From NCBI RefSeq assembly GCF_004010195.1, contig NC_057710.1, positions 122,357,950 through 122,421,949 of the forward strand: a stretch of DNA of 64,000 bases, given 5' to 3'. Below are positions 1 through 64,000 of the stretch, one piece after another. The stretch comes from Chiloscyllium plagiosum. Lineage: Eukaryota. A program made the position numbers and the translations under genes. How positions within the stretch are numbered: the stretch's first letter is position 1; each line of letters opens with the position of its first letter. The notes below the pieces were generated by a model, which had not been told where the DNA came from, ran no database searches, and saw only the letters and a list, made by a program, of their open reading frames with translations.

Positions 1-506
1 TTACTTTGTACAGGTTTGAGTTAAAATACTTCCTGATATCTCTCTGCTATAGTCTTTTTTAAAAAAAAAACAATTAATAGATAAACAGTACTTAGTAAGG
101 GGTTAGAGGAGGAGGGCGGGTGGGAGACACTACGGTTGTAGGGTCTCGGGTTTAGCCGCCTTCCTGATTTATATACTCACTGCTTTCCTTCCCGGCTGCC
201 CCTCTGGTTGTCATCACTTCCCCCTGCTGCTCCCGCTCTTTCTGTGAAGAGAAAAAAAAACACCGCTGCCCGCTACCGGTAAGTAATTTTAAAACAAACT
301 GTCTTACCTTAGCTGTAGCCTTCCGGTTTCGTTTAAACTCAGCTGCTGCTCGCACTCAAAATCTGCACCTGTTTGTGATATTTTAGAGGTCTCAGCAAGT
401 TTTGAGAAGATTTTCAGCTCAGATTGAGGTTCTGGATGTAAGTTTGCTCACTGAGCTGGAAGGTTCATTTTCAGACGTTCCGTCACCATACTAGGTATTT
501 TAAAGG

Positions 507-640
507 CCTCATTCCTGAGAAGGGCTTTTGCCCGAAACGTCGATTTTCCTGCTGTTCAGATGCTGCCTGACCTGCTGTGCTTTTCCAGCACCACACTAAT
601 CTAGACTCTAATCTCCAGCATCTGCAGTACCTGCTCCTGC
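507..640 (+). mobile_element. Short Penelope-like (PLE) terminal-repeat insert, family A, with degenerate hammerhead motif
   Basis: cctgagaagggcttttgcccgaaacgtcg...; flanked by a 16-bp direct repeat ctaggtattttaaagg (491-506) / ctaagtattgtaaagg (641-656). Confidence 0.7.
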
Positions 641-656
641 CTAAGTATTGTAAAGG

Positions 657-1560
657 TCTATGCACCTGAATGCCTAAGTCTCTTTGGCCATCCACTGTAC
701 TTAGCTTCATACCTTTAGAATGTACCTTGTTTTTTTGGTCCAAAATCGATAACCTCTCACTTGCTTACATTGAACTCCATCTGCCAGAGTTTTCTCCATT
801 CACTTTGTCTATTAATATCCCTTTGTAGCTATATGCTACCAAGTACACGGTCTTCAATGCCCCCTAACTTTGTGTCATCAGCAAATATGACTTTCAGTGC
901 TAAGTTGTTCATAAATAATGTGAATAATTGAGGCCCTAACACCGATTCTTGTGGGACACCATTGGTCATATCTGCCGATTTGAGTACCTACCTATTTTTC
1001 CTACTTTCTGTGCCCTGCCATGTCAGTAAATTAGCCTCAATTCTGTGGGCATCTACCTTTGTTAAGATTCTCTCATGTGGGACTTTATTAAGTACCTCTG
1101 GAAATCCACAGAAACAACATCCATTGACGTTGCTCTCTCCATTATCTTAGTTACCTCTTCAAAACATTCAATGAGATTTGTCAGGCATGACTGACCTGTT
1201 ATGAATTCATGCTGAGTCTCCTTAATTGGCTGGAAATATTCAATGTGTTCAGTTACATCATCCTTGACTAGATTCCAACAAGTTCCCCACCATAAATGTT
1301 AGGCTAACTAGTCTGTAATTCCCTGACTTTCCTCTTTAGCTCTTGTTAAAAAGCAGAGTGACATGCAATTTTCCAGTCCAAAGAAATGATTCATGTATTT
1401 AGGGAACTCTGAAAGATTACAGTTAGGGCATTTACAATGTGCTCCCCTACTTCCTTTAACACCCTCGGATGGAAAGCATCATGTCTCGAGAATTTGTCAC
1501 TCTTTAATTCCATTAATTTCCACATTACTGATGTTTTCTTAGGTGTCATCTGCAAACTTA
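657..1560 (-). mobile_element. Old CR1-type LINE RT fragment
   Basis: Minus strand encodes QRDLGIQVH and GVPQESVLGPQLF-like RT motifs, with stops and frameshifts. Confidence 0.7.
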
Positions 1561-1579
1561 TTAACTATACCTCCTATGT

Positions 1580-2731
1580 TCACATCCAAATCATTTATAT
1601 AAATGTGTGGCACACCACTGGTCACAGGCCTCCAGTCTGAAAAGCAACCCTCCACCACCACCCTCTTTCTGCTACCGTAGAGCCAGTGCTGCACCCAAAT
1701 GGCTAGTTGTCCCTGTTTTCCTCAGATCTAACCTTGCGAACCAATCTCCCATTAGGAACCTTGTCGAATGCCTTACTGAAGTCCTCTTTGATCACGTCCA
1801 CTGCTCTGCCGTCATCAATCCTTTTTGTTGTTTCTTCAAAAAACTCAATCAAGTTCGTGACACATGATTTCCCATGCACAAAGCCATTATCCCTAATCAG
1901 TCCTTGTCTTTGGGCTGAGGACTAGCAGATGGAGTTTAATTTAGATAAATACGAGGTGCTGCATTTTCGAAAAGCAAATCAAAGCGGGACTTATACACTT
2001 CATAGAAAGGTCCAAGGGGGTGTTGCTGAGCAAAGAGTGCAGGTTCATAGCTCCTTGAAAGTAGAGTCATAGATAGGTAGGATAGTGTAGAAGCCATTTG
2101 GTATGCTTTCCTTTATTGATCAGAGCATTGATCAATGAGAGAATACAGGAGTTGGGAGGTCATGTTGTGGCTGTACGGGACATTGGTTAGGCCACTGTTG
2201 GAATATTGCGTGCAATTCTGGTCTCTTTCCTATCGGAAAGATGTTGTGGAACTTGAAAGGGTTCAGAAAAGGATGTTGCCAAGGTTGGAGGATTTGAGCT
2301 ATAGGGAGAGGCTGAACAGGCTGGGGCTGTTTTCCCTGGTGTGTCAAAGGCTGAGGGGTGACTTTATAGAGGTTTATAAAATCATGAGGGGCTTTGAATA
2401 GGACAAAGCCTCTTCCGTAGGGTGGGGGAGTCCAGAACTAGAGGGCATAGGTTTCAGGTGAGAGGGGAAAGATACAAAGGGACCCAAGGGGGAACCTGTT
2501 CATGCAGAGAGTGGTGAGTGTATGGAATGAGCTGCCAGAGGAAGTGGTGGAGGTTGGTACAATTACAGCATTTAAAAGGCATCTGGATGGGTATATGAAT
2601 AGGAAGGGTTTAGAGGGATGTGGGCCAAGTGCTGGCAAATGGGGCTATATTAATTTAGCATATCTGGTCGACATGGATGAGTTGGACCAAAGGGACTGTT
2701 TCCGTGCTGTACATCACTATGACTCTATGAC
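1580..2731 (+). mobile_element. CR1/HER1 LINE 3' end (1911-2731, +) with inverted 5' part (about 1580-1910, -)
   Basis: LVRPLLEYCVQFWS...LERVQ...RLRGD.IEVYKIM and RVVSVWNELPEEVVE motifs, (ctatga) tail; the upstream piece is RT sequence in the opposite orientation. Confidence 0.85.
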
Positions 2732-2892
2732 TTACATTTATTTAAAACAACCCCTATTCCTGATCCACTATTAATTTCCTGGGACTTCCAGCAAGTTATC
2801 CTTTTCCGTTGTAAATACTGAGACAAAGTAATTATACAATGTGTGTACCATTTCCCGATGTCATCACTTTCAGCCCTTTATCGGGCCCAGGG

Positions 2893-3160
2893 CGTCACTG
2901 GCTAGGCCAACATTATTCTGTTCAGGAGTCACATGTAAGAAGACCAGTTTCCTTTCCTGAAGGACAACAGTGAACCAGATGAGTTTTCCAACACTCAACA
3001 ATGGATTCATAGTCATCATTAGACTCCTAATTCTAGGTTTTTTTTCCAATTCACGTTCCATTATCTGCCATGGCAGGATTTAAACCCAAGTGCCCAGGTC
3101 ATTACTTGTGTCTCTGGTACAGCAGTCCAGCAATAATGCCACCAGGCCATCATCTTCCCA
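2893..3160 (-). mobile_element. tRNA-derived shark SINE (second family, non-HE1)
   Basis: Reverse complement matches the split copy at 47262-47357 / 50870-51095 (gggaagatgatggcctggtggc... A box, gggtttaaatcc B box). Confidence 0.65.
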
Positions 3161-4787
3161 TTGTTGACAAGCTGCTTTCTCTTACTGTATGAAATTCCTT
3201 TTTATTCTTTTTGATGTCCCTAGCAAGTTTCCTTTCATAATCACTTTCAGGAGCTCTTATAAATTGCTTTGTGGTCCTTTAATGGTCCTTTTAATAGCCT
3301 TTGTATATTTCCCATTCAGCAGAATCTGTTCTTTTTTTTTGCATTTTTAAAAGCTTTTTAGTTTTATGCTGCCCCTTAACTCTTTAATTGTCCATAGATA
3401 TTTTTTTCTGCGTAGTGGAGCTTTTCTGTCTTAGGGGTATAAATTGGTTTAGTATCGCACTAAATGTAACCGTAACCATCCTCCCCTTTTCTTCAGTTGT
3501 TTCAGCCATCTGCCAGTTTACTGTGGATCTTAATATCATGGTCGTTCTTAAATCCTGAATAGAAACAGTTTGAATTTGGTTTTAATGTTGTCATTTTAGT
3601 CTGTGTAAATTGTTCCAAATGCAGTGTTTAGCTGTTGTGCAGAATGTGTTACCACTTATCACCTAGTTATTTCACTGATCAGAGATGCGAATGAGAAATG
3701 AGACAACTATTCAGTGTCACCTAATACCGTATGACAGCTAAATGCTGCATTTGGAACTCAAGAGCTAAAAACAACAATTTGCTCATCTACATGCACAAAA
3801 AGCTTTTTAACTGTAGTAATTATTTATTTCTGAGATAGCATTGAATTTCACTGATGCTCTGAATTTCAACTCGACAAGAATCGATTGGTTGCTATTGATT
3901 TCCTTTTTTCATTAGTTTTCCTTTTGTACGTTATGCACATATTTCCTAAATTAGATTTCAAGATTTTACCAAACCATTTGGGTTTAAATATTGCTTTCAC
4001 ATTTTGCAGCTTGATATCACACCCATGCCTGAAGTGTGTGAGTTGTGTTATTTGTAAATTAAAAAGATGCACATCAGCGATGTTTGCTAGCACGAGATGT
4101 AACTTGCTCTTGGTACATTAAATGACAGTGGGTAAATTTGGAAAAGAATGACAGGGAAGCCAGTCCTCAATGGGTACTACACGACCTGGAACTTTTGCAC
4201 TTAGAGAATCATGGAGTGCTAGAGGTTCTTCCTATAGTCTCATGTAATTTCTGAACTCTAACTAGTGACTATTTTCAATTTCCCAGTTGGCAAAGCTAAT
4301 GAGGATAAGCTTAAAGATGAGACAGCTAATCAAGATGAAACTTGAGTGAAGAGATTTTGAACTCACTCACTGCTGAGACTGAACACCGTCAGCTAACCCC
4401 AATCTTTTAATGACCATTAATCTGATTTACTCTAATTCCCATGCATTTTGCAACTTCCACACTCCACCTCAATGTTTAAAACCTTGAATCTACAACATTG
4501 CTTGCTTCCCTGCGTTGTGGATTATCCTGACCATCTTTGCTAACTGGCAACCTGAAACTAAGAAATGGATGTGTTAGGTTTACAGAGACCTGTGCCTGCT
4601 TGTGACTTCACAGACCCAGGCACTCAATTCTTTTCACCTGTCTGACACCATGGAGATCATTTATGCTTTTGTCGTTTGGACATTGAGAAAGCTGCCTGCT
4701 CTGTCTGCCCAATGATGTTCATATGAGGCCCGATCAATATTGATGGTGAGTATGAACCATCAGCGATAATTGCAGCATTTATAAATA

Positions 4788-5006
4788 CAGTCAGTTCTGA
4801 TAGAACGCGATAGTTCCATTTTTAGGTGATCTCACGTTATAAGAAAATCATGTAATAGCTGCACCATTTAAACTAATGGGGTCAGAATAGTGTTGCAGTC
4901 AATACAGGGAAGGAAAGTTCGTATTCTACAAATAATGGTCTGAATTCTTCAATCGCACTAAAGCCAATTCACATTGAAGAAACACACATTATAGCAGAAC
5001 TGATTG
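4788..5006. mobile_element. Tc1/mariner (Tigger-like) MITE
   Basis: TA-CAGTCAGTTCTGATAGAAC...ATTATAGCAGAACTGATTG-TA: imperfect TIRs of about 22 bp and TA target duplication. Confidence 0.8.
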
Positions 5007-5080
5007 TAGCCCACATTGGGGAGCCTGGAGCTTGTAGCTGGCTGATCTCTTACAGCCAGGCTGTATTTGTTAATACATGA

Positions 5081-5175
5081 GGGCTGAAGAAGGGCTTATG
5101 CCCGAAAAGTCGATTCTCCTGTTCCCTGGATGCTGCCTGACCTGCTGTGCTTTTCCAGCAACACATTTTCAGCTA
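5081..5175 (+). mobile_element. Short PLE terminal-repeat insert, family A
   Basis: ctgaagaagggcttatgcccgaaaagtcg...ttttcagct; flanks taatacatga / taatacacatga. Confidence 0.75.
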
Positions 5176-5359
5176 TAATACACATGACACAAATTTCCAG
5201 CACCCACTGAATTTCTGATACTGCAGAGGTAGTACATATTCACAGAGCCAAGAGGGCTTTTCCCTCAGATAGTAGGTATGTGCTCTGTTCTATAAATATG
5301 GTGTTGTAATTTTAGTCTTTGTAAATTGCTGGCTTTATCCTTTGCTTTGTTCCAAATGG

Positions 5360-5700
5360 TGAGGCCCATTGAGTTTGATCTGCCATTCATTCATGGCTGA
5401 TAAGGTTCTCAACCTCATTCTCTTGCTTTTTCCCCATCACCCTTGATCCCCTTGATACTCAAGAACCTATCTCAATCTTCAATATACTCAGTGACCTGGC
5501 CTCCACAGCCTTCTGTTGCAGTGAATTCCAAAGATTCAACACTCTCTGGCTGAAGACGTTTCTCCTTATCTCTATTCTAAAAGGTCTTCCCTTCACTCTA
5601 AAGCTGTGCCCTTTGGTTCTGGTCTCTCCTACCAAGGGAAACATCTTCCCAACGTCCACTCTGTCCAGGCCATTCAGTATTCTGTAAGTTTCAATTAGAT
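5360..5700 (-). mobile_element. CR1 LINE 3' end
   Basis: LIETYRILNGLDRVD...FSQRVLNLWNSL. Confidence 0.85.
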
Positions 5701-6669
5701 TCAATTAGATTCACCTTTTCATGAAAGTGATGCTTACATTTTTGAACCCACTGTACTTCAGGCAGTATTATGCAGATAACTGCAAAGCAGCTCCGTGAGA
5801 TTTGAACGTTTTCCTCATGTATTGACTTCTGTTCTAACATCTAACATGACAGCCGGCATTGTATTGTTTATCTATTTCAGTTTTAGAAAAGATTCTTTTA
5901 ATCATACAAACAGTCCCATAAAACACATCAGAAAAATTCAAACATTATACCTTCTTAATATTTAATTCTGGGAAATGTTCTGCCTTAGCATAACAGCAAG
6001 AAGATTCAATGACAATAGGAAGCTCAGCCTTTCTGCAGGGGTTAGGAAATTGTGTCTGATGTCCAGTGGCCTATGCTGTAGCCATACATGTCAAATACAG
6101 TGTAGTGAAAATTCTCTCTTGCTGTTACTGAAGGGACAGAATTTTCCTTTCCCTAACCAGTGGGCTTGCTGACAGGATGGAGAGGTCTGCACTGACCACT
6201 CTATAGTATTGCAGAGGAAGGAGTGAATCCTTGTCCAACTGCACTTACAGCTTGAGCCCCTTACATATTTTCTTTATTCTTTCTTGGGATAAGTGTATTG
6301 CTGGATACACAAGCATTTCACCCCCTCAGTACACTCCTCACACCTCACCTCCCCTTCTATCTGCAAGACCTCCCTCCTACACTTAATTGGTCATGGATTC
6401 CAGAACCTCCCACCTGGAACTGCCTGTAGACTTAGTCCCAGTCCTGTTCACTGCAGCGTCTGGTACTGCTAGGACTGGACAGCTGCCAGCCAATCTGATT
6501 GCTGGAGGTTCTATAGGAGCAAGTTACTGCAGATGCTGAATCTGTACTGAAAACAACCAATGCTGGAGATCATAGCAGGTCACACGGTATCCACAGAGAC
6601 ACAGCAATCAGACCTGAGAAAGAGTCATCTAGACTTGAAATGTTAACTTGCTCCCATATATCTGCTGTA

Positions 6670-7180
6670 CTCGTCTTTCTAGTGGTCATGGGTTTAGAAA
6701 GTGTTGTCAAAGAAGACTGAGTGAGTTACTGTGGTGTATCTTGTAGATGGTACTCATTGCTGATACTGTGCCAACAGTGAAGGTAGTGAATGTCGAAGAT
6801 GGCAGATGTGGTGCCATACAAGGGCGTTGCTTTCTCCTGGATTGTGTCAAATTTCTGGAGTATAATAAGAGATATTTTCATCCAAGCAAATGGTCAGTAT
6901 TCCATTACACCCTTGACTTACACATTGTAGATGATAGAAAAGCATTAAGTAGACAAGAAGTAAGTTACTCACTGCAGAATGCCTAGCCACAGTATTTATG
7001 GCTAGTCCTGGTCTATTAGTTCCTGGTCTCTGATAGATCTCAGATGTTGACAGTTGGGGATTCAGAGATGTTACTGTCACTGAATGTCAAGGGACAATGG
7101 TTAGATTTTGTCTTGTTGGAGATGAGCATTGCCTGTCATATGTGTCGACATAAATGTTATTTGCCACTTTTCAGCCCAAC
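6670..7180 (-). mobile_element. LINE RT fragment (same family as 53255-56100)
   Basis: Homologous to 53400-53810 (gtatcttgtagatggta..., tactcactgcag...). Confidence 0.65.
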
Positions 7181-7639
7181 CTTCTGCCCTGATTGGTTTT
7201 GGATTTGCTCAGATTGCTAGAAGCTAGTTAGAAAAAGAGTCATTTTCTTGCATGCAGAATCTTCAAGAGTGCCTTTCACAGCACACCAGTGCTCACATGA
7301 AAACATGAATTCCTCAACTGACCAGCAGCCTCGAGTACATCAGTCCACTAGCACACACAGACCAAGGTTGAATCTTGTTTTTATTGCCCGTGTCTGAACA
7401 CTCTTTAAGAGTGAAAATACAATGACCTCTCGCCCAGACTGTTGTCTTTTCTCCCATTGTGTTCATGGTCTCAAATAACAGCAGGAGAGTACAGATTAGG
7501 TTGAAACACATTTCCCCCTTTGAGGCTTCTTTGACACCGTCAAGTATAGTTTTTGAGAATTCCTCTACGGAGTGTGGCTGGATTTACATCCACAGTCATT
7601 TTTTTGTTGTATCTCCATTATTAAAAGGAAACAAAGTTA

Positions 7640-8035
7640 GAGTCATAGAGTCATAGAAATATACAGCACGGAAACAGACCCTTCGGTCCAACCCATCCAT
7701 GCTGACCAGATATCCCAACCCAATCAAGTCCCACCTGTCAGCACCCGGCCCATATCCCTCCAAACCCTTCCTATTCATGTACCCATCCAAATGCCTCTTA
7801 AATGTTGCAATNNNNNNNNNNNNNNNNNNNNNNNNNNNNNNNNNNNNNNNNNNNNNNNNNNNNNNNNNNNNNNNNNNNNNNNNNNNNNNNNNNNNNNNNN
7901 NNNNNNNNNNTTCCGATAGGAAGGAGACCAGAATTGCACACAATCTTCTAACAGTGGCCTAACCAATGTCCTGTACAGCTGCAACATGACCTCCCAACTC
8001 CTGTACTCAATACTCTTACCAATAAAGGAAAACAT
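7640..8035 (-). mobile_element. CR1/HER1 LINE 3' end spanning an N gap (7812-7910)
   Basis: FKRHLDGYMNRKGLEGYGP and LVRPLLEDCVQFWSP; (ctatga)n tail. Confidence 0.85.
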
Positions 8036-8759
8036 TGTAGTTAAAAGCTCTGTATATCCATACGTGATCTAGGATCATGAAAGCTAGCTATGTGACTCCA
8101 ATAATGGAGAATTTGCCCACTGATTCCCATTGACTCCAGATGTGCCAGGGCTCCTTGATGCTACACTCACTTGAATGCTATCTTGATGTAAGGACGATCT
8201 CTATGACCCCACCTCTCTGAGCAAGGTCCAGAAGTCCCCTCTATAGCCAGTTAACAAACACTCAAAATGGACTGGGATAGCAAGCAAATTCACCCCAAAA
8301 TTCTGCAGGAACATTTGATGATGGGACGTTGTTTCCACAAGTTGAGCTGTCAGAATCTGTGAATAGCTGCTCCTCTGATTACAGGCCAGTTTTCTGTCAG
8401 ATTTGTTGCTGATAGGCACACGTCAGCAGAAACCATGGGAGAGAAGCAGCCAATGATTGGGGCAACAGTGAGAAGATGATGCTACCAGTCAACTGAAGGT
8501 GGTGGAAGGCAGGGAACACGAATTGAAGCCATGCTGGAAGATCAAAGCTCGTGGGGATGAAATTATGGGGGATAAGATCTGCAATTCGGAACTGGGGTTA
8601 CGAAAGAGAATCTGAAAAGGCAGGGGAAGGAAGAGGGTCTGTAAGAGGGAGAATGTGTGTACAAAGGGGTGAGAGGAGTTTTACATGTTTCAACAAAGGA
8701 ATACTCATTTATGTTAAGTTGGTGGATTGTCTTGCATGGCTTGTAACAGTTTAGCGAAG

Positions 8760-9125
8760 TAAAAGGTGAATTAATTGAAGCATAAAAACCTGAGGGATCT
8801 TGACATAATTGATGTGGAGAGAATGTTTCCTCTTATGGGGGAATCTAGAACTAATGGTCACTGTTTAAAAGTAAAGACACCCATTTCAAACAGATGAGAC
8901 AATTTTTTTTTCAAAGTCCTGAGCTTTTGGAACTGTCTTCCTCAAAAAAGGTGGAAACAGAACATTTGAGTATTGTTAAGGTTGAGGGGGATAGATTATA
9001 GGAAAGTAAAGGTGTGAAAAGTTATTAGAATAGATGGGAATGTGGATTTGAGTTTGCAATCAGATAACCCATGATCTGATCAAATGGTGGAGCAGGTGCA
9101 TGAAGCAGAATGATCTCCTTGTTTG
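8760..9125 (+). mobile_element. Degraded CR1 3' end
   Basis: ggtgaattaattgaagcata...gaatctagaactaatggtcac...tggaactgtcttcctc, typical CR1 3' motifs. Confidence 0.65.
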
Positions 9126-9369
9126 TATGGAAGTGGAAATCAGAAAAATTGAAAATGAATGTGGAGTCTCTAGCTTAAGGCTACAGAGTTTTGGGAACAA
9201 ACGTGGAAATAAAGTAGTGGATACTATTACAATAATCACGCTGTATTCAATAACTTAATACTGAAGAGTTTTATTAAACAGAAATTTAAATTTATGTGTT
9301 ATCACATCAAAAGTATCTCACATGCTAAGAATTACTTGATGTGCAGTGACTGTTTTGGAGACAAACATA

Positions 9370-10460
9370 CAATTTTCCAAGAGACGTTTGATAAGGTATC
9401 AAACATAAAACTAGGATAAAAGGGACATTCTTAGGATGACAATCTGTTATGAATGGAGTGCTATAGGGATCAGTGCTAGGGCCACAATTATTTACAATAC
9501 ATAGTAGTGACTTGGATGACAGAAGTGAATGTACTATCAAAAAGCTTAGAGATGTTCCAAAAATAGGTTGGAAGGCAAATAACAAGGCTGACATAAAGAG
9601 TTTACAGAGAGTATAGACAGTTCAAGCGAGTGGACAAAAACTTGACAGATGGGATATAATGTGGGAAAATCTGTGAAGTTGCACTTTGGCAGGAGGAATA
9701 GAGGAGCTGGATATTATTTAAATGATATAAGATTGCAGAAAGTAACATCATGGGAATTTGGGGATCCTCATGCAAGAATGACAAAAGGGCAGCATCCAAC
9801 TTCACTGCGTAATAGAGAAGACAAAGGCACTTTTGGCCTTATGCCAAAGGGAATGGAGTATAAAATAGATAGTTCTTATTAAAAGTGTACAAGGCAATAG
9901 GTAGACCATAGCTGGAATACTGTGAACAGTTTTGTCCTCTTATCTAAGGACATATATGCTGCCATTGGCTCTTTGATCCTGGGTTTGTGGGGATTTTCTG
10001 ATGGAGAGAGGTTGCGTAGGTTGAGCTTGTACTCATTGGAGTTTAGTAGAATGAGAGGAGAACTTACTGATGCATTTATAATGTTTGGGGTGGGAGCAGG
10101 ATAGAGCACAGCATGGTAGATGCTATGATGTTGCTTTCCTTGTGGGAGGGTCTTGGACCTGAGGACATAATCTCAGAGTAAGGAGTCACTTATTTAAAAC
10201 AGAGATGAGGAAGAATTTCTTCTTTCAGACAGTAGTGAATATTTGGAATTCTTTTCCACAGAGAGTTTTCAAGGCTGGGTCATTAACTATACTGAAGGCT
10301 GAGATAGACAGATTTTTAATGAGTAAAGCAATCAAAGGTTATGTTGAAAAGGCATCAAAGTAGAGTTGAGGATTATTAAATCGGTCATTATCATATTGAA
10401 TGGCAGAACAGGCACGATGGGCTAAATAGCCTACTTCTGTTCCAACATCATATGGTCCTC
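9370..10460 (+). mobile_element. CR1 LINE RT and 3' end
   Basis: GSVLGPQLFTI..DLD, RP.LEYC.QF, LYSLEFSRMRGEL motifs with stops. Confidence 0.85.
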
Positions 10461-10820
10461 TTGTCCTAGAGAAAATATCAAGACCAGCTCTTGATGGGGG
10501 GAAGGGAGTTATATTGAACCTTACAAGGGGATGTGTTCACCACTTCAGATAATGAAGGAGACAACCCCACCGAAACAATCCTGGACAATGTTTATATATA
10601 CGCTTTATTACAATAACTGGCAAGTTTTTTATGGAAACAAAATGAAAATTCCTAAACATAAGCTCCATGTTTTATTGACTTAAAGGGTACAGAGATTTGC
10701 TTTAAAGGGAATTGTAAAACAGAAACATGACATTAATGTTGTTACTTTAATACATTTTGTGTGCTTTAATTTTTCTTTGGTCATGTCCTTCAACTGTAAA
10801 TGTAGTTTGTCCTCTGGTAA

Positions 10821-11048
<228 letters not shown>

Positions 11049-11204
11049 TGAGTTTCAGGCTTCATTCATTTGTAAGAACAATTTTGTTTAAAAACCATAG
11101 AAATACTTGAATGAAAGCTAGATATATTGCAGAATTAAAATTTTGAAATGCAACCAGCATCTTTTAAAATTTGGTCTCCCGTAGTCACTAGGGGAATCTC
11201 AGTT

Positions 11205-11524
11205 TTAGATTAGATTCCCTACGGTATGGAAACAGGCCCTTTGGCCCAAAACGTCCGCTCCGAAGAGCAACCCACCCAGACCCATTCCCCTACATTTACC
11301 TGCTGACTAATGTACCTCAAACTACGGGCAATTTAGCATGGCCAATTCACCTGACCTGCACATCTTTGGACTGTGGGGGGAAACCGAAGCACCCAGAGGA
11401 AACCCACGCAGACACTGGGAGAATCTGCAAACTCCACACAGGCTGTCACCCGAGGCTGGAACCGAGCCTGGGACCCTGGTGCTGTGAGGCAGTAGTGCTA
11501 ACCACTGAGCCACCATACCGCCCC
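11205..11524 (-). mobile_element. HE1-type V-SINE
   Basis: tRNA head (ggtggctcagtggttagcactactgcctcacagc), V core (gggtttcctctgggtgc), CR1-like tail with (aatct)n. Confidence 0.9.
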
Positions 11525-11707
11525 AAAGTAACTGAAGGAATGAAGCACCGGGCAGCGCCCGTAGTTAACTGGACGTGAACATGCGACCAGACGGATTTCA
11601 AGGAAAAATCGAAGTAACTACTGAGCTAAACTGTCGCCCTTCCCGTCACTTTTTGTGAAGCACTACTTTTTAAATATTTGTTTATAAAATTGTTTAATAA
11701 GTTTACA

Positions 11708-11949
11708 TTAGATTAGATTAGATTTCCTACAGTGTGGAAACAGGCCCTTCGGCCCAACCAGTCCACACCGACCGTCCGAAGAGTAACCCACCCAGACCCA
11801 TTTCTCTCTGAATGATGCACCTAACACTATGGGCAATTTAGCATGGCCAATTCACCTGACCTGCACATCTTTGGACTGTGGGAGGAAACCGGAGCACCCG
11901 GAGGAAACCCACACAGACACGGGGAGAATGTGCAAGCTCCACACAGACT
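11708..11949 (-). mobile_element. HE1-type V-SINE, 5' truncated
   Basis: V core and tail present, tRNA head missing. Confidence 0.88.
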
Positions 11950-12930
11950 ACATACTGTTACATTTATTATTGATGTGAAAACTAAAACTATATAGAAAAT
12001 GCTGAAAATAGGGGCAGTAGCATCAAAGTGCAGCAATGTGGTTTTGTGTCAGGGAAGTCCTAATTTCCATGGGGCTAATGTTGCAAACATGTTGAAAGTC
12101 CGACAGCAGTGTGGCCTGGCCATTGGAGCAACCAGACCCAACCCAGATACAACATTTTTCGCCCAAACCATAAGTTTCGCTGGGGTCTCATTTGGATGGA
12201 TGTTCTGGTCACTCTAAAAGTGGTCTCTGATGCTGCAGCAGCCATGAGTGAGAACAGAGGAAAGGGTATTTCAACTTCATGATGGTGAATTACAGGGACT
12301 ACTGAAGCCTCTGTTTATAAGATTGTTACCAGTGGGAAAACCTAGCCAAAGTTCGGCCCTCTATTATTGTTTGGTAAATTTGGCGCTCACCTCTGAGGTC
12401 TGAATCATGAGCTAGACTCCAGCCAAATGTCTGCCCACTGGAGCCTTCCCCTACAAAAGGGGCCATGGAGGCAATGTTTAAAAACAGTCATAGCCAATGG
12501 CACCAACTATAGAATCTCAAACCATTAAATACCTTTTTTTTAAACGATATCTCCTTACCACCACACCTTCCCTTTCAGGTGCCCAAGATACACCCTAAAA
12601 GGAATGGGTTAAGTTGGGGTCAACACTAGTGTGGTAGTTGGGTGACCCCAGCAGAGTCAGGGGCAGAGCTCACTCTCCCTGAGCCGTTCCCTTGCATTTC
12701 TTTGGGATGGAGGATTTCCAGCTGTTATATCTGCTGAAACTAACAGAAGTTTGAGACATTGAGGCCATTGCAGAGATAGCCAGCAATAAATGAAGCATGA
12801 AAGGATTTTCGGTTCTGCATTTGACTGGGTTTCACACTGGAACTTACATTATAAATCATAGGAAGGCAAACAGCACTTGAAGCAAATTGTGCACACAATG
12901 GAAATTGATCCAGGTTTTGGAAAAAAATGA

Positions 12931-13080
<150 letters not shown>

Positions 13081-13769
13081 TGATTTTCCTTCAATACTTG
13101 ACATTATATTCACAGTAAAGTGACAGTGAAGATCATAATAAATGCAACCAAGGAACTTAACTCATCATATTCTATACATGCTGAGAGATAAACTCCAGTT
13201 GTCTGTTCACTGACACCATGGGCTTGATTTTCCTCAGCTCTCCTGAACATAATACAGGAATATTGTGGTAGAAGACGAGGGAAAACAGATGGGAAAGCTT
13301 TTCCACTCCTCACCCCCTCCCAAATCCCACTCAATCTCTCTTCAATGCTACTTTTTGTGCACTCAGCTGTGAGCCCAGTCCTGCATGTGCCCCGTGAATC
13401 TTTTCTACATGAAATTGTAGGGAAGATGAGGTAGACAAAGTTACCTTCCTGGTAAAGTACAGTCAACCTCAGGTAAAATCAGCAAAGGGATAGCAGCTTG
13501 GTGTTGAACAAAGACATCACTTTGTCCTTTATAGGTTGGGGAAATCTTGGATTTTCTCTCCTCCATTGGGTTGATGAATGGAGGAGGGGTAGGGACAGTC
13601 AGAAGCAAGCACTTTCATAGAGCTGATCAAATGGGCTGCTATCTGTTTCCTAACATCAACTAGTCACTTTATGATTGTCAACCCGAAACTCACAATGAAA
13701 GCCCCAGCTGCACCAAGAAATGGTACCCATTTTGAGTAGGTTGTCAACATGATTTTTTAAGTCAAATGA

Positions 13770-14139
13770 AAAATCACACAATACCAGGTTATAGCCCAAC
13801 AGATTTATTTGGAAACACTAGCTTTGGGAGTGCCTATTGTAAAAGTTCATTTGAGAATGCAACTTTAAGAAAGTTCTGGAATTTACATATGAAAGAACTG
13901 AAACCAACATGCATTCTTAAAGATGAGAGACTTAACAAAAAATCCCAGTCTTTTTCAATATATAATTTTAATTACATCACACTGCAAACTTTTGCTATAA
14001 ATTTGCATGTCTTACAATCTTATACTCCACAACCACCTGATGAAGGAGCAGTGCTCTGAACGCTAGTGCTTCCAAGTAAATCTGTTGGACTATAACCTGA
14101 CTTTGTACACCCCAGTCCAACAATGGCACCTCCAAATCA
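13770..14139 (+). mobile_element. PLE-derived insert, family B, with inverted terminal segments and degenerate hammerhead motif
   Basis: ccaggttatagcccaacagatttatttggaaacactagc is inverted to gctagtgcttccaagtaaatctgttggactataacctg; CTGATGA-aggagcagtgctct-GAAC; 12-bp TSD taagtcaaatga (13758-13769) / taagtccaatga (14140-14151). Confidence 0.7.
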
Positions 14140-14761
14140 TAAGTCCAATGATGCCAAATAAAGGGGGCCAAATCAGATTTGGGAGAGCCAGTTTCGCTGA
14201 TTAGAATTGGCCTACCAGTGACAGACTGGGCAATCAGCTCTCAAGATAGGCCCAACCTGTGGTAACAATGGGAAATATAAAACTTAATAGTGGGAACATT
14301 GGTAGCGTTAGAAAAAACTCACCTTGCTCACAAAATAGAATCACATCAGGAAGAATACAATTACAATATAGAAAGGTTGGGTATATTGTAAAAAATGAAT
14401 GAAGATAATCTGTTATAGAGCCAGAATGAAATGACAATCCAGGTGGCTTCATATACTCATTGAGCTTCATTCTCCGGCTACCTAACACTTTCCTAGTCTC
14501 ATACGGCAAACCTAAATCCAGCATTTTTTCTTTTCCCTGGGGACCAAGTTTGATTGCTAAATTTGCCTTTGATAACCTAGACATTGTGTGGACATGACAT
14601 AAATGTTCAAGGAACTATCAAATGAATTATTCTCTCCATTCACTGTGTATCAGAACTTGCAAACTGTCAATTTCTTCCTTTTATCATTGCATAGCTTTCA
14701 GAGCAGTAGTAGAGATTTTAAGAGAATGGAAGACATTTTGTTAAGTGGGGCTTTAAAGTAA

Positions 14762-15515
14762 AACAGCACAGAAACAGGCCCTTCGGTCCTACTCATCCGC
14801 TCTGACCAGGTATCCTATATTAATCTAGTCCCATTTACCAGCATTTAGCCCATATCCCTTTAAATCCTTCCTATTCATTTACCCATCCAGATGCCTTTTT
14901 AAATTTTGTAATTGTACCAGCCTCCACCACTTCCTCTGGTAGCTCATGCCATACACGAATCAACCCAGGCATGCAAACGTTACTCCTCGGGTCCCTTTTA
15001 AATCTTTACCCTGTTACCTTAAACATATGCCGTCTAGTTTCAGACTCCCATACCCTGGAAAAGAGGGCTTGGCTTTCACCCATATCCATGCCCCTCATGA
15101 TTTTATAAACCTCTATAAGGTCACCCCTCAGCCTCTGACTCTCCAGCCCCAGCCTGTTCAGCCTCTCCCAATAGCTCAACCTCCAATCCCGGCAACAATC
15201 TTGAAAACCTTTTTTTGAACTCCTTCAAAGTTAATAGCATTCTTCCTATCGCAGGGAGACCAGAATTGTACACAGTGCTCTAAAAGTAGCCTCACCAATG
15301 TCCCATACAGGTACAACATGACCTCCCAACTCTTATACTCAATGCATTGATCAATGACGGCAAGCATGCCAAACACCTTCTTCACTATCCTGTCTTCCTG
15401 TGACTCCACTTTCTAGTAACTATGAACCAACACTAGGTTTCTTTGTGTGGGAGCATTCCCCAGGGTCCTATCATTAACTGTCCTGACCCGGTTTGCCTTA
15501 TCAAAATGCAGTTTT
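14762..15515 (-). mobile_element. CR1/HER1 LINE 3' end
   Basis: IEYKSWEVMLYLYGTLVRLLLEHCVQFWSP and downstream 3' motifs. Confidence 0.88.
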
Positions 15516-16174
15516 TCAAGTAATCCTTAAAAACCATGGCATAAAGTTCAATCTTATAAATCAAGCAGGTAGCTGAGAGTCAAATGGAGCTGAGTCAATT
15601 TCAGATTGAGTTAGCCAATCTTCGCTGCAGTTGGGATACTTTCATCTAGCCACAGAGCTCCTTGGACTCTCCACTGTTTGTGCTCAGTTGCTTCTCCTGT
15701 GGAACCTGCTACATAATGCACCTGTGTGAAAGTCAGTCATTGCAGCACTCAAGGATGTGCATCTACTCTCTCTCTCTCCAGTCAGTCATATTTCAGCAAG
15801 TCAAGTGAGGATACGATTCAGCCTGAGAATTGTTGCCTCATCTGGAGCACTGATGCTCACACGCCCAAACATTTGCAGGAAGATGGTCATTTGGACAAAG
15901 TGTTGCTTAGAAACCATGTCCCAAAAGAAGGCAATCCCTTCTCAAGAGGATAGTGATAGAGTTTTCACAGCACAGAATGTTGGTGCCTGTCACCAAATGT
16001 CCGTGTATTCTAATTCCATTTTCCAGTTCTTGGCCTATGCTGTTGCATTTCAGGTGTTCATCTAAATTGCCCTTAAGTGTCATGAGGGAATATCAAAAGG
16101 TTTTCAAGATTCTTGTGAAGGTTCGGTCTGTTCATTTAAAGTGTTAATGGCTACTTTTGTCAGGGCACAAGGTC

Positions 16175-16400
16175 AAGTGGAATATTGCTGAAAAAACACA
16201 TATTTTGTCCAAGCTTTTCATCTTGTACTCATCAGAACAACTTCTAAGAAATACTGAAGTAAAGGGAAAACAAATCAGTAGAATGTGAGGAGAGTGTGCT
16301 GATTGATTGGCAAATGAATTCTGATTGATAGAGGTGTTACCGTGGACAATGCACCAGTTATTTATGACTGTTATACACAGTATAGTGCTAACAGCAGGCA
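16175..16400 (-). mobile_element. PLE-like terminal fragment, family C, with hammerhead-like motif
   Basis: Minus strand ttgtt-CTGATGA-gtacaagat-GAAA-agcttg-gacaa; related copy at 28511-28790. Confidence 0.55.
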
Positions 16401-17220
16401 AAGGCGTCTTCTCTCTCACATATTATGCCTATTAGATATTTTTAATCAAGACATTCAAATATATTATGGCAAATGTCCTTGGCAGATGGGACTTGACCCC
16501 AGAAGTAGGAGCACTGCCACTGTGCTACAAGAGCCCATGAGTAAACCTTCAATTAAGCCTCTGTATCCTTGCACAGTAAATATGGATCACCTACCGTCCC
16601 AATCAATTTGGTATCTTTTAACATATAAGATGAGTGACTGAAGCATTATTCACTTTCCTCATCTTTCCTACTGAATAACAATGGCGGCATTTCAATATCC
16701 AATACCTGCTGCATTTCTCAATGCTATTAAAACTCTGTCAGCATTACTGTTCTGATTCTGTGTGTTTCTGCAATAAAGCTGTCAAAACCAAGCAGTTGAG
16801 AAAGATGTAGTCACTTTTGCTGCTGTTGATAATGTCATAGGTTCACATGGCTCTGACAGAGCGGTTGCAGTAACTAAGCTGCCATTGTCATTGACAGATC
16901 AGTTGTTTCTTATTTTCTTGCACATCGTTTGACATGATCAGAATTACATTCAGCGCAACTCTAGTACTGGTCATGGCATGGGAGACTCATCGAAATTGGA
17001 AATGGGCTGACAGTGGGGTCAAGTGGCATACACATAATCTCAAACCCTGCTGCTCCATCACATGAGGACACACAGCCTGGTAATGACAGCAGATGTATTT
17101 CAAAGAAGGCTTCCATCTCTTTCAGAAAGATTACTGCATAATGAATAGCATGTCAATAGCATTTAACTGTTGATGTGGCCTCAATTTTTATACATTTGGT
17201 TGTTTCGAGATTAATAGCAG

Positions 17221-17484
17221 AATCATAGAATCCCTACAGTGCAGAAAGAGGCTGCATCGATTGTCTGAAGAGCATCCCATCCTATCCCTATAACCCTTGC
17301 ATTTATCATGGCTAATCCACCTAGCCTGCACATCTTTTGATTGTGGGAGAAAAACTGGAACACCTGGTGGAAACCCACACAGACAATGTGCAAACCCCAC
17401 AGCAACAGTCTCCCAAAGCTGGAATTGAACCAAAGTTCCTGGTGCGTATGAGACAGCAGTGTTAACCACTGAGCAACCGTACCA
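17221..17484 (-). mobile_element. HE1-type V-SINE
   Basis: tRNA head and V core on -. Confidence 0.85.
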
Positions 17485-19868
17485 CTAAAAATACACATAC
17501 TTTCCCGTGCACTTCAATCTCAACTCAACAAACAAGAACAGCAAGTGTGATTCAGAAGTCAATCTGGAAATTGCTTTCCAGGAGTTCTCGAATCCTTTGT
17601 CGGTTCCAATAAAGATCACTGCCAGAGGAGGGCATGCAGAGTCCTACATCGGGGGATTTGGTGTTGTGACTTAGGACCAGATAAGGACAGCATTAGCAAT
17701 CAGCACAGCCAGTGAAGAGCAGTCTGCCAAAGAGTATTCCTGGACTCCTAAAATGGGATCATGGTCTGGAAGCTCAATGTGTGGTCATTTAATAAAGCAG
17801 CTGATGTGAGAGCCTCCACAATTATGTAGGCTTGACAACCATGTTTCTCATCCTAACTGAGCCTATAATGTGGAAAATTAATGGGTCATTAACTTTGACA
17901 TTCATAAGAAAGCAGTGTCATTTTTGAAAGATGTGAATCTTGTAAACATTGATATGCAGAGAGACTGATATGCTGTGATAAGGAATTAATTAATCAGGGC
18001 AGGTACAACAAGTGAAAGCAAGTGGTGTGTTGCACTTTCTGGCAAGTGCATGGAAGCAGAAGGAATTCTTGCTACAGTTGGCTTTGGTGAGACCACAGCT
18101 GGAATACAGTGCATAGCTTTGTCTATACAGAAACCATACAGTGCAGAAAGAGGCCTTTTGTCCCATCGAGTCTGCATCAACCCTCTGAAGAGCATCCCAC
18201 CTCTCCCTGTAACCCCACATTTTCCATGGCTAATCCACCTAGCCAACACTTCCCTATATGCTACAGGTCAATTGAGCATGGTCAATCCATCTAATTAGAT
18301 GAGTAAGTAGAGTTGAGGCAAAAGATCAACACGGCTCTGTTGAATAGCAGAGCAGGTTCAAGGGATGATATGGTCTACACCCCCTTCTATTTGTTATGTT
18401 CTCACAGAGCTTGATGATCAGAATGACAAAGCCTAAACAAAATGACTAAAACTTAACAATGTTACCACCAATGTAGCAAGGAGGAATGATGCATTGGCTA
18501 TACATTTCGCTCCCTTTATAAAAAATGTCACAGCTTTACTATTTTGTAGCACTTCTGAAGTTGTGCAAGAAAGACAATTCACTCATTTTATTCTTGCAAT
18601 TTACCATTGAACATGTTTGCTGTTTCCAATAACATTGATCTCAAATGTAAATACTGATCTCTAATGTCTCAATGTGGCCTTTCTCTAAGTATCACCAGGA
18701 ATAAAATAAATTAAAAGGAAGAAGATGCTAACTCTTCAATTGACAAGTTGTTCATGGGATTAGTAGATACACTATCAATCAGTTGCAAGTTATGTAAGAC
18801 AGCTGTGATTGACATGAAACTTGATCTGCTGAACACTGATACAACTTCCCCACAGCAGTGCAGACTCACTGAGAGCTGATCACTGCACAAGCAGGAGAAA
18901 AAAATGAATTATTTCCATTTCAATGTCTTAGACGCATTCTCAACATATCTTAGCAGAACAAGGTCATTGTCTCTGAGGTCCTAGAGCATGCATATTCACT
19001 GCTTAGCTAACAATGCCTCTGCTGACTCAGACACATTCATCAGAATGATGGTGCCCATATTCCCAATGACCTTCTGTATGGAAAGCTGGGCATTGAGTCC
19101 CAACCCCCTCGCAGTCCATACCTCAGCGACAGGTACACCAGCAAGTGACATATTAAGATGCCATACATTGATAAGAACAACTGGGTGACAGTCCCTGATA
19201 ACTGTGACAATTGGAGGCTGACCATTTGGAAAGGAATTGAAGGGTGAAGGGTGAGCTGAAATTAAAAGTTCAGCTGTCGAAAAAGGCAGCCCTGACAATA
19301 TAGAGGCCAGTAAACTGGCCACATTCTCCGGGCACTCCTGCAACAAGGGTCGCAGAGACTTCCATGTTAGAGTGGAATTCCTGAGCTACACCATTGTCTT
19401 CCACCAATGGCTGACTGCGTATCGCTGCACCCAACAACCAGGTTGTAGATTTTAGTGACTTATTATAGATCAGGGACAGGAAACCAACTAGCCTTATCGA
19501 AAAAAATCACGCAGAGAACACTACTCTGAACTCAATGCATATAGTACAGGAGAGAATATTATTGATGGGAAAAAAATAAAACCGAGGTGCAAATCAAACA
19601 TTTTCAGTTTTATATTGCCTTTTGAACAGGCTGAATTTCTCTGTGAAGTTATTTGTCACATTTTCCAAGTTTGTTGACATGTAGTAACTCACAGTTAACC
19701 CATTGATAATACTGAAACAGTGAGTTTGGACGTATGTTAATTAATAATGCAGTAGTGGGATAATTGTGAAAAGTATATGATTCTGACTTTAAATGAGGAG
19801 TAGAGAGATGGGCTGAAATGTAAATTTCCATGCCATTCTATGTAATATATATGACCTTTGTTTTATAG

Positions 19869-19932
19869 CCTCCTCCCCAAATCTATGACAAGCAGCTTGA
19901 TGAGAGAGAACACAGTATAGATGAATGGAAAG
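19869..19932 (+). CDS. MAPK10: MAPK10/JNK3 internal exon (64 nt)
   Basis: ttttatag|CCT CCT CCC CAA... = PPPQIYDKQLDEREHSIDEWK; donor G|gtaatg. Confidence 0.97.
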
Positions 19933-21689
19933 GTAATGTAAACTAAGCAGTCGGGTTTCAATTATGATCATATAAGTTTGATAATCTTACATAACATTTT
20001 TCCAAGTATGATGGTTATTGCCATATTCACTAAATTGTGAGAAATGACAGGCAGATCTTCAAATGGCGTTCAGCATATGAATTGATTGAATTGAATATCA
20101 ATCAATTCTAGATATTTTTGAGATGTTAATACTCACCTTGAACTTGGACCTCCTGGCTCCGAAGTAGAGCCACTACCACTGTACCACAAGAGGCCTCGGT
20201 CAGCAGATTCTAGAATAGTCAAGTGATCTGCAACTCCTGAGCATAACATTGAAAATCTCCCCTGCTGTATTTAAACAATGAATAGAGCTGAAGAATTTCA
20301 AATCAAAGCAAAATACTGGAAATCTGAAATAAAAACAGAATGTGCTGGAGAAACACATCAGGTGTGGCAGCATCTTTGGGGAGAGAGAACAGAGTTAATG
20401 TTTTGTGTTCAACGTGACGTTTTTCAGAGATGACACTGCAGCACTTTAACTTTTATTACTGGAGAAACCCAACAGCTCTGTCAGCATGTAAGAGAGAAAC
20501 AATTAACATTTTATGTCAAAACTGACTCCATCCAAACTTAAAAATCAATATTTGTAAACATAAAGCAAGAAATAAAGGATATTTCTGTCAGTACCCAATA
20601 TTTCAGTTACTTGGTGATAGAAGCCACTAATAATTGAAACAACTTTACATTTGCCTACATTGAATTTCTCTTAAAGGAGCACATTAGGGTAAATATGAAT
20701 AGGTTGTTAAGATTACTGAGGAATCCCATGATTTCAGATTTTTAATATCAGAATGCTTATTCAAATCAATTTAAAATAAATGCACCTACACCTTTAGACA
20801 ACTAAAGCCCTATCCTCCATTCAAACACAATTATAGATGGGGAACAAGGCATAAACATCTGGGGACAAAGATGGAACTGAAATTCTACAGAAATAGTGAG
20901 AGAAGTAGTCCCATGATGATGGGTCACATGGGTTATGCCTGCCATTCTGAGCCTTCTCACTGTAATTCCAATCTCAAACCCAGGTAGTCTTGCTTCTGGC
21001 ACAATAGTATCAGCTATCTCAGGGAGGAGATAAATACCAGACCATTCTGAGAAGTGATGGCTAAGGGCCAGATTGGACAAAGTATGTTGGATAGAATTTT
21101 GTCCTCAAGGAAGAAAGGAGCAATTTGCTTCAAGAGTAAGTAATCTGCATTAATGGGACCTTTAATAGGCTGACTACTGAGTCGATGCTGCCTCTGTACA
21201 GACCCTGTTCAGACTGTGCTAGCTGAACTTCCTGGGATTAACTGGAACGAATCCAAGCTGCAATCCCAGATTTGCTCACACTTGGAGTTCAATTGCTTCA
21301 AAACATTTAATGCAATGGGGTCTAAACTTGGCTGATCTTCCCATTCCAAACAGCAGGCCCCTTGCTGAAATTGTGTCTCCTGATATATAGCACCCACCGT
21401 TTCTCATCAGATTTTCCTTGTAACAAGTCAGTTCCCTGTACTGAACCAAATGGAATTAAAACCCTTTTGCCTCCAGAGTGACTTTGCCCTAAACAGCAGT
21501 GAGTTACTGTTAAACCTTAAAGCAGCATCAAATGATCTGATTCATAATAAGGCAATCCACATTCCAGAGATAATGTGTTACAACCTGCCAAGAGAAATAG
21601 ATATGTCAAAGAGATTGAGTGTCTAGGATACCAGTAAACGTGATTTCAGTGAGTACTGAGTGCCTGCTCAAAGCATACATGTCACATGA

Positions 21690-21838
21690 CACGAGGTTAT
21701 AGTCCAACAGTTTTATTTGAAATCGCAAGCTTTTAGAGCGCTGTTTCACCTGATGAAAGACTTGTTGGCCTATAACCTGGTGTTGTGTGACTTCTGACTC
21801 CGTCCATCCCAGACCAACACCAGCACCTCCACATCAAA
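21690..21838 (+). mobile_element. Collapsed PLE family B insert
   Basis: aggttatagtccaacag ... cctgatgaa ... gttggcctataacctggtgttgtgtga, inverted ends as at 13770-14139. Confidence 0.6.
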
Positions 21839-21901
21839 GTATATATGATTGAGCAGGTCTGAGACTTAGTTGATAGAATCGTTGATAAAGACTCTATTTG
21901 T

Positions 21902-22215
21902 GGGCAGCACGGTGGCACAGTGGTTAGCACTGCTGCCTCACAGCGCCAGAGACCCAGGTTCAATTCTCGACTCAGGCGACTGACTGTGTGGAGTTTGCAC
22001 ATTCTCCCCGTGTCTGCGTGGGTTTCCTCCGGGTGCTCCGGTTTCCTCCCACAGTCACAAAGATGTGCAGGTCAGGTGAATTGGCCATGCTAAATTGCCC
22101 ATAGTGTTACATTAAAAGGGGTAAATGTAGGGGTATGGGTGGGTTGCGCTTCGGCGGGTCGGTGTGGACTTGTTGGGCGAAGGGCCTGTTTCCACACTGT
22201 AAATAATCTAATCTA
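21902..22215 (+). mobile_element. HE1-type V-SINE, full length, young
   Basis: gggcagcacggtggcacagtggttagcactgctgcc...ctgtaaataatctaatcta. Confidence 0.92.
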
Positions 22216-22217
22216 AA

Positions 22218-22595
22218 GCGGACCCTTCGGTCTGACTTGTCCCTGCCAACCAGGCATCCCAATCTGACCTAGTCCCATTTGCCAACATTTGGCCCATATT
22301 CCTCCAAACCCTTCATATTCATATATCCATCCAGATGCCTTTTAAATGTTGTAATTGTACCAGCCTCCACCACTTCCTCTGGCAGCTCATTCCATATATG
22401 CACCACTCTCTGTGTGATAACGTTTCCCCTCAGGTTCCTTTTAATTATTTCCACCCTCACCTGATACCAATGCTTATTAGTTTTGGATTCGCCAACCCTA
22501 GGAAAAAGACCTTGGCTAATCATCCTATCCATGCCCATCATGATTCTATAAACGTCGATAAGGTCACCCCTTAGCCAATGACACTGCAGGGAAAA
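22218..22595 (-). mobile_element. CR1/HER1 LINE 3' end
   Basis: TQRVVHIWNELPEEVVEAGTITTFKRHLDGYMN. Confidence 0.88.
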
Positions 22596-22741
22596 AGATG
22601 TTGCTGTTCAATGTAGATACAGTCCGTGCAGATACTTTTCTGGTAATTTTGTTTCTGTGAATACTGCAAGAGCCATCACTATGAGAATGAACTTACAAAC
22701 ATGGAATAGACATTGACTTGATTTTTGCTTTCATGTTACAG

Positions 22742-22819
22742 AATTAATCTACAAGGAGGTAATGGATTTTGAAGAGAAAACTAAAAACGGTGTTGTGAAG
22801 GGACAACCCTCTCCCTCAG
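22742..22819 (+). CDS. MAPK10: MAPK10/JNK3 penultimate coding exon (78 nt)
   Basis: gttacag|aa TTA ATC TAC... = [26 protein letters not shown]; donor TCA G|gtaaat. Confidence 0.96.
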
Positions 22820-23335
22820 GTAAATCCAGTAACCCTGTACAGAGATAATCACAACCGTCTCACTCAGGTAAATCCAGTAACCCTGTACAGAAATAATCAC
22901 AACCGTCTCCCTCAGGTAAATCCAGTAACCCCGTACAGAGATTGTTACAACCCTCTCCCTCAGGTAAATCCAGTAACCCTGTACAGAGATTGTCACAACC
23001 TTCTCCTTCAGGTAAATCCAGTAACCCCGTACAGAGATTGTCACAACCCTCTCCCTCGGGTAAATCCAGTAACCCTGTACAGAGATTGTCACAACCGTCT
23101 CCCTCAGGTAAATCCAGTAACCCTGTACAGAGATTGTCACAACCTTCTCCTTCAGGTAAATCCAATAACCCTGTACAGAGATTGTCACAATCGTCTCCCT
23201 CAGGTAAATCCAGTAACCCCGTACAGAGATTGTCACAACCGTCTCCCTCAGGTAAATCCAGTAACCCTGTACAGAGATTGTCACAACCCTCTTCTTCAGG
23301 TAAATCCAGTAACCCTGCACAGAGATAATAACAAC
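22803..23335 (+). repeat. 48-bp minisatellite, 11 copies, each containing the exon 3' end and the GTAAAT donor
   Basis: Unit ACAACCCTCTCCCTCAG GTAAATCCAGTAACCCTGTACAGAGATTGTC; GT at 22820, 22868, 22916, 22964, 23012, 23060, 23108, 23156, 23204, 23252, 23300. Confidence 0.98.
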
Positions 23336-23984
23336 GTCTGACAATCAATGTTATTTTACCTTGTTCAGTTTTATTCCATTATTCCTAGTGCATTCCAGAA
23401 ATGTGTTTAACCCATCATTTGAATATATTCTCCAGCTGAAAGTTTATATATTTTATTGTAAGTGTCCCGAAAAGACTAAGTCGTTTTGTTGGTCAATACG
23501 GTAACAGAAAACAGTATTAGAGTTATTGAGTAGGGTCTTGCAGAAGCCTGAATGATGTATGCTATGCTGAGATTTAAGGCAGAATTACATGAGATGTCTG
23601 GGCAGGCACGTTCCGATGTCAGCCTGCTGTATCTTTTATCTGTTTGCTGGGCAGCAAGGCAACGTTTCTCATTCGGCAATGGGGAGTTGCCAATTCAGAG
23701 GATTATTGTTTGCTAAACACTTAAGTAATACTGCCGTGTGTCTCATTAATATTCACTTTTCTGTTTTGCCAAATGTGCTGAACAACCTTGATGTGGAGTA
23801 GTGTCATCATGGACTTCAGAATGGGCACCTGAAGAATTCAGCACTAAAGGACCTCCATATTAGACACTGGGCATCAACATCTCAAGATACTGGCTATATG
23901 AGCCCCATATTCATAGATATTGGTATCCGACATGTATAACCTCCTGGGAATCCTTGTGGCATATGTCTGATTAGACTTTTTTTT

Positions 23985-24291
23985 AGAATAGATTCCCTAC
24001 AGTGTGGAAACAGGCCGTTCGGCCCAACAAATCCACATCCACCCTCCAAAGAGTATCCCACCCAGACTAATTTCTCTCTGGTTAATGCACCTAACACCAT
24101 GAGCAATTTAGCAGGGCCAATTCACCAGATCTGCACATCTTTGGAGGAAACCAGAGCACCCAGAGGAAACCCACGCAGACACAAGGAGAATGTGCAAACT
24201 CCACACAGACAGTTGCCTGAGGCTGGAATCGAACCTGTGACAGTGGGTGCTGTGAGACAGCAGTGCTAACCACTGAGCCACTATGCCGCCC
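23985..24291 (-). mobile_element. HE1-type V-SINE
   Basis: tRNA head, V core, tail. Confidence 0.88.
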
Positions 24292-24329
24292 ACTTACAGG
24301 ATATTTCTGCACTTTAACACTACACCTCG

Positions 24330-25660
24330 GGCTTTACTAGCAACTCTCATTGTAATGGTGTAGCAGGGACACTGTGCACTCAGGGATGCACACCCAGCTC
24401 ATGGACTGGACCAGGGTCTGTCTCCAGTCTGGCCATTTCCTGTCACAGCGTACACTCACTCTGAGTCTACTCAGAGCATCACTTGTCTTGGCTTGCTTTG
24501 CCTTTCTGCACTTTGCCCCCTCAGCCACGGATACCAGGCCGTGTTGCCTTTCTGTTCAGCACAGACACAGGCTGAAAGCTTCTCATGGTTGTGAGCAGAC
24601 CTCTGTCAAATCGAGGGAGATAGCCTTCAGGTGTGAGCATAGTAAGTCAGGGGCATTCTCTGAAACGAGTCCAGGGGGGTGTCCATGGTCAGTCAGCCCC
24701 TCGGGCATGGCCAGAGTCAGGAATCCCTCCACATGATGGCTAGGAGCTGAATGTCAGGCAGCTCACCACCCATTGTGACAATTTCTGTCCCATTGTGGGC
24801 TGTTTTCATCCTGGAATAGTTTGGGGGGGGAGGAGGCATGAAATAAGGGAGTTGAAAGTGGGTGGCATGTGCTGTTGTTGTTGGTGCAGGTAGTGAGGTG
24901 CCCTAAGCAAGTGACTGGGCAGCACAGAGGGCATACAGGGTTAGTGCTGTCAAGGAGCAGGTTACAGCAGATGCTGGAAACTGTACTGAAAACAAAAAAA
25001 TGCTGGAGCTCACAGCAGGTCAGGCAGCATCCATGGAGAGACAGCAAGCTAACATTTCAAGTCTGGATGATTCTTCATCAGAGCTGACGTTAGTGCTGTC
25101 GAGGGTTGCGGATGACGGTGAATGAAGGAAGATGTCATAGGCAATAGTGAGCCTTGGTGGCAGCTGGGTAGAGTAGCAGAGATAGAGTGAGTGTTAGGTA
25201 TCACTTACCCCGGCAGAGTGAGCAAAGTTATTTGACCTTCTTCCTTAATCATTGTGGATTCCTCCAGACGGCTAGAAGCAGTGATCCGGTCATCAATCTC
25301 GGACCAGACTGAGTAACCTGGAAACAGGCTGGTATGGTGTGGTGTATTGGGTGTTGGTCCTGGGGTAAGCAGACACCCTGCATTGGCACCACCCCATCCA
25401 GTAGGACATCCAGTTTCAGCCCACAAAGAGGAATGTCAATTTCCCCTTGTCTGCCATGTCTGGGGTATATGTCATGAACGGCACAGGACTGCTAAGAACC
25501 AACAGCTTTTCCAGGTGCCCAACGGGCAATGCACCAGGGATGTGATCAATTTCAGGATATCTGGTAAGTGGCGAATTGTTCTGGGAATGGCCGATGGTAA
25601 GATAAGGCTAGAATTGGACAAGAAGGACACCACAGGGACAAGTTGATGAGGTGAGATTGT
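24330..25660 (-). mobile_element. PIF/Harbinger DNA transposon remnant (Myb/SANT-like ORF, pseudogenised)
   Basis: Frameshifted minus-strand reading MADKGK...LDVLLDGVV...VWSEIDDRITASS...NPQ*LRKKV...HSAG|gtaag resembles the Harbinger Myb/SANT protein N-terminus; GC-rich; PLE fragment nested at about 24955-25087. Confidence 0.5.
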
Positions 25661-26419
25661 TAAAAATACACCTCTCTTTTACTTTGGTAAAAGTCTCCTC
25701 TCTGTTTCATGGTTCTTTAATTTGTGTACTTCCTTTCCTGATCACTAGGGGGCAGTAAATAATTTACAATGAAGTGAATTTGAAGGATTGAAATTGGGAC
25801 AGAGAGCAGGAAATACAAACAGGCACAAATGAGGAATCCAGTGTAACTGATTCCTGACAATATGCTTTTGCCAATGTGTTCTAAACATTTTTAGAGAGGT
25901 GGCATTTTCTGGTTGTTGTCACTAATGTGGTGACTGCTTCCTCATCAACATTTTAACTTTCTTCCTGTTTGGGCATCATTTGGAATGCTGGCTAATTATA
26001 CTTTAGAGATGGAGTTAGTCACTAATCTTTGAGAATAAATTGACACATTCCTATTGGCTTTTTGTCTAAAGTTAGAGGATGAAGGAAAATATCATTCCTA
26101 ATGGCTTTCCTGATTTGGGACTCTGTCACGTGAGGAATATTTTCAGCCTTTTGCTCCGAAAATGCCTTTTTGCCTTTCAAAACATTCTACAAATATACTT
26201 TGCGCAATAATATTTGATATGGAATACATTTTTACCTTGCCTTTAAAAACTTATTTTAAAATTGTTTACAATTTATATGAAGATTAATTATTGAGCTCTC
26301 TTCTTCAGATGCTCTTTGCTCAAACATTTTATTAACATCATCAGATCTAAAACTCTATTGCCCGATTAATTTTTTTTAATTCATGCCTGAGAAGGTGGGG
26401 TGACTGAATTTAATAGCGC

Positions 26420-26764
26420 ATAATCCCTACAGTGTGGGAGCAGGCCATTCTGCCCATTGAGTCCACACCAATCCTCCAAAGAGCATCCCATCCACACCCA
26501 CCCGGTCCCTGTAACCCTGCATTTCCCATGGCTAATTCCACCGAGCCTACACATCCCTGAACACTGTGGGCAATTTAGCATGGCCAATCCACCTAACCTG
26601 CATGTCTTTGGATTGTGGGAGGAAACCGGAGCACCCGGAGGAAACCCACGCAGACACGGGGACAATGTGCAAACTCCACACAGACAGAAGCCTGAGGCTG
26701 GAATCAATACTGTGTCCCTGGTGCTGAGGCAACAGTGCTAATGACTGAGCCACCATGCCACCCC
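26420..26764 (-). mobile_element. HE1-type V-SINE (longer subfamily)
   Basis: tRNA head, V core, duplicated gatgtgtagg...gccatg segment. Confidence 0.88.
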
Positions 26765-27412
26765 ACGGTATAAACTATGCGTTTTATCATTTCCAATATT
26801 CAAGGAGCCTATTCTACACATGCAAATGCCCCACCCTCAGTTGACAGCAGAGCTTTGAGTGTTGCTGGGAGTGACTCTCCAGTTCTACCTCTATTGTAAC
26901 AGTGGACAGAAACTCCTCATGTGAAGAATGGGGATAGGCTTTGACTCTGAGAAAATATTTAATAGGTGCTATTGAACTAGCAGATTATATTGCGTATGAC
27001 CTTTATTTACATTGAAGTCAATGGAAATTAAATCCGGATGAGTTTGCTCTTTGGTATTGAATGGAATATGTCTCGTTTCTCTTTCAACCAGCTTTTTCAC
27101 TACCTCATCATCACTTTATGCTAAAAAAAGTCAGCTTACAGATGAGGTGGTGGGTGGCGGGGAGCGTGGGGTTGTCCTGTCAAGTAGCTGATCATTTCCA
27201 GCCAACTGCTCAGAGCTCTGTGGCTGCTGAAATCTGAACGAATAAAATAGAAAACAAATGAATGAAAAAAAGGTAGAAAGGCAGGTATTCAGAGGGACAC
27301 AAATGGTTTACAGTGATAGGTAAGTGGGTAAGAAGTTGGCAAATGGAGTACAATTTGGGAAAACATGAAGTTATTCATTTTGGGTGGGAGAGCAATAAAA
27401 CAGGATATTAAT

Positions 27413-27718
27413 TGGGGTGGCATGGTGGCTCAGTGTTTAGCACTGCTGCCTCACAGCCCCAGGTTTGATTCCAGCCTCGGGTGACTGTCTGTGTGGAGTT
27501 TGCACATTCTCCCCGTGTCTGTGTGGGTTTCCTCCGGGTGCTCCGGTTTCCTCCCACAGTCCAAAGATGTGCAAATCAGGTGAATTGGCCATACTAAATT
27601 GCCCGTAGTGTTAGGTGCATTAGTCAGCGGGGAAGTGGGTCTGCTACTCTTCGGAGGGTCGGTGTGGACTGGTTGGGTCAAAGGGCCTGTTTCCACACTG
27701 TAGGGAATCTAATCTAAT
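27413..27718 (+). mobile_element. HE1-type V-SINE inserted in a CR1 fragment (about 27290-27755)
   Basis: Full SINE; flanks rejoin as CR1 WQMEYN.GK.EV.HFG...Y.LNGEKL. Confidence 0.88.
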
Positions 27719-28129
27719 TTAATGGAGAAAAGCTGCAATATAAAGGGACTTTGGAGGCTTTTTTTTGTATTTTTTATTTAATGTTATTGCAGTAAAAGCA
27801 TGTTACATTTCTATACTGCAAATGTAAAATTACAATGAAAAGCGATAGTTTTCAATGAGCTTACCTCTTATTCAGAAGTTCAGGCTCATACTACTTGGTC
27901 ACTTCTCTTAGACCAGTGCTCCCAGCCCAGGAATTGACCGAGTCACCATGTTTGCTGCTTTTGTCCTGATGAATCCTTTCTGAGCTCAGTTTGCCATATT
28001 TCACAGTGGTGATGTTGAGATCAAGTGGTCAATAAAGAGGTTTTTTTTCCCTCTCTACCAGAACCTTGCATGGTGGAATGTTGAATGACTATACCTTCTG
28101 AAGATTTTCACTCTCTTTCTTTAATGACA

Positions 28130-28990
28130 TTGACTGCTAACATGGACACATGTATACCAGGTGCAATTGAATGAAGAGAATTGTGAGATGTTGCATTTTT
28201 TCAGAGAAAATGAGGAGTCAAAGTTATACCATTTAATTTATATTAATAAGGATTCTGGATAAATCTTTGACGGTCACGGGGACAAATTGATAAATTATTA
28301 AAATTATAAGTGATCGTGGATTTTATAAACAGACATATAGGACATAAAAGCAAGGAAAGGTTGTGTTAAATCTTTATAAATCACTGATTAGATGCCAGCT
28401 ACAGTATTGTATGCAATCTGGGCATCGCACTTTAGGAATGATGTCAAGATTTTAAAATTGATTTATTAGTTAAAGAGTAACCTAGTAGAATTGATGAAAA
28501 TTATATGAACTTGAATACTGCTGAAAAAAAGACATATTTTATCATCTTTCACACTCATCAGGATATTTCACAAGAATACAATTTCAAAGGGAAAAACAAC
28601 ATTTATAGTCCAGGAAAGGGGAGTGCTGATTGGTAAATGGACTCTGCTTGGTTGAGGTATTGCCACGAAAAATGCACCCATTAATGCTGATTGACAATTA
28701 ACAGCCAGACTTTGTGTAACTTTTAAATTCTTGCAAACGGTACAAGAAAGAAAATTTTGACAAATTGTGCATTTTTTCAGCCATATACAAAATTATAGGG
28801 TTTTTAATCTAGCTAATTAAAAAATAAACTGTTTCTACTCATAAGAGACTCAATAAGCAAGCAACATATATTTAAGGTTATGGCAAAAAAATGTTGGGAA
28901 AATATTTTTACTCTGGTTTATTGTAAACTACAGTGTATTATCTGGATAATCTGGTGATGGAAGCAAATTGCCCACTAACTTTCTAAAATG
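28130..28990 (+). mobile_element. Old CR1 fragment with nested PLE family C piece (28511-28790)
   Basis: LYKSLIRCQLQYCMQ-like CR1 motif; nested segment homologous to 16175-16400. Confidence 0.55.
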
Positions 28991-30479
28991 AAGTGAATGC
29001 ATAATTAATGAAGGGGGGAATGCTGTCTGAATTTATAATCCTTGTTTTAAAAATTATATCCACAGGGATTAATAGACAGATGTATTTTCTGATGCTATTG
29101 TAAATTTTTATCCCTCCTGTGGTCAAAGACAATGCACCACTATTTTTACGATGGTTGAGCTTGTGCTCGGACCAATACTAGTTAAGGATTAAAGTAGTTT
29201 GGTCCTGATCCCTGGAGACCAGTTTGCTCCAGAAACAAGGAGGTACTGTTATTAATGGTTCCACTTGTTTAAGGTCACTGTACTGAAAATGCAAATGGGG
29301 AGAAATAAAGAAAGAGCAGATTGCTGATTCGCTGTTGCCTGCTTTACACTTACACCCACAAAGTCAATATAATCCCCAAGGTTCCAAAGTAGAAGATGCA
29401 AGAAAGATCCTATTGTTTATGAGGGAATACCCCAGCTCCATTTTTAGTTGGTCTTGATTTGGTTTCCCCTCAGGTAATGGGAGTTTTTCTAATAGTTGTT
29501 TCTAGCTCCACTAACAGTTTGCGAGATGACCTATGGTGTTAGTATTATAAATTTATGGCCTGACCTGTAAAATAGGTTGATTATGTTCTCGAGAATCAGA
29601 TTTCCAGCCCACTTAGCTGTACATTGGCTCTCCAACTGACATAAATAAAATGTAATAACTGTACACCTAATTTAACCATTCAGCATCTGATATTTTCAAC
29701 AAGTGTGTATTTAATTTCTATCAAGCATTTCCAGTGTATTGCGATGTCCAATTTAGAACAAATTCCCTAGTGTTATTCTGTCTGCTGTGATCCAGTGGTT
29801 GCTGTGGCTTCAATTCCCACCACATCAGAGACTCGAAGTTGAAATTGAGGTTGACCCTTTAATATTGAGAGAGTGTTACATTGTTGGTCCCATTTGCTCT
29901 TCGCTGGAGGTAAAAGATCCCATGCCATGATTTGAAGAAGATCAGGACAGCTCTTCCCTGAGCCTGGCCAACATTCATCCCTACTGAAAAAAAACGGCAA
30001 TAATCAGTTCATTTCCTGCTGATGGCAGCTTGCTATGTGTACATTAGCTGCTTTATTTTCTTCATTACTTTAAGAATAATTCACTGACCACAATTATTTT
30101 GGGATGTTATGAGAGAGACTATATACCTTTCTTGTTTTCTCTTTGTTTTTCAAGAAATTGATGATTTATAATTTCAAAAATGGATGAATTTCATTGCTTG
30201 TTTCTACTTGTGGAGGTAACTCCCCAGCTCCACTTTCAGATTCTCTTGGTTTTTCGAATAATAGCTTTGGTTTCCTCTCAGGAAATAACAGCAGTGGTGG
30301 GAATTTTTATATTTTGTTTTTTTCTAATAATGATTTGTAGCTTCACTAACAGTTTGCAAGGCGATCTTTGGCATTAGTTAATACTATACATTTGTGCCCG
30401 ACCGTAGAATAGGATTGTAATGTTCTCAAGAGTCAGATTTTGAATCACTTAGTTATACCAAATGACATTGTTTCCCTAA

Positions 30480-30870
30480 TTGAGAAAAATAAAATCTTTT
30501 TTGAAGAGGTAACAATGATTCTTTAAGAGGGTAACACTGTTGATGTTATATAGATGGATTTCCAGAAGGCATTTGATATAATGTCACCTGACAGACTTGT
30601 GAGGAAAGTTACAGCCCGCGAAATAAAAGGGACAATACCAACACAGTTCCAAATTTGCTGAGTGATAGGAAACAGAGTAATGGCTAATGGTCATTTTTGT
30701 TGGATTGGAGGGAGGGTTGTGTTGGTGTTCCACAGGGGTCAGTATTGGGGCCCTTACTTTTCCTGATTTATGTTAGTGATTTGGATTTGGAATGCAAGGG
30801 ATAAATTCAAGGACAGAGTGGAGCTGTGAAAGGACATTAACAAGTTGTTAGAGTGGACAAATTAATGGCA
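30480..30870 (+). mobile_element. Old CR1 RT fragment
   Basis: MDFQKAFD and GVPQGSVLGPLLFLIYVSDLD. Confidence 0.8.
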
Positions 30871-30995
30871 GCTTCTCATGTGAAAGATATCACGTCAGAC
30901 AGTACAGCACCCCTTCAGTACTGCAGTGGAGTTTGGGCCTGTATTGTGTGCTTAAGTGTTGGAAATACTTGAGTGAGTGGCTTTCTAACTCTGAG

Positions 30996-32300
30996 AGAAA
31001 GTGAGAGCTGCAGATGCTGGAGATCAGAGCTGAAAATGTGTTGCTGGAAAAGCGCAGTAGGTCAGGCAGCATCCAAGGAACAGGAGAATCGACGTTTCGG
31101 GCATAAGCCCTTCTTCAGGACCTAAACGGGCACATGCCCGAAACGTCGATTCTCCTGCTCCTTGGATGCTGCCTGACCTGCTGTGCTTTTCCAGCAACAC
31201 ATTTTCAGCTCTGNNNNNNNNNNNNNNNNNNNNNNNNNNNNNNNNNNNNNNNNNNNNNNNNNNNNNNNNNNNNNNNNNNNNNNNNNNNNNNNNNNNNNNN
31301 NNNNNNNNNNNNNNNNNNNNNNNNNNNNNNNNNNNNNNNNNNNNNNNNNNNNNNNNNNNNNNNNNNNNNNNNNNNNNNNNNNNNNNNNNNNNNNNNNNNN
31401 NNNNNNNNNNNNNNNNNNNNNNNNNNNNNNNNNNNNNNNNNNNNNNNNNNNNNNNNNNNNNNNNNNNNNNNNNNNNNNNNNNNNNNNNNNNNNNNNNNNN
31501 NNNNNNNNNNNNNNNNNNNNNNNNNNNNNNNNNNNNNNNNNNNNNNNNNNNNNNNNNNNNNNNNNNNNNNNNNNNNNNNNNNNNNNNNNNNNNNNNNNNN
31601 NNNNNNNNNNNNNNNNNNNNNNNNNNNNNNNNNNNNNNNNNNNNNNNNNNNNNNNNNNNNNNNNNNNNNNNNNNNNNNNNNNNNNNNNNNNNNNNNNNNN
31701 NNNNNNNNNNNNNNNNNNNNNNNNNNNNNNNNNNNNNNNNNNNNNNNNNNNNNNNNNNNNNNNNNNNNNNNNNNNNNNNNNNNNNNNNNNNNNNNNNNNN
31801 NNNNNNNNNNNNNNNNNNNNNNNNNNNNNNNNNNNNNNNNNNNNNNNNNNNNNNNNNNNNNNNNNNNNNNNNNNNNNNNNNNNNNNNNNNNNNNNNNNNN
31901 NNNNNNNNNNNNNNNNNNNNNNNNNNNNNNNNNNNNNNNNNNNNNNNNNNNNNNNNNNNNNNNNNNNNNNNNNNNNNNNNNNNNNTCTCCAGTTTCCTCA
32001 TTTCCCCTCCCCCCACCTTGTCTCAGTCAAATCCCTCGAACTCAGCACCGCCTTCCTAACCTGCAATCATCTTCCCGACCTCTCCGCCCCCACCCCACTC
32101 CGGCCTATCACCCTCACCTTGACCTCCCTCCACCTATCGCATTTCCAAAGCCTCTCCCCCAAGTCCCTCCTCCCTACCTTTTATCTTAGCCTGCTGGGCA
32201 CACTTTCCTCATTCCTGAAGAAGGGCTTATGCGCGAAACGTCGATTCACCTGTTCCCTGGATGCTGCCTGACCTGTTGCGCTTTTCCAGCAACATTTTCA
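30996..32300 (+). mobile_element. PLE family A insertion with inverted terminal repeats, spanning an N gap (31214-31985)
   Basis: Perfect 16-bp TSD gctttctaactctgag (30980-30995 / 32301-32316); inverted pair 31025-31104 / 31134-31213; hammerhead motifs at 31091-31118 (-) and 32215-32242 (+); interrupts an older SINE-like sequence. Confidence 0.85.
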
Positions 32301-33264
32301 GCTTTCTAACTCTGAGGCAAGAGTGTGACCACATGCCTGAGTGGAATTTATTTTAAGCCGAGCGGTCAAATATAAACCTAATAAGCATTAATCTAAAAAG
32401 CTGGGTTGAAATTTTAGGATTGTGCTTCAAATCACCATCACTACACGGCCAGTTGCAGAAATGTTGAAAAGGTTTGGAAAAGAAGGTAAAGAAGACAATT
32501 ATTTTAATCCATTTAGCATTCCAGTGTATGAAATGGGTGATGACAGGTTTTTCAGTTGTTACTGCATTTATGGCAGGAGATAATCTTGAACACATCCACT
32601 CTGGTACTTTTACACAGTTGTATCAAATGCTGATCCTGTGGAGATTATACAGTGTGCTCTGACTCCTATTTCCCCAGTTTGAAATTGTTGGGAAGTATGA
32701 ATTGACATGGAAGGGTATTAAAGGCCATGGGAAATTGCCAACATTGGGAATGTGAACAGGAATCCCAGAATTGGGTCCTGCCTGCTATTTTGAAATGAGT
32801 CTGGAATTGACATGATTCCTCGAAAATCAGGTTCACATTGGCATTATCCAGGTGTATGAATATGGTTATCTCTGAACATGATGGGATTGGTTTTGGTTTT
32901 CCAATGTGAAATCCAGATGGAAATAAGTGAGCCAAAGGCAACATCCTCTCAGAGACTCTGACAGGGAATGACCCCTCACTGGATGTGATTGCTTATCTTT
33001 AAGGGCCTTCAACTTCTTTCATAGCTAAAGGTAGGAAGTAATATGTCAATGCAACAACAAGGCCAATATATTTGTGGAGGGTATGGGGTGCTCAGGAAGA
33101 TGGTCTTCTTCCTCTTATGTGGTGAGTTGGGGAAAAGCAAGTGAGGCCCAGGTACATGGGATCAGTTTTATCTCCAGAATCCAACTGCAGTGCAGAGAGA
33201 AATGGAATTATGTCATCAAGGATAAAAAACTCCTTATTACATTCCTTGTTTGTTCTTTTCTATT

Positions 33265-33600
33265 ATATATATATTACCAACAACTGGGGTCCCACTACTG
33301 ATCCCCATGGAACCCTACTGGACACAGATCTCCAGTTCGAAAACACACTTCCAGCACTAATCTCTGTCTTTTATGACCAAGCCAGTCCTGTATCCATCTT
33401 ACCAACTCACAGTGAATCCCACATGACTTCACTTTTAGTATATCAGCCTGCCATGAGGGACCTTGTTAAAGTCCCTGCAGTTAACATCGACCACCGTATC
33501 CCCATTAATCATCACTGTCACTTCCTAAAAACACTCAATCAAGTCTGTGAGACACAACCTACCCCACACAAAGCCATGCTGCCTGTCATTAGTAAGCCCT
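33265..33600 (-). mobile_element. CR1 RT fragment
   Basis: Reverse of GVPWGSVVGPQLL and DFNKVPHGRL motifs. Confidence 0.7.
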
Positions 33601-35814
33601 ATATTTGCCTAAGAATGTCATTCAATAAAACCACTACCAATGCTATTTCTGTCTTTGTAGAATCAATCCTTCCCTAACTAATTCACCATGGTAGCCCTGT
33701 AGGTTAGCAAGGAATATTTCATAGTTTCTCCTCAAAAACTGCTTCTCCCTCTTGGCCACGTTTATTGTTTCTTCCCGTCATCAATCTTTCTAAATTGACT
33801 GAGACATGCCAAATATTTCAATCACTTGCCCAAGTACATATTTACTTATTTCCAACCTTCTGGCCCACAACAAGCACAGACAGTCAGCAATCTAGGAGAC
33901 TGCACACCCTCTTACAGTAGCAGCTGCAAGTTCACCTACAAGGTGGCACAGCCATCGGCATTTGAAAATGACAAGGCTAAACATTGTCACACTGGGATTT
34001 GTTGGTACTTTCCTTTCCCCTTGTTTTTCTACTTAACTGTTTTAGTTACACTCTCATCCATCTCTGGAGCTCAACTTGTTGTGACATGTTGCTCTCCATT
34101 GAAGTGAACCTAATCATTGTTACTCATTTCTATTTCTAGGACAATTGTGTTTTGTCCAAATTAATTTTCAAGCTTGCGGCAATATAAAAGTTGTATTTAT
34201 TTCAGATTCTAGCAATATCTCTGCAAAAAGGTAATCAGCATAGCAATATGAGGAAACCTGAAGTGTAATTGCTGCAGCATGTTTACTTTTTCTAGTTTAA
34301 ATGACAATGTGCAAGTCAATATACATCAAAGCAGAAGACTTTGCTAGAAGTGTCAAACAGAATGTAAAGAGGCACTTGGCTAACAATGCACCACTACGTC
34401 CTACTACCATGTCAAGCACTGCACTAGGATTTGACATCCTTTGTGATTTAGAGTAAATCAGCATCCCACAGATGCCAAAAATCTAAAACAAAAAGAAAAT
34501 GCTATCAGATCAGTTAGTCTCTGTAGAGAAGGAGCTGTCAAGTTAGCAGAATTGACTTATTGTGAGTGTGAGAGGACTGCAATGGTGGATTCGCTAAGTC
34601 AAGCACAAAGGATAAGGAGCAATTGGAGGTAACAAGAAAATGCTTATTATTGGCCACTACATGTCTTGGACAGGCCAATAACAGCAAAGACCCAAAATTC
34701 TGACCAACAACATGTCATTTCTCTGTACCCCCAGTTGCTGAAATCATTGAAAACAGAAAAATTCCAAAATATGTTTTGGTTTAGCAAAACATCCAGACAT
34801 ATGGTTCTCATGTAGTGCTTCAACATTCTGCAGTCAACAACCCAACACTTAGTTAACCTGAATACTTGCTGCAACAGAGCACACCAACCCCACAACCCCC
34901 CGTGCCACCACCTCATGTGACACAGGCCAGTGATACCACATGTGAGGGATGCTTATATCAAAGCCATATAGGTTCTGGTTTAACTTTTAATTTTGTCTTT
35001 TTTGCAGACTGGAATTCAAATGCATTGGGGGGGTTTCTCATGCAGATCAGTGATCTCCTAGAATTTGCTTCCCGCTACACCAGTAGGAATATTAAGTGTA
35101 AATTAGGGTCGGTTTTACAGTGGGAGTGGAAAAAGATCTCTCATAATGACAGATTTTCTGTACCTTTCCAAGCCTCTGATAAAATGCCCCCCTCCCTGAT
35201 GTTTGCAATTAGATGGAACAGATTGGCTGAAAAGGCATCAGCTGGCTGCACTTGGGCCTTTTCAGGCCTGTACTACTAAAGATTGCAGGTGAGAAGCCAT
35301 TAGGAGAACTTGACGGAACTCATCCTCAAATGGCGTGGTCACTGGGGAATATCTTAAATATTTGAAAGAACACTTTGCGGGGTGGGGTACCATGTTGTGT
35401 ATGGGAGTTTGAACAAACTGTTTCAACATTGAAATGCTGCATGAAATATTTACGTGCAGAAACTGTTCCTCCAGTGGCAGGTAACACTTGCGTTATTGGG
35501 TATCAGAAAGAGCAACATTGACATTTGCATCATGACAGTATGAGGCTTTTTAAGACAGTTGTGGGGTATGATTGCAAAGTGGGAATAATTTTCATCATTG
35601 TGCTGACATCCAACCCTGGGTGCATCACTACATGGGCACTTTCTGCTCCTTTTTAATCTCTATCCCAGCATTGTCTTCTTTCTCACCATGCAAAAGCCCC
35701 TTCCCCAATGGTGGTTTCATGTTGTCACCCATATTGCGAAGCAGCAAGTTGATCAAAAGAGAGGTTGGCTCTGGGCCATGTTGAAGGAAGCCACCTGTCT
35801 CTTCTCACTTTTAA

Positions 35815-36138
35815 TGGGCGCAAGTTTTGCATTTCTTGCGGTTGCAGGGGAAGGTGCCGGGAGTGGAGGTTGTGTTGGTGGGGGGTGTGGACCTGACGAG
35901 GGAGTCACAGAGGGAGGGATCTTTTCGGAACGCTGATAGGGAAGGGGAGGGAAATATATCCCTGGTGGTGGGGTCCGTTTGGAGGTGGCGGAAATGACGG
36001 CGGATGATACGCTGTATATGGAGGTTGGTGGGGTGGTAGGTGAGGACCAGTGGGGTTCTGTCCTGGTGGCGGTTGGAGGGGCGGGGCCCAAGGGCGGAGG
36101 AGCGGGAAGTGGAGGAGATCCGGTGGAGGGCACCGTCG
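35815..36138 (-). mobile_element. Penelope-like element ORF fragment (RT thumb to pre-GIY-YIG Cys knuckle)
   Basis: RTPLVLTYHPTN...IIRRHF..LQTDP....FPSP...AFRK..SL.D.LVRS...GTFPCNRKKCKTC, the typical PLE linker; the Cys knuckle suggests the Neptune group. Confidence 0.85.
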
Positions 36139-36234
36139 NNNNNNNNNNNNNNNNNNNNNNNNNNNNNNNNNNNNNNNNNNNNNNNNNNNNNNNNNNNNNN
36201 NNNNNNNNNNNNNNNNNNNNNNNNNNNNNNNNNN

Positions 36235-36416
36235 CCCAAGTCCCTCCTCCCTACCTTTTATCTTAGCCTGCTAGACACACTTTCCTCATTCCTGAAGAAG
36301 GGCTTATGCCCGAAACATCGATTCTCCTGTTCCTTGGATGCTGCCTGACCTGCTGCGCTTTTCCAGCAACATATTTTCAGCTCTGATCTTCAGCATCTGC
36401 AGTCCTCACTTTCTCC
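36235..36416 (+). mobile_element. PLE family A 3' terminal repeat
   Basis: Near-identical to 32158-32300; cctgaagaagggcttatgcccgaaacatcg. Confidence 0.85.
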
Positions 36417-37647
36417 TTAGAGTGTGGGCTGATTGTCTTCCACTCTTAGCTGCTGCATTCGAGGGGAACCGATAAACATTTCCTGAGTTTTTATTTTGTT
36501 TAGTGTGCCTTGTGTACAATTTATTTGCTTGAGCTGTCAAACCGCAATTGAGATTTTGTTAAAGTAGTGAGTAGTTTTTGCATTAGAAATGAATTGGCTG
36601 GTAAAACTCAAAAACTAAGCCATCCCTTTGAATTGGCTTATATTTTGGAAATTCTGCTCACATTAAATAAAGGAATTCTGAGAATTCCAAATTGACATTG
36701 TTGGATTTTTCATCTCAGACATACAACATCTGGAAAGACAAGGATAACAGCATTGGATCACCAGTACCTGCAACTTCTCCCTAACCTGACTTGCAAATAA
36801 TGTGTTGTTTTCTCGCAGTCACTATGTCAATATATTGGAGTTGTCCATCTAACAGCACTTTGGATTATTATCCCCCAAGGCCTGCAGCTGTCACCTCCTC
36901 ACAGCCAATTAGAGATAAGAAATAAATGTTCAAATACTAATATCCTGTGAATTGATAAACAATAAAATTGCTGCTATGAACCCTCTAGCAAAGCTCAGAA
37001 GGTAAGCTTTACGATGGTGGAGTGGCATTCCTATTAACTATTGGGACAGCACAAAGGACATATACTGAGAATGAACAACTTTCTTGCAGGGACATCATGT
37101 TTGTCAGCTGGGCTGCCACTAGTTACTGACAATTGAGCCTTCAACTGTGGAGAATTTGAGCATGTATTCATCTATTAGCAGAAGATTATCACACAGGAGA
37201 GTTAATGGAATTGGTTAGTTTCCCAGGGTCATCAAGTGTGCTCCTACACAAGTGGATCATATTGGTGTTTGATGCTGGGTTTTTTTCATAGATTGCCCCT
37301 TAAGTGAGAGCCATCCAATCTGCACAATGTAAATTTTGCAAAAATTGAGCAATGTCCCTACCTTTCCTTTCTGAACATGGACCTTAACTAACTAAACAAG
37401 AGCGTCTCACATTGCTACATTATGGAATATGGTCAGCCCTAAACTCAAAAGGTTTGGTGTCAAGTTGAGATGAAACTGCATAAGCTTTCTTTCCTAAGTT
37501 AGAGATAATGTTATGACTGGGAACGCATCCAGAAACTTTTTTTTTCCAATTTGGCTCTACGAATGTACCCTTCAATAATAGATTAAAGCGTGTAGTCCTT
37601 ATTGAATTGTGTTCCCGGATTTTATGGCTCTACTGTTACTTTCTCAG

Positions 37648-37664
37648 CACAGGTGCAGCAGTGA
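37648..37664 (+). CDS. MAPK10: MAPK10/JNK3 last coding exon, short (p46-type) C-terminus via the upstream acceptor
   Basis: ttctcag|ca CAG GTG CAG CAG TGA = AQVQQ*, the known short JNK tail produced by an acceptor 5 nt upstream. Confidence 0.9.
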
Positions 37665-37792
37665 ATAGCAGCGAAAGTCTTCCTCCATCCTCATCAGTAA
37701 ACGACATCTCATCTATGTCAACCGATCAAACCCTTGCTTCAGACACTGACAGCAGCCTGGAAACTTCAGCAGGACCGCTTTGTTGTAGGTGA
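37653..37792 (+). CDS. MAPK10: MAPK10/JNK3 last coding exon, long (p54-type) C-terminus
   Basis: cacag|gt GCA GCA GTG... = [46 protein letters not shown]; the SSESLPP...TDQTLASD...CCR tail is JNK3-like; TGA at 37790-37792. Confidence 0.96.
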
Positions 37793-37834
37793 CTAACCGT
37801 CTGCCTGCGGGACCCCTTCTTCTTTCGAAAATGA
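37790..37834 (+). other. MAPK10: Putative stop-codon readthrough extension of JNK3 long isoform (xLTVCLRDPFFFRK*)
   Basis: TGA CTA A context then 13 open codons to TGA 37832-37834; resembles the mammalian MAPK10 readthrough extension. Confidence 0.7.
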
Positions 37835-39166
37835 TGCAAGTACTAAATACTCAGCACAGCTCTCTGGAACTGAGCTATTTAAAAAGGAACGTGGAAGTAC
37901 TGATGCTAAAATATTATGTCAAAATGCTTTGCTTATCTCATTCCAATGAAACTTGACGTTCATCAAGAGCATTAGGGAGTGTCATTTCACATGCAAATAT
38001 GTGATTATAAACTGGCTCCCTGTGGTACTTGCTTTCGCAATGCAAGGTGAGCAGGAAAGGCACAGCATTATAGTTAAAACTAAATGCACTTTTGTCTTCT
38101 CAAAGTTGCAGTATGTGTCCCTTCTTTCACTTATTATGTATTTGCTGACTATAAACATCTTGGCAAAATATATTCCTGTAAATGGCCACATGTATATTAC
38201 CTACCAAACTCTTCTTAAATTTATGCTACATGATAATAACTATAAATATGACAGAAAACGCAATTATGTTATTCCTTTGAGCAATTAATTTCATTGCAGT
38301 TCAATCCACCAAATTAACTTCTGCGAGTCTAATTAAAGGGACATTCAGAAACCAAAACCATTTCTGATCATGCAAAGACTGTCCACTGTAATGTCAACGA
38401 CTTTGTTTTGATTCTGACTGCATCCTTGAATGGTTAAAGAGTCCGTATTCTTTGTAACTTTTTAAATAAGGTTGCAGTCCAAATATTCCAATCCACCTCA
38501 TGTTTTAAAATCCTTAGGGTACAATTTTCATAAAAGGATCCATTGTCTGTAGATTGATTTTGGGTTAAAATGGTAAAGTGGTAGCTATGTTCTGTTATAC
38601 TTTTTTGTCATTTACTCTAAACTGAATTGAAAACCCTTACATAAATTATGCAAGGAAGTACATGATATTTGGACATGATATTTTGACATTATCAATTAAA
38701 AAAAAATACATTTGATTAAGAAAAGCAAACTCAGCCAGAGCTGTGATCTGTATTGAAAAATCCTGGAATTCCTGCTCACACATGCAATTCTATGCTGTGG
38801 TTGAGGTGGCGGGAAATTTTGGCCAGTAATGTAAAAGACATATACATGTAAAACAATTGCACACCTTGACATAGTTGGCTGCAGTCTTTAGTTGCACTTG
38901 CCTGCAGTTGTGCATGATCAAACTTCCAAATATATTCCTTTAGAATGGAAGGTAAAATATACTAATAGGTACTGTAGGCTGTTATGTGGTACATTATGTA
39001 TGCCACCAAGGACCTGAACAACATTGCTGCATTCTTAAACTCCTTTATGCTGAACCTGCATGGACTTGTAATGTGTTTACTCTGTTCCCCAGCAAATAGA
39101 GTATTTTGAACTGTTATAAATTGCATTAACTAGAATCATATTTATTACCTGTCCATTGGAAATTAA

Positions 39167-39509
39167 AATAAAGGCTTGAACTGATGGGAACATTAAATTA
39201 GAACATTAGAGATCCATATTCAAGACATTACTAACATGAACTATAAAGAAAAGCATAGGATTTATAACCACAGTGAGTTCATTTTAGATGAGAAGATTCA
39301 AATTTAGGTTAAGATCTGGAATAAAATGAAACAGTAGGAACTTATGCAATTTTAATCATATTTGTGAATCAGCAATTTCTGGGGATAAAATGATTGATAC
39401 TCAAAAGCATATCAGATTTGATTTGCTGGCTGGGTATAATTGGTTTTTCTAAATTTCACCCCAGGTTTCCCAACCTAAAACCTGCAATGCACATGTCACT
39501 GTTAATAAA
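39167..39509 (+). terminator. Cluster of candidate proximal MAPK10 poly(A) signals
   Basis: AATAAA at 39167, 39320 and 39504 near the end of a TE-poor AT-rich stretch after the stop. Confidence 0.35.
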
Positions 39510-40479
39510 ATTAAGCACATTAAAGATTTACAGGCCTGCCCTGTTGAAGTAGACTTCTCTAAGAAAGGGTAATGCCACGCTATCGTCAGTTGTGATTTTT
39601 TAATTTCTTTTCTGCATTTTCAGGTAAATTTTGCTCCACACCTTAAATGATTTTACAAAGTTTGCTATTGATTTCCTCCCAATTCTACATTACTGCAATT
39701 ATTTAAGTATCTCTAATTAAACTGTCAGGCTGGAAGGTAATTTAACATTCTATTGGTTTACATTTCTCAGTTTCGGTAGATAGTTGGGACTTTGATTGCA
39801 GTAAAGCAGGTTATATGTTCAGTAGGAATAATATGTAAATGGTATCAGAGGAGGAGTAACCTCAGTGATAGAGGATGCAATTGCTTGAAGAAAGGATAAG
39901 AACAGTGTACAGATTGTTAGAATGAAAGGATTTCTAACTACGGTTATTGCAACCATCAATATCGTGTTAGATTGTATACATGCAGAGTTATTTAAAGGGA
40001 GATTTTAACGATATAGAGTTGGAAAAGAAAACTAGCATATGGCAGAAAGCCAGTGAATTAAGTGACTGTGCCAAGCGTAGGTCTTGCAGCAATATGCCAA
40101 GAAAGTAGGCAGACCGCATTAGACCATGTATTGTACCACATTGGTTCAATAGCCAAATAGTGCATAAAATGTGATCATAATCAGTCATGCTCAGAAAGGA
40201 AAAGCAAGAAGCAACTACAAATGTTTCAAGTTAGGTGAAGCTGCCTTCAAAGGGATAAGTCAGAAACTTTTCAGGTCAACTCAACAAATCTGTAAAGTGG
40301 CCAATTGGGTCAAAATAAATTAATGTGACACAGAATTAGTTTATATCCAAAAAGGCCAAGAGCCCTACTTGCCAAAATGGTCGACCATGGAGAACTACAG
40401 AGATAAACAAAAAATAAACAAAAATGCATTCAAAACCTTTCACAAATACTGGGAATGAGAAAAGCCTCATAGAGTAGAA

Positions 40480-41175
40480 ATGAATGAAAAACAGATAGTA
40501 AAAGTGACAAAAATGGAAGGTGACAACAAGATTGCAAGGGATGGCAAAACCAAGTTTTTTTTTGTTATTACTTTACGAAAGAGGGATTGCAGGCAATATA
40601 GACCCTTTAAAAACTGATAACAGTAATATGGCCAATGAAATTAAGGAATGGTGGATGTGCATCACTTATTTTGCATCAATGTTTCCAGCAGAGGATGAAG
40701 TTAGAATGGCAGCTATCCTATGGAAGTAAATCAGGGATGGGGCCTTGACTAAATTAACATCAGCAAAATAAAAGTAATAAAGAAGATAGTGGTACAAAAG
40801 AGTTAGAATCAAGGTTTAAGGGGATTAGGTCAGAACAATGTTGATGGTCTCCATATAATCTTTCAAGGTTGGGATATTGTTGTATCATTCTGCTATTTAT
40901 GAAAGATGAGAGAGAGAGAGAGAAAAAGACAGAAAGAACTTATAGACAAATTAGCTGAATATTTGTTGTCAAATTATCAGGATCTATAATTAGGATAGAT
41001 CAATTCTTAGAAAATTTTGAGCTGATCAGAAAGAGTTAGTACGTATTTGTAAAATGTAGCTGCGGCCCAGTGTACCTGATTAGAATTTTTGAAAAGGTGA
41101 TTAAAGTGTTGGATGGAGGACTGCATGTGGTTATTATTAATAAGTACTTCCTGAAGGTATCTGGTAAGATTTCTC
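40480..41175 (+). mobile_element. Very old CR1 ORF2 fragment
   Basis: YFASMF..ED, NYRQISL, EFFEKV motifs with many stops. Confidence 0.55.
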
Positions 41176-41777
41176 ATAGAGTCATAGAGATGTACAGCAT
41201 GGAAACAGACCTTTCAGTCCAACCCGTCCATGCTGACCAGATTAGCTAAAGTTGGAATTGAAAACAGTGTAATCCCCCCCCCCCCCCCCCGCCCCACATT
41301 GGGACATTGTTTGTTTTAAAGAGGAGTTGTGGCGGAATTGATCCATCCAAATAACCTGAAGATAATATGCAAAGTGAGAACAGCTTTTCCCAAGAAAACA
41401 AAGCTTGTCACTGAATAAAACTTGCATCCCACCAGAAGTTACATCCACCAAGGATTACCTGTTACATCAAGGATTTGGATTGTCAAATATCTGTGTTTAC
41501 TGTAGAAGGGAGATATGAATTGAGAGGATATAAAGTATTCAGGGAGAGGAGTTCTCTTGAGTTATGATCAATATAGTTAGCCTCTCAGGTGCACATCAGA
41601 GCTATTCCAGCAGTTCATACATGAGCAGAAAGGAAATACATTCAATTAATGTTCAGGTGATATTTGACCCCGAAACAATATATGTTTCAGAAGCCCTTAG
41701 CCAGACCACCTTCCACCTTTTTTGACTATTGCCTTATAAGACCATTCAGACTCTGTTTAAAAAAATGCTTTCAATTT

Positions 41778-42075
41778 GGGCGGCACGATGGTACAGTGGT
41801 TAGCACTGCTGCCTCACAGCGCCAGAGACCTGGGTTCAATTCCTGACTCAAGCGACTGTGTGGAGTTTACACATTCTCCCCGTGTCTGCGCTGGTTTCCT
41901 CTGGGTGCTCCAGTTTCCTCCCACAGTCCAAAGATGTGCAGGTCAGGTGAATTAGCCATGCTAAATTGCCCGTAGTGTTAGGTAGGGGGGTAAATGTAGG
42001 GGAATGGGTGGGTTGCGGGTCGGTGTGGACTTGTTGGGCCGAAGGGCCTGTTTCCACACTGTAAGTAATCTAATC
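41778..42075 (+). mobile_element. HE1-type V-SINE
   Basis: Full SINE with aatct tail. Confidence 0.92.
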
Positions 42076-42159
42076 TTGCCAAGGTAAAGCATAAACAAAA
42101 TCTGCTTCACAAACTTTGAGATTTGCAATATTATTGCAAAGCTGCTCCCCACACTATGG

Positions 42160-42645
42160 CATGCTTGGGAGAGGGTGCAAAAGAAGTTTACCAGGATGCT
42201 GCCTGGATTAGAGTGTATTAGCTGCAAGGAGAGGTTGGACAAACTTGGATTATTTTTGCAAGAGCATCGGAGGCTGACCTGATAGAAGTACAGTACATAA
42301 AATTATGAGAGGCCTGATTAGGCTGGAGAGACACAATCTTTTTCCCAGGATGGAAATGTTTAATACCAGGGTGCATAATTTTAAAGTGAGAGAAGGAAAA
42401 TTTATTGGGAGGGAAGTGTTTTACACAGAGAGTGGTTGGTGCCTGGAACACGCTGCCAGGGAAGTAGTAGGAGCAGATATCTTAACAACGTTTAAGAGGG
42501 ATTTAGATAGACACATGAACAGACAGGGAACAGAAGGATACAGAACATGTGCAAAGAGATGGGGATGGATTAGAATGACATCAAGGTTGGCACAGATATA
42601 GTTGGCCAAGGGCCTGATCTTGTGCTGTACTGTCTATGTTCTATT
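42160..42645 (+). mobile_element. CR1 LINE 3' end
   Basis: ERVQKKFTRMLPGL...IMRGL...TFKRDLDRHMN; ctatgtt tail. Confidence 0.85.
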
Positions 42646-45600
42646 ATTCAGGATAACCAGCCACTTTTGCTGGGCTGATAATCTCCACCATAACATTGGA
42701 AAATAAATTTTCTTCCCTGCTCCCTCTCAGCTTAAAATGCTATTGCATGTGTCAAAGTGTGTTCTGGTTTTAACTTTGTACACCCCAGTCCAACACCGGC
42801 ATCTCCAAATCAGAGTTCTGGTCAGGTTGAGATCAATTGTTCGCTTCTGGTTATAATATAAGTTACACCTTCCCCAGTTAGAAAGTAAAGGTAGGCTTAG
42901 ATCCAGGATTTGTCAGCGTGATAGAAGTTTAAACTTCTACTAACATATGACATGATATTCATCAACTTTCCTGAACTTATCCCACAAACGTACATTGATC
43001 AAGATTTTGAGATGCAGTTTGAACTGTAGAGCTAAATACTGGCCACGTTCTTAAATAATTTCAATGGATACATTATTTTAAAATGTGTTGTTTAAAGAAA
43101 ACCTTGTGAATCATGCTAAAAAGTATCAGGTTTTGATTTTTAGCATGGTTCATCACATTTTAAAAGTATTTCATGTTGAAATATCAATTAATTTTAGTTT
43201 TTTTTAAATCCTTTCTGGTGTAGACCTTCTAAGTAAACCTTAGTAGACCTTATTTGCAAATTGAGAGGAGACCCCTTTCAACTGGAACTACAGGCCTAAA
43301 ATTTTAAAGTATAATTAGTAGACAATTGTGATCTATATTCATGCTTGTTTGATACTTGCTGCTTGATGTTGAGTCACATTGGTTGGGCCACTGAAATTTC
43401 TGGATTTACCCACTCGCTCTGCAACTCTGGAATTTGCAGTGACATTTAAACATCAGTATTAGTGAATGTGTCACAGATACTGAAACAACCAAATCCAGCC
43501 TATGACGTCTTTTCGTTGTTGTGGTGTTATCAAGTCACTATATGATCCAACTAAGTGTAGCTATTCCTTCTGCCAGTCCGTATAAAAATTCAGAACAAGA
43601 TAGGCATTCTGAATGGCTTTTCCACCAGGGATGGCCTAAGATAGCAACCAACTCTTATGCAACATACAATTAGGGAATACTTCGACCATAGGATTAGTTG
43701 ATGGCGGAGTTGGACATGCTGGTCATATGGGTGTTCAATGACTATAGTGGGAGAAGGGATGAGGGCGACCCTAACAGCACGGCAGGGGAGGGAGGTGATT
43801 CTGATGAATTGTAACTCTCTCCCTGGTGGTTAACAGAAAAATAAACATAAACAAAAAGCAGAACCTAAATTCGCAGCAACAAACACAGAGAAGGCTGGAG
43901 AAGTGTAAAAAGTCTGGCAGCATCTGAGAGAACAGAGTTAACATTTCAAGTCCAGTATGGTCCACCTTCAGATCTCTTGTTCACTTTCCCATCTTAGAGT
44001 TTTTTTAAAGGGATTAGGGCCAAGCAATCAAACTAATGGACAATCCCCTATGGGCAGGAAGTCAACATGGTAGAGGGTGAGGTGGCACCATGTTCTAATG
44101 ACATGGTGGGGGATACATCAGAATCCAATAACTAGGGCCAGGGCTCTCGACAGCCAATAGTCCTCAGGTTGGAGTCAGGGCAAAAGTGATTAGGTCAAGA
44201 GTATCATGGAGGCCTGTGATTTCTGTCCATGAGCCTGTTGGTCACCTGAGAGAGAAACCATGTCCCAAGCTGTATGCCATAGCCAAAGTACCTTTGGGCT
44301 GGTTTGCAAGCATTTCCTAAATGCTAAGTGTCTACATAAATTTCCTATCTATGGTGGAACAGTTAACACTGAAGCTGGGGATGTCCTTGGCACCAACAAC
44401 ACTGGGGGAGAAAAATAGCTGCACTACAAACAGGAAACAGGGCACAACAAAAATTGTTCCATCCAATTGCCTGGCCTCTGATCAAGGAATCCACCAGGAT
44501 TCTACTTTGGAATTTTTGAAGTAGGTAATTTGAGTGCAGTAAGATCTCACAAAAGAGTGAAATAAATGATCAGATCATCTGTTTGAGTGGTTGGTTGAAA
44601 AATTGTAACTAATATTTCAATCTACAATACATACATGCGATGCATTGTCAATTCCTATACATGGAAGACCAATACCACATCAGCAGAGTATGTCAGTTGC
44701 TGTAACTCAACAACATTCCAAGATCTATATTGTCTTGCTGGGACAGTGAGTATACATCAGAACAGTAAATTAAATCTCACTACCTTGGACTGTGTAATGG
44801 CAAGTAGCTTCCCCTTCAATCCAGTAAAGATAATGTCTGGACAAAAAAGACCAGGAGCCAAGCAACATCTTTGACCTGTTTCCACTGTAGGATAACCTCT
44901 ATATTAGCACTAGTTCATATTCACAAATTTGGCAAGTTCAGCACAGTTCAGTTTGTTTGAAGTATCTGTTGTAGAGTGACCGCTCTAACAGAAATGCATT
45001 TTTGGTTATTTTAGAAGTATTCCTCAGGTTTTCCTTAACAATCTGAATTTGGCTGACAGTATAGATCTGCAAAGCTAATGGACAAAAAGAAGATCAATGG
45101 TTATTTTAGTAGTTGAAAGGATGGTTAATCCTCAGTTCTATCCTAAGGTGAATAATTTGGTTCAAGCAATTTCAGCAATAAAGGAGTTTAAGTTAAAAAA
45201 AATGCCTGCAAAGCACAAAATATAGATGGCTTACTCTAAAGAGCGTTACTGCTAGATTCTGTAGCAGAACATAGCTAACCACAATGCTAAATACACTCTT
45301 AAGTCTGCATGTTCTTGCTAATAGCTTATCTTCTAAAATCAATGACATGACAGGATACAAATGAACAATTCCTTTCTGATGTCCTGCAGAGATGTTTGTC
45401 AATGGTTCATGGCAGGAAGTTGCTCCTAGACTGGGTGGAGCAATTCCATTTCTGACAAGTTAATCTCAGACTTCATGGTTATGATGTTAAAATTGCAGAA
45501 ATAACAAAAACAGAGCATCCCTGCATGTGTTCTCCCTGAGGCTTCTGTCCAACAGACTTGTAACAAAGATGCCTCCTATGAAGCTGATGGCAGAGAGTAT

Positions 45601-46805
45601 ATCTAATATTATACAGAATGCTTCATTTCCTGAAAATGTACGATGCACCATCTGGTTGTGCTCCTCGTTGGAGGGGCTCTTACAAAGTTTCCTGGAGCTG
45701 TCAGTCGATCATCAATCATTTTTATAATGATCATCTTAATCAGAATGTCCTTCTCCTCCCCTCATGGATTTGTATTTTCTCTTTTTTCAGAAAGCTGGGG
45801 GGTGGGGGAAGAGCAGAATATGTGTGTGATTAACTGAGAGGTGAGACTCCTGCATTTTGAGCAGCTGAATCCTATAACAGCAATATTAAACTGCTTTCAG
45901 GCTGGGTCAGAGTGAGTCTCATCTCAAATGGAGAAGTAGTGTTTTGGGGGATTGGAGAGGGATTGGCAATGCTATTTTATCTGGACCAACCATCCCCCGT
46001 TTTGAACTGAGATGTCCATAATCTGATGGGGACAGGGGCAAACTATCAAAAAGAATTGAAATTTAAGTAAAAGTCCCTTGAACACCAGATATTGCCTTTC
46101 CAAGAATGGCATTCAATTAACTGACCGTTGATGGGTAAAAGCAAATCAGTCAGTGGCCCAGTTAATTAAACAAATTAGAAATATTTCAATGACTGCCACA
46201 TCCTTGCTGATGTTGCAGTGTCTCCTACACTGCACTGTGTGTAGAAGCATGGGGAAGAGAAAAGTAATAACTGGATGGGAGTTGTTTGGAAAGCTTGTGT
46301 TTCTTTGCAGTTCTGTACGGGGATTTTCAAAAAGAAACATCTTTCGTTTGGGGAAGAGGATTTTATATTAAAAAAATGTTTAAAAACAATATTTTAATGA
46401 GACTTCTCAATACCATTTGTCAGTCTAACAAAGAATGTGTTCATAACATCCAGGTATTTTTCACTTAATGGCGGTGCAATAAGATTGCTTTCTGAGACCG
46501 CACCATAACGATGAGGTCAGCTGCGATCACTAGTGGAATCTGATGTGATGACTTTGTGTCAAGTTTGATTTTAAACAAACTCTGGTGGTTGCTTTTTTTT
46601 TGTACTGTTTGTGATCAATTTTGTTAGGATGTAAGAATGAGATACGTGTCCAAATTCAACAACAGTGCTTAGAAAGACAGGTCCTCAGGGTCCAGCTCCA
46701 GGATAGGACTCTACTTTTCAAATCAAGAAAAACTGAAAGGGAAACAAAAGCACTCAAGATTTTAAAGCTACTGTGTATGTAGAAAATATATGTATGTGAT
46801 TAAAA

Positions 46806-46811
46806 AATAAA
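46806..46811 (+). terminator. Candidate distal poly(A) signal on +
   Basis: AATAAA with upstream TGTA elements (ctgtgtatgtag, tgtatgtg) and downstream T/GT-rich tract (cttctttgttgtgt). Confidence 0.45.
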
Positions 46812-46865
46812 ATACGCCTTTAAAATGAGATCTTCTGCTTCTTTGTTGTGTACTGACTAGTAGGA

Positions 46866-46947
46866 GGGCTTATGCCCGAAACGTCGATTCTCCTGTTCCC
46901 TGGATGCTGTCTGACCTGCTGCGCTTTTCCAGCAACACATTTCCAGC
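46866..46947 (+). mobile_element. 82-bp PLE family A terminal fragment
   Basis: Perfect 15-bp TSD tactgactagtagga (46851-46865 / 46948-46962). Confidence 0.88.
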
Positions 46948-49375
46948 TACTGACTAGTAGGACCAGCAACCCCCACCCAACCTCGATCTGGGATACTGGA
47001 AAAGTGGTTTGCCAGCAGTAATATTCCAAAATATATCTCCCAACTGGTTGTAAACTGAGGACTGGAAGCTGGAGGGGACCTTAGTGTGACCGGATATTCA
47101 GAGTGTGCACCAGTTCTCTTTGTAAAGCGTGCAAAGTATTGCCATATGACGCTCTGCAATCTAAGCCCAAATCTGGCACAAGCCCGATGTGCTGTTTCAC
47201 TAGCTCCACTGGCTACTAATTATCTATCCATTATCAAGAGGCTGGGTAGCATGAATCAGGGGAGGTGATGGCCTAGTGGTATTGTGACTGGACTAATAAT
47301 CCAACGACCTAGGTAATGTTCAAGGAGCATAACTTCATATCCTGCCATGACAGATGGAAAACATTAGGATTCTGGGTAATCCATGATGGAGGAAGTTAAA
47401 AAAATTGAGGCTATAAGAGCTGTTCCCTTTCTGAGGTATTTTAGATGTTGGAGATGATTTTCTCAAATTCCAGAAACAGCAATTACTGTTTTATAAGCTG
47501 TTGCACGTTGGAACTTTGAGGAAAAACAAGATGAAAACAACGGCACTTTAAAAAGGAGGAAAACAGACAAAGGCAGTGATCACATGGCCAGAGAAAGAAA
47601 CCTACACTGCTGTCTGACACGGCAGTGAATCTGCACAGTTACTGCCCCTGCTGTTTGAGTTCAAGTATCTCTGGACATCGGAGTGCAGCTAGGAAAAATG
47701 AACAAACAGCGAAATTCACAGCTGACTTTGGAGGAACCTGTGTGGGAGAGCTCACAGCACAGGAACAGGTGAGTCCATGGTTTTTGCATTTAACCTTGCT
47801 GTAAGTCTACAATAGTGAGTAGAGTGGGTTCTTTTTTGATTTTATATTTTATTGAGATCTGTCTCTTGATTAAATTGTAAAAATATAAAACGTAGATACT
47901 AAGTTAGCCTGGAACATTTTTTCAAGCAGTAAGATGGTGCTATTTTCTGGGTCTGTAGATTGTGAAGGAGCAAAGATGCCTTTAGTAGAGTGTTGTGCTC
48001 TTCCTGTCAGATGTAGGAGATTAGGGAGAGTTTCCATGTTACTGATGAGTATGTCTGCAGGAAGTGTCTTTGGTTACAAATCCTATCAGACCGCATAGAT
48101 CAGTTGGAGCAGCAGTTACAGGCAATGAGGAATTTACAGGAGCGAGGGGGTGTGATGGATGGCAGTTATAAGAAGGGAGAAAAACTGCAGATACAGTCAG
48201 AGGGATGGGTTAATTCCAGAAAAGGTAGGAGATGGAGGCAAGTAGTGCAGGAATCTGCTGTGGCTATCCCATCTCAAATAAGTATGCTGTTTTGGAAAAT
48301 GCATGGGGTGACGGACTCTCTGGGGAATGTTTCTGGTACCGAGACTAGTTCTAATGTAATGAGGGGTATGTCAGGTTCCAAGCGATCAATTGTGATAAGG
48401 GACTTTCTAGTTAGAGGCACCGACAGACATCTCTGGGACCAGCAGCAAAAAATCAGAATGGTGTGTTGCCTCCCTGGTGCCAGAATCAAAGATATCTTGG
48501 AGAGGGTGCAGAATGTTCTCAAAGAGGAGAGGGGCCAACAGGAGGTCATTGTATACATTGGAACAACAACATAGGGAGGGAAAAGGATGAGATTCTGAAA
48601 GGAGAATATAGAAAGTTAGTCAGGAATTTAAAAAGGAGATCCTCGATGCTAGTAATATCTGGATTACTCCTGGTGCTATGAGCTAGTGAGGGTAGGAATA
48701 GGAGGATAGAACAGGTGAATGTGTAGCTGAGAAGCTAGTGCAGGTGAGAAGGGTTGACATTTCTGGATCATTGGAATGTCTTCTGGGGTAGAAGTGACCT
48801 GTACAAGAAGGATGGATTGCACCTGAATAGGAAGGGAATATACTGGCAGAGAGATTTGCTAGAACTGCTCAGGAGGATTTAAATTAGTAAGATGCGGGTG
48901 TAGGTCCCAGGGAGATGTAGAGGAAAGAGATCAGTCTGAGATTGGTACAGTTGGAAAAAGGATTGAGTCAAATAGGGCAGCCAGGAACAAACAGAGAACA
49001 AGGTAGGACTGATAAATTAAGCCACTTCAATGCAAAAGACTCAATGGCGAAGGCAGATGAACTCAGGACATGGTTAGGAACATGGGACTGTGATGTCTTG
49101 GCAACTACAGAGACATGGCTCAGGGATGAACAGGACTGGCAGCTTAATGTTCCAGGATACAAATGCTACAGGAAGGATAGAAAGGGGCCAAGACAAGGGG
49201 GGACGTGGCATTTTTGATAAGAGTTAACATTACAGCTTTACTGAGGGAGGATATTCCTGGGAATACATCCAAGAAGTTATTTGGGTGGAAGTGAGAAATA
49301 AGAAATGGATGATCACTTTATTGGGATTGTATTATTGACCCCCAATAGTCAGCAGGAAATTGAGAAACAATTTGT

Positions 49376-49690
49376 GGGCGGCACGGTGGCACAGTGGTTA
49401 GCACTGCTGCCTCACAGCGCCAGAGACCCGGGTTCAATTCCCGACTCAGGCGACTGACTGTGTGGAGTTTGCACGTTCTCCCCGTGTCTGCGTGGGTTTC
49501 CTCCGGGTGCTCCGGTTTCCTCCCACAGTCCAAAGATGTGCAGGTTAGGTGAATTGGCCATGCTAAATTGCCCTTAGTGTTAGGTAATAAGGGGTAAATG
49601 TAGGGGAATGGGTGGGTTGCGCTTCGGCGGGTGGGTGTGGACTTGTTGGGCCGAAGGGCCTGTTTCCACACTGTAAGTAATCTAATCTAA
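49376..49690 (+). mobile_element. HE1-type V-SINE nested in CR1 ORF2
   Basis: Near-consensus full-length copy; flanks aatttgt / aattttt. Confidence 0.93.
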
Positions 49691-49881
49691 AATTTTTAAG
49701 GAGATCTCAGCTATCTGTAAGAATAATAAGGTGGCTATGGTAGAGGATTTTAACTCTTGGAACATAGACTGGGACTTCCACAGTGTTAGGGGTTTATATG
49801 GAGAGGAATTTGTCAAGTGCGTCCAAGAAAATTTTCTGATTCAGTATGTGGATGTACCTACTAGAGAAGGTGCAAAACTTG

Positions 49882-50061
49882 GAGAAAGTGAGGACTGCAG
49901 ATGCTGGAGGTCAGAGTCACAAAAGCTGGAAAAGCACAGCAGGTCAGGCAGCATCCGAGGATCAACACATTCCTGATGAAGGGCTGATGCCCGAAACTTC
50001 GACTCTCTTGCTCCCCAGATGCTGCCTGACCGGCTGTGCTTTTCCAGCGCCACACTTTTTA
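49882..50061. mobile_element. PLE family A inverted terminal-repeat insert nested in CR1
   Basis: 15-bp TSD aaggtgcaaaacttg (49867-49881) / aaggtacaaaaattg (50062-50076); internal inverted repeat; CTGATGA-a-gggc-tgat-gccc-GAAA. Confidence 0.85.
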
Positions 50062-53000
50062 AAGGTACAAAAATTGACCTACTCTTAGGAAATAAGGCAG
50101 GGCAAGTGACTGAGGTGTCAGTGGGGGAGCACTTTGCGGCCAGTGACTATAATTCTGTTAGTTTTAAAATAGTGATGGAAAAGGATGAGCTGCATCTAAA
50201 TGTTGAAGTTCTAAATTAGTGGAAGGCTAATTTTGATGGTATCAGGCAAAAACTTTCAAAAGCTGATTGGGGGCAGATATTCGCAGGTAGAGCAATTGCT
50301 AGAAAATTAGAAGCCTTCAAAAATGAGATAATGGAATATTGCATGCAATTCTAGTCTCCCTCATATCAGAAGGACCGTTGTGAAACTTGAAAGGGTTCAG
50401 AAAAGATTTACAAGGATGTTGCCAGGTTTGGAAGGTTTGAGCTATAGGGAGAGGCTGAATAGGCTGGGGCTGTTTTCCCTGGAGTGTTGGAGGCTGAGGG
50501 GTGACCTTATAGAGGTTTATAAAATCAAAAGGGGCATGAATAGGGTAAATCGAAATGGTCTTTTCCCTGGGGTAGGGGAATCCAGAACTAGAGGTGTACA
50601 TTTAGGATGAGAGTTGAAAAATTTAAAAGGAACTAAGGGGCAACTTTTTCACAGAGGGTGGTATGTGTATGGAATGAGCTGCCAGAGGAAGTGGTGGAGG
50701 CTGGTACAATTACAACATTTAACAGGCATCTGGATGGGTATATGAATAAGAAGGGTTTAGAGGGATATGGACCAAGTGCTGGCAAATGTGACTAGGTTAA
50801 GTTAGGATATCTGGATGAGTTGGACCGAAGGATCTATTTTTGTGCTGTACATTTCTATGACTCTAAATCTAAATCTGAATTTGATTGATAACCATGAAAC
50901 ACTTGCCACTTATTGGAAAACCCACCAGCTTCACTAATGTCCTTTACAGAAGGTCACTGCTATCCTTACATGGTCTAGCCCACATGTGATTCCACACTCA
51001 CAGCACTTTCTGTTAACTGTTCTCTGGGCAATTATGGATAAGCAATAAATGCTGGCCTAGCCAGCTCGGCCTATGTCAAGTGAATGAATAAAAAGAAAAT
51101 TTCCAGGCCCTTGTCCCTGGACTGGTAGCTCCTGTAATCCTGATATTATGAAGATTGACATATTGTATTAATAAGTGCTATTGTCATTGTTAACACTAAT
51201 CATACACTCAGTTGAGTAGTGGCAGGCCTGGCCCAATATCACAGACCCTAGGAGTGTAACTCTGCCCACCAAGAACTGCCAACCTTTGTGCATTGTTCAG
51301 CGTTGCTATTGGGATGCAGTAACTACTGGTGCTACATACTCCCACAGAGCCTAGAGCACAGATCGACCCAGGGTGGAGAGGAGGTGAGGGAAGGACAGCA
51401 GCTGGTGGGGTGCAGGTTTCAGAATGGTGAGCATGTGTGTTGTATGTTGAAAGAAGTCACCAATTGGGAGTTTGGGTGAACCACAGCGGGCCCTTCTCTT
51501 TCCCGATGACGTTCGGACAATAACTGCCTTTGCCCCTGCCTCCATAATATCTACAAGAAACCTTGACAGTTTTGGCTTTCCCGTATGGCAAGATGCAGCC
51601 ATCAAATGGCCTAAAACAGCCATTTAACAAACTCAATTGGTGACCTGATGGGAAGGCTGACACTCCTTTCTCAACGCATCAAATAAACTCTTACTGTGGG
51701 AAACAAAGCGGTTTGAAGAACTTCCATGAGGTGTATCCTCAACATTCAGAGAGTTGGTGGAAACACTGCCTTCAATGGCTGTGCTCTAGGGAATCTGGCA
51801 GCCTTAGGAGTGGATGGGTGAGGTGATAAAGGATTTCCAGTCGCAGTGCAAGATGTTCCCCTATGCTCAGAGCTGCTGGAGTTTCGATCACTGGTAAATG
51901 GGAAGGGAAGCTCCTTACATCCTTGGAAAGACATGTGAGGAACTTGTGAGTGTGTCAGTCAACACCTCCCCTGGCCTTTCAGTACAACATGATGCTGCCC
52001 AAATACCCTGAAGCAAATCTAGGAAAGTGTCAAGGGGTTTCAGTAACCTCTCATTGGGCCATCACACAATGAAATCTTAGCTCCAGCAATGGTTTGCAGA
52101 GTGACACTGACACCAATGTGTTCCCCTCAGCCTGCCTCTCCATGGCTGGAGACAAAAAAAACCTGCAGATGCTGCAATCCAAAGTAGACAGACAGGAGGC
52201 TGGAAGAACATAGGCCACATTAGGAGGTGGAGAAGGGTTGCACATTTACCTCCTGCTGCTGCCTGGCTTGCTGTGTTCTTCTAGCCTCCTGCCTGTCTAC
52301 CTTGTATCTCTACGACAGCTGTTGTGCCTACTCTATCTGACAGACACCTAACTGAGACATGGTCGAGCTGTGGAAGCCCTGTGTACACCTGCTCAAACTC
52401 TCAGGCAGCTCTGCCAGTCCCGTCTTGGTTTGCCTCTACAATTCCAACAGCAGAGACCGTTCCAGCCGGGTCACAGCTGGGGGGAGCCATCATCCAAGTG
52501 CCCACTGGCCTCAGCCCTCACTTGTATCTTCCTGATTATGTGGCACTGACCAGATGATGACCTAGGCCTGGTCCACAATGGACATCCCACTGAGGGGTAA
52601 GTACCTGCACTGAGTGCTGGGTATACAGGAAGTGTGTGACTCCATCCCCTCAGTGGTCACCTTCTAAGCAGCTCTCAGGTGGAGCACATGGGGCCTAGTC
52701 CTGCGTCTCCGTCAGTCACCCCTATAAATGACTGATGAGCTTAGAGTGCTGGGCTCCACTACCTTTCACAGGAACAATAGGCTGCCCCAGTCACCAGGAA
52801 TGCCAATAAATCCAACTGCTCCTCACTCTCCACACTCACTAATCCAAATTCAGGCCCAGCTAGCAAGTGAGCATGCTGCTAATTTCTGAGGTTTGCGCAC
52901 AACCCATGTCAACAGATGGATCTCTGACATTCCAAACCTCCTGTGGTGTAGTGAGGTCTTTTCTCCCACAAGCATAAGGGGAAAAAGATGAGATTTCCAA

Positions 53001-53254
53001 TAGTGCTAAGGAGCAACCCTCACTGCTCGATTGCCCTCTGATTCCTCATATTTTTCAGTTGTCCTTCACTGCTCATGCTCTCAGGAAATCTGCACAAGGC
53101 CAGAGGAAGATGCAGGCTTGGATGATGCAATTACTGAGTATATGTGATGACAGAAGCTTATGAGAAGGGAAGCAGTTTACACTTCAATGTCCATCCTGGC
53201 CCTTAACCATTCAGAGCCCAAACTTCTTCCACTCACATTTTGTCCTTTTAAAAA

Positions 53255-56100
53255 TTCATTCATGGGATGTGAGCATCACTAGCTGGGGCCCATTCCAAGG
53301 GGGAGTTTCAAGATGTCGACTCTTATTATATTGCCCAATCAGGATGGTGAGTGGCTTGGAGAGGAACTTGGTGTTCCCATGTATCTGCTTGGTCCTTCTA
53401 GATGAGTGTGGTTGTGGGATTGGAAGGTGATCTCTAAGGAACTTTGGCGAATTTCTGCAGTGTATCTTGTAGATAGTGCACACTGTTGCCACTGAATAGT
53501 ATTGGTGGAGGGAATGAGTATTTGTGCATGCAGTGCTGATCAAGCAAGTTGCTTTATACTGGACAGCGTCAACCTTCTTCAGTGTGTTGGAACTGCACAT
53601 ATCCAGGCAAGTGTGGGGGTATTCCATCACACTCCAGATTTGTGCCTTGTAGATGATGGACAGGCTCTGGGGAGTCAGGAGGTGAATTACTCACTGCAGG
53701 ATTCCCAGGCTCTGACTTGTTTTGCTGGCCATTGTATTGAGGTGGCTAGTCCAGTTCAGTTTCTGGTCAATGGCACCCCCAGGATATTGATAGTGGGAGA
53801 TTCATTGATGGAAATCCAGTGGATTCCCCTGCTTTACTTAATCACATATGTCAAAGGCTGTCTTATCCCCACTTCTGGAATTCAGATCTTCTGAGCATAT
53901 TTGAACCAAGGCTGTATTGAGGCCAGGAGCTGAGGGGCCCTGACAGAACCCAACTGGGGATCACTCAGCAGGTTATTATTCCCTAGGTGCTGCTTGATAG
54001 CACTGTTAATGATACCTTCCATCGACTTACTGATGATTGAGAGTTGACTGATGGGGCAATAATTGACCATTTGGATTTGATCTGCTTTTTGTGTACAGGA
54101 CATACTTGGGCAATTTTCCATTATTAAGTCAAGTGCAGCTGTACTGAAAGTGTTTGGCTAGGGGAGTAGCACATCCAGGACCACAAGTCTTCAGTACTAT
54201 TGCCAGATTGTTGTCCAGGCCCACACTCTGTGCAGCATCAAGTGTCTCTAACATTTCTCGATATCACATGGAGTGAATCAAATTGACTAAAGACTGCTTT
54301 CTGTGATGCTGGGACAGAGGCCGAGATGAATCATTCAGTTGGCACTTTTGGCTGAAGATTGTTGCGAATACTTCAGCCTTATTTTTACAGCTTTGTAAGA
54401 TTTTTGTTAGGCCCAGTATTACCTTCAGTTCTGGTCGCCACATTCCAGGAAGGATGTGGAGGCATTGGAGAGAATGCAGAAGAGGTTTACTAGGATGCTG
54501 CCAGGATTATCTGGTATGAGCTACAAGGAGAGGCTAGGAAAACTTGGGTTGTTTTCCCTGGAACAACAGAAGCTGAGGGGAGACCTCATAGAAGTTTATA
54601 ACATTGAGGTGCTTAGATAGGGTTGATGGTCAGAAACTTTTTCCCAGAGTTGAAATGCCGAATACTAGGGGGCATTTAGGGTGAGAGGGGGAAAATTCAA
54701 AGGCGATGTGAGGGGCAGTTTTTTTACACAGACAGGGGTAGGATTGTGGAATGTGCTTCCGGGGTAATGGTGGAGGTAGATACGATAGCGGCATTTAAGA
54801 GACTTTCAGATAAGCACACGAATAAGCAAGGAATGGAGGGATATGGACCAAGGGCAGGCAGATGGAATTATTTAATTTGGCATCATGTTTGGGACAGCAT
54901 CATGGGCAGAAGGGCCTATTCTGTGCTGTACTGTTCTATGTTCTATGATGTGCTTGGCTCCTCCATCATTGATGATGGAGATAAACACTTGCTGCTTATT
55001 CTGCTTGCTATACAAGTCGTCTTGTATGGTAGCTTCACCATATTTCAGGTATGCCTGCTGCTGCTCCTGGCATGTCCTCCCGCACTCTCAACTAAACCAG
55101 GATTGATCCCCTGGTTTGATTGTAATGGTTCAGTGGGGAATATGCCAGACCATGATGTTACAGATTGTGCTGGAATATAATTCTGCTGCTGTTGATGGCT
55201 CACAGCATTTCATGGACACCCTGCCTTGGTTTACTAGATCTGTTTCAAGTTTGTCCCATTTAGTATGGTGATAGTGCCACATAACATGATGTAAGATATT
55301 CTTATCGTGAAAATGGGATTTTGCCTCCATAAGGACTGTAGGGTGGTCACTCTTACCGATACTGTCATGGACAGAATCATCTGCATCTGGTCAAGTAGGT
55401 TCTTCTCTCGTCTTTGAGTTCTCTCACTCCCTGCCACAGACCCAGACTAGCAGCTATGTCCTTTAGGACCCAACCAGCTCAATCAACAGTGTTGAGTGCG
55501 GTGGTGCCACTCAATGATGGAGGACATTGAAATCCTAACCCTCCACCCCCACCCCAGAGTATGTTCTCATCCTTACTGCCCTCAGTGCTTCACGCAAGTG
55601 ACATTCAACATGGAAGAGCACTGTTCATCAGCTGAGGAGGGGACTGTCACATGGCAATCAGCAGCGGGTTTCCTTACCCATGTTTGACCTGATGCCATGA
55701 CTTCATGGGATCTGGAGTCAATGTTGAGAACTCCCAGGGTAACTCCCCCCTAATAATATACCACTGTGCCACCACCTCTGCTGGGTCTGTCCTGCTGGAG
55801 GGACAGGACTTATCCAGGCTTAGTGATATGGGACATTGCAAGGTGTGATTCCGTGTGTACAATGACATCAGGCTGCTCCTTGTCTGTGAGACAGCTCTTG
55901 TAATTTCAGCATGAGCCCCCATAGTAAGTAAGGGGGACTTTGCAAGGTCAATAGGGCTGTTTTTACCATTGCCATTTCTTGCGTCTAGATCGACGGCGGG
56001 TGGGCTTTCATTCCTTTGTTTGTCCCTTTCTGGTGGTTTGCGGTTGACTAGGCCATTACAGAAAGCAGCTGAGAGTCAGTCACATGGCTATGCGCCTGTC
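53255..56100 (-). mobile_element. Degraded LINE (endonuclease + RT) of a second family, interrupted by a CR1 3' end
   Basis: NYCPISQLSIISKSMEGIINSAIKQHL..NNLLSD.Q.G; SVMEY; tail catcccatgaatgaattttta. Confidence 0.75.
54388..54947 (+). mobile_element. CR1 LINE 3' end
   Basis: FWSPH..KDVEALERMQKRFTRMLPGL; (ctatgtt)n tail. Confidence 0.85.
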
Positions 56101-57212
56101 GGTTAAGGATTGCTCACATTGCTTAGTAACACAGAACCTGCTTTTCACTGGAATTAAGCAAAGTTAAGTCACACTCAAACACTGGTACAGAATGTGTTAG
56201 TTTCAGCAATTTGTTAGGTTATCTGGTGATCAATTAGTGTATAAACACAGATTTATTAATAGTGGTGCCCGGCTAATCTTAAAGGCATAGGACAAGTACT
56301 GAAGTAGACACAATTCCCATCAGACATGCACTGACTGTAAATTCTTTATAAAGATGAAAGTTTACACCTTCAGGGCCTATATCTGAAACAGTGAAACACC
56401 TAACTGTTTGGTCACTAGACTCCTTCCCAGGATTCATCAGGATTCTCTTGTTCTGAATTTGGCCAACACCTGAACTGCTGCAATCAAAATGAGTTCCATC
56501 TCCAGCCGAGCTGCAGCTCCTTAAAACATTCACTACAGGCCTCCCCCAAACAGGTAACTAGAAAATACATCTGTCCAAATCTGAAGCCACAAGGAGTTGG
56601 AGATTTTCTCCCAATTCCAGATTCATTCCCATGTCCATTTTAAATTCCTGTTCAGCCACCTCCAAGTTACTTCTTCCAAAGCTACCTACTGGTCCCTTTC
56701 AGTGATACAGGAGCACTCAATTAACACTGGTGTCTTCAGCAAACTGCCTCAGGATGAGCAGCAAGAATTCCTATAAATCCTTCAAGACAAAATCTATTAA
56801 AAAAGAGAAGTGAGATTGTGGTATTAAGATCCAATTTAGAGCCTGCAGTGACTGATCAGCCAAATGTGTAGATTACCTACACTGCTATAATTTGCATCCC
56901 TGCCTCTTGGACCATGCATCTCAGATTTGGTGTAAAGAACATATCACTCTCAGGCATTATGAATGAAGACTTGTGTTGTATCAAGGGAGGAAGGTACCTA
57001 TAAAAAGGATCATCTGCCAGAAATGAACCTAGAAATACATTTGTTAGATCATTCTACTCCGAAGCAAAGTTGGGAAAACCAGTGCTAGAGAAAATAACTT
57101 CTCTTCAGGAATCGCTGCATTAACTACATTGCCAGGTACTAACGTTAGCAACTGGTGTATCCATGATGCTGGAATGCGGTGTTAAAAACAAATGGCAGTG
57201 ACACAGCAATAA

Positions 57213-57750
57213 GTGTGGTCGCACCTGGTGTATTGCGTACAGTTCTGGTCACTACATTATCGAAAGGATGTGGAAGTTATGGAAAGGGTTCAGAGGAGAT
57301 TTACTAGAATGTTACCTGGTATGGAGGGAAGGTCTTATGAGGAATGGCTGAGGAACTTGAGACTGTTTTCGTTAGAGAGAAGAAGGTTGAGAGGTGACTT
57401 AATTGAGGCATATAAGATAATCAGAGGGTTAGATAGGGTGAACAGTGAGAGCCTTTTTCCACGGATGGTGATGGATAGCATGAGGGGACATAGCTTTAAG
57501 TTGAGGGGTGATAGATGTAGGACAGATGTCAGAGGCAGTTTCTTTACTCAGGGAGTAGTAGAGGTGTGGAACACATTACCTGCAACAGTAGTAGACTCGC
57601 CAACTTTAAGGGCATTTCAATGGTCTTTGGATAGGCTTATGGATGAAAATGGAATAGTGTAGGATAGATAGGCTTCAGATTAGTTCCACAGGTCGGCGCA
57701 ACATTGAGGGCCGAAGGGCCTGTATTGCGCTGTAATGTTCTATGTTCTAA
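57213..57750 (+). mobile_element. CR1 LINE 3' end with open 149-aa RT C-terminal frame
   Basis: HLVYCVQFWSLHYRKDVEVMERVQRRFTRMLPG...RRLRGDLIEAYKIIRG; ctatgtt tail. Confidence 0.9.
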
Positions 57751-58144
57751 ATCAATACGCTTAAAAAAGGTTTCATTTGTTATTTCTTTTTATAAAATAT
57801 GTACACTTTTTTGGTCATGAACAAGTAAAATGGCACATGAAGCATCGCCACACTAGTCAATATTTTAACTCTATATATCCCATTGTCCATTCCATAACCT
57901 CTAAAATTCATCCAGTTTCTTTTGCCCCCAACAAGAAAGGGGAGTCACAAAAAAAATTACAAAACAGGCCAACTGTACCACAATGCTAAAAAATAGCTGT
58001 TAAGTGCAAGTTAAAAAGCTTTGATAAAAAGCTAGATTGCAACATAATAATATTAACTGTAGCAGTTTAAATACAAGGCTATCGTTAAAAGATTTCTTTC
58101 TTGGTTTGACATACATTTTTTTGATAGGTGCCACAGATTTAGTT

Positions 58145-58150
58145 TTTATT
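58145..58150 (-). terminator. Candidate polyadenylation signal of ARHGAP24
   Basis: AATAAA on - about 220 nt after the stop; AT-rich UTR-like sequence continues to about 57760, so a more distal site is possible. Confidence 0.35.
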
Positions 58151-58372
58151 TAAGCTATATACACAACCAGCTCTAACACTGAACAGTAGCATAATTACAT
58201 GGAGCTTATAGGTTATAATAACATGGTAAGTATACAATTAAAATACTGGCAAGTACAGTTGAAACATATTTCTTTCCTTCAAGGTTTTGAATTTTCATGA
58301 GTGCTAACACTAGTCAGGTGACCAGTCACCTGACTTTCCCCCTTGCTATCCATTGTCTTAATCTTTCAGTCT

Positions 58373-58616
58373 TTACTGTATCCAAATGGTGTTACTTCTA
58401 TCCGGTCTTCGTGTCTCCACAGTAAGGTCACCAAACGTCGAGAAAAATTGCTCCATTTCCTTTTGCAACATCTCATTGCGTTTCTCAGCATCCTCCCGGG
58501 CACGCTCTGTGTTCCTCATCTTTATTTCCACCATGGTGTACTTCTTCCTTTCCTGGTCCAGCTCATCGTGAAGTGTCATCACTTCTGACTCCAGCTCAAT
58601 GTTTCTTTGCTCCAAA
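58373..58616 (-). CDS. ARHGAP24: ARHGAP24 (FilGAP) last coding exon, C-terminal coiled coil
   Basis: Minus strand ttcttcttctactttgcag|T TTG GAG CAA... = (S)[80 protein letters not shown]; the NTIWIQ end and adjacency to MAPK10 favour ARHGAP24 over ARHGAP22/25. Confidence 0.94.
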
Positions 58617-59108
58617 CTGCAAAGTAGAAGAAGAAATGAACAAAACTGACGGGGAAATGATCAAAGATTTGTGTTAGTTCTGAACGATATAACTATCAGT
58701 TTGCATGTTGATCTCACTCCCTTTGCAAAGACCAAAGTTTATAAATGCTACCTAAACATGAAACGTCTGTTGAGACGAAAATGACATTCACAATAGGGTG
58801 ATTGGTTAATGGTAGTGGGCTAAGATGGGGAGTTGGATTGAAACAGGAGTAGGCCATTCAGCCAGTTGAGCCTGTACTGTCATTCAGTGAGATAATCGCT
58901 GGCCTGTGGCATAACTCCATATCCCTTAATATCTTTGCTTAACAAAGAAAAAAAATCTGAATTTATTTGTTAGGAAGTAAACCTGATGTTGTCAATTGAC
59001 TATCTGTTGTGTAAACAAACTTATTTTCTGTCAGAATTTAGTTCAACAAAAATGAATATTTAATTGGTTTTGTAATGTATTGATACATAGAAGAACTGTG
59101 GGGTGGAG

Positions 59109-59192
59109 TGTGTGTGAGAGAGAGAGAGACAAGAGTGTGAGAGATAGATAGATAGATGGGTAGATGGAGCGAGAGAGAGAGAGAGAGAGAGA
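59109..59192. repeat. Compound (TG)/(GA)/(GATA) microsatellite
   Basis: Directly visible. Confidence 0.9.
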
Positions 59193-59780
59193 GGTTGGTG
59201 GAGATAATTCTATACAGAATTTCTCAAACACAAGCTGGAGTCATTGTCAGGTACATCCTGAGTATGCATTCAGAGTAGATCCTGACGTTAATCATAACTC
59301 AATTGTCATTGGGTTACAGAATTTGCCACTTACTGTAAATTTCTGTCCCAGTTACTTTCTGTTCCTTTCTTTTTACTGCTTTTAAGAATGACACCAGAAT
59401 TGTGAGAGACATTCTATGCTTTACATTGAAATTCAGTTTGAAGGATTATTGGCTCTTAACAAATATGTTTGCATGGGGTTATGGTGATTTCATTTGAGGC
59501 TTCACAGCTGGATAGGAATATTAAAGCTCATAATAATATCCAAAAGGCAGTGAGAGCTGGTTTGGATAATGATGCAGAATTTGCTCTGTTCTTCTCTCAA
59601 GTGTCAGTCTTTGATGATTTAAAAGTCTTAAGATTCTTATTCTGTGATGTCATTGAGGTGCAAGATGAAGATTTAGCAAGGCATTGAGACAATCCCCAAA
59701 ATGGAGATTTAGTGAAACAGTAACCCCATAGTCCATGCTGTCTAACCTGATAAGGAAAAGGTCAATTGCAAATGTTTAAC

Positions 59781-60176
59781 TGGGTGGCACGGTAGCTCAG
59801 TGGTTAGCAGTGCTGCTTCACAGTGCTAGGGAACCAGGTTCAATTCCAGCCTCAGGTGACTGTGTGGAGTTTGCACATTGTCCACATTCTGCGTAGGTTT
59901 CCTTGGGGTGCTATGGTTTCCTCCCACAGTTCAAAGATGGTAAAGGTAATCTTTTACAGATTTGCTCAAACACAAGCTGGGGTCACTGCCAGATACATCT
60001 TGTGAGTAAGCATTCAGAATTGATCAGGTGGGTTGCCCATATATCCCAAAGATGTGCAGGTTAGTTGGATTAGCCATGGTAAATGTAGGGTTACAGGGAT
60101 AGAGTGGGATGCTCTGCAGAGGGTCAATGTGGATGATGGGCCAAATTGTCTACTTTCACACTATAGGATTCTATGA
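59781..60176 (+). mobile_element. HE1-type V-SINE with an internal insertion (59940-60046)
   Basis: Head and core to 59939, resumes at caaagatgtgcagg 60047. Confidence 0.8.
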
Positions 60177-60969
60177 CTGGAAAGGGAAGACAAGGAGCTT
60201 GTGGTTTGACTAAAATGGCGTCACAGATCCAAATTTGGAGTACTGCCACTTGGCATCCATTATATTGGTTGTGGGGGAGAAGGGGAGGAGAGGGAATGGA
60301 GAATGGGGATGAGGGTTTGCACTTCAAATGTGCACATTTCACTGAGGCAGCTGCACATATACAACTGCAGCTTCCCTCCAGACTAGGCCAAATTTCATAA
60401 AGAGAGAGTGGGAAGTCTAAATCTTGTACAGTTACTTATTGCAGAGGAATAGTCCCAGAAAACGTTTGGGAGAGGTCAGATGGTCCTTTGGGATTATTAA
60501 TAATAGACTTTAATATGAATTTAAAAGTGGATAAACTCATTGGAACTGTCAAGCTGTCAGAGTATTTAAATCTTCAAAAGAAAACTGCAATGCTATAAGT
60601 AAGTGCTTGCTATTTGACTTAATAACTTAAGTCATTACAGGATTAGTGTTGCATAACTTGTTTCACAATCTATCATTATTACAGTGGGATGTGTGTCAGT
60701 TCATAGTTTGATTGACAGCTCCTCGGGCTAATAAAATCTCTGAAATATGGGATAAAAGAGAATTAAATGTAATGAATTCAATATTTTTGTAAAATAATGA
60801 ATTCATCAATAAACATTAAATAACATTATCTATGGCATGCTCCTGAGTTCTTCCAATGGTGGATACTTGATGATTTGACATGGAGAGCTTAAGGGTAGGG
60901 TGCTAGATGGGGGCATACGTTGGCAACAAATTGCCATGGAGATTGGTTGAGGGCTACACATTTGCATGG

Positions 60970-61230
60970 AGTCCATACCGACCCTCCAAAGAGCATCCCA
61001 CCCAGACTCACCCCTCCTTACCCTGCACTTCCCACGGCTAACCCACCAGCCTGCATATCCCTGGTCACTATGTGCTATTTAACATAGCCAATCTACCTAA
61101 TCTGCACATCTTTGGACTGTCGGACAAAACCCTTGCAGACATGGGGAGAATGTACAAACTCTACACAGACAGTTGCAGAGGCTGGAATTGAACATGGGTC
61201 CCTGGCACTGTGAGGCAGCAGTGCCACCCA
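60970..61230 (-). mobile_element. HE1-type V-SINE, degraded
   Basis: Core and head on -. Confidence 0.8.
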
Positions 61231-63724
61231 ACCAAAGTTTCTCCAACCAAATCTTGCACAATAAAACTTTTCATCCCTGGACCCACCCTGGTACATCATT
61301 TCTGCATTGTCTCAGCAACAACTGTCAGTGACACATTCTAAAGATCCATTGAATAAATGATTGAAATATCACTTTGGGATAGAAATTGTTTGCTGCCATT
61401 TTTTGTGTAAGAGATTGTGACTTATGTATTGGTCACAATCTATTGTCATGGTGTTTGGCTCTGCCTCCTCATTTACCTTAGGGTAGCACTGGGTTAAGCA
61501 GGGCCCATGCTGCTGCCTACCAGACTATTTAGCAGGGACTGAACAATGTGCATTAGTAGCATTGGTCTACAGCACAGAAAAAGCCCTTTGGCCCATCAAG
61601 TTTGTACCAATCAAAAACAACAACGACCTAACTATTCTAATCTTATTTTCCAGCACTTGATCTACAGCCTTGTATGCCTTGGCATTACAAGTATACATCT
61701 GAACCCTCACAACATCTGCAAACTGTTACGTTATGCATGTGCTACAGCCAGCTCTACTTCAAAAGTTACAATGAATCAGCAAAAGGCATCACTGAACACT
61801 TTTGGTGGAAGAGAGCAGTGCCAGCAGGCTGGGAGAGCACTGTCAGATTCATGGATGTGGTGCTAGATGCCTTTGCCATGTTGGTGAGATGCTGGCTTAC
61901 TTTTCCGGCCAGCCCATCAGCCTTCGGATACTGACAAGCAGCATGGTGACTCCAGCTCCAACTTGGCAGGAGGGATGGCCCAAAGCTGGCACACTCTCTG
62001 CAGCAGCAACTCCATTTCCCTGTGGCACCGCAGATCAAAGACATCGTCACTCTTAACCCCCCATCCCTGGCTTTTGCAGCGTTGATAGGGAAGGTCACCA
62101 AATCCCCCACTCTTCCTGTGAGGAAGCAGCAACACTCTCTGTCCAGTCTCAGCACTCACCACAAACTACTGCAACAGTCCATGCTCACTGGCACAGCCTA
62201 CAATGTCAGAAATTACTATAAGTTACTTTCCCTGTATGTTTGGTGTTGGGCACTTTAACTGATATTCGCACAGGACCCTGTTTGAAACTGAACACGTTCT
62301 TTTTGGTGAGTGACAAGCAGATCTGTTGAATGGATGTAACTTTACAAATAAAGAGTTAAATCAGCTGGGAGGGCAGGGTTGCCACGGCAGCACCATTCCA
62401 TGGCTTCTAGCGCAGACTGAACTCCAGTGGGAGGACTCCTCTCACCACAGAGTACCGCATGGGTCACTCTGGAAGTGAGATGCACAGTACATCCGCGTCA
62501 GAGTCTTTGGCTTATAGAGTGCCACCTCTGAATTTCACAAACACTGTTTTTCTCCCCTCTCCAATTTGTTTTGGAATCAGATTCTGGCCTTGAGTAAGCC
62601 AGAAATTGTGTCTGGACTGGGTCATTACTCGAGAGATTCCAGCTTCTTGTCTTTGACACGGGGATGGGGTGGAGGCTTTTTGGGGATGGTGGTGGTTGGA
62701 GGTGGAGGCTGCGGGTCTAGGAGACAGAACTTCCTCTGATGGCCACATGATTGCACATTCTCCCTTCCCTGTCTCCCAGGAAGCAAACTGCTACATTATC
62801 CTTGTTACCTGCTAAAGCAAAGCAAAGTTAATAGCATGGTTAACATTGTCCTCCTAAGGGTTTGCTAAGCCAAGTTAGAGTAATAGAGGGGCAGAACCCT
62901 AATGGGATCTTATGTCCTATTGAAGGTTATTGATGACGAAGCAGAAAATAATAATCTTTTGTGAAGGAGGAAATGTGATTTCATATGGAACTGCCCATCA
63001 TTGAATATGTAATTCATGTCACATTCAAAATACAATCATGTATTTACAGGAGCTACGGCAGTTTCCAGCTGCTGCATCAGAAGTCACTATATGCATGAAA
63101 CAAATAAACTACAAAAGGTTTTGTTGGTTATGTTCACCTACTACCATCCTTAGAAATCATAGTTGTTAATTTGTCTTCACAAAAAAAAAAGAACATAACA
63201 CTGGAGAGCTACTCAGAGCTATTTCAGATGCTGCATGATGCAAGTTAACAGTCTCAAGAACATATGACTTTCTGCTTGTGCAAAATGTAAATTCACATTC
63301 CTCTGTAAACAGCAATGCTACAATTATTGAATTCCCCATGGTGATTCTGGAACAGATGATAATTTTAAGTGAGGGACATCTGGATTTCTTAATTTTCCCA
63401 GCAGCTACCCTCTGGCACCAGCGCAGCTGGAATATGGTACAGAGAATGTTTGCTACAAGACCAAAGATTCCAGTTCATTGTTTGTCTGCTACAATTGAAA
63501 ATAGCATCAAAATGAGTGCATCATGTGTAAAGGGGTTTGAACTGAGGCATCTGTGAAGGCTATTTACTGAAAAGTTTTGGTTTTAAGAGCTCCAGTATTG
63601 TAGTACCTGGTTGTTTAACTCGCAAAGGGAAATTTCTAGGCATGTGGAAATAGTTAGAAAACTAATAAAGAAAGTAATAAATTAATATGGTTTTCGTAAT
63701 GCAGAGCCCTTTAGTTCAAATGGC

Positions 63725-63990
63725 AGACGTAATGATTTTAGAAAACATTTGAGAATTCCAAGTCAAGAAACAATCCAACAAAGTTACTTTTTGCCCATTC
63801 ACCCAACCTATCTCTGCCCATTACAGATTCCTTATGTCTTCATCACAATATGACCTCCCACCTATTTTTGTATTGTCAGCAAATTTGGATCCATTACCCT
63901 CTGCCCCACAACTGAGTCACTAATATAAATAGCAAATAATTGGAGTCCTAGGACTGATCCTTGTGACCAGTTACATCATTCCAACCTGTA
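63725..63990 (-). mobile_element. CR1 RT fragment
   Basis: Reverse of QGSVLGLQLFAIYISD...KFADNTKIGG. Confidence 0.75.
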
Positions 63991-64000
63991 AAAGATCCAT

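Follow-up and report, generated by a model that had tools for sequence, protein, structure and literature searches.

A probable elasmobranch orthologue of the known MAPK10/JNK3 stop-codon readthrough element

The window, by which we mean the whole 64 000 nt stretch of DNA that was analysed, contains five plus-strand exons of a MAPK10 (JNK3) gene, the upstream four all having AG/GT borders. A kinase-domain exon at 10852..11034 (IDQWNK...HNKLK) has its best PDB matches in MAPK10, and its 60 residues are all identical to those of a ray protein (P0011, Narcine bancroftii MAPK10); the exon at 12944..13068 (SQARDLL...EVEA), within the Pkinase stretch, is identical to P0011 at 41/41 residues, and that at 19869..19932 (PPPQIY...DEWK) is identical at 21/21 residues both to P0011 and to a chimaera protein, P0038. 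The penultimate exon (22742..22819, LIYKEV...QPSPS) ends in a phase-1 donor, from which contigs of relatives pass to position 37648. The long, p54-type last coding exon begins at a downstream acceptor, occupies 37653..37789, ends GPLCCR and matches human JNK3 (3tti) with an E value of 9e-19. Taken together, the five exons are identical to the ray MAPK10 at 191 of 192 residues and to the chimaera protein at 190 of 192, whilst identity across the last exon is 44-45/45 for MAPK10, 35/45 for MAPK8 and 30-32/45 for JNK2-type proteins. An earlier note, made from the sequence alone, had taken the gene for MAPK10 of a cartilaginous fish, and this assignment is upheld: the exons are closer to ray and chimaera MAPK10 than to JNK1- or JNK2-type proteins, and the PDB searches, which ranked MAPK10 top, agree. 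Judged from these comparisons, the gene is elasmobranch MAPK10/JNK3, the clade being read from the named relatives.

Several features of the locus stand apart from the stop codon that is our main subject. The penultimate MAPK10 exon has its 3′ end and its splice donor inside the repeat unit of a 48-base tandem array at 22803-23326 (10.9 copies, 92% matches), in which the donor 10-mer occurs ten times. Because in-frame stops follow the first donor, the frame is kept open by that donor alone, and the relatives' contigs splice at the first-donor position. At 37778-37783, one Gly codon has been lost ahead of the palmitoylation-type CCR. The Gly (GPLGCCR) is missing elsewhere, among 124 scored proteins, only in the ray P0011, and the contigs of three relatives are without the 3-base insertion that would restore it, whereas the chimaera P0038 keeps it; on these alignments the Gly loss is an elasmobranch trait. 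On the minus strand at 58376-58620 lies a coiled-coil exon that ends NTIWIQ, the last with coding sequence in a neighbouring gene oriented tail to tail with MAPK10. Pfam and Atlas searches did not settle the identity of this gene, which may be ARHGAP24, the usual neighbour of MAPK10.

Two acceptors, at 37648 and 37653, lie five bases from each other at the start of the last exon. Use of the upstream one gives the 5-base-longer start of the short, p46-type form (37648..37664, plus strand), which ends AQVQQ at a TGA (37662-37664) in the other frame, so that any readthrough of the stop after GPLCCR is limited to the long form, the only form in which that stop is in frame, a restriction that the earlier note had overlooked. 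The long-form acceptor is intact in the window, and the database proteins of the ray and the chimaera are of the long form. Four of 24 listed sequencing runs, guessed to be RNA, were used to look for relatives' transcripts, and three of them gave a contig (organisms D, E and F). In each of the three contigs the penultimate exon is spliced to the upstream, short-form acceptor, and none shows a long-acceptor junction, in a type of assembly from which rarer variants drop out. The dual-coding last exon of JNK p46/p54 is said to be preserved across vertebrates (bioRxiv 10.64898/2026.05.28.727796), and the 5-base acceptor shift in the window is identical to the alternative acceptor of MAPK8/9/10.

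In the long form, the last sense codons read TGT TGT AGG (37781-37789), and are followed by a TGA (37790-37792) in the leaky context UGA-CUAA (37790..37796). Thirteen sense codons lie in frame beyond this stop (37793..37831; CTA ACC GTC TGC CTG CGG GAC CCC TTC TTC TTT CGA AAA), which translate as LTVCLRDPFFFRK, and a second in-frame TGA closes the extension at 37832..37834. All of this runs on from the frame of the long-form last exon of MAPK10, on the plus strand. When the coordinates were re-read, the earlier description of this arrangement proved exact, including its remark that the base at +4 is A instead of G. The window thus departs in two places from the signature of the MAPK10 element, with A where G is usual at +4 and a synonymous TGT-AGG where UGC-AGG is the rule for the last two codons. 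Position 37786, a T in the window, is a C in the three relatives, in the fish-like metagenome contig L001 and in the human context; as all three relatives have C, the T appears to be private to the species, the individual or the assembly, and could be an allele or an assembly error.

By simple counts within the window, such an arrangement is uncommon: 19 of its 1391 plus-strand TGA triplets (1.4%) are followed by CTA, 2.3% have exactly 13 sense codons after them, and the 12-base context occurs once against 0.05 expected, a count that 5 of 100 shuffles also reached. Orthologous conservation is a stronger argument than these within-window chance counts, and it rules out chance or an assembly artefact as the source of the element. 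L001 reads TGC AGG TGA CTA G, then 13 codons and a TGA in all. Between the window and L001 the extension is identical at 29/39 bases and 8/13 residues with both TGA codons in register, whereas the next 100 bases downstream are identical at 43/100 (Fisher p=0.0012). The codon differences, from few DNA sequences, number five non-synonymous and three synonymous, so that conservation relative to L001 falls short of showing constraint at the protein level.

A second body of evidence comes from read-through translations left in protein databases by gene callers for which TGA encodes Trp. The protein set (n=149) was assembled from the matches of four queries, namely the best 120 of 368 for one and all 11, 36 and 23 for the others. 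In all 12 JNK3-type calls of this kind the second Trp comes after 13 residues, in the register of the window, and the residues follow the pattern L-x-x-C-L-R-N-P-x-F-F; this set is biased, since only a gene with TGA as its first stop can yield such a call and the tail was part of three of the four queries. Two of the 12 (P0001 and P0002) have Thr at position 2, which requires A at +4. The human extension as given in the earlier note agrees with several of the calls (for example P0004, P0005, P0006 and P0009).

The relatives' contigs add a closer comparison, as none of the three contains an indel between 37643 and 37932. Organism D, for which all seven changes are listed, retains CTAA and the entire tail. 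For organism E, with 38 of 48 changes listed, three changes fall in the 45 bases, one synonymous and two that together turn the Asp into Ser. The +4 A is probably retained in organism E, and the first 18 bases past the stop seem to be free of changes, the order of the list apparently placing the other changes further downstream. At 3/45 in the extension and 26/219 in the UTR, the difference in organism E is not significant (p=0.43). Over 370-470 bases, the 3′ UTR itself (37835-38300) can be aligned with organisms E and F at 80% or better. From these alignments, the 13-residue readthrough frame is orthologous to the known MAPK10 element, with frame, length and second stop conserved.

That element has a substantial published record. 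Mammalian MAPK10 was correctly named in the earlier note as a UGA-CUAG readthrough gene, in agreement with the available text of Loughran 2014 (PMC4132726). In that text, the extension is traced back to the common ancestor shared with lampreys and is always 13 residues long, the post-stop CUA is invariant, G stands at +4 in 68 of 73 orthologues and is missing in 5, the last two codons are always UGC-AGG, the eight bases that follow CUAG show conservation of the nucleotides instead of the amino acids, and seven downstream bases are able to pair with the final codons and with the stop. The conserved length on which the earlier note relied is borne out by the 12 calls and by L001, but the origin in the jawed-vertebrate ancestor that it drew from them gives way to the lamprey-deep origin already in PMC4132726. 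The locus is one further orthologue of a readthrough element reported across vertebrates in 2014, and as it stands this finding matters little, the deeper date having been in print since then.

Published readthrough efficiencies vary with the assay. MAPK10 gave about 14% in a fused reporter (PMC4132726), a design that yields overestimates (PMC5513072), and later values are about 4-5% in HeLa cells (PMC12233894) and 1.2-1.8% in a mutational scan (bioRxiv 10.64898/2026.07.14.738498). As far as the available part of that scan goes, 764 of 765 mutants at +1 to +4 lowered readthrough, and the sole mutant to raise it was CUAA in human MAPK10 (1.76 to 2.28%), so that the reporter comparison of CUAA with CUAG called for in the earlier note already exists in the human context, with CUAA the higher. 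In the same source, 4G>A takes part in 6 of 13 strong interactions with a sign that varies with the background, the mean loss of human readthrough in mutants at +8/+9 is 0.82 points, and the combination of 4G>A with 8C>A is the one double mutant in +1 to +10 that raises readthrough. The CUAA variant singled out by this 2026 scan occurs naturally in the window, which so offers a ready test of epistasis within the readthrough signal.

Set beside human and vertebrate MAPK10 (PMC4132726), the window has the orthologous gene, the last codon AGG, UGA-CUA, 13 residues and a second UGA in common, as well as 8 of 13 tail residues shared with calls of the type LAACLRNPAFFRR. It differs in having A at +4, T at +8 (C in human), TGT as the penultimate codon (TGC in human), no Gly ahead of CCR, Asp in place of Asn and a terminal Lys. 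The core signal and the near-cognate decoding presumed to act on it are those of the UGA-CUAG class at large (AQP4, OPRK1, OPRL1, MDH1, LDHB, VDR), whereas the distal context is gene-specific in what is available of the scan (bioRxiv 10.64898/2026.07.14.738498).

The locus is best explained as the orthologue, in an elasmobranch, of the MAPK10/JNK3 programmed readthrough element already known, a reading to which we assign a probability of about 0.85 and under which readthrough in this species is inferred. In mRNAs spliced to the downstream acceptor, the CUA(A) past the UGA would weaken termination, and a near-cognate tRNA would be inserted in a small fraction of cases, carrying Trp, Arg or Cys as it does at other mammalian UGA readthrough sites; the ribosome would then append LTVCLRDPFFFRK up to the second UGA. 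Insertion of Trp, Arg, Cys or Ser at UGA has been described in mammalian systems (PMC4973966), and of Trp and Arg in MDH1 (PMC5133446), in the parts of these papers available to us. For this species the share of readthrough is probably one to a few percent. The three departures from the human context, together with the epistasis of 4G>A and the lower readthrough of the +8/+9 mutants, mean that the context in the window could be weaker than the human one; given the T at +8 and the background-dependent sign of 4G>A, the level is not closely predictable. Against this reading stand the short acceptor in all three relatives' contigs, the preponderance of non-synonymous differences from L001 and the lack of significantly better conservation of the tail than of the UTR in organism E, as well as the full-length extended JNK3 going undetected in the 2014 study, where the construct expressed poorly (PMC4132726).

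To our knowledge, no targeting signal or function has been assigned to the JNK3 tail, and a search of the open-licence literature, judged by titles and the starts of abstracts, found no paper on its function. Palmitoylation of JNK3 takes place at the C-terminal CCR and is needed for axonal vesicle targeting with DLK according to the available text of one report (bioRxiv 10.1101/2020.11.17.387191). The likeliest use of the tail, with its extra Cys, three Phe and basic end, may be to retune this CCR-dependent membrane and vesicle targeting, a suggestion that we put forward tentatively and at less than even odds.

A short hairpin can be drawn over the stop at 37784..37809 (plus strand, -11.2 kcal/mol), with a z score of -3.06 on 30 hand-picked bases and 0.34 on 69 bases. 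A downstream stimulatory structure was rejected, since shuffled sequences fold as well as the 108 bases past the stop do (z 0.67), and A-to-I editing of the stop was set aside in view of the short stem and the G 5′ of the A. We consider it unlikely that the 45 bases owe their conservation chiefly to an RNA element, such as a short hairpin over the stop or a protein-binding site, with readthrough occurring and the peptide mattering little. Such an account would fit the nucleotide-level conservation of the eight bases after CUAG and their pairing with the stop region (PMC4132726), all seven pairs of which form in both the window and L001, the changes turning G-C into G-U pairs and +4 lying in the loop, as well as the five non-synonymous against three synonymous codon differences from L001. 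The same seven-pair register is weak in the window (-4.1 kcal/mol, compared with -10.0 kcal/mol in L001), the 69-base folding score is unremarkable, and a stem over the stop could hardly persist whilst the ribosome decodes it; moreover, the length and second stop are fixed, and the C-L-R, P and F-F residues, distant from the hairpin, are retained in all 12 calls.

It is less probable again that the tail acts as a hydrophobic C-terminal degradation signal, by which readthrough would remove a small share of long JNK3 and produce no new working form. The tail does have a hydrophobic end (PFFFRK), destabilizing readthrough tails are known from MTCH2 (PMC7863902) and tagged MAPK10 constructs expressed poorly (PMC4132726). 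Yet removing 1-5% of a protein would be a weak reason to hold a 13-residue sequence fixed for more than 450 million years. Least credible of all, and in our estimation very improbable, is that the element is decaying in this lineage into a relic with little readthrough. The three differences that separate the window from the human context over 23 bases could be read in this way, as could the short splice form in the relatives' contigs and the penultimate TGT, which breaks the reported 'always UGC-AGG' (PMC4132726) and is absent from the three relatives; however, frame, length and both stops are intact relative to the bony fish L001, CUAA is tolerated in the human context (bioRxiv 10.64898/2026.07.14.738498), and the changes listed for the extension in organism E come to one silent substitution and a single residue replacement. 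The programmed readthrough element remains the reading that we prefer.

The same contigs yielded a lead concerning JNK1 (MAPK8). A second contig of organism E (run X18 record 3) aligned on 37715-37776, and its 5′ overhang reads SSSSVNDVSS, in which NDVSS is a motif that marks the JNK1-type proteins P0133, P0135 and P0138. In this contig the long-form frame ends LGCCR and continues TGA CTA GCC, a full UGA-CUAG, within 30 letters of one contig. Leu comes first after the stop in both JNK1-type TGA-as-Trp calls, compared with none of six JNK2-type calls. The JNK1-type tails are unlike each other and unlike that of JNK3, the tail peptide being conserved in JNK3 only. When the JNK1-type P0133 was used as a protein query, its 23 matches contained no additional read-through JNK1 call, no paper on JNK1/MAPK8 readthrough was found in the open-licence literature by titles and the starts of abstracts, and the human MAPK8 stop context was not found in the supplements of PMC12233894 and PMC4359377 or in the available text of PMC4359377 and PMC5868278.

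A leaky UGA-CUA(G) older than the JNK1/JNK3 duplication, with MAPK8 an unrecognized readthrough gene at least in cartilaginous fishes, would account for this pattern; we rate it as somewhat doubtful, since the 30 letters from one relative and two first residues make the pre-split context a lead only. Under such a history, selection on JNK3 would have reached the higher-readthrough CUAA more than once, in elasmobranchs and in the teleost-looking P0001 and P0002. If JNK1 does share the leaky stop, vertebrate JNKs would have inherited from their ancestor readthrough just past a palmitoylation-type CCR end, and a comparison of the paralogues could offer a way into the function of the JNK3 tail.

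A further observation concerns the MAPK10 proteins P0011, P0013, P0014, P0016, P0017, P0018 and P0121, which run past the CCR into unrelated residues. To judge from their sequences, they look as if spliced at the AG-GT within the last codon and the stop, where AGGTGA resembles a splice donor, and may be either isoforms or gene-model artefacts.
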